DNA from: Armatimonadota bacterium
Lineage (GTDB): Bacteria > Armatimonadota > HRBIN16
Length of the DNA: 64,000 nucleotides
Direction of reading: 5' to 3'
Assembly (NCBI GenBank): GCA_963677485.1
Contig: OY781964.1
Span: forward strand, 5,156,041 to 5,220,040
Made by a program: the position numbers and the translations under genes. Positions 1 through 64,000 of this stretch are shown here, one piece after another. The notes beneath the pieces are model-generated. The model searched no databases. It saw only the letters and a list, made by a program, of their open reading frames with translations, and was not told where the DNA came from. How positions within the stretch are numbered: position 1 is the stretch's first letter; every line of letters starts with the position of its first letter.

Positions 1-2481
1 GACATCCTCGGTCGATGCGGCATGGGAGAGATCATCGGGATCATCACCACGTCCGAAAGCCGCTTCAAACAGCGTGGGGGTAAGTCCAAACTGCGAATAG
101 ATCCGCTGTTCCCTATCGAGGATACTGATGCACATTGTGCCCGTATCTTCGTATAGCAACGTCTGTTCGCCACGGTGCAGGTCGGCGGGTAGTTGCTCAG
201 CCACCTCTTTGAGCAGCGTATCGACGTCGTACTGGTTTTGCTGAACCGCATTCCGCAGAACGTCATGAACCCATCGCCCTTGAATAGACATGGCACTGAT
301 ATCCGCTGGGTGCAGACCCAACAGCCAACGGGCATAATGCCGGAACCGGCACTGCATGAGCTGCTGCAGTTCCGACACGCCAAATTCGCGCCGAACGGGT
401 CGGCTGGCTTGAGGCATCAGCTTGGGCAAGACAGGCCATCTTTCCCACTCCGTCCAGAGCCGCGTCAGCTCACCTTCAACCTTGACCGCACGTTTGGCCA
501 AGGAACACAATAACGGCAGCTCATCGGCCGGCAGATTGAGCCGGATCTCCCGTTCTCGGGAAAAGAGACGTTCTGCCAGCCTGAGATGACAATCCGCTTC
601 TGTCACCAGCTCAGTCACCGCATAACTGGTTTCATGCAGTCGTCGTTCGACCAGATCGTACCGGTCTTTAGGCAGTATCTTCAGAACGCTGCTGAGCAGG
701 TAACTGGGCAGTGCTTCACGATCACCCATCGTCCGAGAGAAACTCATCCACAGCGTCTGTGACGAAGAGGACACAGCTCGCAGGAATTGAAGCCGGTCAT
801 GATCACTGCTCTCATGGCTAAGCGGCATGCGGCGATGAATGAGCTGCGCGATCGATTCTCTCAGCTCATCAGAAATGAGCGGATGTTCACGGGAGCTATG
901 CGGCATCACCCCCTCTACAAGCGAGGTGATAGCCACAAATGGGTATGACCGGCTAAGCCCTGACATATGTGATACCAGTTGAACAACGTCGCTTGTAGGC
1001 ACAGTGGGGTTGTTCAGCAGCGATATCACCTGCGTTAATGGCTGATATATCTCATGCAGCTCCAGCTCAGTTTCGTTGAGTAGCTGCGAGAACACATCAA
1101 GATACACATCGACTGGCGAGTTTTCGCCAGGTTCGTCGTTGCTCAGGCTCCATTGCTCCGCGACCTGCCGGAGCAGCGCATCGAGCTCGCCTGGTTCGCT
1201 GGCTGACTGCAAGCGTATGATCTGTTCACTGAGCCGCTGGCAAGCTGTGATCATCGAGTCTGACCACTGCGGCTCTGATGTGGAACTTGGCAACTGCAGC
1301 AGCATCAAACCTGACTTAGTGCCAGCATCCCGAGCCGAACGCCTCAACCGTTCAATCTCGTAGATGTCAATCTGAAGTGTGCCCTGTCTGAGCAGATGCA
1401 ACGCATCATCACGATCGAACGAATTTAGCGATTGCGAGATCAGCATCAAGAACCGAACATGCGGATGATCGAGTAGGCTGCTGCCGCTCAGCTGATACGG
1501 TATATTCAACCTCGACAACGCCAGTTCATATGATGCTTGTGCATCCTTCAAATTGGGGATCACCACGCATATATCGGACCAACTCAGGCCCTCTCTATTG
1601 CGTCTACACAGCTCACGGGCCAGCATCTCCGCCTCAACAATAGGTGAGGGTGCATCAACCACTACCAGTTCGCCAGAATTAGGAGGATTTACATCCACCA
1701 AACCAAGCTGACCCAAAGACTGCACCAGCCATTGCGACAACGTCTCACACAGTCGGTCAGGCTGAACTATACATTCCAGGTCCGGCAGGAGTTTGAGGTC
1801 AGACAGGAAAGCTTGAAGTGATCCGTACCACTCAGGCCGGTTAATATCGCCTTCCACCAGCAGCCTTACAGTGGTGTGTCGTGCACAGGCTGTGACAAGG
1901 TTGATGAAAGCTTGCGGGGCACGTTCAAATCCAGCAAAACAAACCTCACCTGCAAGCTGTTGCGGTGCCGATTCAATGCTCTCGGCAGCCATCTGCCATA
2001 GATCGCCGGCAAGCACACGGCTTCGGCGGTGCAATGATCGGCGTAACTCCGGCAGAAGCTTGGCGAGTTCATTCAGTTTTGTGGTCTCATGAGGGTAAGA
2101 TTCGGCCAATGCCAGCAGGGCGGAAGCACCGATTTGGTGTCGGGCAAGTTCCGCCATCGTTTGTGATAGAGAGCTGATATTGCCAGGGTGGCGGCAAGCC
2201 GGGCGCAGATAGCCCTGTTCATCCAGCTTGTTCACGGAACCCCACAATGCCATCTGGATATCTAACTCAGTAGCCGCTTGAGGTGTATGCTCGGATGCCA
2301 GGCAGTTCCGGCAGAACTGGTCTATACCAATGCAACAGTCTGAGGCGTCCCCAATGCGGCTTGCAGGTGATACCGTGGGCATCACAACATGCGACAGCTC
2401 ACCCATCGACTGCTGATCGCGTAACCAGCTTCTGAGTGAGCCATCTAGAGGAAAAACCATGACATGGATCGGGTTGGCCAT
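1..2481 (-). CDS. addB: AddB/RexB-like PD-(D/E)XK nuclease-family protein; 3' end runs off the window
   Basis: Missing from the ORF track because it has no stop in the window. Manual translation from ATG 2481 (MANPIHVMVFPLDGS...) is in frame with FGVSELQQLMQCRFRHYARWLLGL...QGRWVHDVL and LFEAAFG near the window start, typical AddB nuclease-domain motifs. The middle was not translated codon by codon. Confidence 0.7.
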   Translation of the reverse strand, partial: MANPIHVMVFPLDGSLRSWLRDQQSMGELSHVVMPTVSPASRIGDASDCCIGIDQFCRNCLASEHTPQAATELDIQMALWGSVNKLDEQGYLRPACRHPGNISSLSQTMAELARHQIGASALLALAESYPHETTKLNELAKLLPELRRSLHRRSRVLAGDLWQMAAESIESAPQQLAGEVCFAGFERAPQAFINLVTACARHTTVRLLVEGDINRPEWYGSLQAFLSDLKLLPDLECIVQPDRLCETLSQWLVQSLGQLGLVDVNPPNSGELVVVDAPSPIVEAEMLARELCRRNREGLSWSDICVVIPNLKDAQASYELALSRLNIPYQLSGSSLLDHPHVRFLMLISQSLNSFDRDDALHLLRQGTLQIDIYEIERLRRSARDAGTKSGLMLLQLPSSTSEPQWSDSMITACQRLSEQIIRLQSASEPGELDALLRQVAEQWSLSNDEPGENSPVDVYLDVFSQLLNETELELHEIYQPLTQVISLLNNPTVPTSDVVQLVSHMSGLSRSYPFVAITSLVEGVMPHSSREHPLISDELRESIAQLIHRRMPLSHESSDHDRLQFLRAVSSSSQTLWMSFSRTMGDREALPSYLLSSVLKILPKDRYDLVERRLHETSYAVTELVTEADCHLRLAERLFSREREIRLNLPADELPLLCSLAKRAVKVEGELTRLWTEWERWPVLPKLMPQASRPVRREFGVSELQQLMQCRFRHYARWLLGLHPADISAMSIQGRWVHDVLRNAVQQNQYDVDTLLKEVAEQLPADLHRGEQTLLYEDTGTMCISILDREQRIYSQFGLTPTLFEAAFGRGDDPDDLSHAASTEDV

Positions 2482-2572
2482 AACATAATGGTACACGGAA
2501 ATAGGATAGATGCCACATCAAACGACGACCCGAAGTATACTTAAAACACAACACTAAGCAGTCAGGATAAGC

Positions 2573-4222
2573 ATGCCAGATCAGCAAAAGCTAGGCCGGT
2601 ATATAATCAAGCGGGAGATTGCCCGCAGCAACGACATCGTTTGGGAGGCCATTGACCCCCAGATGGGTCGGCGTGTCGCCTTAAAAGAGCTGTTCATGCC
2701 GCAGAACTCCACCCATGAACAGCACGAGGAACGTCTGCGCCGGTTCAGGCGCGAAGCACAGGCTGCTGGCCGGGCGATGCACCCCAACATCGTGACGGTG
2801 TTTGAAATCGGCGAGGCCCACGGTCGGTATTTCATCGCGATGGAATACCTTGAGGGCGACACTCTTCGTCAGATGCTGAACCAGGACGGTCCGGTGCCGG
2901 TCAATAGAGCGATACACATCATCCAGCAAGTGTTGGCAGCATTGGCGCATGCCCATCGGCTCAGTGTGGTGCATAGGGACATCAAACCCGAGAATATCCA
3001 CATACTGCCGGAAGATACGGTGAAAATCACCGATTTTGGCATCGCGCGGATATCTTTTGAGCCCAACATCACAATCAACGGCCAGGTATTCGGCACTCCC
3101 AACTATATGGCACCTGAGCAGATATCGGGCGGCACGATTGACTGTAGAACCGACATCTTTGCAGTAGGTATAGTGCTGCTCGAGATGCTTACCGGTCAAA
3201 AGCCCTTCGCAGGCGATAACCTTCAGGAGACCTCATACAACATCTGTCACCGCGAGCCGGCCTATCCTGCAGGAATTCAAGGCCCGCTGTTGGCCTTCAT
3301 TCAGCGTTGCCTTGCCAAAAGCCCCGACGACCGCTACTCGACCGCTGATCAAGCACTAACCGCCATCGGGCTTGTCCAAAGCACCCCGCACAGTCAACCG
3401 ATCTCGTATAACAGTCCGGCGGATCAGCCGGCACCTACGGTCAAGGCACCTTACATCACCCAGACACCGCAGGCACCATCCGGGCTCACGAATTACAACA
3501 TATCTCAAACGACGATGGCCCAGCCACCATCCAGTAAAATTATCATCGGTTTGAAAGCGACCTTGTTGACATGCATCATATTAACAATCATCGGCTTCGG
3601 GGTATGGATGGCATTCAAGGGATTCCAGACATATGAAGTCGGCGAAAAGCAAAAGCATCTGGACAACATCTTATCGATGGCGATGCAAAGCCACGCTGCA
3701 CAGGAATACGATACAGCCATAGCACAGTATTCACAGGTAGCTAATGACCCGGACGCGACTCCTGACCAGCGCAATACCGCAAAGCGAAATGCCGCGACAT
3801 CTGCAATGTGGGCTGAGGATCGCGAATTGAAACAAGCAAAGAGTGCAACCGATCTCCGGATGGCATATTTCTATTTCAAAAAGGCCCATGAATCAGACGC
3901 TCAGTATGAAGACGTAACCACATATATAAACAGGAACGCTATCAGACTACATATACTTAATCCAGATTCACAATCTACAGTACCGGTGGCTCCACCCAAG
4001 GAAGAAAACATCACTCCGCCTGCCAACCCAAGTGACCTGACATCCGCCAATCAGTATTACCAGAACGGCCTAAAGGCCTACAACGAAGGCCGATCGGAAG
4101 ATGCTCTGCAGCAGTTTAACGCAGCCATCCGAAGTGCTCCATCAAGTAAGACTGCCAGTGATGCTGCGAAGATGATCACCCAGATCTCCTTTATGAAGGA
4201 CCAAACCACTTCTCCCAACTGA
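2573..4222 (+). CDS. Membrane-anchored Hanks-type Ser/Thr protein kinase with C-terminal TPR-like domain
   Basis: VALKEL, HRDIKPEN, DFGIA and GTPNYMAPEQ motifs; TM segment (LLTCIILTIIGFGVWM); TPR-like helices. Confidence 0.92.
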   Translation: MPDQQKLGRYIIKREIARSNDIVWEAIDPQMGRRVALKELFMPQNSTHEQHEERLRRFRREAQAAGRAMHPNIVTVFEIGEAHGRYFIAMEYLEGDTLRQMLNQDGPVPVNRAIHIIQQVLAALAHAHRLSVVHRDIKPENIHILPEDTVKITDFGIARISFEPNITINGQVFGTPNYMAPEQISGGTIDCRTDIFAVGIVLLEMLTGQKPFAGDNLQETSYNICHREPAYPAGIQGPLLAFIQRCLAKSPDDRYSTADQALTAIGLVQSTPHSQPISYNSPADQPAPTVKAPYITQTPQAPSGLTNYNISQTTMAQPPSSKIIIGLKATLLTCIILTIIGFGVWMAFKGFQTYEVGEKQKHLDNILSMAMQSHAAQEYDTAIAQYSQVANDPDATPDQRNTAKRNAATSAMWAEDRELKQAKSATDLRMAYFYFKKAHESDAQYEDVTTYINRNAIRLHILNPDSQSTVPVAPPKEENITPPANPSDLTSANQYYQNGLKAYNEGRSEDALQQFNAAIRSAPSSKTASDAAKMITQISFMKDQTTSPN

Positions 4223-4263
4223 CAACCAAGGCTTGTTATACTATAGTTGGGGGATATTACGAC

Positions 4264-5220
4264 TTGCGACAACAGCTCACTCTCGATCGCCGCGCTCAGT
4301 ATTTAAGAAGCAGACGGCGGCCACTCTGGGTACCATTTGTCATCATTTTAGGAATTATTTGTATACTTGCCAGTGGGTATTTTGCCTACATCGTTGCCAA
4401 AAGTCCTGCCATACGCAAGACGCTTCAGGCGACCTGGTATTACCGAGGTCTGTCCCCTGCTAAGACATTCCCACATCAGCAAGCGATCACGCTGCTAGTG
4501 ATGGGCAGCGATGAAAACCGTGATAATCAAAAGCGGATCAGCACCAAAATCACACGCAGCGACACCATCATGCTCGCTCGTTTCAACTTTGTCACACGGA
4601 CGGTAGGTATTCTATCAATCCCTCGCGACACCTGGGTGGATATCCCTGGGCATGGAAAACACAAAATCAACGCGGCCCACGCTATCGGTGGGTCCGAACT
4701 GGTGACGGCGACTCTGCGCGACTGGATTGGTGTGACCTCTGACCAGTGGGTAAGCATTAACTATAGCGGGTTCAAGCAGGCGGTAGATGCGCTGGGCGGG
4801 ATCAAGCTCAATGTTGACAAGCAACTAGACTACGATGACAACTGGGGCGACCTTCACGTTCATCTGAAACCAGGTGATCAGGTTCTCAACGGAGACCAGG
4901 CACTGGGGTTCGTCCGTATTCGGAAATGCGACAGCGACTTTGGGCGGATCGAACGGCAGCAGCAGTTTATGCACGCGCTAAAGCTTAAGCTCGCAGACCC
5001 CGTCACATACGCAAAGGCCCCTGATGTGCTCAACGCCATCATGGAAAATGTGCATAGCGATATGGACTATGGCCAAATGCTCTCACTGGCAAACTGGAGC
5101 CGCAGTCTACCCGCCAGCAGCATCACGATGAAGACAGTGCCCGCAGAACCGTGTGGTAACGCCGTCTGCGCCGATGACGACCAGCTCCGCGCGATCGTCG
5201 CAGAGTTGTTTCTGAACTAA
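4264..5220 (+). CDS. LCP (LytR-CpsA-Psr) family cell-wall glycopolymer ligase
   Basis: N-terminal TM; LLVMGSD, RSDTIML, SIPRDTWV, KINAA, SDFGRIERQQ. Confidence 0.93.
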   Translation: MRQQLTLDRRAQYLRSRRRPLWVPFVIILGIICILASGYFAYIVAKSPAIRKTLQATWYYRGLSPAKTFPHQQAITLLVMGSDENRDNQKRISTKITRSDTIMLARFNFVTRTVGILSIPRDTWVDIPGHGKHKINAAHAIGGSELVTATLRDWIGVTSDQWVSINYSGFKQAVDALGGIKLNVDKQLDYDDNWGDLHVHLKPGDQVLNGDQALGFVRIRKCDSDFGRIERQQQFMHALKLKLADPVTYAKAPDVLNAIMENVHSDMDYGQMLSLANWSRSLPASSITMKTVPAEPCGNAVCADDDQLRAIVAELFLN

Positions 5221-5240
5221 GGCGAGTTTCGCGACCGCAT

Positions 5241-6845
5241 TTACTTGGACCTGTCTGGCATCAACGCCTTGAGTACCTCGCGGTCAGGCGTCTGATTGCC
5301 GGCGGGTCCAAACGGTGTTCTCGGCGCACTCATCACAGTGAATGTCTCATTGTATGACCAGTAGGCCCAGCCAATGCCATATGCATCAAATAGCGAACGA
5401 ACCTCATTGATGTACCGGCAGCGGTCTGCTGGTGATGCGCCATCCTGAAAACAGCCAAACTCCGCACACCATATCTTCAACTTGCCGCCGCCATAATACA
5501 TATTCCAGGCATTCAACTGTTCGATTCTGGCTTGTAGCCGCGCCTTGTTCCAGTTTTCAACGGCATATCGCTCAATCTCAATCTTCATTCGATCTTGCCA
5601 CGGCTCCGGAACCGATGTTAGATATGTATGCATCTCCTTAAGCAGTTCAGGGCTTGATGGGTAAGGCAGGTTCCTCAGATACTGCAAACCCGCTGTCTGC
5701 CACGCTCCAGCTTGGAAGGTAAATACATGAGGTTCATAGAACGTAAAACTATACATGACATTTACATCATGCACCGGAGTAATGTCGTAGAAACCCTCGA
5801 TTTGCCCCGTCATATCCCCGCTTAGTATCAGCGTGTGGGCAGGCATAGGCTTTCGCAGCACATTCCATATGCGGTGCTGAAGCTTGTCCCAGTGATTCCA
5901 ATCTTCCCATTTTGTGCTTGACCCAAATGGCTCCGTCATGAGTTGTAGTGCGAGTTGGTCAGGATCCCATCGATGGGCCAGATAAGCCCCGAACTCACGG
6001 TAGAAGAGCAGCAAACTCTCGAACCGGCTTTCGCTGCGAAGGCACTCTTGCTTGAAGTCATTCTCGGGGTGTATGCACACCACAACCGGAAGCTTAATAT
6101 GGCTTGCAGTGTTGATAACTTGCTCGATGTACCGAATGCGAACTAAGTCGAGTCCGTCAACCGACATAAACACAGCGGGGTTGACCAACAGCTTGACGAA
6201 CTCAAATCCCATGGACTTAATGAGTTCGATGTCCCCTCTCTCGATGGTGGCATATGGACCGGGCGGTATGGTCCGTATCTGGCGGTCAATGGCAATGCCG
6301 TGGTTGAGTTGCAGTCTGAGTTTTGCAGCCGGTGCCAGATGCTGAGCGGATGCAGACTTATTCGTCGTACCACTGGCTATGTAGAACCGAACTTCGCTGA
6401 GGCCGTATAGGCCATCAGGATCACCGTAATTGCCAACGTTGGGTCCTTCTACAGCAGCGATCCTTACGGCCTTGGCTCGAATGCCACGGAAATCCACAGT
6501 GGTGTCATGCGGGTGGTTTGGTGAGCCAGAAGCTTGAGCCAACACGTAATAGCCCAGTTTATGCCATCTGCGGCCATCTGAGGAATATTCGATCTCAACA
6601 TTCCGAAGTCCGCGGCGGGTGTTTTCGTTGTAGTTCCACACCCACATCTCGGCGATGGAATGGACTTGGCTGAACTCGAACTTGATCCAGACGCCACCAG
6701 TTGCGGTCGTCCCCCAGGTGTTAGCCCAGCGATTATCGCAGAGGTCACCCACCATGCCACTGTTGTTGATGGTATTCACCGCTGGCCGGTCACTTTCGTT
6801 TGAAGCCGTGACCTTGATCTCGAAGCCCGTTAACGCCCTTGACAT
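5241..6845 (-). CDS. GH5 (cellulase-family) glycoside hydrolase with N-terminal discoidin/galactose-binding-like domain
   Basis: LMTEP acid/base, FTFYEPHVFTFQ, CAEFG nucleophile, IGWAYWSY; N-terminal VWNYN...IEYSSDG beta-sandwich. Start could be 6854. Confidence 0.8.
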   Translation of the reverse strand: MSRALTGFEIKVTASNESDRPAVNTINNSGMVGDLCDNRWANTWGTTATGGVWIKFEFSQVHSIAEMWVWNYNENTRRGLRNVEIEYSSDGRRWHKLGYYVLAQASGSPNHPHDTTVDFRGIRAKAVRIAAVEGPNVGNYGDPDGLYGLSEVRFYIASGTTNKSASAQHLAPAAKLRLQLNHGIAIDRQIRTIPPGPYATIERGDIELIKSMGFEFVKLLVNPAVFMSVDGLDLVRIRYIEQVINTASHIKLPVVVCIHPENDFKQECLRSESRFESLLLFYREFGAYLAHRWDPDQLALQLMTEPFGSSTKWEDWNHWDKLQHRIWNVLRKPMPAHTLILSGDMTGQIEGFYDITPVHDVNVMYSFTFYEPHVFTFQAGAWQTAGLQYLRNLPYPSSPELLKEMHTYLTSVPEPWQDRMKIEIERYAVENWNKARLQARIEQLNAWNMYYGGGKLKIWCAEFGCFQDGASPADRCRYINEVRSLFDAYGIGWAYWSYNETFTVMSAPRTPFGPAGNQTPDREVLKALMPDRSK

Positions 6846-6881
6846 GCCAGTCACCCTTCTGCTCGAAAACCGTGTAAGAAC

Positions 6882-8003
6882 TTACAGGCTTGTAGACAGC
6901 ACCCTGGCGACACGTGTGGATATGTGCGTACACACTTCATGCGGATTCGTCTCAAGCCAGCCGGCGACTTCCTTCGCCGTGATGGTGTTAATGCCTTGTC
7001 GGCCGATGATCACCACATCGTCGCCGATCGCGGCTCCTGGAGTGGTGGCGTCCACCATCATTTGATCCATACAGACTCGACCTACCACGCGAACACGCTG
7101 ACCGCGCAACAGCACCTGCCCCTGGTTACTCAGTTTTCGGGAAAAACAGTCGCCATATCCAGCGCCCAAAGTGGCGATGAGCGTCTCACGCTCTGTCACA
7201 TAGGAGCCTGCATACCCCACCAGAGTTCCTTTCGGTACTGTGCGCAGAGCAGTCACCCTGGTATGGATGCTCATCATGGGATGAAGCCCTGTGGCCTGCT
7301 GGTTCGTGCCATTCGGGGCAATACCATACAGGCTCAGCCCCAGTCTGACCATATCACCATGGGTCTGTTTATGCAGGAATGTAGCCGCACTGGCGGCCGC
7401 ATGTTTGGTGAGGCTGCGTCCCAAAGCACTCTCCGCTTGCACAGCGGTGAGGTGGAACTGCTCCCACTGAGCTCGGGTCAACTCAGGCATGGTGTCAGCA
7501 CAAGGAAAGTGTGTCGCGATACCCTTCACACATATGCCGGGCAGTTTGTCCAACTCAACGGCCATTTGCACGGCTTGATCGGGGGCAACCCCAAACCGGC
7601 ACATGCCGATATCAACCTTCAAATGAACTGCCATCCTCTGCTCATTCCGAGCGGCTATACGTCCAAAAGCTTCAGTGAACACATGATCTTGCACCAGAGG
7701 AATGCTGCGGGTGGCAAATACCTCCTCGGCTTCCTGAGGCAACACAGGGCTCAAGATGATGATATCCGACTGGCACCCGGCGTCTCTCAGTTCCCAGGCT
7801 TCGCTCAGCGTAGCCACGCCAAACCGGCTGATTCCCAACCGCTCCAGCTCTGGGACTATCGTGACAGCCCCATGACCATACGCATTCCCCTTCACAACAC
7901 CCATGATCTGGGTGCCTGGAGTCAGCAATTCGTTGATAATGCCTACATTGTGAGCCAGTGATTTGATATCGAGTAACGCATATGTCCGCAGGAAATGATC
8001 CAA
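6882..8003 (-). CDS. alr: Alanine racemase
   Basis: VVKGNAYGHG PLP-lysine motif, HLKVDIGMCRFG, GRVCMDQ. Confidence 0.96.
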   Translation of the reverse strand: MDHFLRTYALLDIKSLAHNVGIINELLTPGTQIMGVVKGNAYGHGAVTIVPELERLGISRFGVATLSEAWELRDAGCQSDIIILSPVLPQEAEEVFATRSIPLVQDHVFTEAFGRIAARNEQRMAVHLKVDIGMCRFGVAPDQAVQMAVELDKLPGICVKGIATHFPCADTMPELTRAQWEQFHLTAVQAESALGRSLTKHAAASAATFLHKQTHGDMVRLGLSLYGIAPNGTNQQATGLHPMMSIHTRVTALRTVPKGTLVGYAGSYVTERETLIATLGAGYGDCFSRKLSNQGQVLLRGQRVRVVGRVCMDQMMVDATTPGAAIGDDVVIIGRQGINTITAKEVAGWLETNPHEVCTHISTRVARVLSTSL

Positions 8004-8262
8004 GTTTTCACCTTGTAATGGGCAAGTCTAGGAGTCATACGGCTCCCAACCATGATTGTACATGGAACTGAGGGCAGTGTGGGAATGAAACGAGCATAAG
8101 GATCGCCGACCTCACCTGCCCCATCGTGTCTGTCGATGGATACACATGGCATTCTAGGTATTTTCAACTCCGTATAGACGTGCCTCCATCCACGGTAATC
8201 ACTGTCATTTGTTTTATTTCCACACATTTTTCCATAAATATGCTCAAAATACCGGAAACATC

Positions 8263-8311
8263 TTGACAATATTCAACATGTACGGCCACAATATGAATGA
8301 ACGTTCATTCA
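8263..8311 (+). promoter_or_regulatory. Sigma70-like promoter with overlapping 18-bp palindromic TetR operator
   Basis: TTGACA (8263-8268), 18 nt, CACAAT (8287-8292); perfect palindrome TGAATGAACGTTCATTCA at 8294-8311 directly upstream of tetR. Confidence 0.75.
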
Positions 8312-8329
8312 ACACAAGAGGCGATAGAC

Positions 8330-8995
8330 ATGCAAGAGGCACGTAAACGGCAGCAGGGTCAGAATCCTGATGTCAAGCGTCGGATCATCGATGCGGCTGA
8401 ACACCTGTTTGCAGACAAAGGATTTGACGCCACTTCGATCAGCGACATCACCAAAGAAGCCGATGTTGCTCGTGCGCTCATTTACTATTACTTTAAAGAC
8501 AAGCTAGGTCTTTACGAATCCATCATCCAAGATGGCAATGACTATGTCGGCAGCTGCGCGCAGGAAGCCGCGGACACTATAGGATCTACGCTCGATAGGC
8601 TGCGTGTTTTCATGGCCAGGCTAAGACAACTGCACATCGATCGGCCCAGCCACTCACGTTTGACTGTCCGCGCTTATTTGGAAAACAACCTGTCGTTTGA
8701 CCAGAAAATGCGTGAAAGTTTTAGCCGTGTATCAACTTTACTAGGGCAAATCATCACCGAAGGCATTAACAAAGGTGAACTACGTGACGTAGATGTCGAC
8801 AAAACCATACATATGGTGATGGGCATAGTACACTCGCTGGTGATGATGCAAATACAAAGCAACTACGTGAATGCAACCGATCGTGACATAGATTTCGCGA
8901 TTGAAATTCTAGAACATGGTATCGGTAAAGACCCTGCTAGCCAACCGGCATCTTCTGGCAACCACCCAGAGATAAATGGAGACCAAAATGGATAG
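8330..8995 (+). CDS. TetR/AcrR family regulator
   Basis: IIDAAEHLFADKGFDATSISDITKEADVARALIYYYFKDK HTH; GAGG RBS before ATG 8330. Confidence 0.93.
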   Translation: MQEARKRQQGQNPDVKRRIIDAAEHLFADKGFDATSISDITKEADVARALIYYYFKDKLGLYESIIQDGNDYVGSCAQEAADTIGSTLDRLRVFMARLRQLHIDRPSHSRLTVRAYLENNLSFDQKMRESFSRVSTLLGQIITEGINKGELRDVDVDKTIHMVMGIVHSLVMMQIQSNYVNATDRDIDFAIEILEHGIGKDPASQPASSGNHPEINGDQNG

Positions 8996-10577
8996 ATATT
9001 ACAAAACAGCCATAAGTTTACTTACGGTAAGCATGCTGGCCACTGGAGTGCAGGCCCAAACACCTGCATCTGAGCCAGTCATGCTGAAAAACCTGATTCC
9101 ACAAATATGCCCAGCCAACCCGGGTCACCAAGTGACAACAGGGAGCCAGCCAATCGCGTCACTCCCTATGACCGTAAAGGTACCCGACGTGAAGAGCCCA
9201 ACGAATATGTTGGGCGATACCGTACAGACGCCTGCAGATTCCTCAGCACATGCGGCAATCAAAACCGATGTGCCATCCTTACCAGGTGCCTCTGTACCAG
9301 AGGATATCAAGAGCCCAATCAGCCTTGAGAAGGCCATACAAATCGCCTTTCAGTGCAGCCCGGACATACAGAGCGCCATTGCTCAGGTAGAGGCCTCAAG
9401 AGGAGGTATCGATGCTGCCAAGGCGAGTTTCAACCCGGTCTTCAAACTGCAGGCATCGTCTACTCTTCAAGGACCTGAAAGTGCTGCTGTCCAAACAAGC
9501 TCCACTATGGCAGGGTTAACGGCGGTTCTACCACTCGATGTGTCACGACAGTTAAAATACAGTTCTGACATCACACAGATGCAGTTCCAACTCCAGTATC
9601 TTCAGATGGTCTCCGCTTCGGAGCAGTTGATACTCAAGGTCAAAACCGCATATTACACGCTCTTGCGATCATGCGGTCAAGAGACAGTGCGTCAAGCGGC
9701 GGTCGATGATTCAAAACTGCGTCTTGAGAATATAAAGGCAAAACGGACAGAAGGCACAGTGCCTCAGTTCGATGTCACTACGGCTGAAGTTGAGCTAGAT
9801 AATCTCAACCAGCAGCTCATCTCGGCCCAAAGCCAGGTAAGGTTGGCTCAAGCCGGATTGAACGCGGCCATGGGTGTGGATGTCAACTACCCAACCCAGG
9901 TTGTCTCTTCGGACGTACAAATCGGCATCCGCGAAGTTGACATACCAAGCGTCACAGCACAAGCATATGCCAAAAGGACCGATGTGAAATCCGCTCAGGT
10001 CTCTGTGGCACTGGGCAATAAGAATATCACGCTGCAGAAGACTGGCCTCTCCCCTACCGCCAACATCACCGGAGCAAGCAGCTATAACTTCAATCCCTCC
10101 GCCATGAGCACCGATAACTATTCATGGCAGGCGACCGTGACGCTCAGCATCCCGCTTTCAGATGGCGGGGCGACTAAGGCGAGGGTTCGTCAGGCGCAGG
10201 CCAATGCGCAGTCATCAGTGTCGTCACTCGACCGAACCCTGCTCACTGTCTCAAATGAGTTGAGAACCATCGCACTGAACCTGCAGGATGCTGCACAACG
10301 CACGCAAACCACGGAACACGCGGTCACCTTGGCGATCGATGCCCTCGATATCGCTAAAGAGAGATACAGTGCAGGCATAGCTGTTCAAGTTGAGGTTTCA
10401 AACGCGCAGTCACAACTCACACAGGCTAGATTTAACTACGTCAACGCATTGTTTGACTATGCTGTTGCCACCGCTCAACTGGAAAAAGCGACATCCTCAC
10501 AGACAGAGATGAACAATCTGGAATTACTCGCTGATCAAAGCCTCAACACTTCACATGATAAGGAGCCACGAAAATGA
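8988..10577 (+). CDS. TolC-family outer-membrane efflux protein
   Basis: Signal peptide, two OEP-type helical repeats, ERYSAG...EVSNAQ motif; operon context. Confidence 0.88.
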   Translation: MDRYYKTAISLLTVSMLATGVQAQTPASEPVMLKNLIPQICPANPGHQVTTGSQPIASLPMTVKVPDVKSPTNMLGDTVQTPADSSAHAAIKTDVPSLPGASVPEDIKSPISLEKAIQIAFQCSPDIQSAIAQVEASRGGIDAAKASFNPVFKLQASSTLQGPESAAVQTSSTMAGLTAVLPLDVSRQLKYSSDITQMQFQLQYLQMVSASEQLILKVKTAYYTLLRSCGQETVRQAAVDDSKLRLENIKAKRTEGTVPQFDVTTAEVELDNLNQQLISAQSQVRLAQAGLNAAMGVDVNYPTQVVSSDVQIGIREVDIPSVTAQAYAKRTDVKSAQVSVALGNKNITLQKTGLSPTANITGASSYNFNPSAMSTDNYSWQATVTLSIPLSDGGATKARVRQAQANAQSSVSSLDRTLLTVSNELRTIALNLQDAAQRTQTTEHAVTLAIDALDIAKERYSAGIAVQVEVSNAQSQLTQARFNYVNALFDYAVATAQLEKATSSQTEMNNLELLADQSLNTSHDKEPRK

Positions 10578-12052
10578 GGAAAATAATCATTGCTATAGTG
10601 CTGATCGTGCTGGTTTTGGGAGGCCTATATGGTCTATCCCAATATCGCAAACCTAAAGCACCAGTGCCGACCTCAGCTCAGATATGGAAACAAACGGGTA
10701 TACCCGTCAATACCGCAGTCCTTGCCCGTGGCGAGATGGTACAGACGATAGCGGTCACTGGTGATATCACCGCGCTGAATAGTGCTGTCGTTTCTCCTAA
10801 GATATCGGCCAGATTGACGTCGATATCGATTCATGAAGGCGACATTGTGAGCAAAGGCCAAGTGCTGGCTGTGCTTGATCAAGGGGATTCCTTAAATGGT
10901 TTAGAATCGGCTCGTGCCAGCCTGGAAGCATCAAAAGCCAGGCTAGCGCAGGCTGTGACATATTCGGAAGTCACGAAAACTCAGACACAATCGGCAATTG
11001 AACAGGCGAATGCCAGTTTGCGCTCAGCATTAGCCAAACTTGAAGTTGCCAAAAGACCATCTCGTTCACAAGACAGAATGGTTGCTGAGAACAAGATGGC
11101 GTCAGCAAAAGCGAATCTAGATAAAGCTCAAGCGGACTTCAATCGCAACGAGCGGCTCCTAAAACGTGGTGCGATTTCAGAATCCGCCTTCGATGTCTTC
11201 AAAACCCAGTATGCTGTGTCTCAATCGGACTACAAAACCGCTAACGACCAGTTATCACTCATCACGGAAGGCGGTCGCAAAGAAGACATTACCAGCTCGG
11301 AATCTCAAGTTGAAATGGCCAGGCAACAGCTTCGAGAGGCTAAAGCGAATGCGTCACAAAATCTCGTCAAAGAGAAAGACATTTTAACCGCTAAAACAGC
11401 CGTTCTTCAAGCTCAAGCCGCTGTAGACACCGCGAAGCGGCAACTGGACAACACATACATCAAAGCATCGATATCCGGTGTGGTGGCCACACGAACAGCG
11501 GATCCCGGGCAAGTCGTCTCTCCTGGCCAAACCATGGCCACCATAGTCGACCTGAGCAGCGTTTACTTCAAAGGTGATGTGTCGGAGAAATACCTCGGTT
11601 CTGTCAGCAATGGACAAAGCGTCTCGGTACGCATTGAAGCCTTCCCGGGAAAGACATTAACCGGTCGGATCACCCAGATCAACCCTGCAGGATCGACCGT
11701 CAACCGCAACTTCTCCGTGCGCATTACTATCAATGCAGCAGGACTAGTGGTCAAACCTGGCATGTTTGCCAGCGGCGATATCAAGGTCGATTCGATACAA
11801 AACGTGCTGCTTGTGCCCAAAGATGCACTTGACGACCGTAAAGGCATCCAGTCCGTCTTTACCGTAGGGAAAGATAAGCAGGCCAAACGTCATCTCATCA
11901 GTGTGTTAAGCGAAAACCGCGACTATGTTCAACTTGCGAAACCCTTTGATCTAAAAGCCGGTGACACAGTAGTAACCCAGGGACATACCAACATCGAAGA
12001 TGGCACATTGCTGGAACTAGATAGCGGGGAGGCAGTGAATGTGGTTAACTAA
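10574..12052 (+). CDS. RND efflux periplasmic adaptor (MFP/HlyD-like)
   Basis: N-terminal TM, lipoyl-like halves (EGDIVSKGQVLA; IKASISGVV), long coiled coil, KPGMFA. Confidence 0.92.
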   Translation: MRKIIIAIVLIVLVLGGLYGLSQYRKPKAPVPTSAQIWKQTGIPVNTAVLARGEMVQTIAVTGDITALNSAVVSPKISARLTSISIHEGDIVSKGQVLAVLDQGDSLNGLESARASLEASKARLAQAVTYSEVTKTQTQSAIEQANASLRSALAKLEVAKRPSRSQDRMVAENKMASAKANLDKAQADFNRNERLLKRGAISESAFDVFKTQYAVSQSDYKTANDQLSLITEGGRKEDITSSESQVEMARQQLREAKANASQNLVKEKDILTAKTAVLQAQAAVDTAKRQLDNTYIKASISGVVATRTADPGQVVSPGQTMATIVDLSSVYFKGDVSEKYLGSVSNGQSVSVRIEAFPGKTLTGRITQINPAGSTVNRNFSVRITINAAGLVVKPGMFASGDIKVDSIQNVLLVPKDALDDRKGIQSVFTVGKDKQAKRHLISVLSENRDYVQLAKPFDLKAGDTVVTQGHTNIEDGTLLELDSGEAVNVVN

Positions 12053-15000
12053 CACATCCATTCGGAGGCCAATCTTCATCATCATGTTCGTGCTGGCCCT
12101 TGTCGTCATGGGCTTGATATCACGCAACAAGATGCCGAAAGAGCTGAACCCGAACGTGGATATCCCATATATCACCATCATCACCACATATGGTGGTGCC
12201 GGTCCTAGTGAGATAGAAACACTGGTCAGCGAACCCATCGAGAAGGGCGTCACTTCCATCGGCAACCTGAAGAATATCACGTCCACCTCTCAGACAGGCA
12301 TCTCTACAGTTGGCCTGGAATTCGAGATGGGTACCGATCTGGAAGCGGCTGCAGCCGACGTAAGAGACAAAGTCTCGATCGTGAAGGCCTCCTTACCTAA
12401 GGACGCCAATGAGCCGAAGGTTATGAAGGTCGATATTTCATCTGAGCCTGTCATGACAATTGGTCTGGCGGGTACCCTCTCTCCCAAGGAAATGAGGATT
12501 CTGGCTGATGACGTAGTTTCCGACCGCCTGGCAAAAGTGGGTGGTGTGGCATCAGTTAATGTCAGTGGCGGTGAAGAGCGTGAGATTGCGGTCTCTGTAG
12601 ACAAAAACCGCCTGGATGCATATGGATTGGCTATCTCAAGCGTGGTAGATGCGATCAACAGTGCAAATGATAACATTCCGGCCGGTTCAATCAAAGAAGG
12701 AGCTCGCGACTACACCATCCGGACAGTCGGCGAATTTGTCGACGCAAAAGAGATTCAAGAGTGCCCCATCACCCTTTCTGACAAGAGTGTGATCAAGGTC
12801 GGTGACATCGCCAAGGTGCGCGACACGGTTGTGGAGCCAACGACGATCGTTCGCTTGAACGGTAAATCGAGCGTCGTCTTTTCTATTCAGAAGCAGTCTG
12901 GAGCTAACACAGTAGCCATCGCCGATGGTATAAAGCGGGAGCTGAAACTGCTTCAACCAATGCTGCCTGCAGGCGTGAAGCCAATCATCGCCAACGATCA
13001 GTCGGTGCAGGTGAAGACAGCCCTGGAAGCAGTTAACAGCAGCTTATTAGAAGGCATCCTGCTGGTTGTGCTCATCGTATTCCTTTTCTTACACACAGTG
13101 AGAGCGACCTTTATCGTCGGTCTAGCAATTCCGACATCTCTATTGGCCACATACTTGCCCACAGGTGCTATGGGGTTCACCCAAAACACCATGTTCTTGA
13201 TGGCCCTCTCCCTTGTGGTCGGAATTTTGGTGGACGACTCCATCGTCGTGCTCGAAAACATCGAACGGCACTTGAGGCTGCGCGAAGAGCCTGCTGAAGC
13301 CGCCCTGAACGGACGTTCAGAGATCGGCCTGGCTGCTATTACCATCACCATGGTGGATATAGTGGTGTTCCTGCCCATCGCGTTCATGGGTGGAATCATA
13401 GGTCAGTTCTTCCGACAGTTTGGTGTGACGATTGCGGTCGCCACTGCATTTTCGCTGCTGATGTCATTTACACTGACACCTATGTTGTCATCCATATGGA
13501 TGAAAAGCGAGCAGGACAAGGAACGTGACGAAGAACTCATCAGGCTGCGGCACAAATCAGGCCGAGCCTCACTAAAGGACAAACTAGACCTGTCGGTTGG
13601 TCACATATTTGACGGTCTGGAGAGGCAGTTAGCAGCCCTTGACCGTGGCTATAAACGGGTACTTGAGTGGGCACTGCACAACAGGTTCTTAACCATCACT
13701 ATCGGCATCGTGGCACTTTTGGTCGTGATGTTGATGCTGATGCCTTTACCACCGCTTAACGCGATGGGTTCGCCAAAGATGGTGATGGCACTGGCACCAC
13801 GGCTGATTGTGGCGTTCATTTGCCTGCTGCTGTTGTCTATCTCGTTCGTGATCAACCCAGCTGGCCGGAAAGTCGCCACCTGGATTGCAGCTACAGTGGT
13901 GGTGGTCGCGGCCACCATCTACTTCCCGTTTGGTTTTGAGTTTTTCCCAACTTCCGACCAAGCGCAGTTCAGCATCACTATTCGCAATCCCCCTGGCACC
14001 TCACTGCTCCAGACGGACAAAGTGGTGTCTCAGGTCGCCAAGATAGTGATGGCCGTTCCTGAAATGAAGCCGGTCTATTACCGTGTCTCAGATGCGATAT
14101 GGTATAACCCTGCTACATGGTCATCAGGTCACAATGAATCAAATACCGGCTACTGTATGGCCACTACCGGCTCGAGCTCGCAGGGAATGTCGGGCTCTGG
14201 CAACTCCGGAGGGCAATACGGATACGTGTTCGCAAAGGTCGTCGACAAAAATCGGCGCACGCGCTCTGTTCAAGAGATAGTCGACGATGTACAGCAGAAA
14301 ACTGCTCATATCGCCGGTGCAGAGATGATCAGCGTCTCGATCTCTTCAGGAGGTGGACCTAGTGCTGGTATCACCAAAGAGGTTCAGGGGCAGGATATGG
14401 CCAGCATCATCGCCGAAGCGAACCGTGTGGCTGGTGTGATGAGAAAAACACCTGGAACGATGAACGTGGACATCTCCTATAAACCTAGCACGCCTGAACG
14501 CCGCATCGTTGTTGACAAATACCGTGCTGCCAAGCTGGGAATGACACTCACTCAGATTGCCGTAGCCGCAAGGACAGCTATTGATGGTGACAACAACGTA
14601 AAGCTCCGCGAAAGCGGAACCGAATATCCTATTCGTGTACAGTACGAGATGTCTGACCGTAACAAGACATCGGATGTAAACAGCTTGATCATCGCAACCA
14701 AAAACGGGGCTCCTATCTATCTGAACGATGTCGCACAGATAGTATATGACCTGTCACCTAATAAGATCGAACGTAAGAACCGGCAGAGGGTTATTTCGGT
14801 GAGTTCTGGTATCGCTAGCGGATACCAAATGGGTAACCTCACAACCGCTATTGACGAAGGCTTAAGCAAGATCACTGTAATACCTGGTACCTCCATCGGT
14901 GCTGGCGGTTCATCCAAGATGATGCAGGAGAGTATAGCGGCGATGGCGGCGGCTCTGGCATTAGCAATCCTGCTGATGTACATGCTGATGGGTGCCCTGT

Positions 15001-15506
15001 TTGAGTCGTTCCTGACTCCATTTGTCATCATGTTCAGCCTGCCTTTGGCGCTTGTTGGAGCCCTGTTGGCCTTGCTGCTAACGGGCAAACCATTAGGTAT
15101 GACCGCGATGATTGGGATCATCATGTTGATGGGTTTGGTCACTAAGAATGCCATTCTGCTGATCGACTATACCAACACCATGATGGCACGAGGGCTAAAT
15201 AGACACGAAGCCCTACTGGAAGCAGGCCCCACGCGGTTACGGCCCATCTTGATGACCACCCTGGCCATGATCGGTGGTATGCTGCCCACCGCACTGGCAC
15301 TAACGCAGGGATCTGAAACACGATCACCAATGGCCATCACGGTGATCGGCGGTCTGATCATCTCCACTATGCTCACCTTGATTGTTATCCCTGTGGTGTT
15401 TACAATCGTGGATGATATGTGGATGGCGTTCAGGCACCGTTTCTTCCCTCACACCCGCAGCAGGAAACAGACCACTGCAGCGACGGAATCAGATACCGAC
15501 CAGTAG
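12039..15506 (+). CDS. AcrB/AcrD/AcrF-family RND permease
   Basis: GILVDDSIVVLENIERH, KNAILLIDY, RLRPILMTT motifs. Confidence 0.95.
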   Translation: MWLTNTSIRRPIFIIMFVLALVVMGLISRNKMPKELNPNVDIPYITIITTYGGAGPSEIETLVSEPIEKGVTSIGNLKNITSTSQTGISTVGLEFEMGTDLEAAAADVRDKVSIVKASLPKDANEPKVMKVDISSEPVMTIGLAGTLSPKEMRILADDVVSDRLAKVGGVASVNVSGGEEREIAVSVDKNRLDAYGLAISSVVDAINSANDNIPAGSIKEGARDYTIRTVGEFVDAKEIQECPITLSDKSVIKVGDIAKVRDTVVEPTTIVRLNGKSSVVFSIQKQSGANTVAIADGIKRELKLLQPMLPAGVKPIIANDQSVQVKTALEAVNSSLLEGILLVVLIVFLFLHTVRATFIVGLAIPTSLLATYLPTGAMGFTQNTMFLMALSLVVGILVDDSIVVLENIERHLRLREEPAEAALNGRSEIGLAAITITMVDIVVFLPIAFMGGIIGQFFRQFGVTIAVATAFSLLMSFTLTPMLSSIWMKSEQDKERDEELIRLRHKSGRASLKDKLDLSVGHIFDGLERQLAALDRGYKRVLEWALHNRFLTITIGIVALLVVMLMLMPLPPLNAMGSPKMVMALAPRLIVAFICLLLLSISFVINPAGRKVATWIAATVVVVAATIYFPFGFEFFPTSDQAQFSITIRNPPGTSLLQTDKVVSQVAKIVMAVPEMKPVYYRVSDAIWYNPATWSSGHNESNTGYCMATTGSSSQGMSGSGNSGGQYGYVFAKVVDKNRRTRSVQEIVDDVQQKTAHIAGAEMISVSISSGGGPSAGITKEVQGQDMASIIAEANRVAGVMRKTPGTMNVDISYKPSTPERRIVVDKYRAAKLGMTLTQIAVAARTAIDGDNNVKLRESGTEYPIRVQYEMSDRNKTSDVNSLIIATKNGAPIYLNDVAQIVYDLSPNKIERKNRQRVISVSSGIASGYQMGNLTTAIDEGLSKITVIPGTSIGAGGSSKMMQESIAAMAAALALAILLMYMLMGALFESFLTPFVIMFSLPLALVGALLALLLTGKPLGMTAMIGIIMLMGLVTKNAILLIDYTNTMMARGLNRHEALLEAGPTRLRPILMTTLAMIGGMLPTALALTQGSETRSPMAITVIGGLIISTMLTLIVIPVVFTIVDDMWMAFRHRFFPHTRSRKQTTAATESDTDQ

Positions 15507-15517
15507 ACTCAGAAGGT

Positions 15518-15606
15518 GGTCGTAGGGGCGTCCCTTGTGGACGCCCTTAACAAGAACTATCGAATGAACAACGATTAGGGCGCCCACAAGGGACGCCCCT
15601 ACGACC
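15518..15606. repeat. REPIN: inverted pair of GTAG-type REP palindromes (copy 1)
   Basis: GTAGGGGCGTCCCTTGTGGACGCCCT...AGGGCGCCCACAAGGGACGCCCCTAC between convergent genes; near-identical copy at 20626-20712. Confidence 0.88.
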
Positions 15607-15675
15607 GTATCAATTACAATGCGGGCTGCTCAAGAGCGGTGGTATTTAGTGATATGTTTGGCGGAAACCATATGG

Positions 15676-16437
15676 TTACGCCAGTATCACTTCTACACCC
15701 AGATCCTTGAACGGTGGCAGCTTGCTTGGTTCTACCCCGCTGTCAAAAACAAGCGTATGTTCCGGGCTGATCGGTGATACCCTGGCAAAGGCGATCTGCC
15801 CCACCTTGGAATGGTCTGCTGCCACCACAACCTGCCTGGCATGGTCCATCATCATACGCTTAATGCTGGCAGCATCGAAGTCCACACTGGTGTATCCAGC
15901 TTTCGCGTCGATTCCGTTGAAGCTTAAAAAGGCGTGGTCAACCCTGATCGCCTCAAGGCTATGAAGCACCAGATCGCCCATGATAGCCCAACGCTTGCTG
16001 TTGACCTGCCCACCCAGTAACACCACATCGATCTTGGGGTTATCCATCATCATAATGGCGATCTTCAGTGAGTTTGTGGCAATACGCAAGCCGTTTCGGT
16101 TCCGTAGTTGAAGGGCTATTTCGTACACCGTGGTGCCAGCATCAAGCAGGATCGTCTCTTCGTCAGAAACCATTGATGCACATACCGCAGCTATAGCGCG
16201 CTTTTCGGCACTTTGCGACCGCTCCCGCACGGCATAAGGCGGTTCGTATAGGGTGCTCTCTTGAAGCATGGCCCCACCATGGGTGCGGCGCAGCATCCCT
16301 TTTCCTTCAAGAGTGCTTAAGTCAGTACGTATCGTGGCGAGACTCACGCTAAGCCCATGCGCCATGTCATCTACTGTGACTTTTCCGGTACGTCTCAGTT
16401 CTTTGAGTATGAATTGTCGTCGTTCTTCAGCAAACAT
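15676..16437 (-). CDS. DeoR/GlpR family transcriptional regulator
   Basis: VSLATIRTDL...RTHGGA HTH; LDAGTT; ADHSK. Confidence 0.95.
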   Translation of the reverse strand: MFAEERRQFILKELRRTGKVTVDDMAHGLSVSLATIRTDLSTLEGKGMLRRTHGGAMLQESTLYEPPYAVRERSQSAEKRAIAAVCASMVSDEETILLDAGTTVYEIALQLRNRNGLRIATNSLKIAIMMMDNPKIDVVLLGGQVNSKRWAIMGDLVLHSLEAIRVDHAFLSFNGIDAKAGYTSVDFDAASIKRMMMDHARQVVVAADHSKVGQIAFARVSPISPEHTLVFDSGVEPSKLPPFKDLGVEVILA

Positions 16438-16663
16438 GTCAGTTTCTGATTTCTTTCATTTCCTTGCGTTTGGTTGATTGATTGTTTTCGTATTTTATTG
16501 TATCATAGCGTTGGCGAATCAGATATTGCGACGGATGTACACACTCAATTGCACACACGATATTTCGGAACCACGATAAAATATTCAAAAAACAAGCTGC
16601 GGTCGGGATGCTCCCTCCGCATGCCACGATGTTTCACCTCAACCACTCTAAGGAGTATCTCCA

Positions 16664-19135
16664 ATGCCTAAGCAACTCTCAATCCATCCTAAGGATGTTC
16701 GCAAGCCAGGAAAGCTCACTTTCAAAACAATAGAGCTTAATAAATACCAAAAGAGCGTCGCCGACGTGGTCGGTGAGTATTCAAAAGAGGATCTGATGCG
16801 TGTCTATCATGACATGTTCGTCATCCGCACTTTTGAAAACATGCTGAACGAAATCAAGCTTAACCGCGTATACAAAGGGATCGAATACAACCACGCCGGA
16901 CCAGCTCACCTGTCGATAGGTCAGGAAGCATCGGTTGTTGGCCAATCCTTCCACCTTTCAGCCGAGGACCATATTTTTGGATCCCACCGTTCGCACGGTG
17001 AAATCCTGGCGAAGGGTATGAGCTCAATTTCCAAGATGGACGACGCTGACTTAATGAAGCTGATGTCTACCTTCAAAAGTGGCGATATCCTGAAGGTAGT
17101 TGAGAAGGCCGGAAAGAACTCCGTCAAAGAGCTAGCTCTTGACTATCTTCTCTACGGCGCCATGGCAGAAATATTTGCCCGCTTGAACGGCTTCAACTGG
17201 GGTATGGGCGGTTCTATGCACGCCTTCTTCACCCCATTTGGTATCTTCCCCAACAATGCCATCGTAGGCGGATCCGGCACCATCGCAACTGGCGCAGCGC
17301 TCTACAAGCGAATTAACAAGAAGGACGGCATCGTCATCTGCAACATCGGTGACGCCTCCATCGGATGCGGCCCAGTATGGGAAGGCCTCTGCTTCGCGAA
17401 TATGGACCAGTTCAAGGGGTTATGGGATGAGGCTCACCGCGGTGGCCTGCCCTTGATCATGAACTTCATGAACAACTTCTACGGAATGGGCGGACAGCCT
17501 GTTGGCGAGACCATGGGCTTCAAGGTACTAGCACGCTTAGGTGCAGGACTTAATCCAGAGCAGATGCACGCAGAGCGCATTGACGGCTACAACCCGCTGG
17601 CAGTGATGGACGCTGTGAAACGCAAACGCGCCATCATCGAAAAAGGCGATGGCCCTGTGCTGCTTGACACCCTTACCTACCGATTTAGCGGCCACAGCCC
17701 GTCCGACGCTTCCAGTTACCGCACCAAGGAAGAGGTAGACGAGTGGCGCAACCAGGACTCCCTGGTCACCTACGCTCAGCAGATTCTTGATGCCAAGCTG
17801 GCTACCGAAGCCGAAATCAAGGCCATCGAAACCGGCGTCGAAAATGCGATTTTCGCCAACTTCAAACTGGCAGTTGACCTTGACGTGAGCCCACGAGCCA
17901 ACCTGATGATGCCTGGCAACCTGCTAGAGCAGACCATGTTCAGCAACCAGCGTATCGAGAGCCTTGACACCACACGCGAACCTGAGAGCCTGATGCCCAT
18001 CGCTGAAAACCCAAGAGTGAAGCGTCTTGCTTCTCGAAGCCGATCCGGAAAAGATGCGAACGGTGCTTCTATTCCCAAGGGCCGTTGCATCGGCATCCGC
18101 GATGGACTGTTCGAAGCGATCATCGACTCCTTCTACACCGACCCCACCCTGGTGGCTTACGGTGAGGAAAACCGCGACTGGGGCGGCGCGTTCGCCGTTT
18201 ACCAGGGTTTGACTGAAGCACTGCCTTACCATCGCCTGTTCAACAGCCCTATCTCTGAAGCCGCTATCGTAGGCACCGGAGTTGGCTATTGTCTAGAGGG
18301 TGGCCGTGCCATCGTCGAACTGATGTATTGCGACTTCATGGGCCGCGCTGGAGATGAAATCTTCAACCAGATGGCCAAATGGCAGTCGATGAGCGGTGGC
18401 GTGCTTCGCATGCCGCTGGTGCTTCGTGTTTCCGTTGGATCAAAATACGGCGCACAGCACAGTCAAGACTGGACGGCTATCGTGGCGCATATTCCTGGCC
18501 TGAAGGTAGTCTTCCCCGCCACTCCTTATGATGCCAAGGGCTTGATGTATTCGTCCCTTACCGGCACTGACCCAGTGGTGTTCCTGGAAAGCCAGCGCAT
18601 CTACGATATGTCCGAGATGTTCCACGAAGGTGGCGTGCCAGAAGGCCGTTACGAAATCCCATTCGGTGAACCGGATGTGAAGCGCGTGGGCAGCGATATC
18701 ACCATCTTAACCGTTGGTGCCATTCTCTACCGCGCACTAGAGACCGCCGATATCCTTCAGAAGGAATACGGGATCTCTGCTGAGATCATTGACGCTCGGT
18801 CAATCGTGCCGTTTAACTACGACCTGGTGATCGAATCCGTGAAGAAGACCGGCAACATCATGCTGGCCTCTGATGCCTGCGAGCGTGGCAGCTTCCTTCA
18901 CAACATGGCTAGCAAGATCAGCCAGTTTGCATTTGATGAGCTGGATGCACCTCCAGTAGTCATAGGCGCCCGCAACTGGATCACCCCAGCTGACGAAGTC
19001 GAAGATTCCTTCTTCCCCTTCCCAGCCGACATGCTTGATGCGATACACACTCACATCATGCCGTTGCCTGGTTACACCACAAAGCGGCCTTGCGACAATG
19101 ACGAGATGAACCGCCGAAGCCAACTCGGTGTATAG
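16664..19135 (+). CDS. Fused E1 alpha/beta TPP-dependent 2-oxoacid/acetoin dehydrogenase-like protein
   Basis: [19 protein letters not shown] motif, YRFSGHS (alpha); [25 protein letters not shown] (beta). Confidence 0.9.
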
Positions 19136-19222
19136 TCTCATCCTACCGTAAACTATGAGGGGTAGGTAACTGCTTGTTACTTGCCCCTCTTTTGTAATTT
19201 TAACCTCCGCGAGGTGATAGAT

Positions 19223-20506
19223 ATGTCTCATCAACAGGCAATGGATATTCTTCTGAGTGCGATCAAACAACGTGATGCTGAGCATATGATCATCACCGCA
19301 GATACATCCCTGAACACCACCATCCGCATGGCCAATTCACAGCCCACGCAGAACCAGGCCAACCATAACACGGTAGTTGAAGTAACTGTCGCATACGGCC
19401 AGCGTGTGGGCCGCAGTGTGTGCAACAGCTTGGAGTGCGATGAGATATCCGCCGCGGTGAATCGCGCCCAGCAAGCGGCTCAGTTGTCACCCGTGAACCC
19501 CGAATACCTTCCACCCGTCCCAAGCGAGCTGCACACGAATGATCTGATGGGCCGCCCCACCGACGATGATGAGGTCATCTCGGCTCTGGGCGGCCAGATC
19601 GCCCAGTGTATCTCGACCGCGAAGGAATATACCGCTCAGGCGGCAGGACTAGCAGGTTGGCGGTCTGGTGAATACTACATGGCTTCCAGCTCTGGTCAGT
19701 CGGTCGTGCAGCACTACGGCACCGCTTCCTTGAAATGCTCTATGCGAACAGATCACGGCAGCGGATACGCGGAGCAGACAACCGATCAGCTAGGCGACAT
19801 CAACGCCACCGAACTCGCCGAAACGTGCTCGAAAGATGCACGTGAACTGCCCGTAGTGGTGCTTGAACCCGGTGAATACACGCTGCTCATGATGCCGTTG
19901 GCACTGCAGGAGTTCCTGGGATATATGAGCTACTTCATGGACGCCAGAGCCGCCGATGAAAATAGAAGCTGCTTCAGTCAGAAGCTGGATCAAGTCATCG
20001 CCGCAAAACAGTTCAGCATGGTATCACGCCCACTCCATGCGGATGTGCCTGCGTTTCGCTTTGACGGCGACGGTAACCCACTTGAGGATGTGGATTGGAT
20101 ATCCGATGGTCGACTGTGCAACCTGCCTGCTAACCGTTACTGGGCACAGAAGTCTGGACGGCCGTTCATAGGTCGACCAACCAACATAGTGATACCAGGC
20201 AGTGACCGCAGCGTGGAGCAGATGATAGGCAGTATTGAGAACGGCCTGTTGGCTTGTCGATTCTGGTATATCCGCCATGTAGACCCCATGCGATTGTCAC
20301 TGACTGGCATGACACGCGACGGCTTTTTCAAAATCGAGAATGGCCAGATAGTGGCTCGGGTAAAGCAAATGCGGTTCAACGAAAGCCCCCTCGCTGTCTT
20401 ACCGCGCATTCTTGACATGGGCACTGCGCAACGCGTCGGGTCTCGCTGGTACCTCCCGCCTGTGTCCGTTGGGGGTTTTCACTTTACCAGCCGCACCACG
20501 TTCTAG
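19223..20506 (+). CDS. TldD/PmbA (TldE-like) family protein
   Basis: LEPGEYTLLM, FDGDG, TGMTRDGFFKIENG, MRFNESP; GAGGTG RBS before ATG 19223. Confidence 0.88.
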   Translation: MSHQQAMDILLSAIKQRDAEHMIITADTSLNTTIRMANSQPTQNQANHNTVVEVTVAYGQRVGRSVCNSLECDEISAAVNRAQQAAQLSPVNPEYLPPVPSELHTNDLMGRPTDDDEVISALGGQIAQCISTAKEYTAQAAGLAGWRSGEYYMASSSGQSVVQHYGTASLKCSMRTDHGSGYAEQTTDQLGDINATELAETCSKDARELPVVVLEPGEYTLLMMPLALQEFLGYMSYFMDARAADENRSCFSQKLDQVIAAKQFSMVSRPLHADVPAFRFDGDGNPLEDVDWISDGRLCNLPANRYWAQKSGRPFIGRPTNIVIPGSDRSVEQMIGSIENGLLACRFWYIRHVDPMRLSLTGMTRDGFFKIENGQIVARVKQMRFNESPLAVLPRILDMGTAQRVGSRWYLPPVSVGGFHFTSRTTF

Positions 20507-20625
20507 CTAAAAGACAACTCAAAACCAAGAGCTTGTATGCAAATTGGTTGGCTACGTCCGGGGTGGTCTTTCAGGCGGATATGCTGGACACTGTCTATTG
20601 TCCGCGCCGGTATTGTAAGAAACCA

Positions 20626-20712
20626 GTCGTAGGGGCGTCCCTTGTGGGCGCCCTAAACAATAACTATCGAATAAGCAACGATTAGGGCGCCCACAAGGGA
20701 CGCCCCTACGAC
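20626..20712. repeat. REPIN (copy 2)
   Basis: Same arms and conserved spacer (AACAA.AACTATCGAAT...CAACGATT) as 15518-15606. Confidence 0.88.
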
Positions 20713-20945
20713 AGTATCAGTTACAGCATGGGCTGCCGTGTCAGCACGGGCAGGTGCTTGTTTCCTGACACATATCTTTCGTGGCTTTCCGCCAGACCGG
20801 CGCGGTCTTGAGCCATCTACATCCGCTAACCTACGCACAGACCGCACTGGACATAGGCAACGCTAGCGATAAACCAGCAGTTTGCATCCCCTTCACATCA
20901 CATCCGTTTGGCTAGAACTTGCGCAGCCCACAACCTGTACATAAG

Positions 20946-20986
20946 GAAGCACCCCAAGCAGAGCATTCGCTTACTTGGGGTGCTTC
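20946..20986 (-). terminator. Stem-loop downstream of the 942-aa gene
   Basis: GAAGCACCCCAAG...CTTGGGGTGCTTC 13-bp stem just after the stop codon. Confidence 0.55.
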
Positions 20987-21001
20987 TACGCTGGAAGCCT
21001 G

Positions 21002-23830
21002 TTACAGCTTGGCAGATATCTTGAACTGTATCTCCTGCTGCTCTGGCGGTGTGTTAGGCGGTAATGTGCCGTTATACTTGCTCATCACTGCATCCAGTTG
21101 CATCACGGTGCTCTTGCTGATCGGAGTTTTGAACACCAGCTTGTATGTAGACTGGTTGTTGGTGTACTGTCCGGCAGCCTCAAGCAGATTGTATCCGCCA
21201 TTGAGTACTGAGTCCTTAGGAAGCCTCATCTCAAACCCTAATCCGGTGCTTCGGCTCATCACTAAGGTCTGAACGTTCTTATTCAGCCCGTAGCTGCCAG
21301 TCAACAGAATCGAGTCCAGGTCAGCACTCAGCTTCGCCTCAGCGGTCTCTGTCAGTAGAATCTTCCCCGCCGCATCCTCAGGATAGTGGATGTATGATCC
21401 GCTAAACACCAGAGCGCGTCCAGCCGCCAGTTTGAGCGTCAAGTTCAACGTGTCTGGCAGATCCTGCCCGGTGGCTTTCCGCATCTTCTGGTATCCTGAG
21501 AACTCCACACCAGGCATTGGTGTCATACTCGCCTTCATGAGTTGCGTCGTCGTATATACGGCGTTGGCACCGACAGTTTGCACGCTGCTGGAAAGGTTCA
21601 GGTTCTTCGAAAGTTGCATCGACATGGATGCCGACTGGCTTAGGAAGTTGGCCGTTCCCACCTGCTTGGTGCCGGTCGCTGCCTCAAACTGCATTCCAGT
21701 CGCCGGCTTAAGAACAAAGCCAACCTCTTGACTGATCTCATGAGCGGTCAGATCGCCCGTCTTCTCGGTGTAGGTCGTCTTGAGCCCCAGCGATTTACTG
21801 GGGTCTGACTGCACCTGCATCGAACGGGTGGTCATCGACTTCGCGTTCAATTCATCAAGAATCAAGTCGGTCTTGACGGCAACTTTCTCACCAGGCTTGG
21901 TGCTGAGTTGCAGTGATGTTTTCACTGAGTTATTATCAAGGTCGTTGCGAGTTTGGTAGTCGTCTACCTTGCTCTCACGGAAGGTACTTGCGGTCGCATG
22001 TTTACCAAGGTCAAACACGCCAGTCAGCTTCAGGTTATTTGAATTGCTGATTCCTGTATCCCAGGCTTCGCGTGACACCATCAATTGTTCAGCACCGATG
22101 GAGCCGAACTTATTGCTCACATTGTACCGGGCCAATGTGGTCATCGCTTGAAGCACATCACTGTCCTGCATCACCTGTTGCAGATAGGCGTTCTGGTCTT
22201 TACCACTCCAGGTGACGTTGGCCTGGTTAGTCATCATTCTGATGGCACCATCGTCATTGATACTGTGAATCAAGCCGTAGGCCGTATTCTTACCATTCAG
22301 AGCGTATGCCACGTTACGTGTCTCAAGACTGAGCCCGTTCTTGTCGATGATCGACTCCAGGATATCAAGCTTACTGTTCTTCGCTGTATACCCGAAGATA
22401 CTGGTGCGTGCATCGGTACGGACTGCGCCGTCATCTACCACCGTATTGATTAACTGCATGGATGTATTTTTGAAATTCATGGCCAATTGGCCACGAGAGT
22501 TCTCAAGTTCTACACCATTCTTGTCAGTCATAGTGGTGGCATAATCGAACTGACCATTCTTCAGCTTGTGCGCAAAGTTCGCAGTCTTCACATCGGTCGT
22601 GTTCGGTCCGTCATCCACATAGTTCTGGCCCAGTGACAGGTCGGAATTGAACAAGTGCATGTTAAGAGACGACACGGTGTTCTCCAGCCTCGTTCCGTTC
22701 TTATCAGTCATCGTCGAGGCGTAATTTAACGCACCAAGCGAGAACTTCTGAGCAAGTTTCATGATGTTGGTGTCAACGTTCGTCTTGCCATCGTTCGCGA
22801 CGATGTTGTTGAAGCTAAGGTCTGTGTCCTTAACCTTGTAACCCAGCAGAGCGTTGGTGCTTTCCGTGACTAAACCTGAGGTATTACTACCCTGTGTAGA
22901 GGTGTAAGCCATCGAAGTGCTCTTGCCCTTCAGGTTCAACACGGTTTGATCAGTTGTCAGTGTGTTAGCACCGTCCTGAGCCTCCGTGCGGTTGAACCCC
23001 ATGGCCACAGTCTGGTTAGGATTGAACGCCAAACCGAAGTTGCGGGTTTCCTTATCGGCTCCCCCGCTCTGATCCTGCGTTAAGCCAAGTACCGCACTCA
23101 CAGCGGAAGTTGGAGTCAACTTCATGGCCAGTTTACGAACATCGGTACCGTCCGCTACACCAAACATCGAACTGGACTTGAACTGGCTGCCGGTTTGCAG
23201 AAGCTCACCAGAGACTTCAGCAAAACCCACCTTGAAGCCACTTGAGAGCTTCATGGCAGTGGTATCGCCGGTCTTGTTGCTGTCCGAGCCTGCGCTCAAC
23301 ACAGTTCCTTTGAAGTTAAAGCCGTTCGCGCCGTTCAGTTCTGTCGCCACACCAAGCGCACCATACCCGATAGCATTCGCTCCACCCTTACTGGTGAAGT
23401 TACCAACCAGGTTCAGCTTGCCGCTGCGCCCCTGTGTGATGAGCTGCTCCACAGGCACACTGATCGTTCCGTCATTCTTGGCGGCACCGGGTGCCATATC
23501 ATAACTGACTGTCGCATTTTCATTGGTGGATATGGGGCGCATAAACGCCAGCATACCAGTGCTGCAGTCAATCTTGTAGTCAATATCGCGCAAGAGGCGT
23601 TGCCCGCTTAAGGTCACCATCTCAGTTTTTTCTGTGATAGGTTTATACGAAAGCGCGTACGGGCCCGACGAGTTGCGTCCGGGAACCCGGTCAACTATTC
23701 GAGAACTGCCAGTAGCCATCGTCATCTTCATCAATTCATCTGCACTAGACTGTGCAAATGCGCACACGGACAACACTCCCATAAGAGCGGTCAGTGCTAG
23801 TGTTGATGCTACTCGAATCCGTACATTCAT
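21002..23830 (-). CDS. Large secreted protein, probable giant beta-barrel with 60-aa internal repeats and a SprA-like N-terminal motif
   Basis: Signal peptide; EMVTLSGQRLLRDIDYKIDCSTGMLAF; alternating beta-strand pattern; DKNG/DDG turns at 30/60-aa periodicity; C-terminal FKISAKL. Confidence 0.55.
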   Translation of the reverse strand: MNVRIRVASTLALTALMGVLSVCAFAQSSADELMKMTMATGSSRIVDRVPGRNSSGPYALSYKPITEKTEMVTLSGQRLLRDIDYKIDCSTGMLAFMRPISTNENATVSYDMAPGAAKNDGTISVPVEQLITQGRSGKLNLVGNFTSKGGANAIGYGALGVATELNGANGFNFKGTVLSAGSDSNKTGDTTAMKLSSGFKVGFAEVSGELLQTGSQFKSSSMFGVADGTDVRKLAMKLTPTSAVSAVLGLTQDQSGGADKETRNFGLAFNPNQTVAMGFNRTEAQDGANTLTTDQTVLNLKGKSTSMAYTSTQGSNTSGLVTESTNALLGYKVKDTDLSFNNIVANDGKTNVDTNIMKLAQKFSLGALNYASTMTDKNGTRLENTVSSLNMHLFNSDLSLGQNYVDDGPNTTDVKTANFAHKLKNGQFDYATTMTDKNGVELENSRGQLAMNFKNTSMQLINTVVDDGAVRTDARTSIFGYTAKNSKLDILESIIDKNGLSLETRNVAYALNGKNTAYGLIHSINDDGAIRMMTNQANVTWSGKDQNAYLQQVMQDSDVLQAMTTLARYNVSNKFGSIGAEQLMVSREAWDTGISNSNNLKLTGVFDLGKHATASTFRESKVDDYQTRNDLDNNSVKTSLQLSTKPGEKVAVKTDLILDELNAKSMTTRSMQVQSDPSKSLGLKTTYTEKTGDLTAHEISQEVGFVLKPATGMQFEAATGTKQVGTANFLSQSASMSMQLSKNLNLSSSVQTVGANAVYTTTQLMKASMTPMPGVEFSGYQKMRKATGQDLPDTLNLTLKLAAGRALVFSGSYIHYPEDAAGKILLTETAEAKLSADLDSILLTGSYGLNKNVQTLVMSRSTGLGFEMRLPKDSVLNGGYNLLEAAGQYTNNQSTYKLVFKTPISKSTVMQLDAVMSKYNGTLPPNTPPEQQEIQFKISAKL

Positions 23831-24103
23831 GGTGAATCACCTCTCGACACTTACATTATATATTGTGCAATGCACAAATGTGTCGAAAAACACAGTAAAT
23901 ATCAGTGAATTTCTTCACTATTTTTACTGCTACACTCACTAGACGAACTGAGCACGAAAAAGTTACCAAATAACAAGGATATTTGTAAATCGCTGCGGAT
24001 GCCGCGGTTGCGTGACAGGCGGTTTCGAACAATACTATATTGGTAGCCTTGATCCATATCATAGTACCTCTTGACAGCCCATATTTGCTCCAGGAGACTT
24101 AAT

Positions 24104-25603
24104 ATGCCTTCGATATTTCAGAAAAAGCCGCTCTCGGTATTGCTTCAAGAAGCTAATGACGAGAAGCGACTACGAAGAGTATTGGGCCCATGGTCGCTCA
24201 CTGCCCTTGGCATTGGCTGCATCATAGGTGCCGGTATCTTCGTTGTGACCGGAATGGTGGCCAGGGACATCACAGGGCCAGCCCTCATCGCCTCCTTTCT
24301 CGTCGCCGGCCTCGCCTGCGTGTTTGCCGCTATGTGCTGTGCCGAATTTGCATCACTTGCACCAGTCGCTGGCTCTGCCTACACCTATGCCTACGCCTCT
24401 CTTGGTGAAATATGGGCTTGGATTATCGGCTGGGACCTGGTGCTTGAATACAGCGTGGCCGCGGCTTCTGTCGCAAACGCCTGGTCAGGTCACGTCCATG
24501 ACCTGATGGCCATCGCCGGTTTGAAACTGCCTCAAGTGTTGATGAATACCCCATTCGCGGTTGATCCTTCCACTGGACACCTGGTATCAACTGGGTGCTG
24601 GCTTGATATTCTAGCGTTGGGCATCACACTCGCTCTCAGCGTGATCCTTGTGCTGGGCATTAAAGAAAGTGCCCGGTTTAATGGCTTGATGGTGTTTATC
24701 AAGGTGGCTGTGGTGCTGTTTGTCATCATAGCTGGTATTCCCTACATCAACCCAGAGAACTGGAAGCCATTTGCCCCATTTGGCTGGGGCGGCATCTCCA
24801 TATTTGGCAAGCTGGTGTGGGGGCAGGTATCGACGCATGGATCACCGGTAGGCATGATGGCGGGTGCGGCGGTATTGTTCTTTGCGTTCATCGGATTTGA
24901 CTCGGTATCAACCCATGCGGAGGAAGCCCGTAACCCACAACGTGACGTCCCCATCGGCATCATCACCTCACTGGTAGTGGCCACCCTGCTGTATGTGGGT
25001 GTAGCGGCGGTGCTTACCGGCATCGTGCCGCATGATCAGATACCGGAAAAAGCGGCGATAGCCGCCATATTTGCGTCCAAAGGCCTCCCCTGGGCACGCG
25101 TTCTGGTGGATATCGGTGCCGTGGTTGGAATCACATCCGTGTTGATGGTGCTATTGCTCAGCCAGCCGCGCGTCTTGTTCGCCATGGCACGCGATGGGCT
25201 GCTTCCCCAGGGCTTCTTTGGGGCTGTCCACAGCAGATTCCGCACCCCTTACAAATCCACCATTTTGACTGCCATCGTGGTGGGCATCATGAGCAGTGTG
25301 ATACCTCTTAAGATACTATCGGAGCTGGTCAATATCGGCACCCTGCTGGCGTTCGTCATCGTGTGTGTATCTATACCCGTCATGCGTTACACACATCCTG
25401 ATGCGAAGCGGGCTTTCCGCGTTCCAGGTTCGCCTGTGATACCCATTTTGGGTGTCCTAACCTGCCTGGTGCTGATGTTCTCTCTACAGGCAGGCAACTG
25501 GTATCGCCTGATCATATGGCTGATCATCGGTATGGTTGTCTACTTCACCTACGGACGTAAACACAGCCATATGAATAAGACATCCGTTCCTCTAGAGGAC
25601 TGA
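24104..25603 (+). CDS. APC-family amino acid permease
   Basis: GIGCIIGAGIF, AGSAYTYAY, FFAFIGFD, EEARNP; AGGAG RBS before ATG 24104. Confidence 0.94.
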   Translation: MPSIFQKKPLSVLLQEANDEKRLRRVLGPWSLTALGIGCIIGAGIFVVTGMVARDITGPALIASFLVAGLACVFAAMCCAEFASLAPVAGSAYTYAYASLGEIWAWIIGWDLVLEYSVAAASVANAWSGHVHDLMAIAGLKLPQVLMNTPFAVDPSTGHLVSTGCWLDILALGITLALSVILVLGIKESARFNGLMVFIKVAVVLFVIIAGIPYINPENWKPFAPFGWGGISIFGKLVWGQVSTHGSPVGMMAGAAVLFFAFIGFDSVSTHAEEARNPQRDVPIGIITSLVVATLLYVGVAAVLTGIVPHDQIPEKAAIAAIFASKGLPWARVLVDIGAVVGITSVLMVLLLSQPRVLFAMARDGLLPQGFFGAVHSRFRTPYKSTILTAIVVGIMSSVIPLKILSELVNIGTLLAFVIVCVSIPVMRYTHPDAKRAFRVPGSPVIPILGVLTCLVLMFSLQAGNWYRLIIWLIIGMVVYFTYGRKHSHMNKTSVPLED

Positions 25604-25707
25604 TATTATCTACGTAAAATGAGGCGATGAAGACAACCTGTCGCCTCTTTTGATAGGATAGTGATAGGCCGCATCATGTTATACGCAGCTATGGGAGAAT
25701 ACAGTTT

Positions 25708-26712
25708 TTGAGTTCCACCATCATTAAGGTTACCGATCTCAAGAAGGAATTTATCATCAACAAACGGGAACCAGGCGTTGCTGCGGCCCTAAAAAGCCTA
25801 GTCAGCCGCGAGAAGACCAGCGTTGAGGCCGTGAAAGGTGTGTCGTTTAGTATAGAGGAAGGCGAATTGGTGGGGTTTCTGGGGCCCAACGGAGCCGGTA
25901 AGACGACCACTCTGAAGATGCTGTCAGGTATCCTGCACCCTTCATCGGGCCAAGCGACGGTGATGGGTTACACACCATGGCATCGCAATTCCAACTATCT
26001 TCGGCAGATGTCGATTGTGATGGGTCAGAAGATGCAGTTGTGGTGGGATTTGCCTGCATGGGAAAGCCTGCAGCTTCTCAGAACAGTCTATGATGTGGGT
26101 GATGGATTCGAGAAGCGTGTGGCTGACTTAGCCGATATGCTGGATATCACGCAAGTGCTGCACACACAGGTGCGCCGGTTGAGCCTGGGCGAGCGTATGA
26201 AATGCGAGTTGCTGGCGGCACTGCTCCATAGTCCGAAAGTGCTGTTCCTTGATGAACCGACTATTGGTCTTGATGTGGTGTCTCAAAAACGCATCCGGGA
26301 TTTCCTAAAACACTACAACACCGAAACAAAATCCACCATCATTTTAACTTCACATTACATGCAGGATGTTCAAGAACTCTGCGAACGGGTCGTCATCATC
26401 GACCACGGTCAGATCGTGTTTGATGACAAACTTCAAGAACTGGTGGACCGGCACGGACAGACGCGTCTCCTGACACTGACTTTCACCAAACCTGTGGAAC
26501 TGGCGGATTTGCAACCTTATGGCCAGATCAAAAGCTACGATGGTGTCCGGGTCACCATCGAAACACAGCGTGCTGAGACCACACGGATCGCCGCAGCCGC
26601 ACTGAACAGCTTGCCCATCGCCGACATACTGATTGACGAAGAAGAGATTGAAGACATCATCCGCGATCTCTTCTTATCAACAGCCGACAGCACGGAAACA
26701 AACCAAGCTTAA
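25708..26712 (+). CDS. ABC transporter ATP-binding protein (ABC-2/NatA-like)
   Basis: GPNGAGKTT, LSLGERMK, LDEPTIGLD, TSH. Confidence 0.93.
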   Translation: MSSTIIKVTDLKKEFIINKREPGVAAALKSLVSREKTSVEAVKGVSFSIEEGELVGFLGPNGAGKTTTLKMLSGILHPSSGQATVMGYTPWHRNSNYLRQMSIVMGQKMQLWWDLPAWESLQLLRTVYDVGDGFEKRVADLADMLDITQVLHTQVRRLSLGERMKCELLAALLHSPKVLFLDEPTIGLDVVSQKRIRDFLKHYNTETKSTIILTSHYMQDVQELCERVVIIDHGQIVFDDKLQELVDRHGQTRLLTLTFTKPVELADLQPYGQIKSYDGVRVTIETQRAETTRIAAAALNSLPIADILIDEEEIEDIIRDLFLSTADSTETNQA

Positions 26713-26758
26713 CCGACAGTATATCTTAAGGCCGATCTATAAAGGAGACACCAGCATA

Positions 26759-27685
26759 ATGAGTATGAAACCAGTCAAAGTTGTCGTCGTGGGAAGTGCG
26801 AACATCGATATGGTTGCGATCGGACAGCGTATTCCACAACCTGGCGAGACGCTTTTCGCTGAGAGCTTCATTAGTGTTCCCGGAGGTAAGGGTGCTAACC
26901 AGGCGGTCGCTGCCGCTCGATTGGGTGCAGACGTCAGTTTTGTAGCGTGCGTGGGCCAGGACAGCTTCGGTGACGAGGCCATCAAGGGATATCAGGCGGA
27001 GAACATCGATTCAGACTCCATCGAGCAGCATCCATCGGCCCATACGGGTATCGCCTTAATCAATGTCGATGCTGACGGACGCAACTCCATCATGGTAGCC
27101 CCTGGTGCCAACGAACACCTTTCGGTGGAGCTGGTAGAACGCTATGAGCAGCTCATCTCTGAAGCTGATATTCTGGTGCTCCAACTTGAGATACCAGTCG
27201 AATCGGTCAGACAATGCCTTCAACTAGCCCAAAAGCACTCCACCCCCGTGTTGTTGAACCCAGCACCTGTAAAGCCGGTGGACATGGAGCTGCTCTCCAT
27301 GGCTAGCGTGTTGACCCCTAACGAATTTGAGCTTCTTGAGCTGTTACATGCCAGCGAGTCCACGACAGAAGAAGTTGCTGCGAAGCGGATGCATGAGCTT
27401 ACCAAGGCGACTATCGTGGTGACCTTGGGCAAACGCGGCGTTCTTTTGTGCGATCAGGCTGGACTGAAGCCAATGACAGCGCGTATAGTAAACGCTGTGG
27501 ACAGCACGGGAGCAGGAGACTGTTTCAGTGGTGCATTAGCTGTTAAACTAGCAGAGGGAGCGTCTCTGCCGGTCGCAGTGTCATTTGCGCAAGCCGCAGC
27601 CGCTCTATCGGTCACGCGTTTAGGTGCTCAAGCCAGTATGCCTACGCGTGAGGAAGTAGATGCATTCATAGCAGAGGCATCTTGA
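26759..27685 (+). CDS. rbsK: Ribokinase (PfkB family)
   Basis: GGKGANQAVAAARLG, LLNPAP, DSTGAGDCF; AGGAG RBS before ATG 26759. Confidence 0.9.
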   Translation: MSMKPVKVVVVGSANIDMVAIGQRIPQPGETLFAESFISVPGGKGANQAVAAARLGADVSFVACVGQDSFGDEAIKGYQAENIDSDSIEQHPSAHTGIALINVDADGRNSIMVAPGANEHLSVELVERYEQLISEADILVLQLEIPVESVRQCLQLAQKHSTPVLLNPAPVKPVDMELLSMASVLTPNEFELLELLHASESTTEEVAAKRMHELTKATIVVTLGKRGVLLCDQAGLKPMTARIVNAVDSTGAGDCFSGALAVKLAEGASLPVAVSFAQAAAALSVTRLGAQASMPTREEVDAFIAEAS

Positions 27686-27727
27686 CCAGGTATTATCAAT
27701 ACACCTAAACATAAGGGAAGGAAAATC

Positions 27728-28666
27728 ATGACCATCAGGTTTACTACCATCGCTACCGGACTCACCCTGATCGCAGTTTCTGCAATCAGCGTTGCAGCTT
27801 TTTCTGCTCCTGCAGCCAAGGCTAAAGCTCCTGCTAATGCGGCCGCATCCGTGAATGGTGCCATCATCACCAAGGCTGAGGTGTCTAAGGCTACTCAGGA
27901 TTGGCGATCAGGCCAGGTTCTAGATGAGCTGATCCGCTTCCGTATGATCGATCAAGCGGCCAAAAAAGCGAAGGTCGTTGTGACCGATCAAGAGATCAAG
28001 ACACGCCTGGCTGCCATCAAAACCAATATCAAGCAGCAGGTTCCCCCAGGTCAGTCCGTGGCCTCCTTCATGGTCACAAATGGCCTGACCGATGGGTATC
28101 TGGCAATGGGCGTAAAGTTCGAACTTCAGCTCAACAAACTTGCTACCCAGGGCATGGATTTCAAAAAGTATGTGCGCGCCAGCCATATTTTGATCAAGCC
28201 TGCGGAAGTGGTCAAAGCTGAAGTAACCCCTCAGATGACAGAAGACGCTGCAGCAAAGAAATACCAGGAAGACCTGGCTAAAGCATCTGACGATGCCCAA
28301 CAGAAGGCCAAAACATTGATGGACGCCATCAAAGCAGGACGCAGCTTTGAAGAGGCAGCCAAGGCTGAAGGCACCGACGGCACAAAAGACAAGGGCGGCG
28401 ACCTCAACTGGTTCGCCAAGGGCCAGATGGTTCCCGAATTCGAGACCGCTTGTTTTGCACCTGGTCTGAAGGTTGGCGATCTGATCGGCCCCATCAAGAC
28501 CAGTTTTGGTTGGCACTTAATCAAGATCACCGGCATTGGCAAAGATATGAGCAAAGCCGACCAGGCTGCTCTCAGTACCCAGGAATCGAAACAGCGCATC
28601 CCTGCCATTATGCAGCAGTTGGAAGGCGCCGCGAAAATCAGCAACTATATGTATCCCAACAAGTAG
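27728..28666 (+). CDS. PrsA/SurA-like parvulin peptidyl-prolyl isomerase
   Basis: Signal peptide, [28 protein letters not shown]. Confidence 0.92.
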
Positions 28667-28686
28667 TTTTCGCTGATATCTCCGTA

Positions 28687-28728
28687 TTTACACTGTGCGA
28701 TGAGCATTTTGCCCTCGCACAGTGTAAA
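28687..28728. terminator. Intergenic stem-loop
   Basis: TTTACACTGTGCGA...TCGCACAGTGTAAA inverted repeat after the PPIase gene. Confidence 0.5.
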
Positions 28729-28776
28729 ATTTGTTTGTAATCCATCGGGATAACACAATATATGGAGGACGCATTG

Positions 28777-29946
28777 ATGAGTAAAAGGCAACTTCGTATT
28801 GGTTTGATTGGCTACCAGTTTATGGGCAAAGCTCACAGCAACGCCTACAGGCAGGTCGCACGCTTCTTCGATGAAAGTCCTGTAGAACCCGTCATGCAGG
28901 TTCTTTGTGGACGCAACGAGGCCAAAGTCACCAACGCCGCTCGCAAGTTCGGCTGGGCAGAGGTCGAAACCGACTTCCGGAAGCTGATCGCCCGTCCAGA
29001 CATAGAAGTCATTGACATCGCTGCGCCAGGAAATATGCATGAAGAAATTGGTGTGGCTGCCGCGCTGGCAGGCAAAATGGTATTGTGCGAAAAGCCGCTG
29101 GGTAACACACTCGGCCAGGCGAAGCGCATGTATAACGCCTCCATAGAAGGCAAGGCGATTACCGCCATTTGCCATAACTACAGATTTGCCCCTGCCATCC
29201 AACTGGCAAAGAAGCTGATTTCAGAGGGCCAACTGGGTGAGATATACCACTTCCGTGGCGTATATCTACAAGACTGGATTGTCGACCCAAAATTCCCGCT
29301 GGTGTGGAGACTTCAGAAGGATATCGCCGGCTCTGGCAGCCATGGCGACCTGAATGCCCACGTGATCGACATGGCAAGGTATCTCGTAGGTGAGATTGCC
29401 GAAGTAACGGGACTACTTAAGACGTTCATCAAGGAGCGCCCCCTGCTGGCTGAAGTGAATGACCGCCTGGGTGGAGCTGCGTCCGACGAGATGGGCGAAG
29501 TCGATGTAGACGATGTATCGATGTTCATGGCTCGGTTTGAGAATGGTGCAGTCGGCACTTTCGAAGCCACACGGTTCGCAACAGGGCACAAGAATTACAA
29601 CAGATTTGAGATCAACGGCTCAAAAGGCAGCGTGATCTTCAACCTTGAGCGCATGAACGAGCTTGAGGTATACATCAATAGCGATGCCCCGGAGATCAAG
29701 GGCTTCCGTAACGTGCAAGTCACTGATGGGTGTCACCCGTATACGGCCAACTGGTGGCCCGCAGGGCATATCATTGGCTACGAACACACTTTCATACACC
29801 TGGTCTACGAGATGCTGCAGGCCTTCAACCGGGGTGAAAGCCTTAACCCCGACTGGTTGGAGGGATTGAAGAACCAGGCTGTGCTTGAGGCAGTCGTCAT
29901 CTCCGCCGATAGCGGACGATGGGTCAGTCCCAGCTCGCTCTTGTAA
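28777..29946 (+). CDS. Gfo/Idh/MocA family oxidoreductase
   Basis: [27 protein letters not shown]. Confidence 0.93.
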
Positions 29947-29955
29947 CTGCTCAAT

Positions 29956-29987
29956 GAGGAGGGCCAAACGGCCCTCCTTCGCATTTT
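29956..29987 (+). terminator. Stem-loop between oxidoreductase and glmS
   Basis: GAGGAGGGCC-AAAC-GGCCCTCCTT followed by a short T run. Confidence 0.5.
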
Positions 29988-30026
29988 CTGACACCAGGCT
30001 CGTACAGCCACAAAGGAGAACATAAT

Positions 30027-31856
30027 ATGTGTGGAATCACAGGATATATAGGCCCGAAGAACGGCATTACCGTTGCGATTGATCAGCTCAAGCGGCTGGA
30101 ATACCGAGGTTACGACTCAGCAGGTGTGGCCTTCCCTGAGGGTGATGGCCTGCGCGTGATTAAGAGCGAAGGCAAGATCGCCCGACTGCAGGAGTTGTTG
30201 ACCGGTGCTGATACCACAGCCTTCGCCGCAGTGGCTCATACTAGATGGGCTACCCATGGCAAGCCCTCGCATGATAATGCCCACCCCCACACGGATTGCA
30301 CCGGAAAACTGGCCGTGGTGCACAACGGCATCATCGAAAACTATCTGGATCTACGCAAGGAACTGCAGCAGAACGGACACGCCTTCAGCAGCGAGACCGA
30401 CACCGAAGTGATCGCTCACCTTCTAGAAGAGGAGTATAAGGGCGACCTGCTGGAAGCACTGCGCAAAGCGATTTGCCGAATTAAGGGCTCCTTCGCCGTC
30501 GCCGCTCTAGCGACTACCTCACCCGACTGCATCGTTGTGGCCAGGAAAGACAGTCCGTTGGTGATCGGTGTTGGCAAGGGCGAGAATTTCATCGCCTCAG
30601 ACATCCCGGCAGTGATGAACTACACCCGTGACGTGATCATCATGGAAGACAACGAGCTAGCTGAGATCACCTGCGCCGGTATCAAGATGATCACCAGCGA
30701 CGGTGTGCCTTTCGAGCGAGTGCCGATGCATGTCACCTGGGATGACGCCGCTGCGGAAAAAGGCGGATACGACCACTTCATGCTGAAGGAGATCCACGAG
30801 GAGCCACGGACCTTACGTGACACGCTTCGCGGACACATCACCGCCGACGGTAACGTAACATTCCCAGAGCTCAACATCACCACCGAGCAGCTCAACAGCT
30901 TTAAGAGAATCATTATTTGCGCGTGCGGCACCGCCTATCACGCAGGAATGGTGGGTAAAATCTTCTTCGAGAAGCTGCTGCGCAGACCCGTCGATACCTG
31001 GTTTGCCTCCGAATTCCGCTATGGTGACCCCATGGTGGATGAGAACACCCTGGCGATCATCATCAGCCAGTCCGGTGAGACGGCAGACACTCTGGCTGCG
31101 CTGCGTGAGTGCAAGAAGCTGGGTGCTACCACCCTCAGCATCGTGAATGTGGTGGGAAGCTCGATAGCCCGTGAGTCGGATCATGTGCTGTATACCTACG
31201 CCGGCCCGGAAATCTGCGTGGCCAGCACCAAAGCTTACATCACCCAGTTGGCGGTGCTCTACCTCATCGGCGTGTACCTGGCCCAGCTTGAAGGGCGTAT
31301 CACTGACGAACTCGCCGCACATTACGTACATGGTATCCAAGCCCTGGACAAGAACGTCGAGGATGTGCTGAAACAAGAGGATGAGATCAAGTTTCTGGCC
31401 GATAAGTTATACAAATCGACCTGTTTCTTCTATCTTGGCCGCGGGTTTGACTTTGCCGTCTCTCTGGAGGCCGCCCTCAAACTTAAGGAGATCAGCTACA
31501 TCCACGCCGAGGCATATGCCGCTGGTGAGATGAAGCACGGACCGTTGGCGCTTGTGGAAGAGGGTGTGACCGTAGTCTGCTTCGCCACTCAGCCCAACAC
31601 CTTCGATAAGATGATCAGCAATGTGAAGGAAGTCAAAGCACGCGATGGTTATGTTCTGGCAATAGGTCATCAGAAGGACTACGACCTGTTATCGCAAGTG
31701 GCCGACTCCGTGTTGGTCATACCTGACTGCCCACCGGAGTTCGCCCCGCTGGTCTCCATCGTGCCGATGCAGATACTGGCCTACTACATCGCCCTGCTGC
31801 GTGGATGCTCGATTGACCAGCCGCGCAACCTGGCAAAGAGCGTGACCGTAGAGTAG
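30027..31856 (+). CDS. glmS: Glutamine--fructose-6-phosphate aminotransferase
   Basis: MCGI N-terminus, LEYRGYDSAG, HTRWATHG, SQSGETADT, PRNLAKSVTVE. Confidence 0.98.
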   Translation: MCGITGYIGPKNGITVAIDQLKRLEYRGYDSAGVAFPEGDGLRVIKSEGKIARLQELLTGADTTAFAAVAHTRWATHGKPSHDNAHPHTDCTGKLAVVHNGIIENYLDLRKELQQNGHAFSSETDTEVIAHLLEEEYKGDLLEALRKAICRIKGSFAVAALATTSPDCIVVARKDSPLVIGVGKGENFIASDIPAVMNYTRDVIIMEDNELAEITCAGIKMITSDGVPFERVPMHVTWDDAAAEKGGYDHFMLKEIHEEPRTLRDTLRGHITADGNVTFPELNITTEQLNSFKRIIICACGTAYHAGMVGKIFFEKLLRRPVDTWFASEFRYGDPMVDENTLAIIISQSGETADTLAALRECKKLGATTLSIVNVVGSSIARESDHVLYTYAGPEICVASTKAYITQLAVLYLIGVYLAQLEGRITDELAAHYVHGIQALDKNVEDVLKQEDEIKFLADKLYKSTCFFYLGRGFDFAVSLEAALKLKEISYIHAEAYAAGEMKHGPLALVEEGVTVVCFATQPNTFDKMISNVKEVKARDGYVLAIGHQKDYDLLSQVADSVLVIPDCPPEFAPLVSIVPMQILAYYIALLRGCSIDQPRNLAKSVTVE

Positions 31857-31883
31857 CATCACGACCTGTTTCAACTACCTATT

Positions 31884-31920
31884 ATCGGTCGGATCACTCA
31901 GATCCGACCGATTTTTTCTT
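31884..31920 (+). terminator. Rho-independent terminator of glmS
   Basis: ATCGGTCGGATC-ACTCA-GATCCGACCGAT followed by a T tract. Confidence 0.85.
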
Positions 31921-31980
31921 ATCCCCTACCTATCGGATATACTAGCCGTAGTATGATTCCTCTCCAATAGAAGGTCAAAT

Positions 31981-33522
31981 ATGAACATATTCAGTACCAC
32001 AAGCCTGCTGATCACCGTCATCGCTGCGATGTTCAGTTGCGCTGCATCCTGTGCTCCAGATCATGTGACGACATCGGACCAAAGCGTCGTCGATGATGCG
32101 TTCGTGCATGGTTACACGCATAACATGGTCACCGATGTGATTGATGGGAAAAACTACCGCACCATCTCCATCCAGTGCGTAAACACCGGAACCCATATCG
32201 ATAACTTCGATAACGAGTTCCGAGGCTTCTCTGTCTGGACACGCGACCTCTACTGGGGCGGGTTGGGATGGTTCCAAGCCGGTGGACCGGAGGTGATCAA
32301 CCGTTACAAAACATCATTGCAGGCGCTCATCACCTGCAAAAACCGCAACAAAGCGGATGGTCATGTGGCCAACTGGCCGTTGAACAACGGACGGTACTAC
32401 ATCCCGCAGGCATGGTGTACCGGTGGTGCGATAGCAGAGGGTTTCTACCCCTACGATTCCGAATCTCAAGCCGATTTCCTGCTGCTGGCCCATATGTATT
32501 GGAAAGTCAGCGGGGATACTGAGTATATCGCCTCCATCTGGGATGACATCATGTATGTCACCAAGAACATCGAGGTCATGGACACCAACGGCAACTCGCT
32601 GCCCGACAACCTGTGGGGGTCGTATGACTACCAGGGATTGGGCCAGGACCAAGAGGAGCCGCTGATGTCCGCCAAGGCGAGTGCCGCCTACAAGGCTGTT
32701 TCCGAGCTGGCAAAACTGACCGGACATACGGACGAAGCGAAACGGCTGTCGGCTTTGGCTGCCAAGGTACGCAAACAGCTCAACAAGCCCGTCAGCGAGG
32801 GCGGACTGTGGAATCCCCTGCCCGATGGCGGTGGTTACTATGTGAACTTCCGATCCATCAAGAAGGGCCATGAGTCCATCGATGAGAAGTTCATCCCCTA
32901 CGAAAACCTGGTGCCGATGTTCTTCGGCATGATGGAAAAGAAGCAGATCGCCTCCGTGTTCAGCATATTGGACGGCGGCTTCAGTAAATACTACGACCTA
33001 AAGTGGGGCCCAATGTACGTCGCCCCAGCGGCCCATACCTCGAACAGCGTGATCGACTGCTCGACCACCCCCTGGCTGGGATTTCTGGACGTCTACCTGC
33101 GCAGCAAAAATGGCTGGACGAACAACCGGTCACGAATCTACAAAATGCTGATGGACCACGCCTACGACATCCCTGCTGCGCCTTTCACCGAAGGAGCAGG
33201 AATTGAGGGCAACCTCACCGGCGGCGCGGGCCGAGCCTGGGATAACGGCAACTTCTTCCACTGCCTGATCAACGGCATCTACGGCGTGGAGAAGACCGCC
33301 GACGCGATCATTCTCACCGCACCCACGCCCATGACCGACTTTCCGCTGACCGAGCTCAAGGCCATTCAGTGGCATGAAGCGCAGTATGACATCAAATGGT
33401 TGGGCGAGGGTTCGAAGATCGCCGGCGTCACCTTGGATGGCGTGCGGGTGGCCTCTTCCGCAGGGCGGTACCGGCTGACCAAGCGGAGCGAGGTTCACAG
33501 CGTGGTGGTGAAGCTGAGGTAG
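31981..33522 (+). CDS. Secreted protein, probable (alpha/alpha)6 six-hairpin glycoside hydrolase
   Basis: Signal peptide; WTRD motif; DTNGNSLPD; helical pattern with C-terminal beta domain. Family not assignable. Confidence 0.55.
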   Translation: MNIFSTTSLLITVIAAMFSCAASCAPDHVTTSDQSVVDDAFVHGYTHNMVTDVIDGKNYRTISIQCVNTGTHIDNFDNEFRGFSVWTRDLYWGGLGWFQAGGPEVINRYKTSLQALITCKNRNKADGHVANWPLNNGRYYIPQAWCTGGAIAEGFYPYDSESQADFLLLAHMYWKVSGDTEYIASIWDDIMYVTKNIEVMDTNGNSLPDNLWGSYDYQGLGQDQEEPLMSAKASAAYKAVSELAKLTGHTDEAKRLSALAAKVRKQLNKPVSEGGLWNPLPDGGGYYVNFRSIKKGHESIDEKFIPYENLVPMFFGMMEKKQIASVFSILDGGFSKYYDLKWGPMYVAPAAHTSNSVIDCSTTPWLGFLDVYLRSKNGWTNNRSRIYKMLMDHAYDIPAAPFTEGAGIEGNLTGGAGRAWDNGNFFHCLINGIYGVEKTADAIILTAPTPMTDFPLTELKAIQWHEAQYDIKWLGEGSKIAGVTLDGVRVASSAGRYRLTKRSEVHSVVVKLR

Positions 33523-33529
33523 GTAAGGT

Positions 33530-33706
33530 GTAGGGGCATGGCGTGCCGTGCCCACATTTATGTGCAGTGTGCCGCAACGTTTGTAGGGGCGGGGTTCCCC
33601 CGCCCTGGGCGCGGAGACCGCGCCCCTACCGATGTATGCACCGTAAGGGGCAACCACGGGGGGCTGCCCCTACGCAATGTTTGGGCACGGCACGCCATGC
33701 CCCTAC
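33530..33706. repeat. Nested cluster of GTAG-type REP palindromes
   Basis: Outer pair GTAGGGGCATGGCGTGCCGTGCCC / GGGCACGGCACGCCATGCCCCTAC enclosing two further GTA(A)GGGGC...GCCCCTAC hairpins. Confidence 0.82.
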
Positions 33707-33826
33707 CGATTCACACCCACCCATTGTCGACACTTCCTGCGTATTTCAGTAAACTGAATCTAGACGGCGGGAATATCGCGCTGTCACGTACTTATACCTA
33801 TGTTGCATCGTCCAGGAGGCCTTCAC

Positions 33827-36142
33827 TTGGTCACTCAGCAAACCGCATATAAACCGTCAGAGCGTATCATGGCGCTGCGTCAGCGCGTCATGAGTCAGCA
33901 TCCGGAGCTGTTCTTCGGATGGTCGCGCACCTATCTGTATATGAAGGGCTGGGAGGCCGCAGCCGCCCATTCGCTACCGTTGCGAAACGGTCTGGCGCTG
34001 AGCCATGTGATAGAGAACATGCCGCTGGTGGTGCATGATGGCGAGATACTGGTGGGTGAGCACGGCAACGTGGCTGGCGACTGGCGGCAGATATGCAACT
34101 TCTACCGCGAACTGCCTGAGGACACCTACACGGCCATCCGAGACAGCAACCTGCTGGAGACGGAGCAGACCGAGCTGGTCGACTGGCTGAAGTCCAAGCC
34201 GTTCAGCTTCATGAGTATGGCGCCGGTGGCCGGGTATCCCGAGGAGTTGGTGAAAGGCTGCGAAGCCGGCGTGCTGATGGGCTTCGGCACCGACCTCAAC
34301 CACAGCATCCGCGGCTACGAAAAAGTGCTGCAACTGGGTTTTTCGGGCTTGGCTGAAGAGGTCGAACGCAAAATCGCCGCACTGGATCCGACCGATCCTG
34401 AGCTGCCGACCAAAATGAACTGCCTGCAGGCGTTCCATCACATCTGCACCTCAGCGATGCAGCTCGGTAACCGGTATGCCGACTTAGCGCGCGAGAAGGC
34501 CCTGCTCGCGAGTTCGTCGGAACAACAGGCGGAGTGGGCTGAAATCGCCGAAGTTTGCGAACGCGTGCCCGCCTACCCCGCACGAACCTTCCGCGAGGCA
34601 GTGCAAGCGCTCTGGTTCGCGCACATGATCACCATCTGGGAAGACGGCGTGAATGCCAACGGCATCGGTCGTCTCGACCAGTTCCTCTACCCCTACTACC
34701 AGAACGACATCGAGATGGGTGTGATGAGCCGTGACGAGGCCGCCGAGATACTCGCCGCGCTGTGGGTGAAGCTCTATCAGGCCTACGATGTACAGCAGAT
34801 GATGCTGGGCGGGCAACTCTCCGATGGCACCGACGCTGTGAACGAGTTGAGCTACCTGGCTCTGGACGTGACCGAAGGGCTTGATTTCACCCGTTGCCTG
34901 TCCGCCAGACTGCACCGCGGCTCTCCAAAGAAGTTCGTCGCCCGATGTGTCGATCTTCTGGCCAAAGGTGGCGGAGTGCCGTTCTTCTTCAACGATGAGG
35001 TGCTGATCCCCGCGCTCACCGAAAAAGGCATTTCGCTGGAAGATGCGCGCGGTTACGCCGCCATCGGCTGCGTGGAGATCACCATCCCCGGCAAGGCATC
35101 GCCCCACGCCGTGAGCAACTGGATCAACACCGCCAAATGCCTGGAGCTGGCGCTGAACAACGGCGTGGACATCCGCACAGGTGTGCAGGTCGGCCCGATG
35201 ACCGGGCTGCTTGAGGAGTTCCAGTCGATCGATGAGGTTTGGAACGCCTACCAACGGCAGTTTGAACACTTCGCCCGACTAGCCGTGCTGGGATCGAATA
35301 CCGCGGACATCGCGCACAGGCACCAATACCGGCTGCCCTACCTCTCACTGCTCACCGATGACTGCGTGACGAGTGGCCGCGACATCATTGAGGGCGGGGC
35401 CCGGTATAACTACCATAGTTCCGCCGTGCTGGGGATGCCCAATGTGGCCGACTCCCTGGCGGCGGTGCAGCAGGCGGTGTTTGAGCAGAAGCTGATCAGC
35501 CCCGACCGGCTTGTAGAGATGCTGAAGAGCAACTACGAGGGCGATGAAACGCTGCGCCAGATGCTGCTTCACAAGATGCCCAAATACGGCAACGACATCG
35601 AGCTGCCCGACCACTACGCGGCCGAGGTCTCCCGACATGCCTGCGAGTTCCTCGCCGGATGCAAGACCGTGGACGGCGGCAGCTACTTCGTGCATCTTTT
35701 CTCGTTTGTGATGATGCTCAACCTGGGCAAGCTGACGGCTGCGACCCCTGACGGCCGCCTGTGCGGTGACCCTCTGGCGTATAGTCTCAGTCCGGCACAA
35801 GGGCGGGACAAAGAAGGCATCACCGCGGCTCTTCAGTCGCTGGCTAAAATCCCCCACCATCTCGCCGCGGCGAGTTCATCGGCGATACTCGACATCGACC
35901 CCAGCCTGCTGAGCACCATCGGCAAGACCGCCTTCGCCAGCCTGATCACGGCGGCCATCGAGATGGGCGTGGGCCAGATGCAGTTCAATGTGGTGGACGC
36001 CGCCACCCTGCGCGCGGCTCAGAGCAACCCCGACCGTTACCGCAACCTGAGCGTGCGCGTGTCGGGATTCAGCCAGCAGTTCTGCCTGCTTGACCCTGAA
36101 ATGCAGGAACACATCATCGCCCGCACCAAACACACGAGGTAA
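33827..36142 (+). CDS. Glycyl radical enzyme (PFL2/glycerol-dehydratase-like family), substrate unknown
   Basis: GCVE cysteine loop, GRLDQFLYPYY, VRVSGFS glycyl loop; AGGAGG RBS before TTG 33827. Confidence 0.92.
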   Translation: MVTQQTAYKPSERIMALRQRVMSQHPELFFGWSRTYLYMKGWEAAAAHSLPLRNGLALSHVIENMPLVVHDGEILVGEHGNVAGDWRQICNFYRELPEDTYTAIRDSNLLETEQTELVDWLKSKPFSFMSMAPVAGYPEELVKGCEAGVLMGFGTDLNHSIRGYEKVLQLGFSGLAEEVERKIAALDPTDPELPTKMNCLQAFHHICTSAMQLGNRYADLAREKALLASSSEQQAEWAEIAEVCERVPAYPARTFREAVQALWFAHMITIWEDGVNANGIGRLDQFLYPYYQNDIEMGVMSRDEAAEILAALWVKLYQAYDVQQMMLGGQLSDGTDAVNELSYLALDVTEGLDFTRCLSARLHRGSPKKFVARCVDLLAKGGGVPFFFNDEVLIPALTEKGISLEDARGYAAIGCVEITIPGKASPHAVSNWINTAKCLELALNNGVDIRTGVQVGPMTGLLEEFQSIDEVWNAYQRQFEHFARLAVLGSNTADIAHRHQYRLPYLSLLTDDCVTSGRDIIEGGARYNYHSSAVLGMPNVADSLAAVQQAVFEQKLISPDRLVEMLKSNYEGDETLRQMLLHKMPKYGNDIELPDHYAAEVSRHACEFLAGCKTVDGGSYFVHLFSFVMMLNLGKLTAATPDGRLCGDPLAYSLSPAQGRDKEGITAALQSLAKIPHHLAAASSSAILDIDPSLLSTIGKTAFASLITAAIEMGVGQMQFNVVDAATLRAAQSNPDRYRNLSVRVSGFSQQFCLLDPEMQEHIIARTKHTR

Positions 36143-36145
36143 CAG

Positions 36146-37033
36146 ATGCTCGGTCAGATTTTCGATATTCAGCGCTTCTGCACGCATGACGGACCGGGTA
36201 TCCGCACCACCGTTTTCTTCCAGGGCTGCCCGCTGCGCTGCCGGTGGTGCCATAACCCGGAATCGCGCAAAATGGAGCCGGTCATCGCCTTCTACGCCAC
36301 CAAGTGCATCCACTGCGGGCGGTGCTTTGAGGCCTGCCCGAACGGCGCGATTGAGGCCACAGATGAGCATGTGAACCGCGAGCTCTGCCAGAAATGCGGT
36401 AAGTGCTCCGAGGCCTGCCCCACTGAGGCGCTGCAGCTCATCGGCCGCCAGGAGAGTGTGGAGCAGATCGTGGCCACCGTGCTGCGCGACCTGCCCTTCT
36501 ACAAGACCTCCGGCGGCGGTGCCACGCTGTCGGGTGGAGAGCCGTTCTTCCAGCCGGAGTTCACGCACGCGCTGCTGAGCGATTTGAAGCGCAACGAGAT
36601 ATCCACCGCGGTGGAGACCTGCGGGGCCGTGCCCTGGGAGCGCATCGAGAGGTCATTGGAGCTCATCGACCTGTTCCTGTATGACTGCAAGATCATGGAT
36701 TCGGCCAAACATGCGGAGTATTGCGGCGCGAATAACAGCCTCATCCTGGAGAACGCCCGCCGCATCGCGAAGGCTGGCAAAACTATTGTGCTGCGCACCC
36801 CAATCATCCCCGGCATCAACGACTCGGCTGATGATATCCGGCAACTAGGCGAGTTCGTGATGTCGTTGCCCGGCAACGCCTCGCTAGAGCTGATGCCCTA
36901 CCACGCCATCGGCAGCGGGAAGTATGTGGCCATCGGTCTGCCCGAGCCGCTGCCCGGCGTGCCCTCGCTGGACAACCTGGACTACGTGCTGGAGCCCCTC
37001 GTGGCCATGGGCGTGGAAGCCCGGCTGTCGTAG
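36146..37033 (+). CDS. Glycyl-radical enzyme activating enzyme (radical SAM with ferredoxin insert)
   Basis: [23 protein letters not shown], two CxxCxxCxxxCP, SGGEP. Confidence 0.95.
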
Positions 37034-37090
37034 GGCGGGCGGTTTGACAACGGGGCGGGCGCAGTAAAGGGTAGTTTGTTGCTTAGTGTG

Positions 37091-39217
37091 TTACATATCG
37101 CCCTGCGCACCGAAATTCTGATCGATGATCATATAGTCAAACAAGTTGACGTGCCCGTCGCCATCTAGGTCAGCCATGGGGTCAGATGAGCCGAATTTGG
37201 AATCGAGAATAACGAAGTCGAATAGATTAATCTGCCCATCCCCATCTGAGTCGCCATTTACCAGCATGATATTCAAGCTGTCACCTGGCGAAACACTTGA
37301 AGTCTTAGTGGCCAAAAAGTGTGGGCTGCTCACACGTAGGCTATACGGCGGTTGTAGGTAGGACGACAGAACGAAGCTACCGTTGCTTTGCGGTATGAGG
37401 CTGAGGCACTGAGAAAGACCAGGATTAGAAGCACTGGTGACTATGGCCGTGAGTTGCTGTGATGATATCTCGCCTGAGAAACCTCCTAGTTGAACTTGCC
37501 CGGACATAGTGTGCGCGTTGCGAATCGCAACGGTACTAGAACCACCTGCTGCAACAATCACAAAGTTCCTATTCGGTTCAGGGACGATGCTATAGCCAGA
37601 ACTGTCCCATCCAAAGTTGACAACAGAACCGTCGCGTTTTAATCCTACAGAGTGCCGTCGTGCCGCAGCTATTCCGATAAAGTCCTGGTTGGGGATAGGC
37701 AAGTCGCATTGACCGAATTTATTCCAACCCCAACTCACTACAGTGCCATCAAGTTTTAGCCCGATCGAGTGACTCTCAGATGACGAAATTGCTATGAAAT
37801 CCTGGTTTGGGCCGGGAACACTACATTCATTGTTTTGGTTACTACCCCAGCAAACCACAGTTCCGTTTCGTTTTAACCCAGCGGAAAACTTGGAGCCTAC
37901 CGTCACAGCGATAAAGTCTTGGTTAGGCTCTGGTGCGTCGCATTGTCCATAGAGGTTCCAGCCCCAGCAGACTATCGAACCGTCTCTCTTCAAACCAGCA
38001 GAATGATGTTCGGTTGCCGCGACGGCTACGAAGTTTAGGTTAGGTGCGGGAACTGTGCATTGCCCATATGCATCATCGCCCCATGCCAAAACAGAACTGT
38101 CTGACTTCAAACACATCGTGTGACGACCTCCGGCTGCGACGGCGACAAAATTCTGGTTTATAACCGGCACCTCGCATTGCCCAGCATCGTTATCTCCCCA
38201 GCATTCAACGGAACCGTCTTGCCTCAATCCGATAGAATGACCAGCCCCAGATGAAACAGCTATGAAATCTGCATTGTGCGCAGGAGAACTGCTCGAATTT
38301 TGGCCCCATGTGACTACGGTACCATCCCTTTTCAAACCTACCGAATAGTCCGGACCGCCAGCAACCGAAATGAAATCTACATTCGGATCTGGTACATCGC
38401 ATTCACCGAAATCATTATCACCCCAACAAACAACAGAACCATTTTCTAACAACCCAACAGTGTGATCAGATCCTGCTGCTACTGAACGATAGTGTTGGTT
38501 CGGTTCAGGTATGGTGTTTTGGTTAAACCTAATATCACCCCACCCTACTATCGAACCGTTAGCCTTCACGCCGCCGGAGGTATTGGCGCCTGCCCAGACT
38601 GCCACAAAGTTATTGTTTGCTGGAGGCACATTACATTGGGTATGACTATTATCACCCCAGCAAACCACGCTTCCATCTCTTTTAAGTCCAACTGTGTGAT
38701 TTCCTTGTGCAGTCACTGACTGAAAGTTCGCGTTCGGAAGCGGCACATCGCATTGGCCGTAATAGTTGTCACCCCAGCAAACTACTGCTCCATCACTTTT
38801 AAGTCCGACTGAATGGTTGTCGCCAGCAGTAACGGCAATGAAGTCTTGATTAGGAAGAGGTACAACACTTTGCCCATATCTGGAACGACCCCAGCAGATA
38901 ACTGTTCCGTTACGCTTTAAACCGACTGTGTGTGAGCTGCCTGCAGCTACACCAATGTAGTCATTAACTGGTGTCGGCACATTACATTGGCCCTCAAGGT
39001 TACCACCCCAGCAAACAATGGAACCATCTCGCTTTAATCCGGCGATGTGGTCTGAGCCCGCGGCAATGGCGGAGAAGCCGCTCATATCGCCTGGGATCAC
39101 ACGCCGGGAACCCCATGATTCAATTGTGCCTGTTTGCGAGATTCCAGGGTTGCCCGGTATCAGCATTAATAAACAGAATACTAACAATACTCGTTTGTTC
39201 ATACTGGCATTACACAT
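37091..39217 (-). CDS. Secreted RCC1/BLIP-II-like repeat protein with C-terminal dockerin-like domain
   Basis: About 13 repeats of ~39 aa (AAGxxHxVGLKxDGSVVCWGxNxxGQCxVP); C-terminal GDSDGDGQINLFD...DLDGDGHVNLFD. Confidence 0.9.
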   Translation of the reverse strand: MCNASMNKRVLLVFCLLMLIPGNPGISQTGTIESWGSRRVIPGDMSGFSAIAAGSDHIAGLKRDGSIVCWGGNLEGQCNVPTPVNDYIGVAAGSSHTVGLKRNGTVICWGRSRYGQSVVPLPNQDFIAVTAGDNHSVGLKSDGAVVCWGDNYYGQCDVPLPNANFQSVTAQGNHTVGLKRDGSVVCWGDNSHTQCNVPPANNNFVAVWAGANTSGGVKANGSIVGWGDIRFNQNTIPEPNQHYRSVAAGSDHTVGLLENGSVVCWGDNDFGECDVPDPNVDFISVAGGPDYSVGLKRDGTVVTWGQNSSSSPAHNADFIAVSSGAGHSIGLRQDGSVECWGDNDAGQCEVPVINQNFVAVAAGGRHTMCLKSDSSVLAWGDDAYGQCTVPAPNLNFVAVAATEHHSAGLKRDGSIVCWGWNLYGQCDAPEPNQDFIAVTVGSKFSAGLKRNGTVVCWGSNQNNECSVPGPNQDFIAISSSESHSIGLKLDGTVVSWGWNKFGQCDLPIPNQDFIGIAAARRHSVGLKRDGSVVNFGWDSSGYSIVPEPNRNFVIVAAGGSSTVAIRNAHTMSGQVQLGGFSGEISSQQLTAIVTSASNPGLSQCLSLIPQSNGSFVLSSYLQPPYSLRVSSPHFLATKTSSVSPGDSLNIMLVNGDSDGDGQINLFDFVILDSKFGSSDPMADLDGDGHVNLFDYMIIDQNFGAQGDM

Positions 39218-39568
39218 GTGATGACCTCACTTTGTCGATTTTGCGGACGCTAAATAGGTGCGTTTTCACAGATATTGTACCTTACAAAATGAGGAGAGTG
39301 GAGTCACTAATACCACGTTTGTTGAAAATCAACTAGATTGCGCTTGATACCGACTGTTGAATCCACATAGACACGTAATCCAGACAATATAATACTGTGT
39401 CAAAATCATTGACTTTATGAATGCTGCTGTGCTACAGTTAATCTACATGCAAAGCGTTCTTTTCGGCATGAACGGTGCCTAAGTATTCGACCGACCTCAT
39501 TCGGTTTATTTAGAAGCGAGACCGTACACCGTAATACTAATGATAATGTAATGCTGGAGAAATGACCT

Positions 39569-40387
39569 ATGAACCTTCGCGCTGTTACCGTTACTGAGAT
39601 ACTGGGAGCCGTTGTGATAGTTGCGGGCTTAACAGCCATTTTGTCACCAGCATTGTCGCAGGCTCGTGAAGTCCAAAGGTCACCGAGAGCCATTTGCTTA
39701 AGTAATCTGAAAGAAATAGGAACTGCTTTAAAGTTATATGCCGATGATTACAATGGCGCATACCCAAATGGTTGCTACACAGGTGGAGATATTGATGAAG
39801 ATACGGTTCTCGATGGACCACGAGCTTTTCCTAAGAACTGGTTGGTAGACCCATTCGTGACTGAAGAATCGCAATTAGATTATGGCTGTTACGGGTATAG
39901 ATTCTACAAATTTCTGATGAATATCCAGTTGAAGCATTTTATCAAGAATCGCAGCATTTTCTATTGTCCTAGTTCGGAAATACTAGCGACCACCGCTAAC
40001 ATGGACAAAGGCAATCAGACTTACTATTGGGTACCGAACTGGATATATAACAGTCCTGGAATCGGGTGGAAGCAGGTGAATTACGGCACTCCTACAAACC
40101 CTGTATTCCGTAACCTAGAGACAGACCCGTTTGGGGAGGAAAGCAACTGGATATCGGAACGTATGATTTTCGCCGAGTGGGGCGTGATGGGATGGGATGG
40201 CCCTGACGCACATAACGATCAGAATGAACCCTTTTTCGGGCGTTTTGAGAACTGTAATCACCTCCAGGGATACAACGCGCTTTTCTTTGATGGGCATGTC
40301 ATGATGCAAAAGTTTGGTGGAAAATGGAAAACGACACCCGCCACTGGTTGGGGAGAAAAAGGACTACCGGCAGGTAGCGCTTATTAG
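39569..40387 (+). CDS. DUF1559-like prepilin-type protein with H-X9-DG motif
   Basis: Degenerate N-methylation helix (AVTVTEILG...PALSQARE), CLSNLKEIG, YADDY, FYCPS, HLQGYNALFFDGHV. Confidence 0.8.
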   Translation: MNLRAVTVTEILGAVVIVAGLTAILSPALSQAREVQRSPRAICLSNLKEIGTALKLYADDYNGAYPNGCYTGGDIDEDTVLDGPRAFPKNWLVDPFVTEESQLDYGCYGYRFYKFLMNIQLKHFIKNRSIFYCPSSEILATTANMDKGNQTYYWVPNWIYNSPGIGWKQVNYGTPTNPVFRNLETDPFGEESNWISERMIFAEWGVMGWDGPDAHNDQNEPFFGRFENCNHLQGYNALFFDGHVMMQKFGGKWKTTPATGWGEKGLPAGSAY

Positions 40388-40449
40388 GAATATCTGCTGT
40401 ACCGTCTCCGTCAGGTTTGATCGCTTAACAGCATATGGCCCCTCAGGTC

Positions 40450-40797
40450 TCCACCGCGGTGGAGACCTGAGGGGCCGTGCCCTGGGATCGCATCGAGAAG
40501 TCGCTTGAGCTCATCGACCTGTTCCTTTATGACTGCAAGATCATGGATTCGGGCAAACATGCGGAGTATTGCGGTGCCAACAACACTTTGATCCTAGAGA
40601 ACGCCCGCCGTATCGCGGAGTCTGGCAAAACAATAGTGCTGCGCACCCCCATCATCCCCGGCATTAACGACTCGGTCGATGATATCCTGCAACTGGGTGA
40701 GATCGTGATGTCGCTGCCCGGCGTGCCCTCGCTGGACAATCTGGACTACGTGCTGGAGCCCCTCGTGGCCATGGGCGTAGAGGCCCGGCTGTCGTAG
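40450..40797 (+). pseudogene. Decayed duplicate of the 3' part of the GRE activase gene
   Basis: Aligns with 36602-37033 (homology continues to 37058/40824); has TGC>TGA, an 84-bp in-frame deletion, and no radical-SAM motif. Confidence 0.9.
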
Positions 40798-40867
40798 CGG
40801 GCGGGCGGTTTGACAACGGGGCGGTTATGTGACGAGTGGTAGGAAGTGCTCTGCTGTCCATAGATCG

Positions 40868-40913
40868 GGACCGTTAGCTCAGTTGGTAGAGCATTTGGTT
40901 CTTAGTCAATGGG
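40868..40913 (+). repeat. Degenerate 5' fragment of tRNA-Lys(CTT); att-like scar
   Basis: 42/46 identity to the 5' end of the tRNA at 46860-46935; no T-arm or acceptor 3' strand. Confidence 0.85.
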
Positions 40914-41024
40914 CAACATAGACCCTTGTTACTCGACAGATACCGCACTTCAAACTCCACTAAAACTACATGTAGCATATAATGCTATGAATAGACACCA
41001 TCATTCGACTTTATCAATCGGTCA

Positions 41025-41326
41025 TTACTGTAGTGTTTCGTTCACCCCGATGCTATTAAGCAATGCAGCGAATTGGTCTTTTTCTGCTCTTAACTTGCTA
41101 ATGATATACTTCGCCGCCGTAACCATTTCCGGAACTTCGATTGGCATAGACCCTCGTTCGATGGTTCCCGATAAATGCGAGTACTCATTATTTATCCTCT
41201 CTGATAATATGACGGGTATTTTCCCTTCTCCAAAAAACTTCTCCATCTTGCAGTGATCCGATGATGCATCTGGATATCGATAATAGAGGTATATTTCCAT
41301 AAATTTCCTAGCGTTATTTCCGAAAT
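41025..41326 (-). pseudogene. Detached C-terminal HEPN-like fragment of the RloC/AAA_13-like gene
   Basis: Reads FGNNARKFMEIYLYYRYP...RINNEYSH (R-x6-H) starting exactly at the IS21 left end. Confidence 0.75.
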
Positions 41327-41466
41327 TGTCGCTAATCGGGTTACACTATACCAGCCCATTCGGCATGTGTGAGCCACCCATGTTCGGCATGACTATACCA
41401 CTCTAGCCGTGTTTCGATGCCCCTGACCGCCTAAATGATAGACACAGTTTTATCAGGAGGGCATAC

Positions 41467-43026
41467 ATGGAAAGGCTAAGAATGCAGATCATAGAAGAGA
41501 TCATATTCCGACTGCGGCGTGGGCAGTCCCAACGAGCGATTTCTCGTGACACGGGCTGCGCTCGTAACACCGTCAGCCAATACGCACAGTGGGCTTCTCG
41601 ACTTGGATACCTGGCTCCAGATTCAGATATGCCGAGTATGGAGGCATTTCGTGACACCTTACCGCAGCGCAAACGACGCAGTAATGTGTCTAGTGCTGAA
41701 CCATACCGCGAAATCATCGAGACCTATCTCCAGACTCACATAGAGGCAGTGACCATCCACAACAACCTCAAACGACTATACGGGTTTACCGGTAGCTACT
41801 CTTCGGTTATTCGCTTCATTAACGGACTGACCCCCAAAGAGCAGTTGGCCATTATACGTCTAGAGACAGACCCAGGAAAACAGGCCCAGGTTGACTTCGG
41901 ATTTGTGGGGCAAATGAAGGACCCCGCAACAGGCAAGATGCGTTCAACGTATGCCTTCTTGATGACGCTATCACACTCTCGACATCAATATGTGGAGTTT
42001 GTATTCAATCAAAGGATACCCACATGGGTGAACTGCCATATCAACGCCTTTGAATTCTTCGGAGGCGTTCCAGAGGAACTTGTGATAGACAATCTAAAGT
42101 CAGCGGTTCTCAAAGCAGATATATACGACCCTGTCATCTCGGAGCCGTATCGGCAACTGGCCTTGCACTACGACTTCCTCATTCATCCGTGTAGAGTGAG
42201 AACCCCGGAGCATAAAGGAAAAGTGGAAAACGGGGTTCATTACGTGCAGCGAAACTTCATTGCAGGCCGGGAGTTCATGGATATCGACGAAGCGAACCTG
42301 CTTGTGAAGACCTGGATCACCCAAGAGGCAGGTCTGCGTAACCATGGAACCACACATAAACAGCCATTGGCGCAGTTCAATCAGGTAGAGAAGAGCACGC
42401 TTAAGTCATTACCAGACACGGAATTTGATCTCATTGAAGTTCGTAGTGCGAAAGTCCATCGGGACTGTCATGTTACAGTGTATGGTTCTTACTATTCCGT
42501 GCCCTACAGCTACATAGGCAGCCAAATGGACGTGCATCTGCACGAACGAGTGGTGCAGATATATGATAACGACCATAAACTAGTTGGAACACATCAAAGA
42601 GCGACACAACAAGGGCAGCGCATTACCCGCATGACTGATTACCCAACACATAAAGTGGCCTATATGGTTCTTTCAATCGAGAATTGCCTGGAATTAGGGC
42701 ATGACATCGGCCCCAGTTGTGTTACGGTGCTTAATGCTTTGCTGGCTGACAGGCCTGTAGACCGAAGACAATCCGTGAAGAGGATCGTCCGGCTAGTTCA
42801 AACGTACAGCAGTAGTCGCCTGGAAGCGGCCTGCGCACGCTCTCTCTATTACCAAGATGGTAGTTACCAACGCATTGCTAAGATACTGAGGGCCGGTACA
42901 GATCACGAGCCAATGGGAATAACATCTTCTCTTCCCCCTAAAAAAGACTACCTCTTCGCTCGTAGTGCCGACGAATTCATTTTGGTCAGTAATGCTGACA
43001 CCAATATGGAGGTAGAAGCGTGTTAA
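41467..43026 (+). CDS. istA: IS21 transposase IstA
   Basis: HTH, QAQVDFG, DNLKSAV, KGKVE DDE motifs. Confidence 0.96.
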   Translation: MERLRMQIIEEIIFRLRRGQSQRAISRDTGCARNTVSQYAQWASRLGYLAPDSDMPSMEAFRDTLPQRKRRSNVSSAEPYREIIETYLQTHIEAVTIHNNLKRLYGFTGSYSSVIRFINGLTPKEQLAIIRLETDPGKQAQVDFGFVGQMKDPATGKMRSTYAFLMTLSHSRHQYVEFVFNQRIPTWVNCHINAFEFFGGVPEELVIDNLKSAVLKADIYDPVISEPYRQLALHYDFLIHPCRVRTPEHKGKVENGVHYVQRNFIAGREFMDIDEANLLVKTWITQEAGLRNHGTTHKQPLAQFNQVEKSTLKSLPDTEFDLIEVRSAKVHRDCHVTVYGSYYSVPYSYIGSQMDVHLHERVVQIYDNDHKLVGTHQRATQQGQRITRMTDYPTHKVAYMVLSIENCLELGHDIGPSCVTVLNALLADRPVDRRQSVKRIVRLVQTYSSSRLEAACARSLYYQDGSYQRIAKILRAGTDHEPMGITSSLPPKKDYLFARSADEFILVSNADTNMEVEAC

Positions 43027-43787
43027 CTCACACACTGCTACCCAAGCTCAGGCAACTCAGATGGTCTGGCATGGTTGATAGCCTCGAAGAGAGAGCGGAG
43101 CTAGCCCGTGAGCAAAAGCTCTCACCAACGGAGTTCCTTGCGTTATTAGTAGATGATGAGCTTGAGCGACGCAGCCAAACTAAACAGGTAAAGATGGAGA
43201 AGGCGGCCTGTTTCGAGAACACGAAACTGCTGTCCCACTTCGACTTCAACGCTGTACCTACCCTTGATCGTTCGCTGGTAAGGGAGATGGCGACCTGCCA
43301 GTTAATCGCTCAACATGCCAACTGGCTGGTGTGTGGTCCCACTGGTGTGGGCAAGACACATCTAGCCACCGCCATAGGTTATGAGGCCATTAAGCGAAGC
43401 TACAGTGTTTATAACAGTTCTGTCCACAAGTTGCAACAGGAGATGTTTGCGGCCAGGGCAGACGATGCTTATACGCGGTTGATTAAGAAATTGGTCAACG
43501 TTGACCTCCTGATACTCGACGACTTTGGTCTTCGCCCCATCACAATTCAGGGAGCGGAAGACCTCTACGAGATCATCCACCAGAGATACGAGAAGGGCAG
43601 TATTGTATTGACATCTAATCGGGCTCCCTCCGAATGGCCGGAGATGTTTGGCGACTCTCTTCTCGCTTCAGCTGCTATGGACAGATTGACTCACCATGCC
43701 CGGGTGACTGTTGTCACCGGTGAGAGCTATCGCCAAAGGCAGCGCAGAGGGGAGGTAAGCAAGCCGGATAATGCATCCGTAGAGTGA
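43020..43787 (+). CDS. istB: IS21 helper ATPase IstB
   Basis: GPTGVGKTHLA, LLILDDFG, TSN, DRLTHH. Confidence 0.96.
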   Translation: MLTHTLLPKLRQLRWSGMVDSLEERAELAREQKLSPTEFLALLVDDELERRSQTKQVKMEKAACFENTKLLSHFDFNAVPTLDRSLVREMATCQLIAQHANWLVCGPTGVGKTHLATAIGYEAIKRSYSVYNSSVHKLQQEMFAARADDAYTRLIKKLVNVDLLILDDFGLRPITIQGAEDLYEIIHQRYEKGSIVLTSNRAPSEWPEMFGDSLLASAAMDRLTHHARVTVVTGESYRQRQRRGEVSKPDNASVE

Positions 43788-43907
43788 GATACCGACGCAT
43801 CCAACACTTACATTGGGCAATGAACACGAACTAGTCAAGTGGTATACATATGCCGAACATGGGTGGTAGTAATAAGGTGACTATTGACATAAGGGTTACC
43901 GGAGTGG

Positions 43908-43985
43908 TTCCAATTGGAAAACTTGGAATTCCAATTTCCATTCCAATTACTTTTATATATAAAATGGAAAATTGGAAACTGGAAT
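43908..43985. repeat. Iteron-like TTCCA/TGGAA cluster around an AT palindrome; candidate phage replication origin
   Basis: About 9 TTCCA/TGGAA units; palindromes TTCCAATTGGAA, TTGGAATTCCAA and TTTTATATATAAAA. Confidence 0.5.
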
Positions 43986-44284
43986 GAAGCATAAGACTGA
44001 AGCGTAGCTGAGGGAGAGGGGGAGAGATTTATCTCCCCTCCTCGACTGAAGCTAAACACGTTGTCATTGTCGTTGTTTCTCCCTTTCTAAGGAAAATCAA
44101 CAACCAACGAACTATAAATCCCTCTTCTGACATCCACAAACTGCTATTTGTACCACTTTTAATAGAAATTGTCATGTTATATGTAGAATGCAAATTCATG
44201 TTGCCTAACCAATCACCATGTTTCACAACGTTGAGGCCTTATTGGAACTAATAATGTAGAACACCTTATAGGAGGTTACCCCAA

Positions 44285-45463
44285 ATGGTAACAGTATCGA
44301 AATTCATGAACATCTGGGATCAATACTACAACTGCGAACTAGAAAATACCGAACAACTAATTGACGATTGGAATGGCCTGAACAAGAGAGGACAAAGGAC
44401 GGTGTATCGCAAGATAGAATCGGACAGGAACTACACACTGGAGGAATTTGAAATGGCTATAGTAGGCGAAGAACTTGATGATGACTTTGAGATAATCCCT
44501 GCATCTGAGTGTAAAGGAAAAAGCTTAGTAGAGTTATCGCAAATGACGATAAGCCCAATCACTGAGTTACCTATACTCGGGGTGTACGGCACTAATCTCA
44601 TGTTCATGGAAAGAAGGACCATGATTACCGCTGGTCCAAAGAGTTGCAAGAGTAAGTTCATACTGGAAAACTTGTTCGAGTGGTGTAATCTGACAGATGT
44701 AGTCATTTTCAGCGAAGAGCCAGACGCTGTGTGGGCCACCAGAACTCAAGAGCTTATATCCAAAGGAAAGCAAATCCCAAGTAACTGCACCATCTACAAC
44801 AACTCCAAATACAACATGAGACACATCGTGTATCAAGCCAAGCACATGAAGCCAGGACAGATCCTTGTGGTTGACACACTGCGAAAGTTTTCCGATTGTG
44901 TTGATGAGAACAGTTCGGTCGCTGTTCACAAGGCCTTCAATCCGCTACTCGATGCAGCCAAAGATTCGCGTATCACATTGATTGCACTTCAACACTCAGG
45001 AAAGGCTGCTGCTGAGTCAGGAAAGAAAGATGCTGTGAATGCTTCTGCAGGCAGTAATGCACTTCCCGGTATGTTTGACGCTACAGTTCAGATTATCCCT
45101 ACGGCTAACACAATCAAGATCAATGGCAAGAATCGTGATGCACGATGTCAGTCAGCCACCATCAAATGGATAGATGACCTGATGGTCCTATCAATCGATA
45201 AATCCAAATCCATTAACGCAGACAAGAGCACTATCAAGGAAACCATACCTGATAATAAGCCGAATAGGATTTACAGAATCCTAGGTGAAGATTGGATCAC
45301 TGCCAAAGACGTCACTGATCTGTTAAACGGTGAATGCGGTATCGATTCTGTACTCTGTAATATGGCGAAAGCAGGAATAATTGAGAAAGAACTTCCAGGT
45401 GGTTCTAAGGGTCAACGATACCGACGACCTATGAATAAGCCAGATAACAAGGAGTGCAAATAG
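44285..45463 (+). CDS. Phage-type RecA-fold (AAA_25/RepA-like) replicative helicase with C-terminal wHTH-like region
   Basis: Walker A AGPKSCKS, ILVVDTLRK, IALQHSGK, AGSNAL; GGAGG RBS. Confidence 0.7.
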   Translation: MVTVSKFMNIWDQYYNCELENTEQLIDDWNGLNKRGQRTVYRKIESDRNYTLEEFEMAIVGEELDDDFEIIPASECKGKSLVELSQMTISPITELPILGVYGTNLMFMERRTMITAGPKSCKSKFILENLFEWCNLTDVVIFSEEPDAVWATRTQELISKGKQIPSNCTIYNNSKYNMRHIVYQAKHMKPGQILVVDTLRKFSDCVDENSSVAVHKAFNPLLDAAKDSRITLIALQHSGKAAAESGKKDAVNASAGSNALPGMFDATVQIIPTANTIKINGKNRDARCQSATIKWIDDLMVLSIDKSKSINADKSTIKETIPDNKPNRIYRILGEDWITAKDVTDLLNGECGIDSVLCNMAKAGIIEKELPGGSKGQRYRRPMNKPDNKECK

Positions 45464-45736
45464 ATGAGTAAACCAATCACCATAGAGCTGTTCATTCCAT
45501 ATCACAATGAGATTGTAAAGGTACCAGCAGTGAAAACTGATGGAACTGTGTATGTCCGAAAGGACATGATGCACTCAGCCAAGATATCACAGTGTGATCC
45601 AGACTGCATAGGGCCTGACAAGTGCAAAGGGTGTCGATACTACATGCACATGGTGGATGGTGCAGACCATAAATTGGTCGATGATGGTAAATATTACAAA
45701 CTCGTGTTCCTGCCAGATCCTTTTGGAGATTTCTAA
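45464..45736 (+). CDS. Hypothetical phage protein (Cys-rich)
   Basis: AGGAG RBS; directly follows the helicase stop. Confidence 0.6.
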   Translation: MSKPITIELFIPYHNEIVKVPAVKTDGTVYVRKDMMHSAKISQCDPDCIGPDKCKGCRYYMHMVDGADHKLVDDGKYYKLVFLPDPFGDF

Positions 45737-45820
45737 ATGACACAATAAACAAGTAGCTTTACCAGCTTGTACTTTATAACCCCCCTCTATCATAATCTAG
45801 ATAGAAAGGGGGTTCTTTAC

Positions 45821-45982
45821 ATGACTAAGCTTTACGCCATCGCAGTTCAACAGGAGTGTAGGTATGTGGTCCTAAAGGATCCATACAATATCCCATTACG
45901 CTTCGTCCGAAAGTGGCACGCCGCACGCTACATCTCTTCCCATGGAATTACCAAGGCAAAGGTAGTGTGCCATGAATGCTGA
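45821..45982 (+). CDS. Small hypothetical phage protein
   Basis: AGGGGG RBS within a hairpin; overlaps the next start. Confidence 0.45.
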   Translation: MTKLYAIAVQQECRYVVLKDPYNIPLRFVRKWHAARYISSHGITKAKVVCHEC

Positions 45983-46559
45983 GATCATAGAGTGCCTTGA
46001 CGGTGTTGATTTAGTAGCAACCATAGCAGACTGTGAATGGGTAGGCGACATCGTCACCATCACCTACATTATCGACTCAAGAAGGATAGTCAGTTCGGAA
46101 TACATATGGAAGCCATACAGCCCTAAATCACTTCTCGTCCATGATATTCAACTCATAAGCGACGTCTACCTTCCACTCAGTGATAGAAGGGAATGCTACA
46201 TAGATACAGAGGATGTGCTATACGTTGTGGGAGACTGCGTGGTCATCATGCTGGAAGTGGCAGGTGGGCAAATCTACGCCAAGTGTCCAAGACGTAGGAG
46301 ACAACTTCCGGTTAAATACTACCGTGGATCTACCGTACTCTGTAACAAGATTCTGGACGTCATCGCATACTGCAGTCTACGAGGTGAAAGCATAGCTTTC
46401 ACTACCATGGATGCAATAGTCGGCAAATATATAGAAACTGAGCAAGTCAAGGATGCAGTGATGGATCTGTTTCTGAGGGGGTTAGTCAAGATCAGCAAGT
46501 GTGGCAGTGAGGATGACCGGATGCTTTACCTTTCAGACAAAATAGGTATGGAGCCATGA
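45972..46559 (+). CDS. Hypothetical phage protein, possible C-terminal wHTH
   Basis: 195-aa ORF coupled to its neighbours. Confidence 0.6.
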   Translation: MNAEIIECLDGVDLVATIADCEWVGDIVTITYIIDSRRIVSSEYIWKPYSPKSLLVHDIQLISDVYLPLSDRRECYIDTEDVLYVVGDCVVIMLEVAGGQIYAKCPRRRRQLPVKYYRGSTVLCNKILDVIAYCSLRGESIAFTTMDAIVGKYIETEQVKDAVMDLFLRGLVKISKCGSEDDRMLYLSDKIGMEP

Positions 46560-46792
46560 TAGTCAGGAATGGTGGGATGCGAGTGTTCTATGATTTGGAC
46601 TTGGAACCACTTCCATCAGAAGGAGCTTTAGGATATGGATACCTCACTCTGAAGAATTGCGGACACTTCTGCATAGCCGATTCGCTCTTACTAGTATGCT
46701 GTCGATGTTTACTGAAATTCCCTGAGTGCCCTGTATGCATGGAAGGGTTCTGTGAGGATCAATTGCGACCTATTGATTCGAGTGATTCGTAG
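46556..46792 (+). CDS. Small zinc-finger-like hypothetical protein
   Basis: ATGA overlap, GGAG RBS; CGHFC...CCRC...CPVC. Confidence 0.55.
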   Translation: MIVRNGGMRVFYDLDLEPLPSEGALGYGYLTLKNCGHFCIADSLLLVCCRCLLKFPECPVCMEGFCEDQLRPIDSSDS

Positions 46793-46859
46793 AGGTTCAA
46801 AATGAAGGAAGAAAGGGGATAGTTGCTATATTCAAGCACGAATTCGCGCGGTGAAAAAA

Positions 46860-46935
46860 TGGTGGACCGTGGGAGACTCGAACTCCCGACCCATTGATTA
46901 AGAGTCAATTGCTCTACCAACTGAGCTAACGGTCC
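46860..46935 (-). tRNA. tRNA-Lys (anticodon CTT)
   Basis: GGACCGT/ACGGTCC acceptor stem, ATTGA-CTCTTAA-TCAAT anticodon arm, GGGAG-TTCGAGT-CTCCC T-arm, encoded CCA. Confidence 0.97.
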
Positions 46936-47197
46936 ACATTAACGGTCAGCAGAGTGCTCACCGAAGGATATAATACCACAAATCGCGCTGAGAATCGAGG
47001 GTTCGTTTCGCATGGGGCAAAAATAGATCATGATAGTTGCCTCCTGCAATATATTGAGGTGTCATATGCAAAGATGGCCCAATTCCAAATATATGTGTTA
47101 TATGCGTTTCCAAGTAGGTTTATATGGTGTATACTGATGTCATAACGACACATCACGGAAGGTAATCACCACCGTGTCCAACAAAGGAGTTCAGCCC

Positions 47198-48217
47198 ATG
47201 TCTCGGTTATTTGCGTTAATGGCATCTACAAGTCTCGTATTACTCATGCTGTTGGTAACGGCATTGCCAGTATATGCCGTTGACACGACCCCAACCATTT
47301 CCTCATTCTCTCCAACTGCAGGCAGAGCGGATGCAAATGTGGTAATCGCTGGCACGTATTTTACAGCAGCATCAGTTGTCAGATTCAACGGCACTCTCGT
47401 AACAGAACGCACAGTGAATAGCGCAACAAAAATTACCGCGACTGTGCCTCCAGAAACAACATCCGGTAAATTGACAATAACTACTACCTATGGTACAGCA
47501 ACAAGCACAGATGCTTTTTATATAGCACCAACGATCATTTTATTTGCTCCAACGAAATTCGTCGGGGGAGAGATTATCACAATCACAGGAAAGGAGTTAT
47601 CCAGTGCTGTGAAGGTGATGCTCACCCCGTCACCAGGAACCGGTACGATGCTGTGTGATTTTACTGTAGTCAACGACACAACAATCACTGCAGTAGCCCC
47701 AAATGTATATGGTGAAAATACGGGCACATTATCGGTACAAACACTAGGTGGCACAGCCACAGGGTCAGCACAATTTACCGTATTCCGGCCACTTATGCTG
47801 GAGTTTAAGGTAGACCTTGGCGGCGGATATATTGGCCCCCTAAGTGATGTTGCGCTTAACTACAAAGTCATTGGTCCTCGTGAGTATTCGGGTATATTGT
47901 CACCTAATCCAAATGACAACCACTATTATGCGATTTATACTCTCATTCCGGGGAACTACAACATCACTATAGGTGGTAGGCACTGGTTACAACGAAGATT
48001 TGTTTCAGTCAACATAATAAAGGGCACCGATATTAATGTTTCACTAGCAAATGGCGATGCCAATGGAGATGGACAGGTAAACCTGTTTGACTTTGTAGTC
48101 TTGGACTCCAAATTCAACAAAAGTGATACTATGGCGGATTTGGATGGTGACGGTGCCGTAACACTATTTGACTACACGATCATCGACCAGTTCTTTGGAG
48201 CTCAAGCCGATCTGTAA
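47198..48217 (+). CDS. Secreted IPT/TIG-domain protein with C-terminal dockerin-like domain
   Basis: Signal peptide, two PTIxxFxP IPT repeats, GDANGDGQVNLFD...DLDGDGAVTLFD; AGGAG RBS. Confidence 0.85.
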   Translation: MSRLFALMASTSLVLLMLLVTALPVYAVDTTPTISSFSPTAGRADANVVIAGTYFTAASVVRFNGTLVTERTVNSATKITATVPPETTSGKLTITTTYGTATSTDAFYIAPTIILFAPTKFVGGEIITITGKELSSAVKVMLTPSPGTGTMLCDFTVVNDTTITAVAPNVYGENTGTLSVQTLGGTATGSAQFTVFRPLMLEFKVDLGGGYIGPLSDVALNYKVIGPREYSGILSPNPNDNHYYAIYTLIPGNYNITIGGRHWLQRRFVSVNIIKGTDINVSLANGDANGDGQVNLFDFVVLDSKFNKSDTMADLDGDGAVTLFDYTIIDQFFGAQADL

Positions 48218-48476
48218 CTAACTACGATAGCTTGACTACCCCTTCAGACATTAGGGGGTATAGCGTTATGAAATCTGTTTTGTAGGACATCTATCCAGAT
48301 ACTCGAAATGCAGATGAAATGACTCGAATATATAGTTCGATTAAGATAGCCGAGTATATCTATATTACAACCACTGTTGATGGGTCTTTGTGTTAAAATG
48401 TGAAACCAAGTTGTACTGATGACGACCCAAGCCAAGCAGATGCTTAGATGATATCCGCGTACAAGGAGAATCAACG

Positions 48477-50249
48477 ATGATCACCAAGTTTTTAAATGTA
48501 GACAATCTTGCTGTTTTTCAGGGGTTCGTGTGGGACAGTTCAGTTTTAGACAATACGGGGAAACCACTACAGTTTCTGGACATAAATATCATATACGGCA
48601 GGAACTACTCAGGTAAGACTACTCTGTCTCGGATTCTGCGAGCTATGGAAATGGGCACTATATCAAAAAGATACGACAATCCAACATTTTCTGTCGCATT
48701 TGACGATGGCTCTACTATCTCACAAAGCCAGATATCATCTAGAAACACGAACATCAGAGTGTTCAATGAAGATTTTGTGAGAGAAAATCTGCGGTTCATT
48801 AACAATCCAGAAGATAACATCGTGCCATTTGCAGTCCTTGGTGACAATAACAATACTCTTGAAGCAGAGATTAAAGCATTGGAACTAGATCTCGGCCGAA
48901 AAGATTACGAAAACGAAACCGGTCTATACTTACAACTCGCTACCGATATCAAGTCGTCAACTGATGCCTCGTTTGAGCATGTTACGGCAATCCGTCGTTT
49001 GGATGCTTTGCTAACAAGTAAAGCTACTGGAAGAGATACGGGGATCAAGTACAAACCAGCCAAATTCGGCGACCAAAACTACAACAAACCAAAACTAGAA
49101 AATGATATATGTATTGTGTTATCAGACACATATACGGTTCTCGAGGACGACCAGATATTGAAATATGAGTTATTGCTCAATGAGCGTGCTAAGCCAATGA
49201 TAACGCCTCTTCAAAGTATAACGTTGTCGTGGCGGCCAATATGCGCAAAAGCCGAAAGCTTGTTAGGTCGCCAGATCGGCGTTTCTGCCAAAATCGCTGA
49301 GCTGTTACGTGATTCTGCATTGAACGAATGGGTTAGGAGTGGACGTGAGTTACATGAAGGTCACCGTGATACTTGTGCACTATGTGGTAACATTATCTCA
49401 AGTGAGCGTTGGAATATCATACACAACCATTTTGATGAGGAGACTAAAAATCTAGAGGACAACATTCATGAGCTTATTAAGAATATAGAAACTGAAATTA
49501 CGTATGTTAATGAATGGTTTGCCATCGATGTTAATCACTTCTATTCTAAATATCATTCATGTATCATGGCGTTAGCTTCAAAATATAAACATGCATCGGA
49601 ACAATATGTTTTACAATTAGAGCCAATTCTCGACCAGTTAAATCGGAGATTATCAGACATCTCTGCTCCTACAGTCTTTACGTGCCCAGCAGATTGTTCT
49701 CAGTTGCTGTCCAATGTCATAGCAGAATACGATGAAGTGCGTGAGCAGTCAAACCTTTTTACAACCTCATTGAGTACTTCGCAAGGAGATGCACAGACTG
49801 CTCTACGACTACATGAGGTAAGCAATTTCGTTGGAGCGATTAACTATACAGAGTTTGTTGCTGACATTTCGCAAAAACAGGAAAGACTGCATACAGCCAC
49901 TATGAAAACGGATTATACAAAGAAGATTATCAGAGAAAAGGAAAAATGCATTCAAGATAAAAAGAGACTACTAATCGACGAAGAAAAAGGGGCACTGAAA
50001 GTTAATAGCTATCTATCGAGCTACTTTGGTCATCAGTTTTTGTCGCTCAGGGCAATTGAAGATGCTACGGATGGCATCAAAAATACACACTTTGAAATCG
50101 TGAGAGATGGCAAACACGCATATAACCTCAGTCAAGGTGAGTGTAACCTCATCGCTTTCTGTTACTTCATGGCCAAACTTGATGACGTGGAGACTAAGAA
50201 TACTAATCCGATTATATGGATTGACGATCCAATATCGAGCCTAGATGGC
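48477..50249 (+). pseudogene. RloC/AAA_13-like ABC-ATPase, truncated by IS21
   Basis: YGRNYSGKTT, VFNEDFV, coiled coil with CALC zinc hook, LSQGE signature, WIDDPISSLD, then the IS21 end. Confidence 0.85.
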
Positions 50250-50351
50250 TGTCAATAGTCACCTTATTACTACCACCCATGTTCGGCATATGTATACCAC
50301 TTGACTAGTTCGTGTTCATTGCCCAATGTAAGTGTTGGATGCGTCGGTATC

Positions 50352-51119
50352 TCACTCTACGGATGCATTATCCGGCTTGCTTACCTCCCCTCTGCGCTGC
50401 CTTTGGCGATAGCTCTCACCGGTGACAACAGTCACCCGGGCATGGTGAGTCAATCTGTCCATAGCAGCTGAAGCGAGAAGAGAGTCGCCAAACATCTCCG
50501 GCCATTCGGAGGGAGCCCGATTAGATGTCAATACAATACTGCCCTTCTCGTATCTCTGGTGGATGATCTCGTAGAGGTCTTCCGCTCCCTGAATTGTGAT
50601 GGGGCGAAGACCAAAGTCGTCGAGTATCAGGAGGTCAACGTTGACCAATTTCTTAATCAACCGCGTATAAGCATCGTCTGCCCTGGCCGCAAACATCTCC
50701 TGTTGCAACTTGTGGACAGAACTGTTATAAACACTGTAGCTTCGCTTAATGGCCTCATAACCTATGGCGGTGGCTAGATGTGTCTTGCCCACACCAGTGG
50801 GACCACACACCAGCCAGTTGGCATGTTGAGCGATTAACTGGCAGGTCGCCATCTCCCTTACCAGCGAACGATCAAGGGTAGGTACAGCGTTGAAGTCGAA
50901 GTGGGACAGCAGTTTCGTGTTCTCGAAACAGGCCGCCTTCTCCATCTTTACCTGTTTAGTTTGGCTGCGTCGCTCAAGCTCATCATCTACTAATAACGCA
51001 AGGAACTCCGTTGGTGAGAGCTTTTGCTCACGGGCTAGCTCCGCTCTCTCTTCGAGGCTATCAACCATGCCAGACCATCTGAGTTGCCTGAGCTTGGGTA
51101 GCAGTGTGTGAGTTAACAC
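50352..51119 (-). CDS. istB: IS21 helper ATPase IstB
   Basis: Identical to 43020-43787. Confidence 0.96.
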   Translation of the reverse strand: MLTHTLLPKLRQLRWSGMVDSLEERAELAREQKLSPTEFLALLVDDELERRSQTKQVKMEKAACFENTKLLSHFDFNAVPTLDRSLVREMATCQLIAQHANWLVCGPTGVGKTHLATAIGYEAIKRSYSVYNSSVHKLQQEMFAARADDAYTRLIKKLVNVDLLILDDFGLRPITIQGAEDLYEIIHQRYEKGSIVLTSNRAPSEWPEMFGDSLLASAAMDRLTHHARVTVVTGESYRQRQRRGEVSKPDNASVE

Positions 51120-52672
51120 GCTTCTACCTCCATATTGGTGTCAGCATTACTGACCAAAATGAATTCGTCGGCACTACGAGCGAAGAGGTAGTCTTTTTTA
51201 GGGGGAAGAGAAGATGTTATTCCCATTGGCTCGTGATCTGTACCGGCCCTCAGTATCTTAGCAATGCGTTGGTAACTACCATCTTGGTAATAGAGAGAGC
51301 GTGCGCAGGCCGCTTCCAGGCGACTACTGCTGTACGTTTGAACTAGCCGGACGATCCTCTTCACGGATTGTCTTCGGTCTACAGGCCTGTCAGCCAGCAA
51401 AGCATTAAGCACCGTAACACAACTGGGGCCGATGTCATGCCCTAATTCCAGGCAATTCTCGATTGAAAGAACCATATAGGCCACTTTATGTGTTGGGTAA
51501 TCAGTCATGCGGGTAATGCGCTGCCCTTGTTGTGTCGCTCTTTGATGTGTTCCAACTAGTTTATGGTCGTTATCATATATCTGCACCACTCGTTCGTGCA
51601 GATGCACGTCCATTTGGCTGCCTATGTAGCTGTAGGGCACGGAATAGTAAGAACCATACACTGTAACATGACAGTCCCGATGGACTTTCGCACTACGAAC
51701 TTCAATGAGATCAAATTCCGTGTCTGGTAATGACTTAAGCGTGCTCTTCTCTACCTGATTGAACTGCGCCAATGGCTGTTTATGTGTGGTTCCATGGTTA
51801 CGCAGACCTGCCTCTTGTGTGATCCAGGTCTTCACAAGCAGGTTCGCTTCGTCGATATCCATGAACTCCCGGCCTGCAATGAAGTTTCGCTGCACGTAAT
51901 GAACCCCGTTTTCCACTTTTCCTTTATGCTCCGGGGTTCTCACTCTACACGGATGAATGAGGAAGTCGTAGTGCAAGGCCAGTTGCCGATACGGCTCCGA
52001 GATGACAGGGTCGTATATATCTGCTTTGAGAACCGCTGACTTTAGATTGTCTATCACAAGTTCCTCTGGAACGCCTCCGAAGAATTCAAAGGCGTTGATA
52101 TGGCAGTTCACCCATGTGGGTATCCTTTGATTGAATACAAACTCCACATATTGATGTCGAGAGTGTGATAGCGTCATCAAGAAGGCATACGTTGAACGCA
52201 TCTTGCCTGTTGCGGGGTCCTTCATTTGCCCCACAAATCCGAAGTCAACCTGGGCCTGTTTTCCTGGGTCTGTCTCTAGACGTATAATGGCCAACTGCTC
52301 TTTGGGGGTCAGTCCGTTAATGAAGCGAATAACCGAAGAGTAGCTACCGGTAAACCCGTATAGTCGTTTGAGGTTGTTGTGGATGGTCACTGCCTCTATG
52401 TGAGTCTGGAGATAGGTCTCGATGATTTCGCGGTATGGTTCAGCACTAGACACATTACTGCGTCGTTTGCGCTGCGGTAAGGTGTCACGAAATGCCTCCA
52501 TACTCGGCATATCTGAATCTGGAGCCAGGTATCCAAGTCGAGAAGCCCACTGTGCGTATTGGCTGACGGTGTTACGAGCGCAGCCCGTGTCACGAGAAAT
52601 CGCTCGTTGGGACTGCCCACGCCGCAGTCGGAATATGATCTCTTCTATGATCTGCATTCTTAGCCTTTCCAT
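51113..52672 (-). CDS. istA: IS21 transposase IstA
   Basis: Identical protein to 41467-43026. Confidence 0.96.
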   Translation of the reverse strand: MERLRMQIIEEIIFRLRRGQSQRAISRDTGCARNTVSQYAQWASRLGYLAPDSDMPSMEAFRDTLPQRKRRSNVSSAEPYREIIETYLQTHIEAVTIHNNLKRLYGFTGSYSSVIRFINGLTPKEQLAIIRLETDPGKQAQVDFGFVGQMKDPATGKMRSTYAFLMTLSHSRHQYVEFVFNQRIPTWVNCHINAFEFFGGVPEELVIDNLKSAVLKADIYDPVISEPYRQLALHYDFLIHPCRVRTPEHKGKVENGVHYVQRNFIAGREFMDIDEANLLVKTWITQEAGLRNHGTTHKQPLAQFNQVEKSTLKSLPDTEFDLIEVRSAKVHRDCHVTVYGSYYSVPYSYIGSQMDVHLHERVVQIYDNDHKLVGTHQRATQQGQRITRMTDYPTHKVAYMVLSIENCLELGHDIGPSCVTVLNALLADRPVDRRQSVKRIVRLVQTYSSSRLEAACARSLYYQDGSYQRIAKILRAGTDHEPMGITSSLPPKKDYLFARSADEFILVSNADTNMEVEAC

Positions 52673-52812
52673 GTATGCCCTCCTGATAAAACTGTGTCTA
52701 TCATTTAGGCGGTCAGGGGCATCGAAACACGGCTAGAGTGGTATAGTCATGCCGAACATGGGTGGCTCACACATGCCGAATGGGCTGGTATAGTGTAACC
52801 CGATTAGCGACA

Positions 52813-54144
52813 TCCGCAATCACAGACGTCATTAAGAACAGGCAGTCCATTTGTGACCAGCTAAGGCAAACCGCCGTGGCAGGAATTCGTATGGACATCG
52901 CCGACATTAGTGTAAGCCTTTACATAGGCAAGGTGGATTTCATCGCAGAACCTGCTGACCGAATCGCTGATGAACTCATTACATCAATGTATGACAGGCA
53001 TTTAGCTATGAGATGTGAGACCGCGGTCCGTGACTGGATTGTATGTGGTGCTGGGGGTATATTCCTCACTCCTTTCGGTCCACGTGCTTTACGGCCTGAT
53101 GAAGCGAGTTGGACTGGATCTATCTTTGAACCAGAAGGATGTGTGCGTGAGTTCAAGATGTCACGAGTAGATGCAGCCAAGAGGTTCCATCGTAAACTCC
53201 CTAATGACAGCGACACCGTCACCATAACCGAAGTGTATGACGGCACGGATGTCATCTATTATATTGGTGAATTCAAGCTATGCACATTCAAGAACTGGAG
53301 ATACACTCCACACTGGTTATTCGGGCTAGAGCGGCCTAGGCTGAATTCTACGCTTAATACACTGCCCATTTCAGTAATAGAAAGGGTAGCCGGTTTGTCC
53401 GATGCTTATGATTCCACCATCTATTCCATCGACCAGATATCAAAGCGGTCAGGTCTGGCCTTAGTGGATTCCACTATGCTGAAAGATCCTGAGAGTGCTG
53501 CCAATATCCATGAGCGGTATGAAGTGGTGGAAGTGGTGAGTTCTGAAAAGGGGTCAGCATTTAGTCCAGTTGAAAAACAGTCCATTAATGACCTAGTGGG
53601 TGGGTTCAACATTTTATCCAATGAGATCACAAGTCGGACCGGTGTGAATCCATACCAGCGTGGAATAGCTGCTCCAAGTGTTGACCTTGCCACTGAGAGT
53701 ATAGCCATTCAGTCACAGTCAGGTGTGCGTTCCAGCTACTATGGGGACCGTGTAGCCAGATGGCTGGATGCTGTGATCAAGGATTACCGGTCCTACCTTT
53801 GCCGTCTACCTTCCAATGAGATTGAATATGTGGAGTTGGTTATTGACGGGGAACCTATTACATTCGGTCCTGCCACTCCTTACAAGAACGTGCTGGATGG
53901 AATCACTATAAGGCTTGCCACGGTGGGATATGCTGAAGCGATCCAACGAAGGCAGGAAACACAGGGACTGCTTCAGATGCTTAATGGCGCACCAGGTGTA
54001 AACACACAACTACTTGTTAAACGACTACTTAGATCATACGGACTTAACCCAGATGAGTATATGACTCCAGAACCAACCCCTGAACAGTTACAACAGATGC
54101 AAGCATCACAGATGCAACAACCACAGGCCCAGCCTGCTCAATAA
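52813..54144 (+). pseudogene. Probable phage portal protein, 5'-truncated by IS21
   Basis: ITSRTGVNPYQRG...ATE motif and Q/P-rich tail typical of P22-like portals; the first 17 codons of the listed ORF come from the IS end. Confidence 0.7.
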
Positions 54145-54158
54145 GATAAGGAATTAAT

Positions 54159-54833
54159 ATGCCCACTCCAGAAGAAGAACTCGCCGCAATATTGTCTCAA
54201 GATGAAGGTACACCTGATACTAACGTACCCGAACAGCCAGTAGATACAGATCCGAAAGTAGGTGACCTAATCGCCCAGCTCCCGCCTGAATATCAAGGTG
54301 TAGCTGAGCAGATTAGACGTGTCTATCAAAGCAAGGCTGCCAAGTCCATTAATCAATCGAAGGCTCCAGATACTCAAACTCCAGACATGAGCTTTTTGGA
54401 CAGCATTATCAATGGTGACAGTCCTACACCTGATTCCACACAGGACTCCACTACTGATACACAAGATCCATGGGGCGACCCTTATGCACCCAAGATTGCG
54501 GCACTCACCAGTCAAGTAGAAGCTATGAAACAGGCTATGGCACAGCAACAGCAGGCAGCCGCTAAGAAGCAGTTTGAAGAGTTCATCTCTACTGGTGCTG
54601 ACAAAATCAGGCAGATTGCATCTGATACTGGTCTTGAGCCAACCGATGAAGAGATGAATCAAATACTCACTGTATCTGCTAAGTCGGGTTTGGATATGAA
54701 CAGGGCCTTCGGAGCGGTCATGGGCGAGAAGATGATTAACTCGAATAAAGCAACCCGTGTGACTTCTAAAGAACAGTCACCGGTTGATAATCTTTCACCC
54801 ACTGAACAGTTCATTCAGTTACTACAGAAATAG
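54159..54833 (+). CDS. Probable capsid scaffolding protein
   Basis: Acidic/Pro-rich N-terminus, helical coiled coil, position between portal and capsid. Confidence 0.6.
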   Translation: MPTPEEELAAILSQDEGTPDTNVPEQPVDTDPKVGDLIAQLPPEYQGVAEQIRRVYQSKAAKSINQSKAPDTQTPDMSFLDSIINGDSPTPDSTQDSTTDTQDPWGDPYAPKIAALTSQVEAMKQAMAQQQQAAAKKQFEEFISTGADKIRQIASDTGLEPTDEEMNQILTVSAKSGLDMNRAFGAVMGEKMINSNKATRVTSKEQSPVDNLSPTEQFIQLLQK

Positions 54834-54842
54834 GAAATATAA

Positions 54843-55082
54843 TTGGAAAAGACACTAGACAATCTTACATATAGTGAGTTCAAACAATACCTACTTGACG
54901 AAGCTGTACAATACGGGAATCCCGCTGTAAAGCCATTCCTTGATAGTCTGGAATATATGGAGTATCGAGCTCTTGATTATTGTGACAGAGGAATGATTCC
55001 TGAATTCGTTCAAGTAGGATCAACACCAGATGGTGTGTATTGTAACAATACTTCAGCTACTCAACCCACAAAGGTTTCATAA
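54843..55082 (+). CDS. Small hypothetical phage protein
   Basis: TTG start with AGGA RBS; 79 aa. Confidence 0.5.
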   Translation: MEKTLDNLTYSEFKQYLLDEAVQYGNPAVKPFLDSLEYMEYRALDYCDRGMIPEFVQVGSTPDGVYCNNTSATQPTKVS

Positions 55083-55364
55083 GTTTTACTGTCACAATGG
55101 CGTGACTAAACCCTAAGAGACTTACACCATAAGTGTTCGAAAGAATCAACTTAGGTAGTCAGTCCTTCAACCCCTTCTTTTCTAAGTTAAATAAGCATTG
55201 ATGTGTTCATAAGAATCAACTGAGACGCTAAACTTCAACCTCACCTCTAAAGAATCAACCAAGATAGTGTTCTGAAAAGAATCAACGACAATAGGTGTTC
55301 TTAGTACAGGGATTAATATGTAGATTAATTTCTACTCTGTTTTCCAAACTAAGGATAAATAACA
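55083..55364 (+). ncRNA. Candidate structured RNA / capsid-gene leader with a four-fold repeated motif
   Basis: Four AAGAATCAAC and four GTGTTC arranged as mutually pairing units in a non-coding gap of an otherwise compact operon. Confidence 0.45.
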
Positions 55365-56330
55365 ATGGCTGTAGGAAACTACGAACAGGCCCTCTCAGTG
55401 GGCATTCCCCTATTTTTGAATTCGTACCGTGACAACATCACCAACTATGCTCCCACTCTTAAAGCAATGAAGGAGTTCGGTGGCCTTATCACTAAAGCAG
55501 GAGGCACTGCTCTGCTTTGCCCAATCCGACACAGCGGCTCCAACGTTGTGGTGGTGGGTGCAAACCCTGCCGATGCTTCCATCTATGTGAACAGTGCAGT
55601 GTCCGACCAAGTAGACAGTGCAGCTTATAACTGGGCTGAACTGTGGTCTGGTATTGCACTTGCTGACCGAGAACTCAACAAACTCAAGAACGACAACGCC
55701 GCCCTTACTGAATACATCAGTTCCTACACTCAGGGATCGATTGAGGACTTCGGTAAGATGATTAACACCTCCCTCCATTCTACCGGTTACGCTTACGGAA
55801 GTGAGACGACCCTTGGTAACCTCCAAGGTGCGATCTACACAACCGGAACGCTGGGTGGGATCGACAGTTCCCAGTCTGGCAATGCCTTCTGGCGTTCGAC
55901 CGTGACTGATGCTGCTTCTGGTGTAGCTAGTCTTGCCATGATTGACAGTATGCAGGCCACGATCCAGTCGGTTGACGGCGAACAGCCTAACCTGATTGTC
56001 ACGACCCCTGCTATTTTCAGCAAGCTTCGCTCTGCCATCGTTGGTGCCCAGCGCATCGTGATTGGTGCTAACCTTGCTAAGGGTCAGCTTGGCATGAGTG
56101 CTGTGGAATACAATGGTTCGACCATTGTCGGTGATGCTTCATGTGCTGCTGAAACTATCTACTTCATCAACACTACGACCCTTCGCCTTGTGGTTAGTTC
56201 AGACGCCATCAAGGTTGAGGAATTCGCAGATGCACGTCCGTTACGTCAGTGGAAGCTTGGCTGGCACTGCCAGTTGACCTGCTCTGACCGCAAGAGTAAT
56301 GGCCGTCTCTACACCGTCAAACTTGCCTAA
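55365..56330 (+). CDS. Probable phage major capsid protein
   Basis: 321 aa; GTLGGID...FWRS, PNLIVTT, IYFINT, QLTCSDR; strong codon bias; followed by a terminator. Confidence 0.8.
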   Translation: MAVGNYEQALSVGIPLFLNSYRDNITNYAPTLKAMKEFGGLITKAGGTALLCPIRHSGSNVVVVGANPADASIYVNSAVSDQVDSAAYNWAELWSGIALADRELNKLKNDNAALTEYISSYTQGSIEDFGKMINTSLHSTGYAYGSETTLGNLQGAIYTTGTLGGIDSSQSGNAFWRSTVTDAASGVASLAMIDSMQATIQSVDGEQPNLIVTTPAIFSKLRSAIVGAQRIVIGANLAKGQLGMSAVEYNGSTIVGDASCAAETIYFINTTTLRLVVSSDAIKVEEFADARPLRQWKLGWHCQLTCSDRKSNGRLYTVKLA

Positions 56331-56342
56331 CTAGGCACGATC

Positions 56343-56368
56343 AAGGGCAGCTTCGGCTGCCCTTTTTT
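56343..56368 (+). terminator. Rho-independent terminator after capsid gene
   Basis: AAGGGCAGC-TTCG-GCTGCCCTT followed by a T run. Confidence 0.88.
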
Positions 56369-56378
56369 AGGAGCACAC

Positions 56379-56666
56379 ATGGAAATAGCAGGAATTCTAG
56401 CACTAGTTAAGGAAGTTGGGGCGTTAATAGCGTTCCTATGGGTCATCCTGCTGGTAGGACAGCGGTTGATCAACAGTCTGGTTACCAACATCACTTCAGA
56501 AATGAGAAGTGGGTTCCAGTCGATATGTGAGCGCATGGATTCAATCATCAATGGACGTGGTGTGGACACTCAGGTGATTTTGTCAGCACTCAGTCAGCAC
56601 ACCGATGTGATTGTATCTCACATAGTGGACAGGCCAATCTGCCCGATGCATAAGGACAACAAGTAA
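56379..56666 (+). CDS. Small membrane protein (holin-like)
   Basis: N-terminal hydrophobic helix; AGGAG RBS. Confidence 0.5.
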   Translation: MEIAGILALVKEVGALIAFLWVILLVGQRLINSLVTNITSEMRSGFQSICERMDSIINGRGVDTQVILSALSQHTDVIVSHIVDRPICPMHKDNK

Positions 56667-58810
56667 TGATTACATGGGGTGACCGTCTACAAGACTTTTC
56701 AGGTAGCCTTGCTGGAGCATGTGTATACGTATCAGGTCATGGCATAGGATTACCATTGGTGCCAGATGGTCCGACTTGGATAGACGGTCTCCCCAGTGAC
56801 ACATACAATTTTGAACCTATAGGCTCTCTTTATACTGGGCTAAATGAAAACTCAGAGAGTACATCATTAATCGGACCCGGAAGCAGCATGGAGCTGTGGT
56901 GGAATTTAGCCTATGGTAGTGACATCTTAGATAATGGTCAGTATTACATGGCTGCTCAGTATTATGTAGTATCTGGAGAAACCATAGGATTAGGATACTA
57001 CCGGGTGAAAACAACCCATGGGCATGACACATGGGGATATGTTAAGCTGGCTACCTCACTGCTTGATTATCAGTTCAGTATTGGTGATGGACCGATCACT
57101 CATACATGGGATGACTGGGGTTCGATACTTGAAGAGATTACTCCTATAGCTGAACCATTCAAGTCATGTAGTTGGTTAAGGTCATACAGCGGTCCCACTG
57201 GAACCACATTTAGCCTTTCATCTTTACCAGATGATTCTGATGCTGGCACAGTAAGTGGAACCGCCTTCAATGGTGGGTATATAACCCATGGTGTGCGCAG
57301 GATTTCAAACTTCGAGGCTTCTGTTTCAAAGGGAAGTGTAGCGTGGCGTGTTCCAACTCTAGCTACATTAGAGACGGTCCATCATACTTCCGGCTGGGTA
57401 TATGAATATCCATATGGTTACCGTGGTGGATCTCTTTTAAGTGGTACGATTGAAACCGAACTACCCTGCTATGGAGACAACAATTTCCAAACACTTACTC
57501 ATCTGACTTACGGACATGATGCTATCAGTTCAGGTCAGTATTGTGGATTTATACCTTATGTTAGAAGCGGGAATGAGTATTACGGCCAAGGATGGGTTGA
57601 TTATAAAACTGATGCTGGAGTTACGGGATGCTGCACAGCTCAATTGACAGGTTCTGTTGATCCAGTCTATAAGTCAGATGCCTACCACCCCATCACTGAA
57701 TTCCTGAACGGAAATGCCTTAAGCACTGATTCAGTACATAGTTGGTTCATGAACAAGCGTATGAGTTCTGGCTGTAGTTTCACCTCCTTTGAAAAGTATC
57801 GGTTATCTGGAAGTGCTGCATGGACAGATTATGATGTCACCGGTCCACTATACTTTGGAGTGATGAGAGTAAGTAACTTCACAGCCTCAATGACAAAGGG
57901 CAGTGCTTCCTTTGATGTGATCAGTTCAGATTTTGATGTAACTACGTCAGGCTATTGGACTTCATCTCTAGTTCCCACACTGGGCAGGATTGTGTCAGGT
58001 GCGGTAACTCCATCGGGTAACTGGCCCACAGTCACTTACACCACAGACGGCCAGACTTATGGAGCATTGCCGACTACTGCCACAAACATTGGATGCAGGA
58101 TCACCACTTCGAACCCCACTTCACCAACAGTATTCATCTCAGAACCCCATGGTGATTTAGCAGTCATGGACGATTACGACATTCCTTACTTATCAGGAAG
58201 CTGGATAAGCCAAATAACAATCGAAGATAGCGAGGCGTACGGTATGCAAAGTTGGCAGGATCCCAAATGCGTTCCATCTACCTGTGAGATCATATATCAA
58301 GTTCGTCAGATGATCGAGTATGATGGCGATAGCGAGGGCATTACAACTGACAATATCTGTAGACTTGCTCATTCCAGCGTGGCTGATCTATATTTAGTCC
58401 TTGGATATCCATTGACGACCATCACGGTGAGCGGAGCTTCAACAGAACCATCACGCACCAAGGTTTCATTCCTTAGGATTCATTCCGTAGTGAATTCACT
58501 TGGTCATGTCGTTGACGACTATTCCATAGAAGGAGATCAGTTCATCAATAAGGGTTCTGAACTCAAGGTGGTGGGTGTGCCGCGACCGGTGCCAGGTTGT
58601 GCCATTCCTGTTGAATTGATTGAGGCGTTAGCCTTGCTCACTGCATACAAATGGATGAGAACCAGAAGTGTTGACCGTGCTGCACTCTACCTTAGGGACT
58701 ACAGGACTGCACTTGGTAACTTCAGATCAGGACTGGTTGGCCATTCACTTAAAGGCAACCTCAAGTCTAACCTTCCAGTTTTCACTCCAATTATCATAGG
58801 TACCCTATAA
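56666..58810 (+). CDS. Phage virion structural protein with adaptor-like C-terminus
   Basis: S/T/G/Y-rich beta region; C-terminal IPVELIEALALLTAYKW...AALYLRDY resembles head-tail adaptors. Confidence 0.55.
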   Translation: MITWGDRLQDFSGSLAGACVYVSGHGIGLPLVPDGPTWIDGLPSDTYNFEPIGSLYTGLNENSESTSLIGPGSSMELWWNLAYGSDILDNGQYYMAAQYYVVSGETIGLGYYRVKTTHGHDTWGYVKLATSLLDYQFSIGDGPITHTWDDWGSILEEITPIAEPFKSCSWLRSYSGPTGTTFSLSSLPDDSDAGTVSGTAFNGGYITHGVRRISNFEASVSKGSVAWRVPTLATLETVHHTSGWVYEYPYGYRGGSLLSGTIETELPCYGDNNFQTLTHLTYGHDAISSGQYCGFIPYVRSGNEYYGQGWVDYKTDAGVTGCCTAQLTGSVDPVYKSDAYHPITEFLNGNALSTDSVHSWFMNKRMSSGCSFTSFEKYRLSGSAAWTDYDVTGPLYFGVMRVSNFTASMTKGSASFDVISSDFDVTTSGYWTSSLVPTLGRIVSGAVTPSGNWPTVTYTTDGQTYGALPTTATNIGCRITTSNPTSPTVFISEPHGDLAVMDDYDIPYLSGSWISQITIEDSEAYGMQSWQDPKCVPSTCEIIYQVRQMIEYDGDSEGITTDNICRLAHSSVADLYLVLGYPLTTITVSGASTEPSRTKVSFLRIHSVVNSLGHVVDDYSIEGDQFINKGSELKVVGVPRPVPGCAIPVELIEALALLTAYKWMRTRSVDRAALYLRDYRTALGNFRSGLVGHSLKGNLKSNLPVFTPIIIGTL

Positions 58811-60693
58811 TGTCAGTCACAGACAAGCAACTGGCCTTCAGTGGAATTACTGGGAGAAACCTGTATACATCTGACACAGCCGAGGCGGTGGATATTTCGA
58901 TTGAAGATGGGATGCTGCGTGGTCGTCAGACTGACACGGCCATTCCTAATGTGAGTGGGAATATCACTTTGTCTGGCACGGCTATTGTGGCTGGTGATTT
59001 CGCATGGGGTGATGATGTCTATTCATGCTCGACGGGATGGATAAAGAACGGGACCGCTCTTAACCTGCCTTCAAAGCCTACATTAAGTGTTGGTTATGAC
59101 TTAATTCGAAAGCCGATATCATCCATCAATATAGCTGCATATCATGGCTCGACATCAGGTAATGATGACTACGCTGAGATTAAGAATGGTCGTGAATGGT
59201 GGAGCATCTGGAAGGAACTGAACCCTATAGAAACACATGGGGTAAGGAGTCAGTTTGACCCACCATTGGATATGTCAAAATCAACCACAATGGAAGCACC
59301 GCTACAGGTAATTGTCTATGGTTCTCAAATTGTAGACTTTAATGACATGAAAGTTTTCATAAATGACACTGAGATGACAACATCAAGTGTCAGTGGAAGT
59401 ATATCGTGGGACAGTTCCAAGTGGGATCATCCTACCTCACCAATCAGCAGTGGGGACTGGGCAGCCCATGGGCAACAGATCACTTACACTGCCAGTCTAT
59501 CAAACCTTGAAACACCAGCCTCTGTAAAGTCTATCGAGATGAGACTTCCTATATGGCATAAAATCGACCAAGAGGATGGATTTGTAGTTAAGATTCCATC
59601 AGGTTTTTCATTAGCTTCAAGCATAGGAGCTGGTGACTATTCCTATGTAGCTACCCTCACATCTGGAGGGGTAGAAGGTCCAATCAGTGATCCAGTGGAT
59701 ATCGTTGTTGGTTCTGGTCCGTATATCATTTCTGCTGTCATATCTGGCAGTGGCACAGTCAAGCTATACAGGGCAACGGCTGGCACGTATGGACTTATAG
59801 GGAGTGCGGAATCATCTGGATCAGTGACCATTCAGGATACTGGCCAAGCGATTACCGACATTCTACGGCCTACAACCTGCCTTCCAGTTGGGTTAAGCAC
59901 TATTTGGGGAAACCGTGTTGTCATCGCTTCAGGAAACACGATCTATGTCTCCGCCGCGGGACGCCCTACAACATTTGCTGAAGTACCGTTGAATGATGAT
60001 GGACTGGATGCATACGCAGTTACGCTGGGTGAGCCGATTAACTGCCTCAATGTGAATGAAGCGTTGGTGGCCTACAGTCCGAATTCCAAATACCTGTTTT
60101 CCGGTCAGACGATATACAAGGGGGATCGTTACGGTCAGCAGACTCCAACCCACAGCCCTTCCATAGGTGTAGTTGCAGCTGATGGCGAGGTGGAACTTGG
60201 TTCTGACTTTGTGGTGTTAGCTGGAAAAGTGGAATACCTTCCAGATGTGTTCACTCCTTCCAGTAGGGTGCTCCAGCGTAAGGATATCTACCTTCTGAAT
60301 GGAACCAAGTTGTATGTTCGAAAGATGGATGTGACAGGCTGGATTACCTACACCTTGCCATTCACAGGTGTGGACCTAGAATTCGATGGTCAGTATGCCG
60401 TGGTGAGTTCATCTGGATCATGCATTCGGATTGCTAATGGTTCATCGCGGATGACAGGCCATTGGTTGAGCGGTCAGATGTCCAGTATAGGGCAATTACG
60501 AGCTAAATGGGTGATGATTCGAGGTTCTGCTGATGTGACTATAACCAACCAGACCACTTCGCTATCCAAGACCATTACGGATGACACATGGAATTGTAGC
60601 CTACTCCCTTCGGATTCCTTCAACATCAAGATCACTCCCAATGCTGTATATATTGCCACTGTGGGTTATGAACAAACAGCAGTTCGAGCATAG
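58810..60693 (+). CDS. Probable tail/stabilisation (nozzle-like) protein
   Basis: FSG near the N-terminus, WGNRVVIA...IYVS beta-propeller-like strands; position after the adaptor. Confidence 0.55.
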   Translation: MSVTDKQLAFSGITGRNLYTSDTAEAVDISIEDGMLRGRQTDTAIPNVSGNITLSGTAIVAGDFAWGDDVYSCSTGWIKNGTALNLPSKPTLSVGYDLIRKPISSINIAAYHGSTSGNDDYAEIKNGREWWSIWKELNPIETHGVRSQFDPPLDMSKSTTMEAPLQVIVYGSQIVDFNDMKVFINDTEMTTSSVSGSISWDSSKWDHPTSPISSGDWAAHGQQITYTASLSNLETPASVKSIEMRLPIWHKIDQEDGFVVKIPSGFSLASSIGAGDYSYVATLTSGGVEGPISDPVDIVVGSGPYIISAVISGSGTVKLYRATAGTYGLIGSAESSGSVTIQDTGQAITDILRPTTCLPVGLSTIWGNRVVIASGNTIYVSAAGRPTTFAEVPLNDDGLDAYAVTLGEPINCLNVNEALVAYSPNSKYLFSGQTIYKGDRYGQQTPTHSPSIGVVAADGEVELGSDFVVLAGKVEYLPDVFTPSSRVLQRKDIYLLNGTKLYVRKMDVTGWITYTLPFTGVDLEFDGQYAVVSSSGSCIRIANGSSRMTGHWLSGQMSSIGQLRAKWVMIRGSADVTITNQTTSLSKTITDDTWNCSLLPSDSFNIKITPNAVYIATVGYEQTAVRA

Positions 60694-60731
60694 GTACACT
60701 TATTCTGTACGGTACACTTTCTGGAGGAATT

Positions 60732-61373
60732 ATGAAACGACTAGATCTGACCGGTCAAGTGTTCACTAGATTGACCGTGATTGAGTATTCCCACACGAAT
60801 CAGAACAGCGACATAATCTGGAGATGCACTTGTCAATGCGGACAGGAAACTCTCGTCACAACCGAGAGTTTGAGAGGCGCACGCACCAAGAGTTGCGGTT
60901 GTTTGAAGAAGGATTCACCAAGACAACGCTTCAGGAAATATGGGAATGATCCTGTGACAGGCGTCTGCTTGAGCCGGTCAAGAGCCTACGGTTCATGGAT
61001 AAACATGCTTCACAGATGCTACAAGCCTTATGATAGGAACTATAACTTATATGGTGGCCGTGGTATAAATGTCTGTCCTGAGTGGCATGACTTCAAGCGG
61101 TTCATGGCTGACATGGGTGATCGACCTGACGGTATGAGCATTGACAGAATAGACCCTAATGGTAACTACGAACCATCGAACTGCCAATGGGCTACCACCA
61201 CTGCACAGGGACGCAACAAACGGGTCAAGAGCAATATCAGCATAGACGGTCAAACCGTGACTGTGATTGAACTGTCGGAAGTCCTTGATATTCCCATCAA
61301 CACACTTCACTCCAAACTACGCAACCTGTTCATTAAGAAATCACACGCGACGATAGAAAGTAAAGGTAACTAA
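60732..61373 (+). CDS. Free-standing phage HNH homing-endonuclease-like protein
   Basis: DLTGQVFTRLTV, WRCTCQCG, SCGC, YGGRGI, SIDRIDPNGNYEPSNCQWAT. Confidence 0.88.
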   Translation: MKRLDLTGQVFTRLTVIEYSHTNQNSDIIWRCTCQCGQETLVTTESLRGARTKSCGCLKKDSPRQRFRKYGNDPVTGVCLSRSRAYGSWINMLHRCYKPYDRNYNLYGGRGINVCPEWHDFKRFMADMGDRPDGMSIDRIDPNGNYEPSNCQWATTTAQGRNKRVKSNISIDGQTVTVIELSEVLDIPINTLHSKLRNLFIKKSHATIESKGN

Positions 61374-61374
61374 T

Positions 61375-61839
61375 ATGAGTTGGATGGGGATACCGATGCC
61401 CGGCGATGGCTATGCCTCCGCCGCGAGACAAGAACAACAGTCCAATCTGTCTGACATGAAAAGCCAGATCGGTCAACTATTAAATCAACAGAGCAATCCG
61501 CTTGCCGTTGGCGCTAGGGCACGTGATGAAGCATTGCTGCCTGGTTTAGCCATCGCTGACCAGTATTCAAGTGCTCATTCAAATACTGTTGGAGTACGGG
61601 ATATTATGCGTGCGCGTGCGTATTCTGCCGGATCGTCAGCTTATAACACAGCGTACCAGCAAGCACTGGCCGCTAATGTCCAGACAAGGATGGGGGCCAT
61701 CAATGGATACAGCAACTTAGCCAATATGCAGGGACAACTTGCTCAAGGATATGAAGCTCAGAGTGCTCAAGCCGCCGGAGCTTTAAGTCAGCTGCTCGGT
61801 TATGGTTTGTCGTTCATACCTAACAAGAATAAGGCTTAA
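61375..61839 (+). CDS. Probable internal virion/DNA-ejection protein
   Basis: A/Q/G/N-rich helical protein after the tail genes. Confidence 0.5.
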   Translation: MSWMGIPMPGDGYASAARQEQQSNLSDMKSQIGQLLNQQSNPLAVGARARDEALLPGLAIADQYSSAHSNTVGVRDIMRARAYSAGSSAYNTAYQQALAANVQTRMGAINGYSNLANMQGQLAQGYEAQSAQAAGALSQLLGYGLSFIPNKNKA

Positions 61840-61870
61840 CTATGTCAAATCCACTTAACCCACTCCCTAA

Positions 61871-63526
61871 GGCGGCTTAGCCGCAACCAAAAAAGGAATG
61901 ATTGCATTCGCCACGTAATATACATTCAAACACCCTTTCGTGAGGTTGCCCAGAATGACATCACTTCAAGAACGCTATGCAAAGCAGATAGCTGGGGTAT
62001 ATTCATGCTTCGACCGCATAGTTATCACCGGTACAATCCCAGGCTGGTGTCATAGCGACGGAATGGGCATCTATCTTCATCAACGCAACATCAGGCTATT
62101 TGACTTTCCTAAGGAATTTGCCGAACCTCTACGAGATGAGATCAAAGCCAATGCGGAACGCCTTGCCGTTACCAACAGCATTGAAATTGAGTATATACGC
62201 CGTGCCTCTTCATTTCGAAAAGAAGACCGCATCAAAGAGATCATTAGTAGTCGAGGGTGTCACCCCGGTCTCGTCCACATATTCTCAGTGTTGGAAAAAT
62301 GTCCTGCATACACCCCGTGGCACGACAAGATTACCCACAAAACCCGGCTGAATATCAAGGAGACCAAGTGTCTTCATTACTACTTCTATTTCATCGATGC
62401 AGAGTTTGGACTGTGCTATCTACGAGTTCCGACCTGGGTGCCCTTCCGTCTGCAATTCTATTGTAATGGACACAATTATCTCGCGCATTGCCTTCAATCC
62501 GAGGGAGTAGTTTTCACTCCACTGGACAACGCCTTTGTAAAAATCGACGACTTTAGCTGTGCTCAGAGGCTGGCAGACGCTTTTCCTGCTGATAAGCTGC
62601 ACCATGCGCTGGATGCATTTGCCAGAATGTATTGCCCCGTGATACGGCTTGCTGACAATTCATATCATTGGTCGCTAATGCAGGTGGAATATGCTACAGA
62701 CATCGTGTTCAAACGCGCCGAAGACCTCAAAGCCATCTACGATAATCTAGTCAAAACAGCGATACATACGGTAACGCCAGAGTCTATCGCGATGTTTCTT
62801 GGTAAGAAACTTGATGGGCGAACACTCGCTGAGATCGGCACTGACTACAAGTTCGATCGCCGCATACAAGGCACGCGCATCAAACACTACATGGGATGGG
62901 CTTCTATCAAAATGTATGACAAGCAAGGGATAATCTTGCGTATCGAGACGACTGTGAATGACGTCTCTGAATTTAAACACTACCGTGAGGTAGAACATCA
63001 TGATGGGACGACTGAGATTAAATACGCCCCTATGCAAAAGACCATCTACAGCCTTCCTCCATTGAGGGAACTGTTATTATCTGCAAACAACAGATATCTT
63101 GACTTTCTTTCCGCCCTTGATGACAACAGCGATGGTGAACATCAGATCATCAAAATCGCGACCTCGACCACCCGTGATCATCGCTCGTATCGAGGATTCA
63201 ACCTTTTCCTCAAGAAGGATTTGGAATGTCTCATTGCACTTGCTCGCGGAGAGGGATGCATCAGCGGGATCACAAACCGTATGCTTCAAAAAGCCTTACC
63301 GCAGATGTCCAGCTCTCAGATATCATACTTCATCAAGCGATGCCGAGTATTCCGGCTCGTTAAAAAATGCGGTAAACGCTACAAATACTACCTCACTGCA
63401 CTTGGCAAGCGTATCATCATGGCAGCACTTGCTATTCGCCAGATCGTTGTGCCTAACGCTTTGTGTGGTGCGTAATATCAGAATATTCTATACACCGTGT
63501 TCAAAATATGGTTGGTAAGATACTAA
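61871..63526 (+). mobile_element. Unclassified single-ORF insertion element bounded by CTAA direct repeats
   Basis: CTAA at 61867-61870 and 63523-63526; removal restores the host ORF; left-end hairpin GCGGCTTAGCCGC; CAACCA/TGGTTG subterminal inverted motif. Confidence 0.85.
61955..63475 (+). CDS. Putative non-canonical transposase (Rep_trans-like motif, C-terminal wHTH-like region)
   Basis: Only long ORF of the element; SIKMYDKQGIILRIETTVND; LHYYFYFID; C-terminal LVKK...YKYYLTALG wing; GAGG RBS. Confidence 0.7.
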   Translation: MTSLQERYAKQIAGVYSCFDRIVITGTIPGWCHSDGMGIYLHQRNIRLFDFPKEFAEPLRDEIKANAERLAVTNSIEIEYIRRASSFRKEDRIKEIISSRGCHPGLVHIFSVLEKCPAYTPWHDKITHKTRLNIKETKCLHYYFYFIDAEFGLCYLRVPTWVPFRLQFYCNGHNYLAHCLQSEGVVFTPLDNAFVKIDDFSCAQRLADAFPADKLHHALDAFARMYCPVIRLADNSYHWSLMQVEYATDIVFKRAEDLKAIYDNLVKTAIHTVTPESIAMFLGKKLDGRTLAEIGTDYKFDRRIQGTRIKHYMGWASIKMYDKQGIILRIETTVNDVSEFKHYREVEHHDGTTEIKYAPMQKTIYSLPPLRELLLSANNRYLDFLSALDDNSDGEHQIIKIATSTTRDHRSYRGFNLFLKKDLECLIALARGEGCISGITNRMLQKALPQMSSSQISYFIKRCRVFRLVKKCGKRYKYYLTALGKRIIMAALAIRQIVVPNALCGA

Positions 63527-64000
63527 CCTACCAGGATATGATGCCTTTGGTGGATTACTTACTCCACAGCCACAAGTAGGACCTACACTTGAAAATGCCA
63601 CAACTGAAGCTGTGAACTCACTTCCTGCTGGGTCTGTGTATGCTCGTACTCAGGCTAAGGATCAAGCCAATATGGAACAGGCCGTGCCTGTAACTACTCC
63701 AGTAGTTACCTCATCAGTTAAATCAGTAACTCCTACAACTAAATCTTCAATGATGCATTTACTCCAAAGCCTATGGATGCAGTGGATGTCACTCGAATTA
63801 ATAATTTGACATCGGATATTACTACATCACAACAAGAACTGGATGGATTAAACGAAACTGAGTTAGCTAGAAAGATGATGGAAGCTAACCCACCCGGACC
63901 TAAGGTTGCGGCACCGGTGGCTCCAGCAGTTCCTGTGCTTCCTGACCTTCCTGCCAATGAAAAGCCTAGCCTACTTCAGCTCATTGGGTTAGCACTTCCT

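Follow-up and report, generated by a model that had tools for sequence, protein, structure and literature searches.

A multi-copy C|CTAA-targeted insertion sequence in an Armatimonadota prophage encodes a Rep_trans-like protein, the probable tyrosine transposase

The window analysed here, a stretch of 64,000 nucleotides from an Armatimonadota genome, contains a small prophage gene split by a segment with a single large open reading frame, which raises the question of what this segment is and which kind of enzyme moves it. An initial annotation had described an ORF of about 506 amino acids in a 1656-bp segment between two CTAA copies, and the sequence agrees, with CTAA at 61867-61870, CTAA at 63523-63526 and 1652 bp in between. 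Removing 1656 bp had been said to give a continuous frame from ATG61842, and this frame does continue at 63528. The joined prophage ORF comprises about 103 codons, had no match in PHROG, and lies among phage genes.

52762-54144: phage neighbour, head-tail adaptor-like
55365-56330: phage neighbour, major head protein
60732-61373: phage neighbour, HNH endonuclease
61842..61866, forward strand: 5′ part of the interrupted small prophage ORF, ATG61842 to C61866 (sequence reading)
61867..63522, forward strand: insertion sequence of 1656 bp, CTAA ... AAGATA (22 genomic copies, frame restoration, uninterrupted paralogous sites)
63523..63809, forward strand: 3′ part of the interrupted prophage ORF, the frame running from 61869-70 into 63527 onward

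The segment is an intact, mobile insertion sequence. Its boundaries were placed where copies cease to match, together with frame restoration and uninterrupted paralogous sites. Its own genome carries 22 copies, a number far beyond chance; over 1652 bp, 20 of them are 100% identical, one is 99.94% and one 99.2% identical, and open frames are kept in all 22. Eight copies clearly interrupt long ORFs, and in each of them only a deletion of 1652+1 (mod 3) bases brings the frame back, which fits 1656. The element was not found in the two same-genus genomes searched, nor in the 15 other genomes of the host's family. Copies show no significant bias in orientation relative to replication (15/22). No inverted repeat joining the two termini was found, in keeping with the earlier remark that long terminal inverted repeats are missing, and no Rfam match at E ≤ 1 was obtained within 61700-63700. 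Non-coding bases amount to only 88 and 47 at the two ends, and no other recombinase gene travels with the element.

Comparison of the junctions with empty sites showed how the two CTAA copies arise.

61867..61870, forward strand: left-end tetranucleotide CTAA, element-borne (constant in 22/22 copies; empty paralogs read CTAT there)
63523..63526, forward strand: CTAA of the original target, outside the element (varies among copies; equals the empty-site sequence)

The left junction reads C-CTAA in 22/22 copies, the preceding base being C throughout, and the right 4-mer is CTAA in 17, CTAT in four and TTAA in one; left and right 4-mers differ in five of the 22 copies, with the left always constant. 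At copy 824520, the occupied site has a left CTAA and a right CTAT, while two 100%-identical uninterrupted paralogs of this site read ...AACAC|CTAT.... A frame of 573 codons is recovered if a right-hand CTAT is retained, and a stop arises if the left CTAA is retained instead. Because the empty paralogs read CTAT where the occupied left end reads CTAA, the left CTAA is the element's own, and its best boundaries are 61867-63522. Another uninterrupted paralog in the same genome carries a single CTAA (C|CTAA), so that empty sites, whose search had been proposed along with the initial annotation, exist in both the C|CTAT and C|CTAA forms. The sister-species counterpart of the TTAA-copy site reads TTTA. 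In two same-genus genomes, no usable counterparts were found for the flanks of copies 824520, 1898196, 2650757 and 2951279, copy 4184651 being the only one of the flanks tried with a cross-species counterpart there. Over 61400-63950, sequencing runs stored as contigs displayed neither a joint nor an empty site nor a circle, which counts neither way, since contigs do not reveal such forms.

Other lineages behave alike. Acidobacterial copies lie within a repeat, ...CCGCTC-C-CT[G/C/A]A-CGGTCGCGG, where the right junctions CTGA and CTTA follow the variable base of the repeat and the left remains CTAA. Of the copies in a deltaproteobacterial lineage, 3/3 have CCAA as their left 4-mer and 3/3 have CTAA as their right one; for one of these right flanks there is an uninterrupted paralog, with the sequence C|CTAA. 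The target is C|CTAA, as the CTAA specificity first proposed had anticipated, and the two CTAA are the element's own and the target's, with no target duplication; both copies noted earlier are present, the right one being the original target and the left one travelling with the element. A right-hand target CTAA would regenerate a cleavable right junction. Two other parsings were dropped, a 3-bp CTA duplication and an insertion 3′ of CCTA in which the right CTA would be part of the element, given that TTAA, CTTA and CTGA at the right junction track the sequence of the target itself and that the left end of the CCAA type is unlike the CTAA targeted there.

Beyond the tetranucleotide, the ends hold further elements that were aligned among relatives, using 43 distinct elements from many phyla for the left end and 50 elements for the right end.

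61872..61884, forward strand: left-end hairpin GCGGC-TTA-GCCGC, one base past CTAA (fold energy, covariation)
61885..61896, forward strand: AACCAA(A)AAGG box adjoining the hairpin (AACCAA invariant in 43/43 left ends)
63510..63522, forward strand: right-end box GGTTGGTAAGATA, family consensus ...GTAAGnnA, the element's last base being A63522 (50-element alignment)

The family occurs in bacteria of many phyla, and in more than 15 of them the ends are conserved as CTAA, a covarying 5-bp GC hairpin, the AACCAA box, the gene and then ...GTAAGnnA. Conservation of CTAA and hairpin in homologs had been put forward as a check, and it extends across phyla. The left-end hairpin folds at -5.9 kcal/mol as single-strand DNA, and 93% of its cells are paired across the 43 elements; 12 cells are compensatory, compared with 1.2 on shuffling, and none of 500 shuffles reached this number. 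CC.AA is invariant in the 43 left ends, and a strict script recovered the hairpin together with AACC[AG]A in 62 of 80 loci; judging by this conservation, the AACCAA(A)AAGG box is a probable protein-binding site. At the right ends, TAAG..A followed by CTA is conserved across the 50 aligned elements. RNAalifold returned no consensus right-end hairpin, and a manually proposed right-end stem is moderately supported (62% paired versus 53% in shuffles). At one locus, L068, only one CTAA separates a left end from the adjoining right end of a related element. One archaeal MAG holds a copy with an internal stop, together with fragments.

Of the two alternative left-end hairpins first suggested, GCGGC/GCCGC is real and conserved, whereas CTAAG/CTTAG depends on the TTA loop peculiar to this lineage and was set aside. 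The short CAACCA/TGGTTG inverted motif also turned out to be lineage-specific and is not kept in relatives. An IS608-style guide pairing of right-end GTAAGG with the CCTAAC junction was likewise rejected, as it has one central mismatch and no supporting covariation.

What, then, is the single protein encoded between these ends?

61955..63475, forward strand: transposase gene, 506 aa (single ORF from ATG61955)
61955-63040, forward strand: putative TBP-like catalytic core, residues 1-362 (predicted structure)
62915-62917, forward strand: codon of the proposed catalytic Tyr321 (invariant residue)
63212-63472, forward strand: winged helix, residues about 420-506 (predicted structure, winged-helix matches)

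Its family counts 6547 cluster representatives at E ≤ 1e-3, clustered at 50% identity. The 506-aa protein had no catalytic-family match in Pfam, NCBIfam or PHROG, and no DDE, HUH, DEDD or serine-recombinase family was matched by the protein or, against Pfam-A, by 70 relatives, which bears out the lack of such signatures reported at first reading. For the core, phmmer against PDB sequences and the ESM Atlas returned nothing, the latter giving only unnamed or HTH clusters; with the family profile, only the winged helix matched PDB sequences, including a MarR structure. Winged-helix Pfam matches were to HVO_A0261_N in 31/70 members, HTH_45 in 14/70 and MarR in 5/70. Current databases name the relatives "MarR regulator" or "hypothetical", the MarR-like label being the one mentioned in the initial annotation, and the winged helix takes up no more than roughly 90 of the 506 residues, at the C-terminus. 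Across 70 sequences, D20, E245, K319, Y321, R329 and E331 are invariant, and D249 and K323 are present in at least 90%.

AlphaFold models (pLDDT 93.9 and 95.1) consist of a TBP-like sheet and a C-terminal MarR-like winged helix. The top PDB match by Foldseek was RepSTK1 (4cij), both for the whole protein (E 2.6e-3, probability 0.94) and for the core (E 1.8e-3, probability 0.98); no PDB match reached E ≤ 1e-3, TM-scores on the 4cij target were only 0.31-0.34, and TATA-binding proteins ranked next. Among viral structures, the matches were TBP-like proteins, including A0A2N9QVX7. The nearest solved fold is thus a Rep_trans initiator, with weak scores, and no RNase H or DDE fold appeared. A complex prediction with two copies of the core scored 0.00, which counts neither for nor against a dimer.

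Rep_trans proteins carry the motifs N′ (D), I (RxD..A.D), III (YxK) and IV ([W/L]xRxE), each on its own strand, according to the available text of PMC4797284 and PMC5714925. The element's protein has counterparts of all four in D20, Q243-x-E245-x-A-x-D249, K319-x-Y321-x-K323 and I327-x-R329-x-E331, with Q/E in motif I where Rep_trans has R/D. These residues are invariant or nearly so in the 70 sequences, and the model places them on strands 12-27, 238-252, 316-323 and 327-334. The initial annotation had likened IKMYDK...LRIET to the Rep_trans catalytic-tyrosine region; this stretch carries the invariant or near-invariant K319, Y321, K323, R329 and E331, and hhalign aligned it with the RIYDK...WIRxE motifs of true Rep_trans proteins. 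This comparison brought the acidic strand and motifs III and IV into register, its profile-profile score being not significant alone (probability 3.5-6.4%, E 0.012-0.006). The order of the invariant residues on separate modelled strands, which follows that of the Rep_trans active site, also in an alignment of nine true Rep_trans proteins, suggests a candidate active site. Neither the protein nor the 70 relatives matched Rep_trans (PF02486) above the curated cut-off, and a PF02486 search of the whole genome yielded 0 candidates (9 of 301 other genomes contained it). Because the fold and profile scores are weak and PF02486 does not match, we describe the protein as Rep_trans-like rather than assign it to that family.

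Rep_trans proteins (RepC/RepD of pT181/pC221, RepSTK1, MOBT relaxases, CTXphi RstA) have a TBP-like sheet bearing the catalytic residues, to which the predicted sheet of the element's protein would correspond; they share with it the order Asp, acidic x-A-x-D strand, [RK]-x-Y-x-K and [WLI]-x-R-x-E, and, as proposed for it, act beside a GC hairpin. The element's protein differs in having about 100 extra core residues and the C-terminal MarR-like winged helix, in belonging to a 1.66-kb multi-copy chromosomal insertion sequence rather than a plasmid, phage or conjugative element, and in its proposed nick, a few bases 5′ of the hairpin and not in the loop. The architecture itself has a precedent. 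In the available text of PMC13107129, a TBP-fold domain with a MarR-like winged helix defines Rep-Arvir (DUF7845, PF25227), which includes RepSNJ2 of betapleolipovirus SNJ2; this combination is given as absent from bacterial Rep_trans, and A0A2N9QVX7 is reported as a Foldseek match for Rep-Arvir too. The present protein shows the same fusion and the same kind of Foldseek matches, including A0A2N9QVX7, a conserved hairpin as cis site, and a comparable residue spacing (D20/E245/Y321/E331 here, E25/D207/Y283/E303 in the accessible description of Rep-Arvir). In contrast, its tyrosine context is KMYDK rather than KHYYM, its family is mostly bacterial, and it belongs to an insertion sequence, not to the replication gene of an archaeal virus or plasmid. 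DUF7845 had no match among the 70 members scanned against Pfam-A, and PF25227 was found in none of 251 genomes of the archaeal MAG's phylum.

In behaviour, the element recalls IS91/ISCR: one gene, no inverted repeats, no target duplication and a tetranucleotide target kept beside one end. In IS91/ISCR, this specific tetranucleotide lies outside one end and resembles the sequence of the other end. The enzymes differ, since the present protein shows no HUH motif, no Y2 match and no His-x-His among its invariant columns, and its tyrosine lies on a strand rather than on a helix. Ori-like and ter-like ends have been proposed for IS91/ISCR (PMC5714925, available text). IS200/IS605 elements likewise have a hairpin near the end, a fixed 4-5-nt word, no duplication and no inverted repeats, whereas their HUH Y1 enzyme is unrelated (no Y1 match) and the present element combines a strong left and a weak right hairpin with no strong replication-strand bias (15/22). 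Elements of the IS5/IS630 DDE types are set apart by the lack here of a DDE family or fold, of terminal inverted repeats and of identical duplications, and IS110 by the lack of DEDD/Transposase_20 domains and of an Rfam match, with only 88 + 47 non-coding bases.

The best explanation, which we consider probable, is that the element is an autonomous insertion sequence whose single protein is a tyrosine nuclease with a Rep_trans/Rep-Arvir TBP-like fold and a MarR-like winged helix, and that it belongs to a very large, unnamed family of such elements. The best reading of its activity is that of a tyrosine nickase moving one strand into C|CTAA by rolling-circle or peel-and-paste transposition. First, the protein would bind the left-end hairpin and AACCAA box. 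Secondly, it would nick the ORF-sense strand directly 5′ of the element's CTAA (C|CTAA), the 5′ phosphate becoming linked to Tyr321 and a metal being held by D20, E245/D249 and E331. The strand would then be displaced, either by replication from the flank 3′-OH or by peeling off, and once the right junction (...A|CTAA, the old target's CTAA) is cut as well, the ends could join into a circle with the junction ...A-CTAA-hairpin. Finally, the same chemistry would carry out an exchange between this junction and a C|CTAA target, with CTAT, TTAA, CTTA and CTGA also accepted; the element would keep its own CTAA at the left junction and have the target's 4-mer at the right one, and nothing would be duplicated. 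We infer the tyrosine chemistry, the strand, the circle and the involvement of replication, as well as the nick position, to within about 2 nt; its placement 5′ of the 4-mer follows parsimony over few cases.

The same junctions may also be read as the work of a conservative site-specific recombinase, in which a double-stranded circle with an RE-CTAA-LE junction would recombine with C|CTAA in an IS110-like manner, involving neither a single-strand intermediate nor rolling-circle replication. The target C|CTAA does mimic the element's own junction, the full recognition site (right-end box, CTAA, hairpin and AACCAA) exists only in a joined junction, one RE|LE abutment occurs in L068, and the replication-strand bias (15/22) is not significant. 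We nevertheless judge this unlikely. The left 4-mer is always the element's and the right always the target's, which is expected of single-strand exchange, whereas a staggered two-strand exchange should yield both. A hairpin that is conserved and covaries suggests DNA in single-stranded or extruded form, and the 20 identical copies among 22 suit copying. In addition, the nearest relatives of the enzyme nick one strand only, as stated in the available text of PMC4797284.

It is less probable still that the enzyme is a divergent, metal-dependent transposase of the DDE-like cut-and-paste kind, with 2-4 bp (TA, CTA, CTAA) of a CTAA target duplicated on insertion in the manner of IS5 or IS630 relatives. 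Three invariant acidic residues (D20, E245, E331) and the presence of CTAA on both sides in 17/22 copies would suit such an enzyme. IS5- and IS630-type elements favour CTAG-, CTAA- or TA-type targets. Yet no RNase H-like or DDE family or fold was matched, terminal inverted repeats are missing, and the invariant tyrosine is flanked by lysines on a sheet; the 4-mers differ in 5/22 copies, and in other genomes as well, with the left always constant, and the empty sites show that the left 4-mer was not copied from the target. It is equally improbable that the protein is a winged-helix regulator, or starts the replication of a small integrated replicon, with a host or helper enzyme mobilizing the element: the database name and the plasmid and virus replication initiators among its fold relatives speak for it, while the protein is the sole gene of a 1656-bp unit whose ends co-vary with it in more than 15 phyla, with 22 chromosomal copies inside genes, a winged helix limited to about the last 90 of 506 residues and no accompanying recombinase gene.

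With somewhat less assurance than for the tyrosine nuclease itself, we favour the view that this family represents a new class of prokaryotic transposase, a TBP-fold tyrosine nickase with a winged helix, the enzyme of one of the most widespread insertion-sequence families, present in thousands of bacterial lineages, reaching archaea and missed by every annotation pipeline, which inserts one strand into C|CTAA with no duplication and whose split recognition site is completed only in the circular junction. Transposases fall into the catalytic classes DDE, DEDD, HUH Y1 and Y2, serine, tyrosine recombinase and Cas1. Literature searches of article text turned up no description of a transposase of the Rep_trans or TBP-fold type, nor of this element. 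If true, a Rep_trans-like class would add to this handful, and transposition would then be linked to the second of the great rolling-circle initiator families, just as IS91 and Helitrons linked it to the HUH family. A small, single-protein, sequence-specific integrase that leaves no duplication may also interest tool builders. The finding is also relevant to the idea, recently put forward, that bacteria and archaea share TBP-fold Rep proteins of ancient origin. The family is currently labelled regulator or hypothetical; therefore, annotations miss an active source of gene disruption, at 22 sites in this genome including a prophage, and mislabel it as a regulator.

The segment described within the window is a mobile element, present in 22 copies in a genome that consists of one contig of 5.22 Mb, of which the window is the final 64 kb. 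Identity over 1652 bp is 100% for 20 copies, 99.94% for another and 99.2% for the last; the reading frame is open in 22/22. The element was not found in two genomes of the same genus nor in 15 others of the same family, and the 13 genomes of other families searched yielded one weak match, at 24% identity. Re-reading of the sequence recovered the layout proposed in the initial annotation, a CTAA-flanked segment with a single ORF of about 506 aa, as well as the seamless frame obtained upon its removal. The surroundings are those of a prophage, as indicated by PHROGs matches to structural and endonuclease genes; the small split ORF itself had no match in PHROGs.

Features of the element and its surroundings (window coordinates)
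52762-54144: head-tail adaptor-like protein (PHROGs)
55365-56330: major head protein (PHROGs)
60732-61373: HNH endonuclease (PHROGs), within the structural part of the prophage and a short way upstream of the split ORF
61842: start ATG of the small split ORF, which resumes in frame at 63528 after deletion of 1656 bp
61867-61870: left CTAA, read from the sequence
61955-63475: long ORF of 506 aa (ORF call)
63523-63526: right CTAA, read from the sequence; 1652 bp separate it from the left CTAA

About 6.5 kb of the prophage region lie between two copies of an IS21-family element in opposite orientations, at 41467-43787 (+) and 50352-52672 (-). According to Pfam and the ORF sizes, each copy encodes an rve/Mu-transposase-C protein of 519 aa and an IstB ATPase of 255 aa. 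A second, inverted copy of our element, at positions 395-2046 (- strand) of the same contig, lies about 870 bp past the window end across the contig join and likewise splits an ORF, so the prophage carries two copies facing each other. Elsewhere, two same-orientation copies (3219956-3221607 and 3224651-3226302) are only 3 kb apart, which could reflect a composite arrangement or a local hop. With an origin at about 2.14 Mb and a terminus at about 4.74 Mb, taken from GC skew, copy orientation relative to replication (15/22) was not significant and so does not favour a strict preference for a single fork strand.

In all eight copies that clearly split long ORFs (8/8), the only deletions to restore the frame were of 1652+1 (mod 3) bases, consistent with an element length of 1656. 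No inverted repeat joining the two termini was found, in line with the reported lack of long ones. The flanking tetranucleotides had been described as two CTAA copies; CTAA is indeed present on both sides, but it is not a duplication, since the right 4-mer varies and the empty sites disagree. The left junction reads C-CTAA in 22/22 copies, whereas the right 4-mer varies (CTAA in 17, CTAT in four and TTAA in one). Copy 824520 (copies are named by genome position) sits in repeated sequence with CTAA on its left and CTAT on its right, and two uninterrupted paralogs with 100% identical flanks read ...AACAC|CTAT|ACTC.... For copy 2411328, a paralog of the site has a single CTAA. At copy 1898196, a 573-codon frame is restored if the right CTAT is kept, and a stop arises if the left CTAA is kept. 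At the TTAA copy, the sister species reads TTTA, and taking TTAA as the target also gives the more parsimonious codon reading.

Junctions in other genomes followed the same pattern. In several Acidobacteria, the element lies inside a repeat, ...CCGCTC-C-CT[G/C/A]A-CGGTCGCGG[C/T]TCC, and the right junctions CTGA (locus L075) and CTTA (L035 and L100) fall exactly at the variable base of this repeat; the left one stays CTAA. At two further loci, L065 and L099, the right 4-mer is TTAA and the left one CTAA. A deltaproteobacterial MAG has CCAA on the left and CTAA on the right in 3/3 copies, and one of the right flanks runs on as part of a DDE transposase gene, the intact paralog of which has the sequence ...GGTC|CTAACC.... 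Taken together with those of the window genome, these junctions locate the joint on the 5′ side of the tetranucleotide. The element runs CTAA...A (61867-63522), a position inferred by parsimony from few cases that could be 1-2 bases off. The target is C|CTAA with some tolerance, in agreement with the CTAA specificity claimed earlier, and nothing is duplicated.

In four Acidobacteria genomes (G556-G559, loci L118-L146), a REP-like repeat, ...AACCGCTCCCT[N]ACGGTCGCGG[C/T]TCC, is present in tens of copies that frequently form inverted pairs, and the element has landed in it repeatedly. At loci L147 and L160 (genome G560), one copy has inserted into a DDE transposase gene belonging to a different insertion sequence, but the sequence on its left shows no relation to this gene, apparently because flanks were exchanged or deleted once the element was in place. 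At L068 (150-200), the resident left end is directly adjoined by the right end of another, related element, a single CTAA separating the two; this reflects either a tandem or an insertion targeted at a resident end.

To follow the ends across phyla, one genome per species was scanned and matches were aligned more closely, which confirmed at least 515 loci, of which 80 were kept. These came from Acidobacteriota, Nitrospirota, Desulfobacterota, Planctomycetota, Chloroflexota, Bacteroidota, Firmicutes, Gammaproteobacteria, Armatimonadota, Spirochaetota, Gemmatimonadota, a Parcubacteria MAG, Candidatus Brocadia and a Bathyarchaeia MAG, among others. In the Bathyarchaeia MAG (G301, locus L061), the best copy is near-complete but carries an internal TGA, and the others, several in number, are decayed fragments; these may stem from an ancient invasion or from contamination of the bin. 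At 62/80 loci, a strict script detected a GC hairpin upstream of the gene with AACC[AG]A immediately after it; four of the 18 misses had less than 90 bases of upstream sequence. Alignment of homologue flanks, a check suggested by the initial annotation, revealed a conserved CTAA-type left end with its hairpin, and empty sites were found as paralogs. Across 43 distinct left ends (51 found, minus nine same-genome duplicates, plus the window), CC.AA and AACCAA are invariant and 93% of the cells of the 5-bp stem are paired. This stem contains 12 compensatory cells against 1.2 in shuffles (0/500 as high), with no one-sided change in its two outer pairs. The right end reads ...TAAG..A, then CTA. On 50 right ends (49 of 59 distinct ones plus the window, 10 mis-anchored or near-duplicate rows being dropped), RNAalifold found no hairpin; a proposed stem has moderate support only (62% paired versus 53% in shuffles; 53 compensatory cells versus 30) and is poor in the window's own copy.

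As anticipated from the lack of a known transposase signature, no catalytic family in Pfam, NCBIfam or PHROGs accounts for the 506-aa protein. Relatives are numerous, with at least 7998 of 8000 scored candidates from 90% clusters at E<=1e-3, and 6547 representatives at that threshold in a 50% library (3171 at <=1e-10). The only names given are "hypothetical protein" and, as stated in the initial annotation, "MarR family transcriptional regulator"; none of the 120 matches listed has a Pfam domain on record. A Pfam scan of 70 full-length relatives (28-67% identity) returned winged-helix families only, at the C-terminus. Invariant residues in this set include D20, R21, Y143, Y145, E245, K319, Y321, R329 and E331; D249 and K323 are nearly invariant.

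AlphaFold2 with the family alignment reached a pLDDT of 93.9 over the full length and of 95.1 over residues 1-362. In the predicted structure, a long antiparallel sheet with helices is connected through a helical linker to a winged helix. RepSTK1 (4cij), a Rep_trans rolling-circle initiator, was the first PDB match for both the whole protein (E 2.6e-3, probability 0.94) and the core (E 1.8e-3, probability 0.98), followed by TATA-binding proteins, but these matches are weak (none at E<=1e-3; TM 0.31-0.34). Viral-model matches were TBP-like proteins, including A0A2N9QVX7, which the authors of PMC13107129 give as a match for the Rep-Arvir enzyme. The Rep_trans active site, as outlined by Carr et al. 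(PMC4797284) and in a review (PMC5714925), comprises a catalytic tyrosine with R and K on either side, RxE, RxDxAxD and an N-terminal Asp. The family motifs D20, Q-x-E245-x-A-x-D249, K319-x-Y321-x-K323 and I-x-R329-x-E331 occur in the same order, on four separate strands of the predicted model. The Rep_trans-like YxK...RxE noticed initially stands in motifs and order, and hhalign pairs RIYDK...WIRxE of nine true Rep_trans proteins (from genomes with PF02486) with KMYDK...LRIE of the element's protein, albeit at a probability of 3.5-6.4% (E 0.012-0.006), and the PF02486 model found nothing in the window genome. The protein also carries a MarR-like winged-helix fusion, described in PMC13107129 as the defining feature of Rep-Arvir that is absent from bacterial Rep_trans. 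Based on fold, motifs and architecture, we filed it as Rep_trans/Rep-Arvir-like rather than as a shown member of either Pfam family.

Rep_trans and Rep-Arvir are closest in enzyme, and IS91/ISCR and IS200/IS605 are the closest known elements in behaviour. Our full-text literature search found no paper on such a transposase or element, and the passages of PMC13107129 and of the 2017 review PMC5714925 on the fold's roles name replication and conjugation, not transposition. Mobility, the ends, the target, the lack of duplication, the conserved hairpin, the fold class and the invariant residues are shown by these analyses. In the mechanism that we propose, the protein would bind the hairpin and AACCAA box and nick at C|CTAA, Tyr321 becoming attached to the 5′ end, and the strand would be displaced or peeled. 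A cut at the right junction ...A|CTAA, in which CTAA is the former target, would follow; the ends would be joined into a circle, and the circle junction exchanged with a new C|CTAA. The two successive cleavages would need two tyrosines, which could be provided by a dimer, as in Rep_trans, or perhaps by the invariant Y143/Y145. Such an exchange would keep the left 4-mer constant and let the right one follow the target, which would have to resemble the element's own first four bases, so that a resident end could itself serve as a target.
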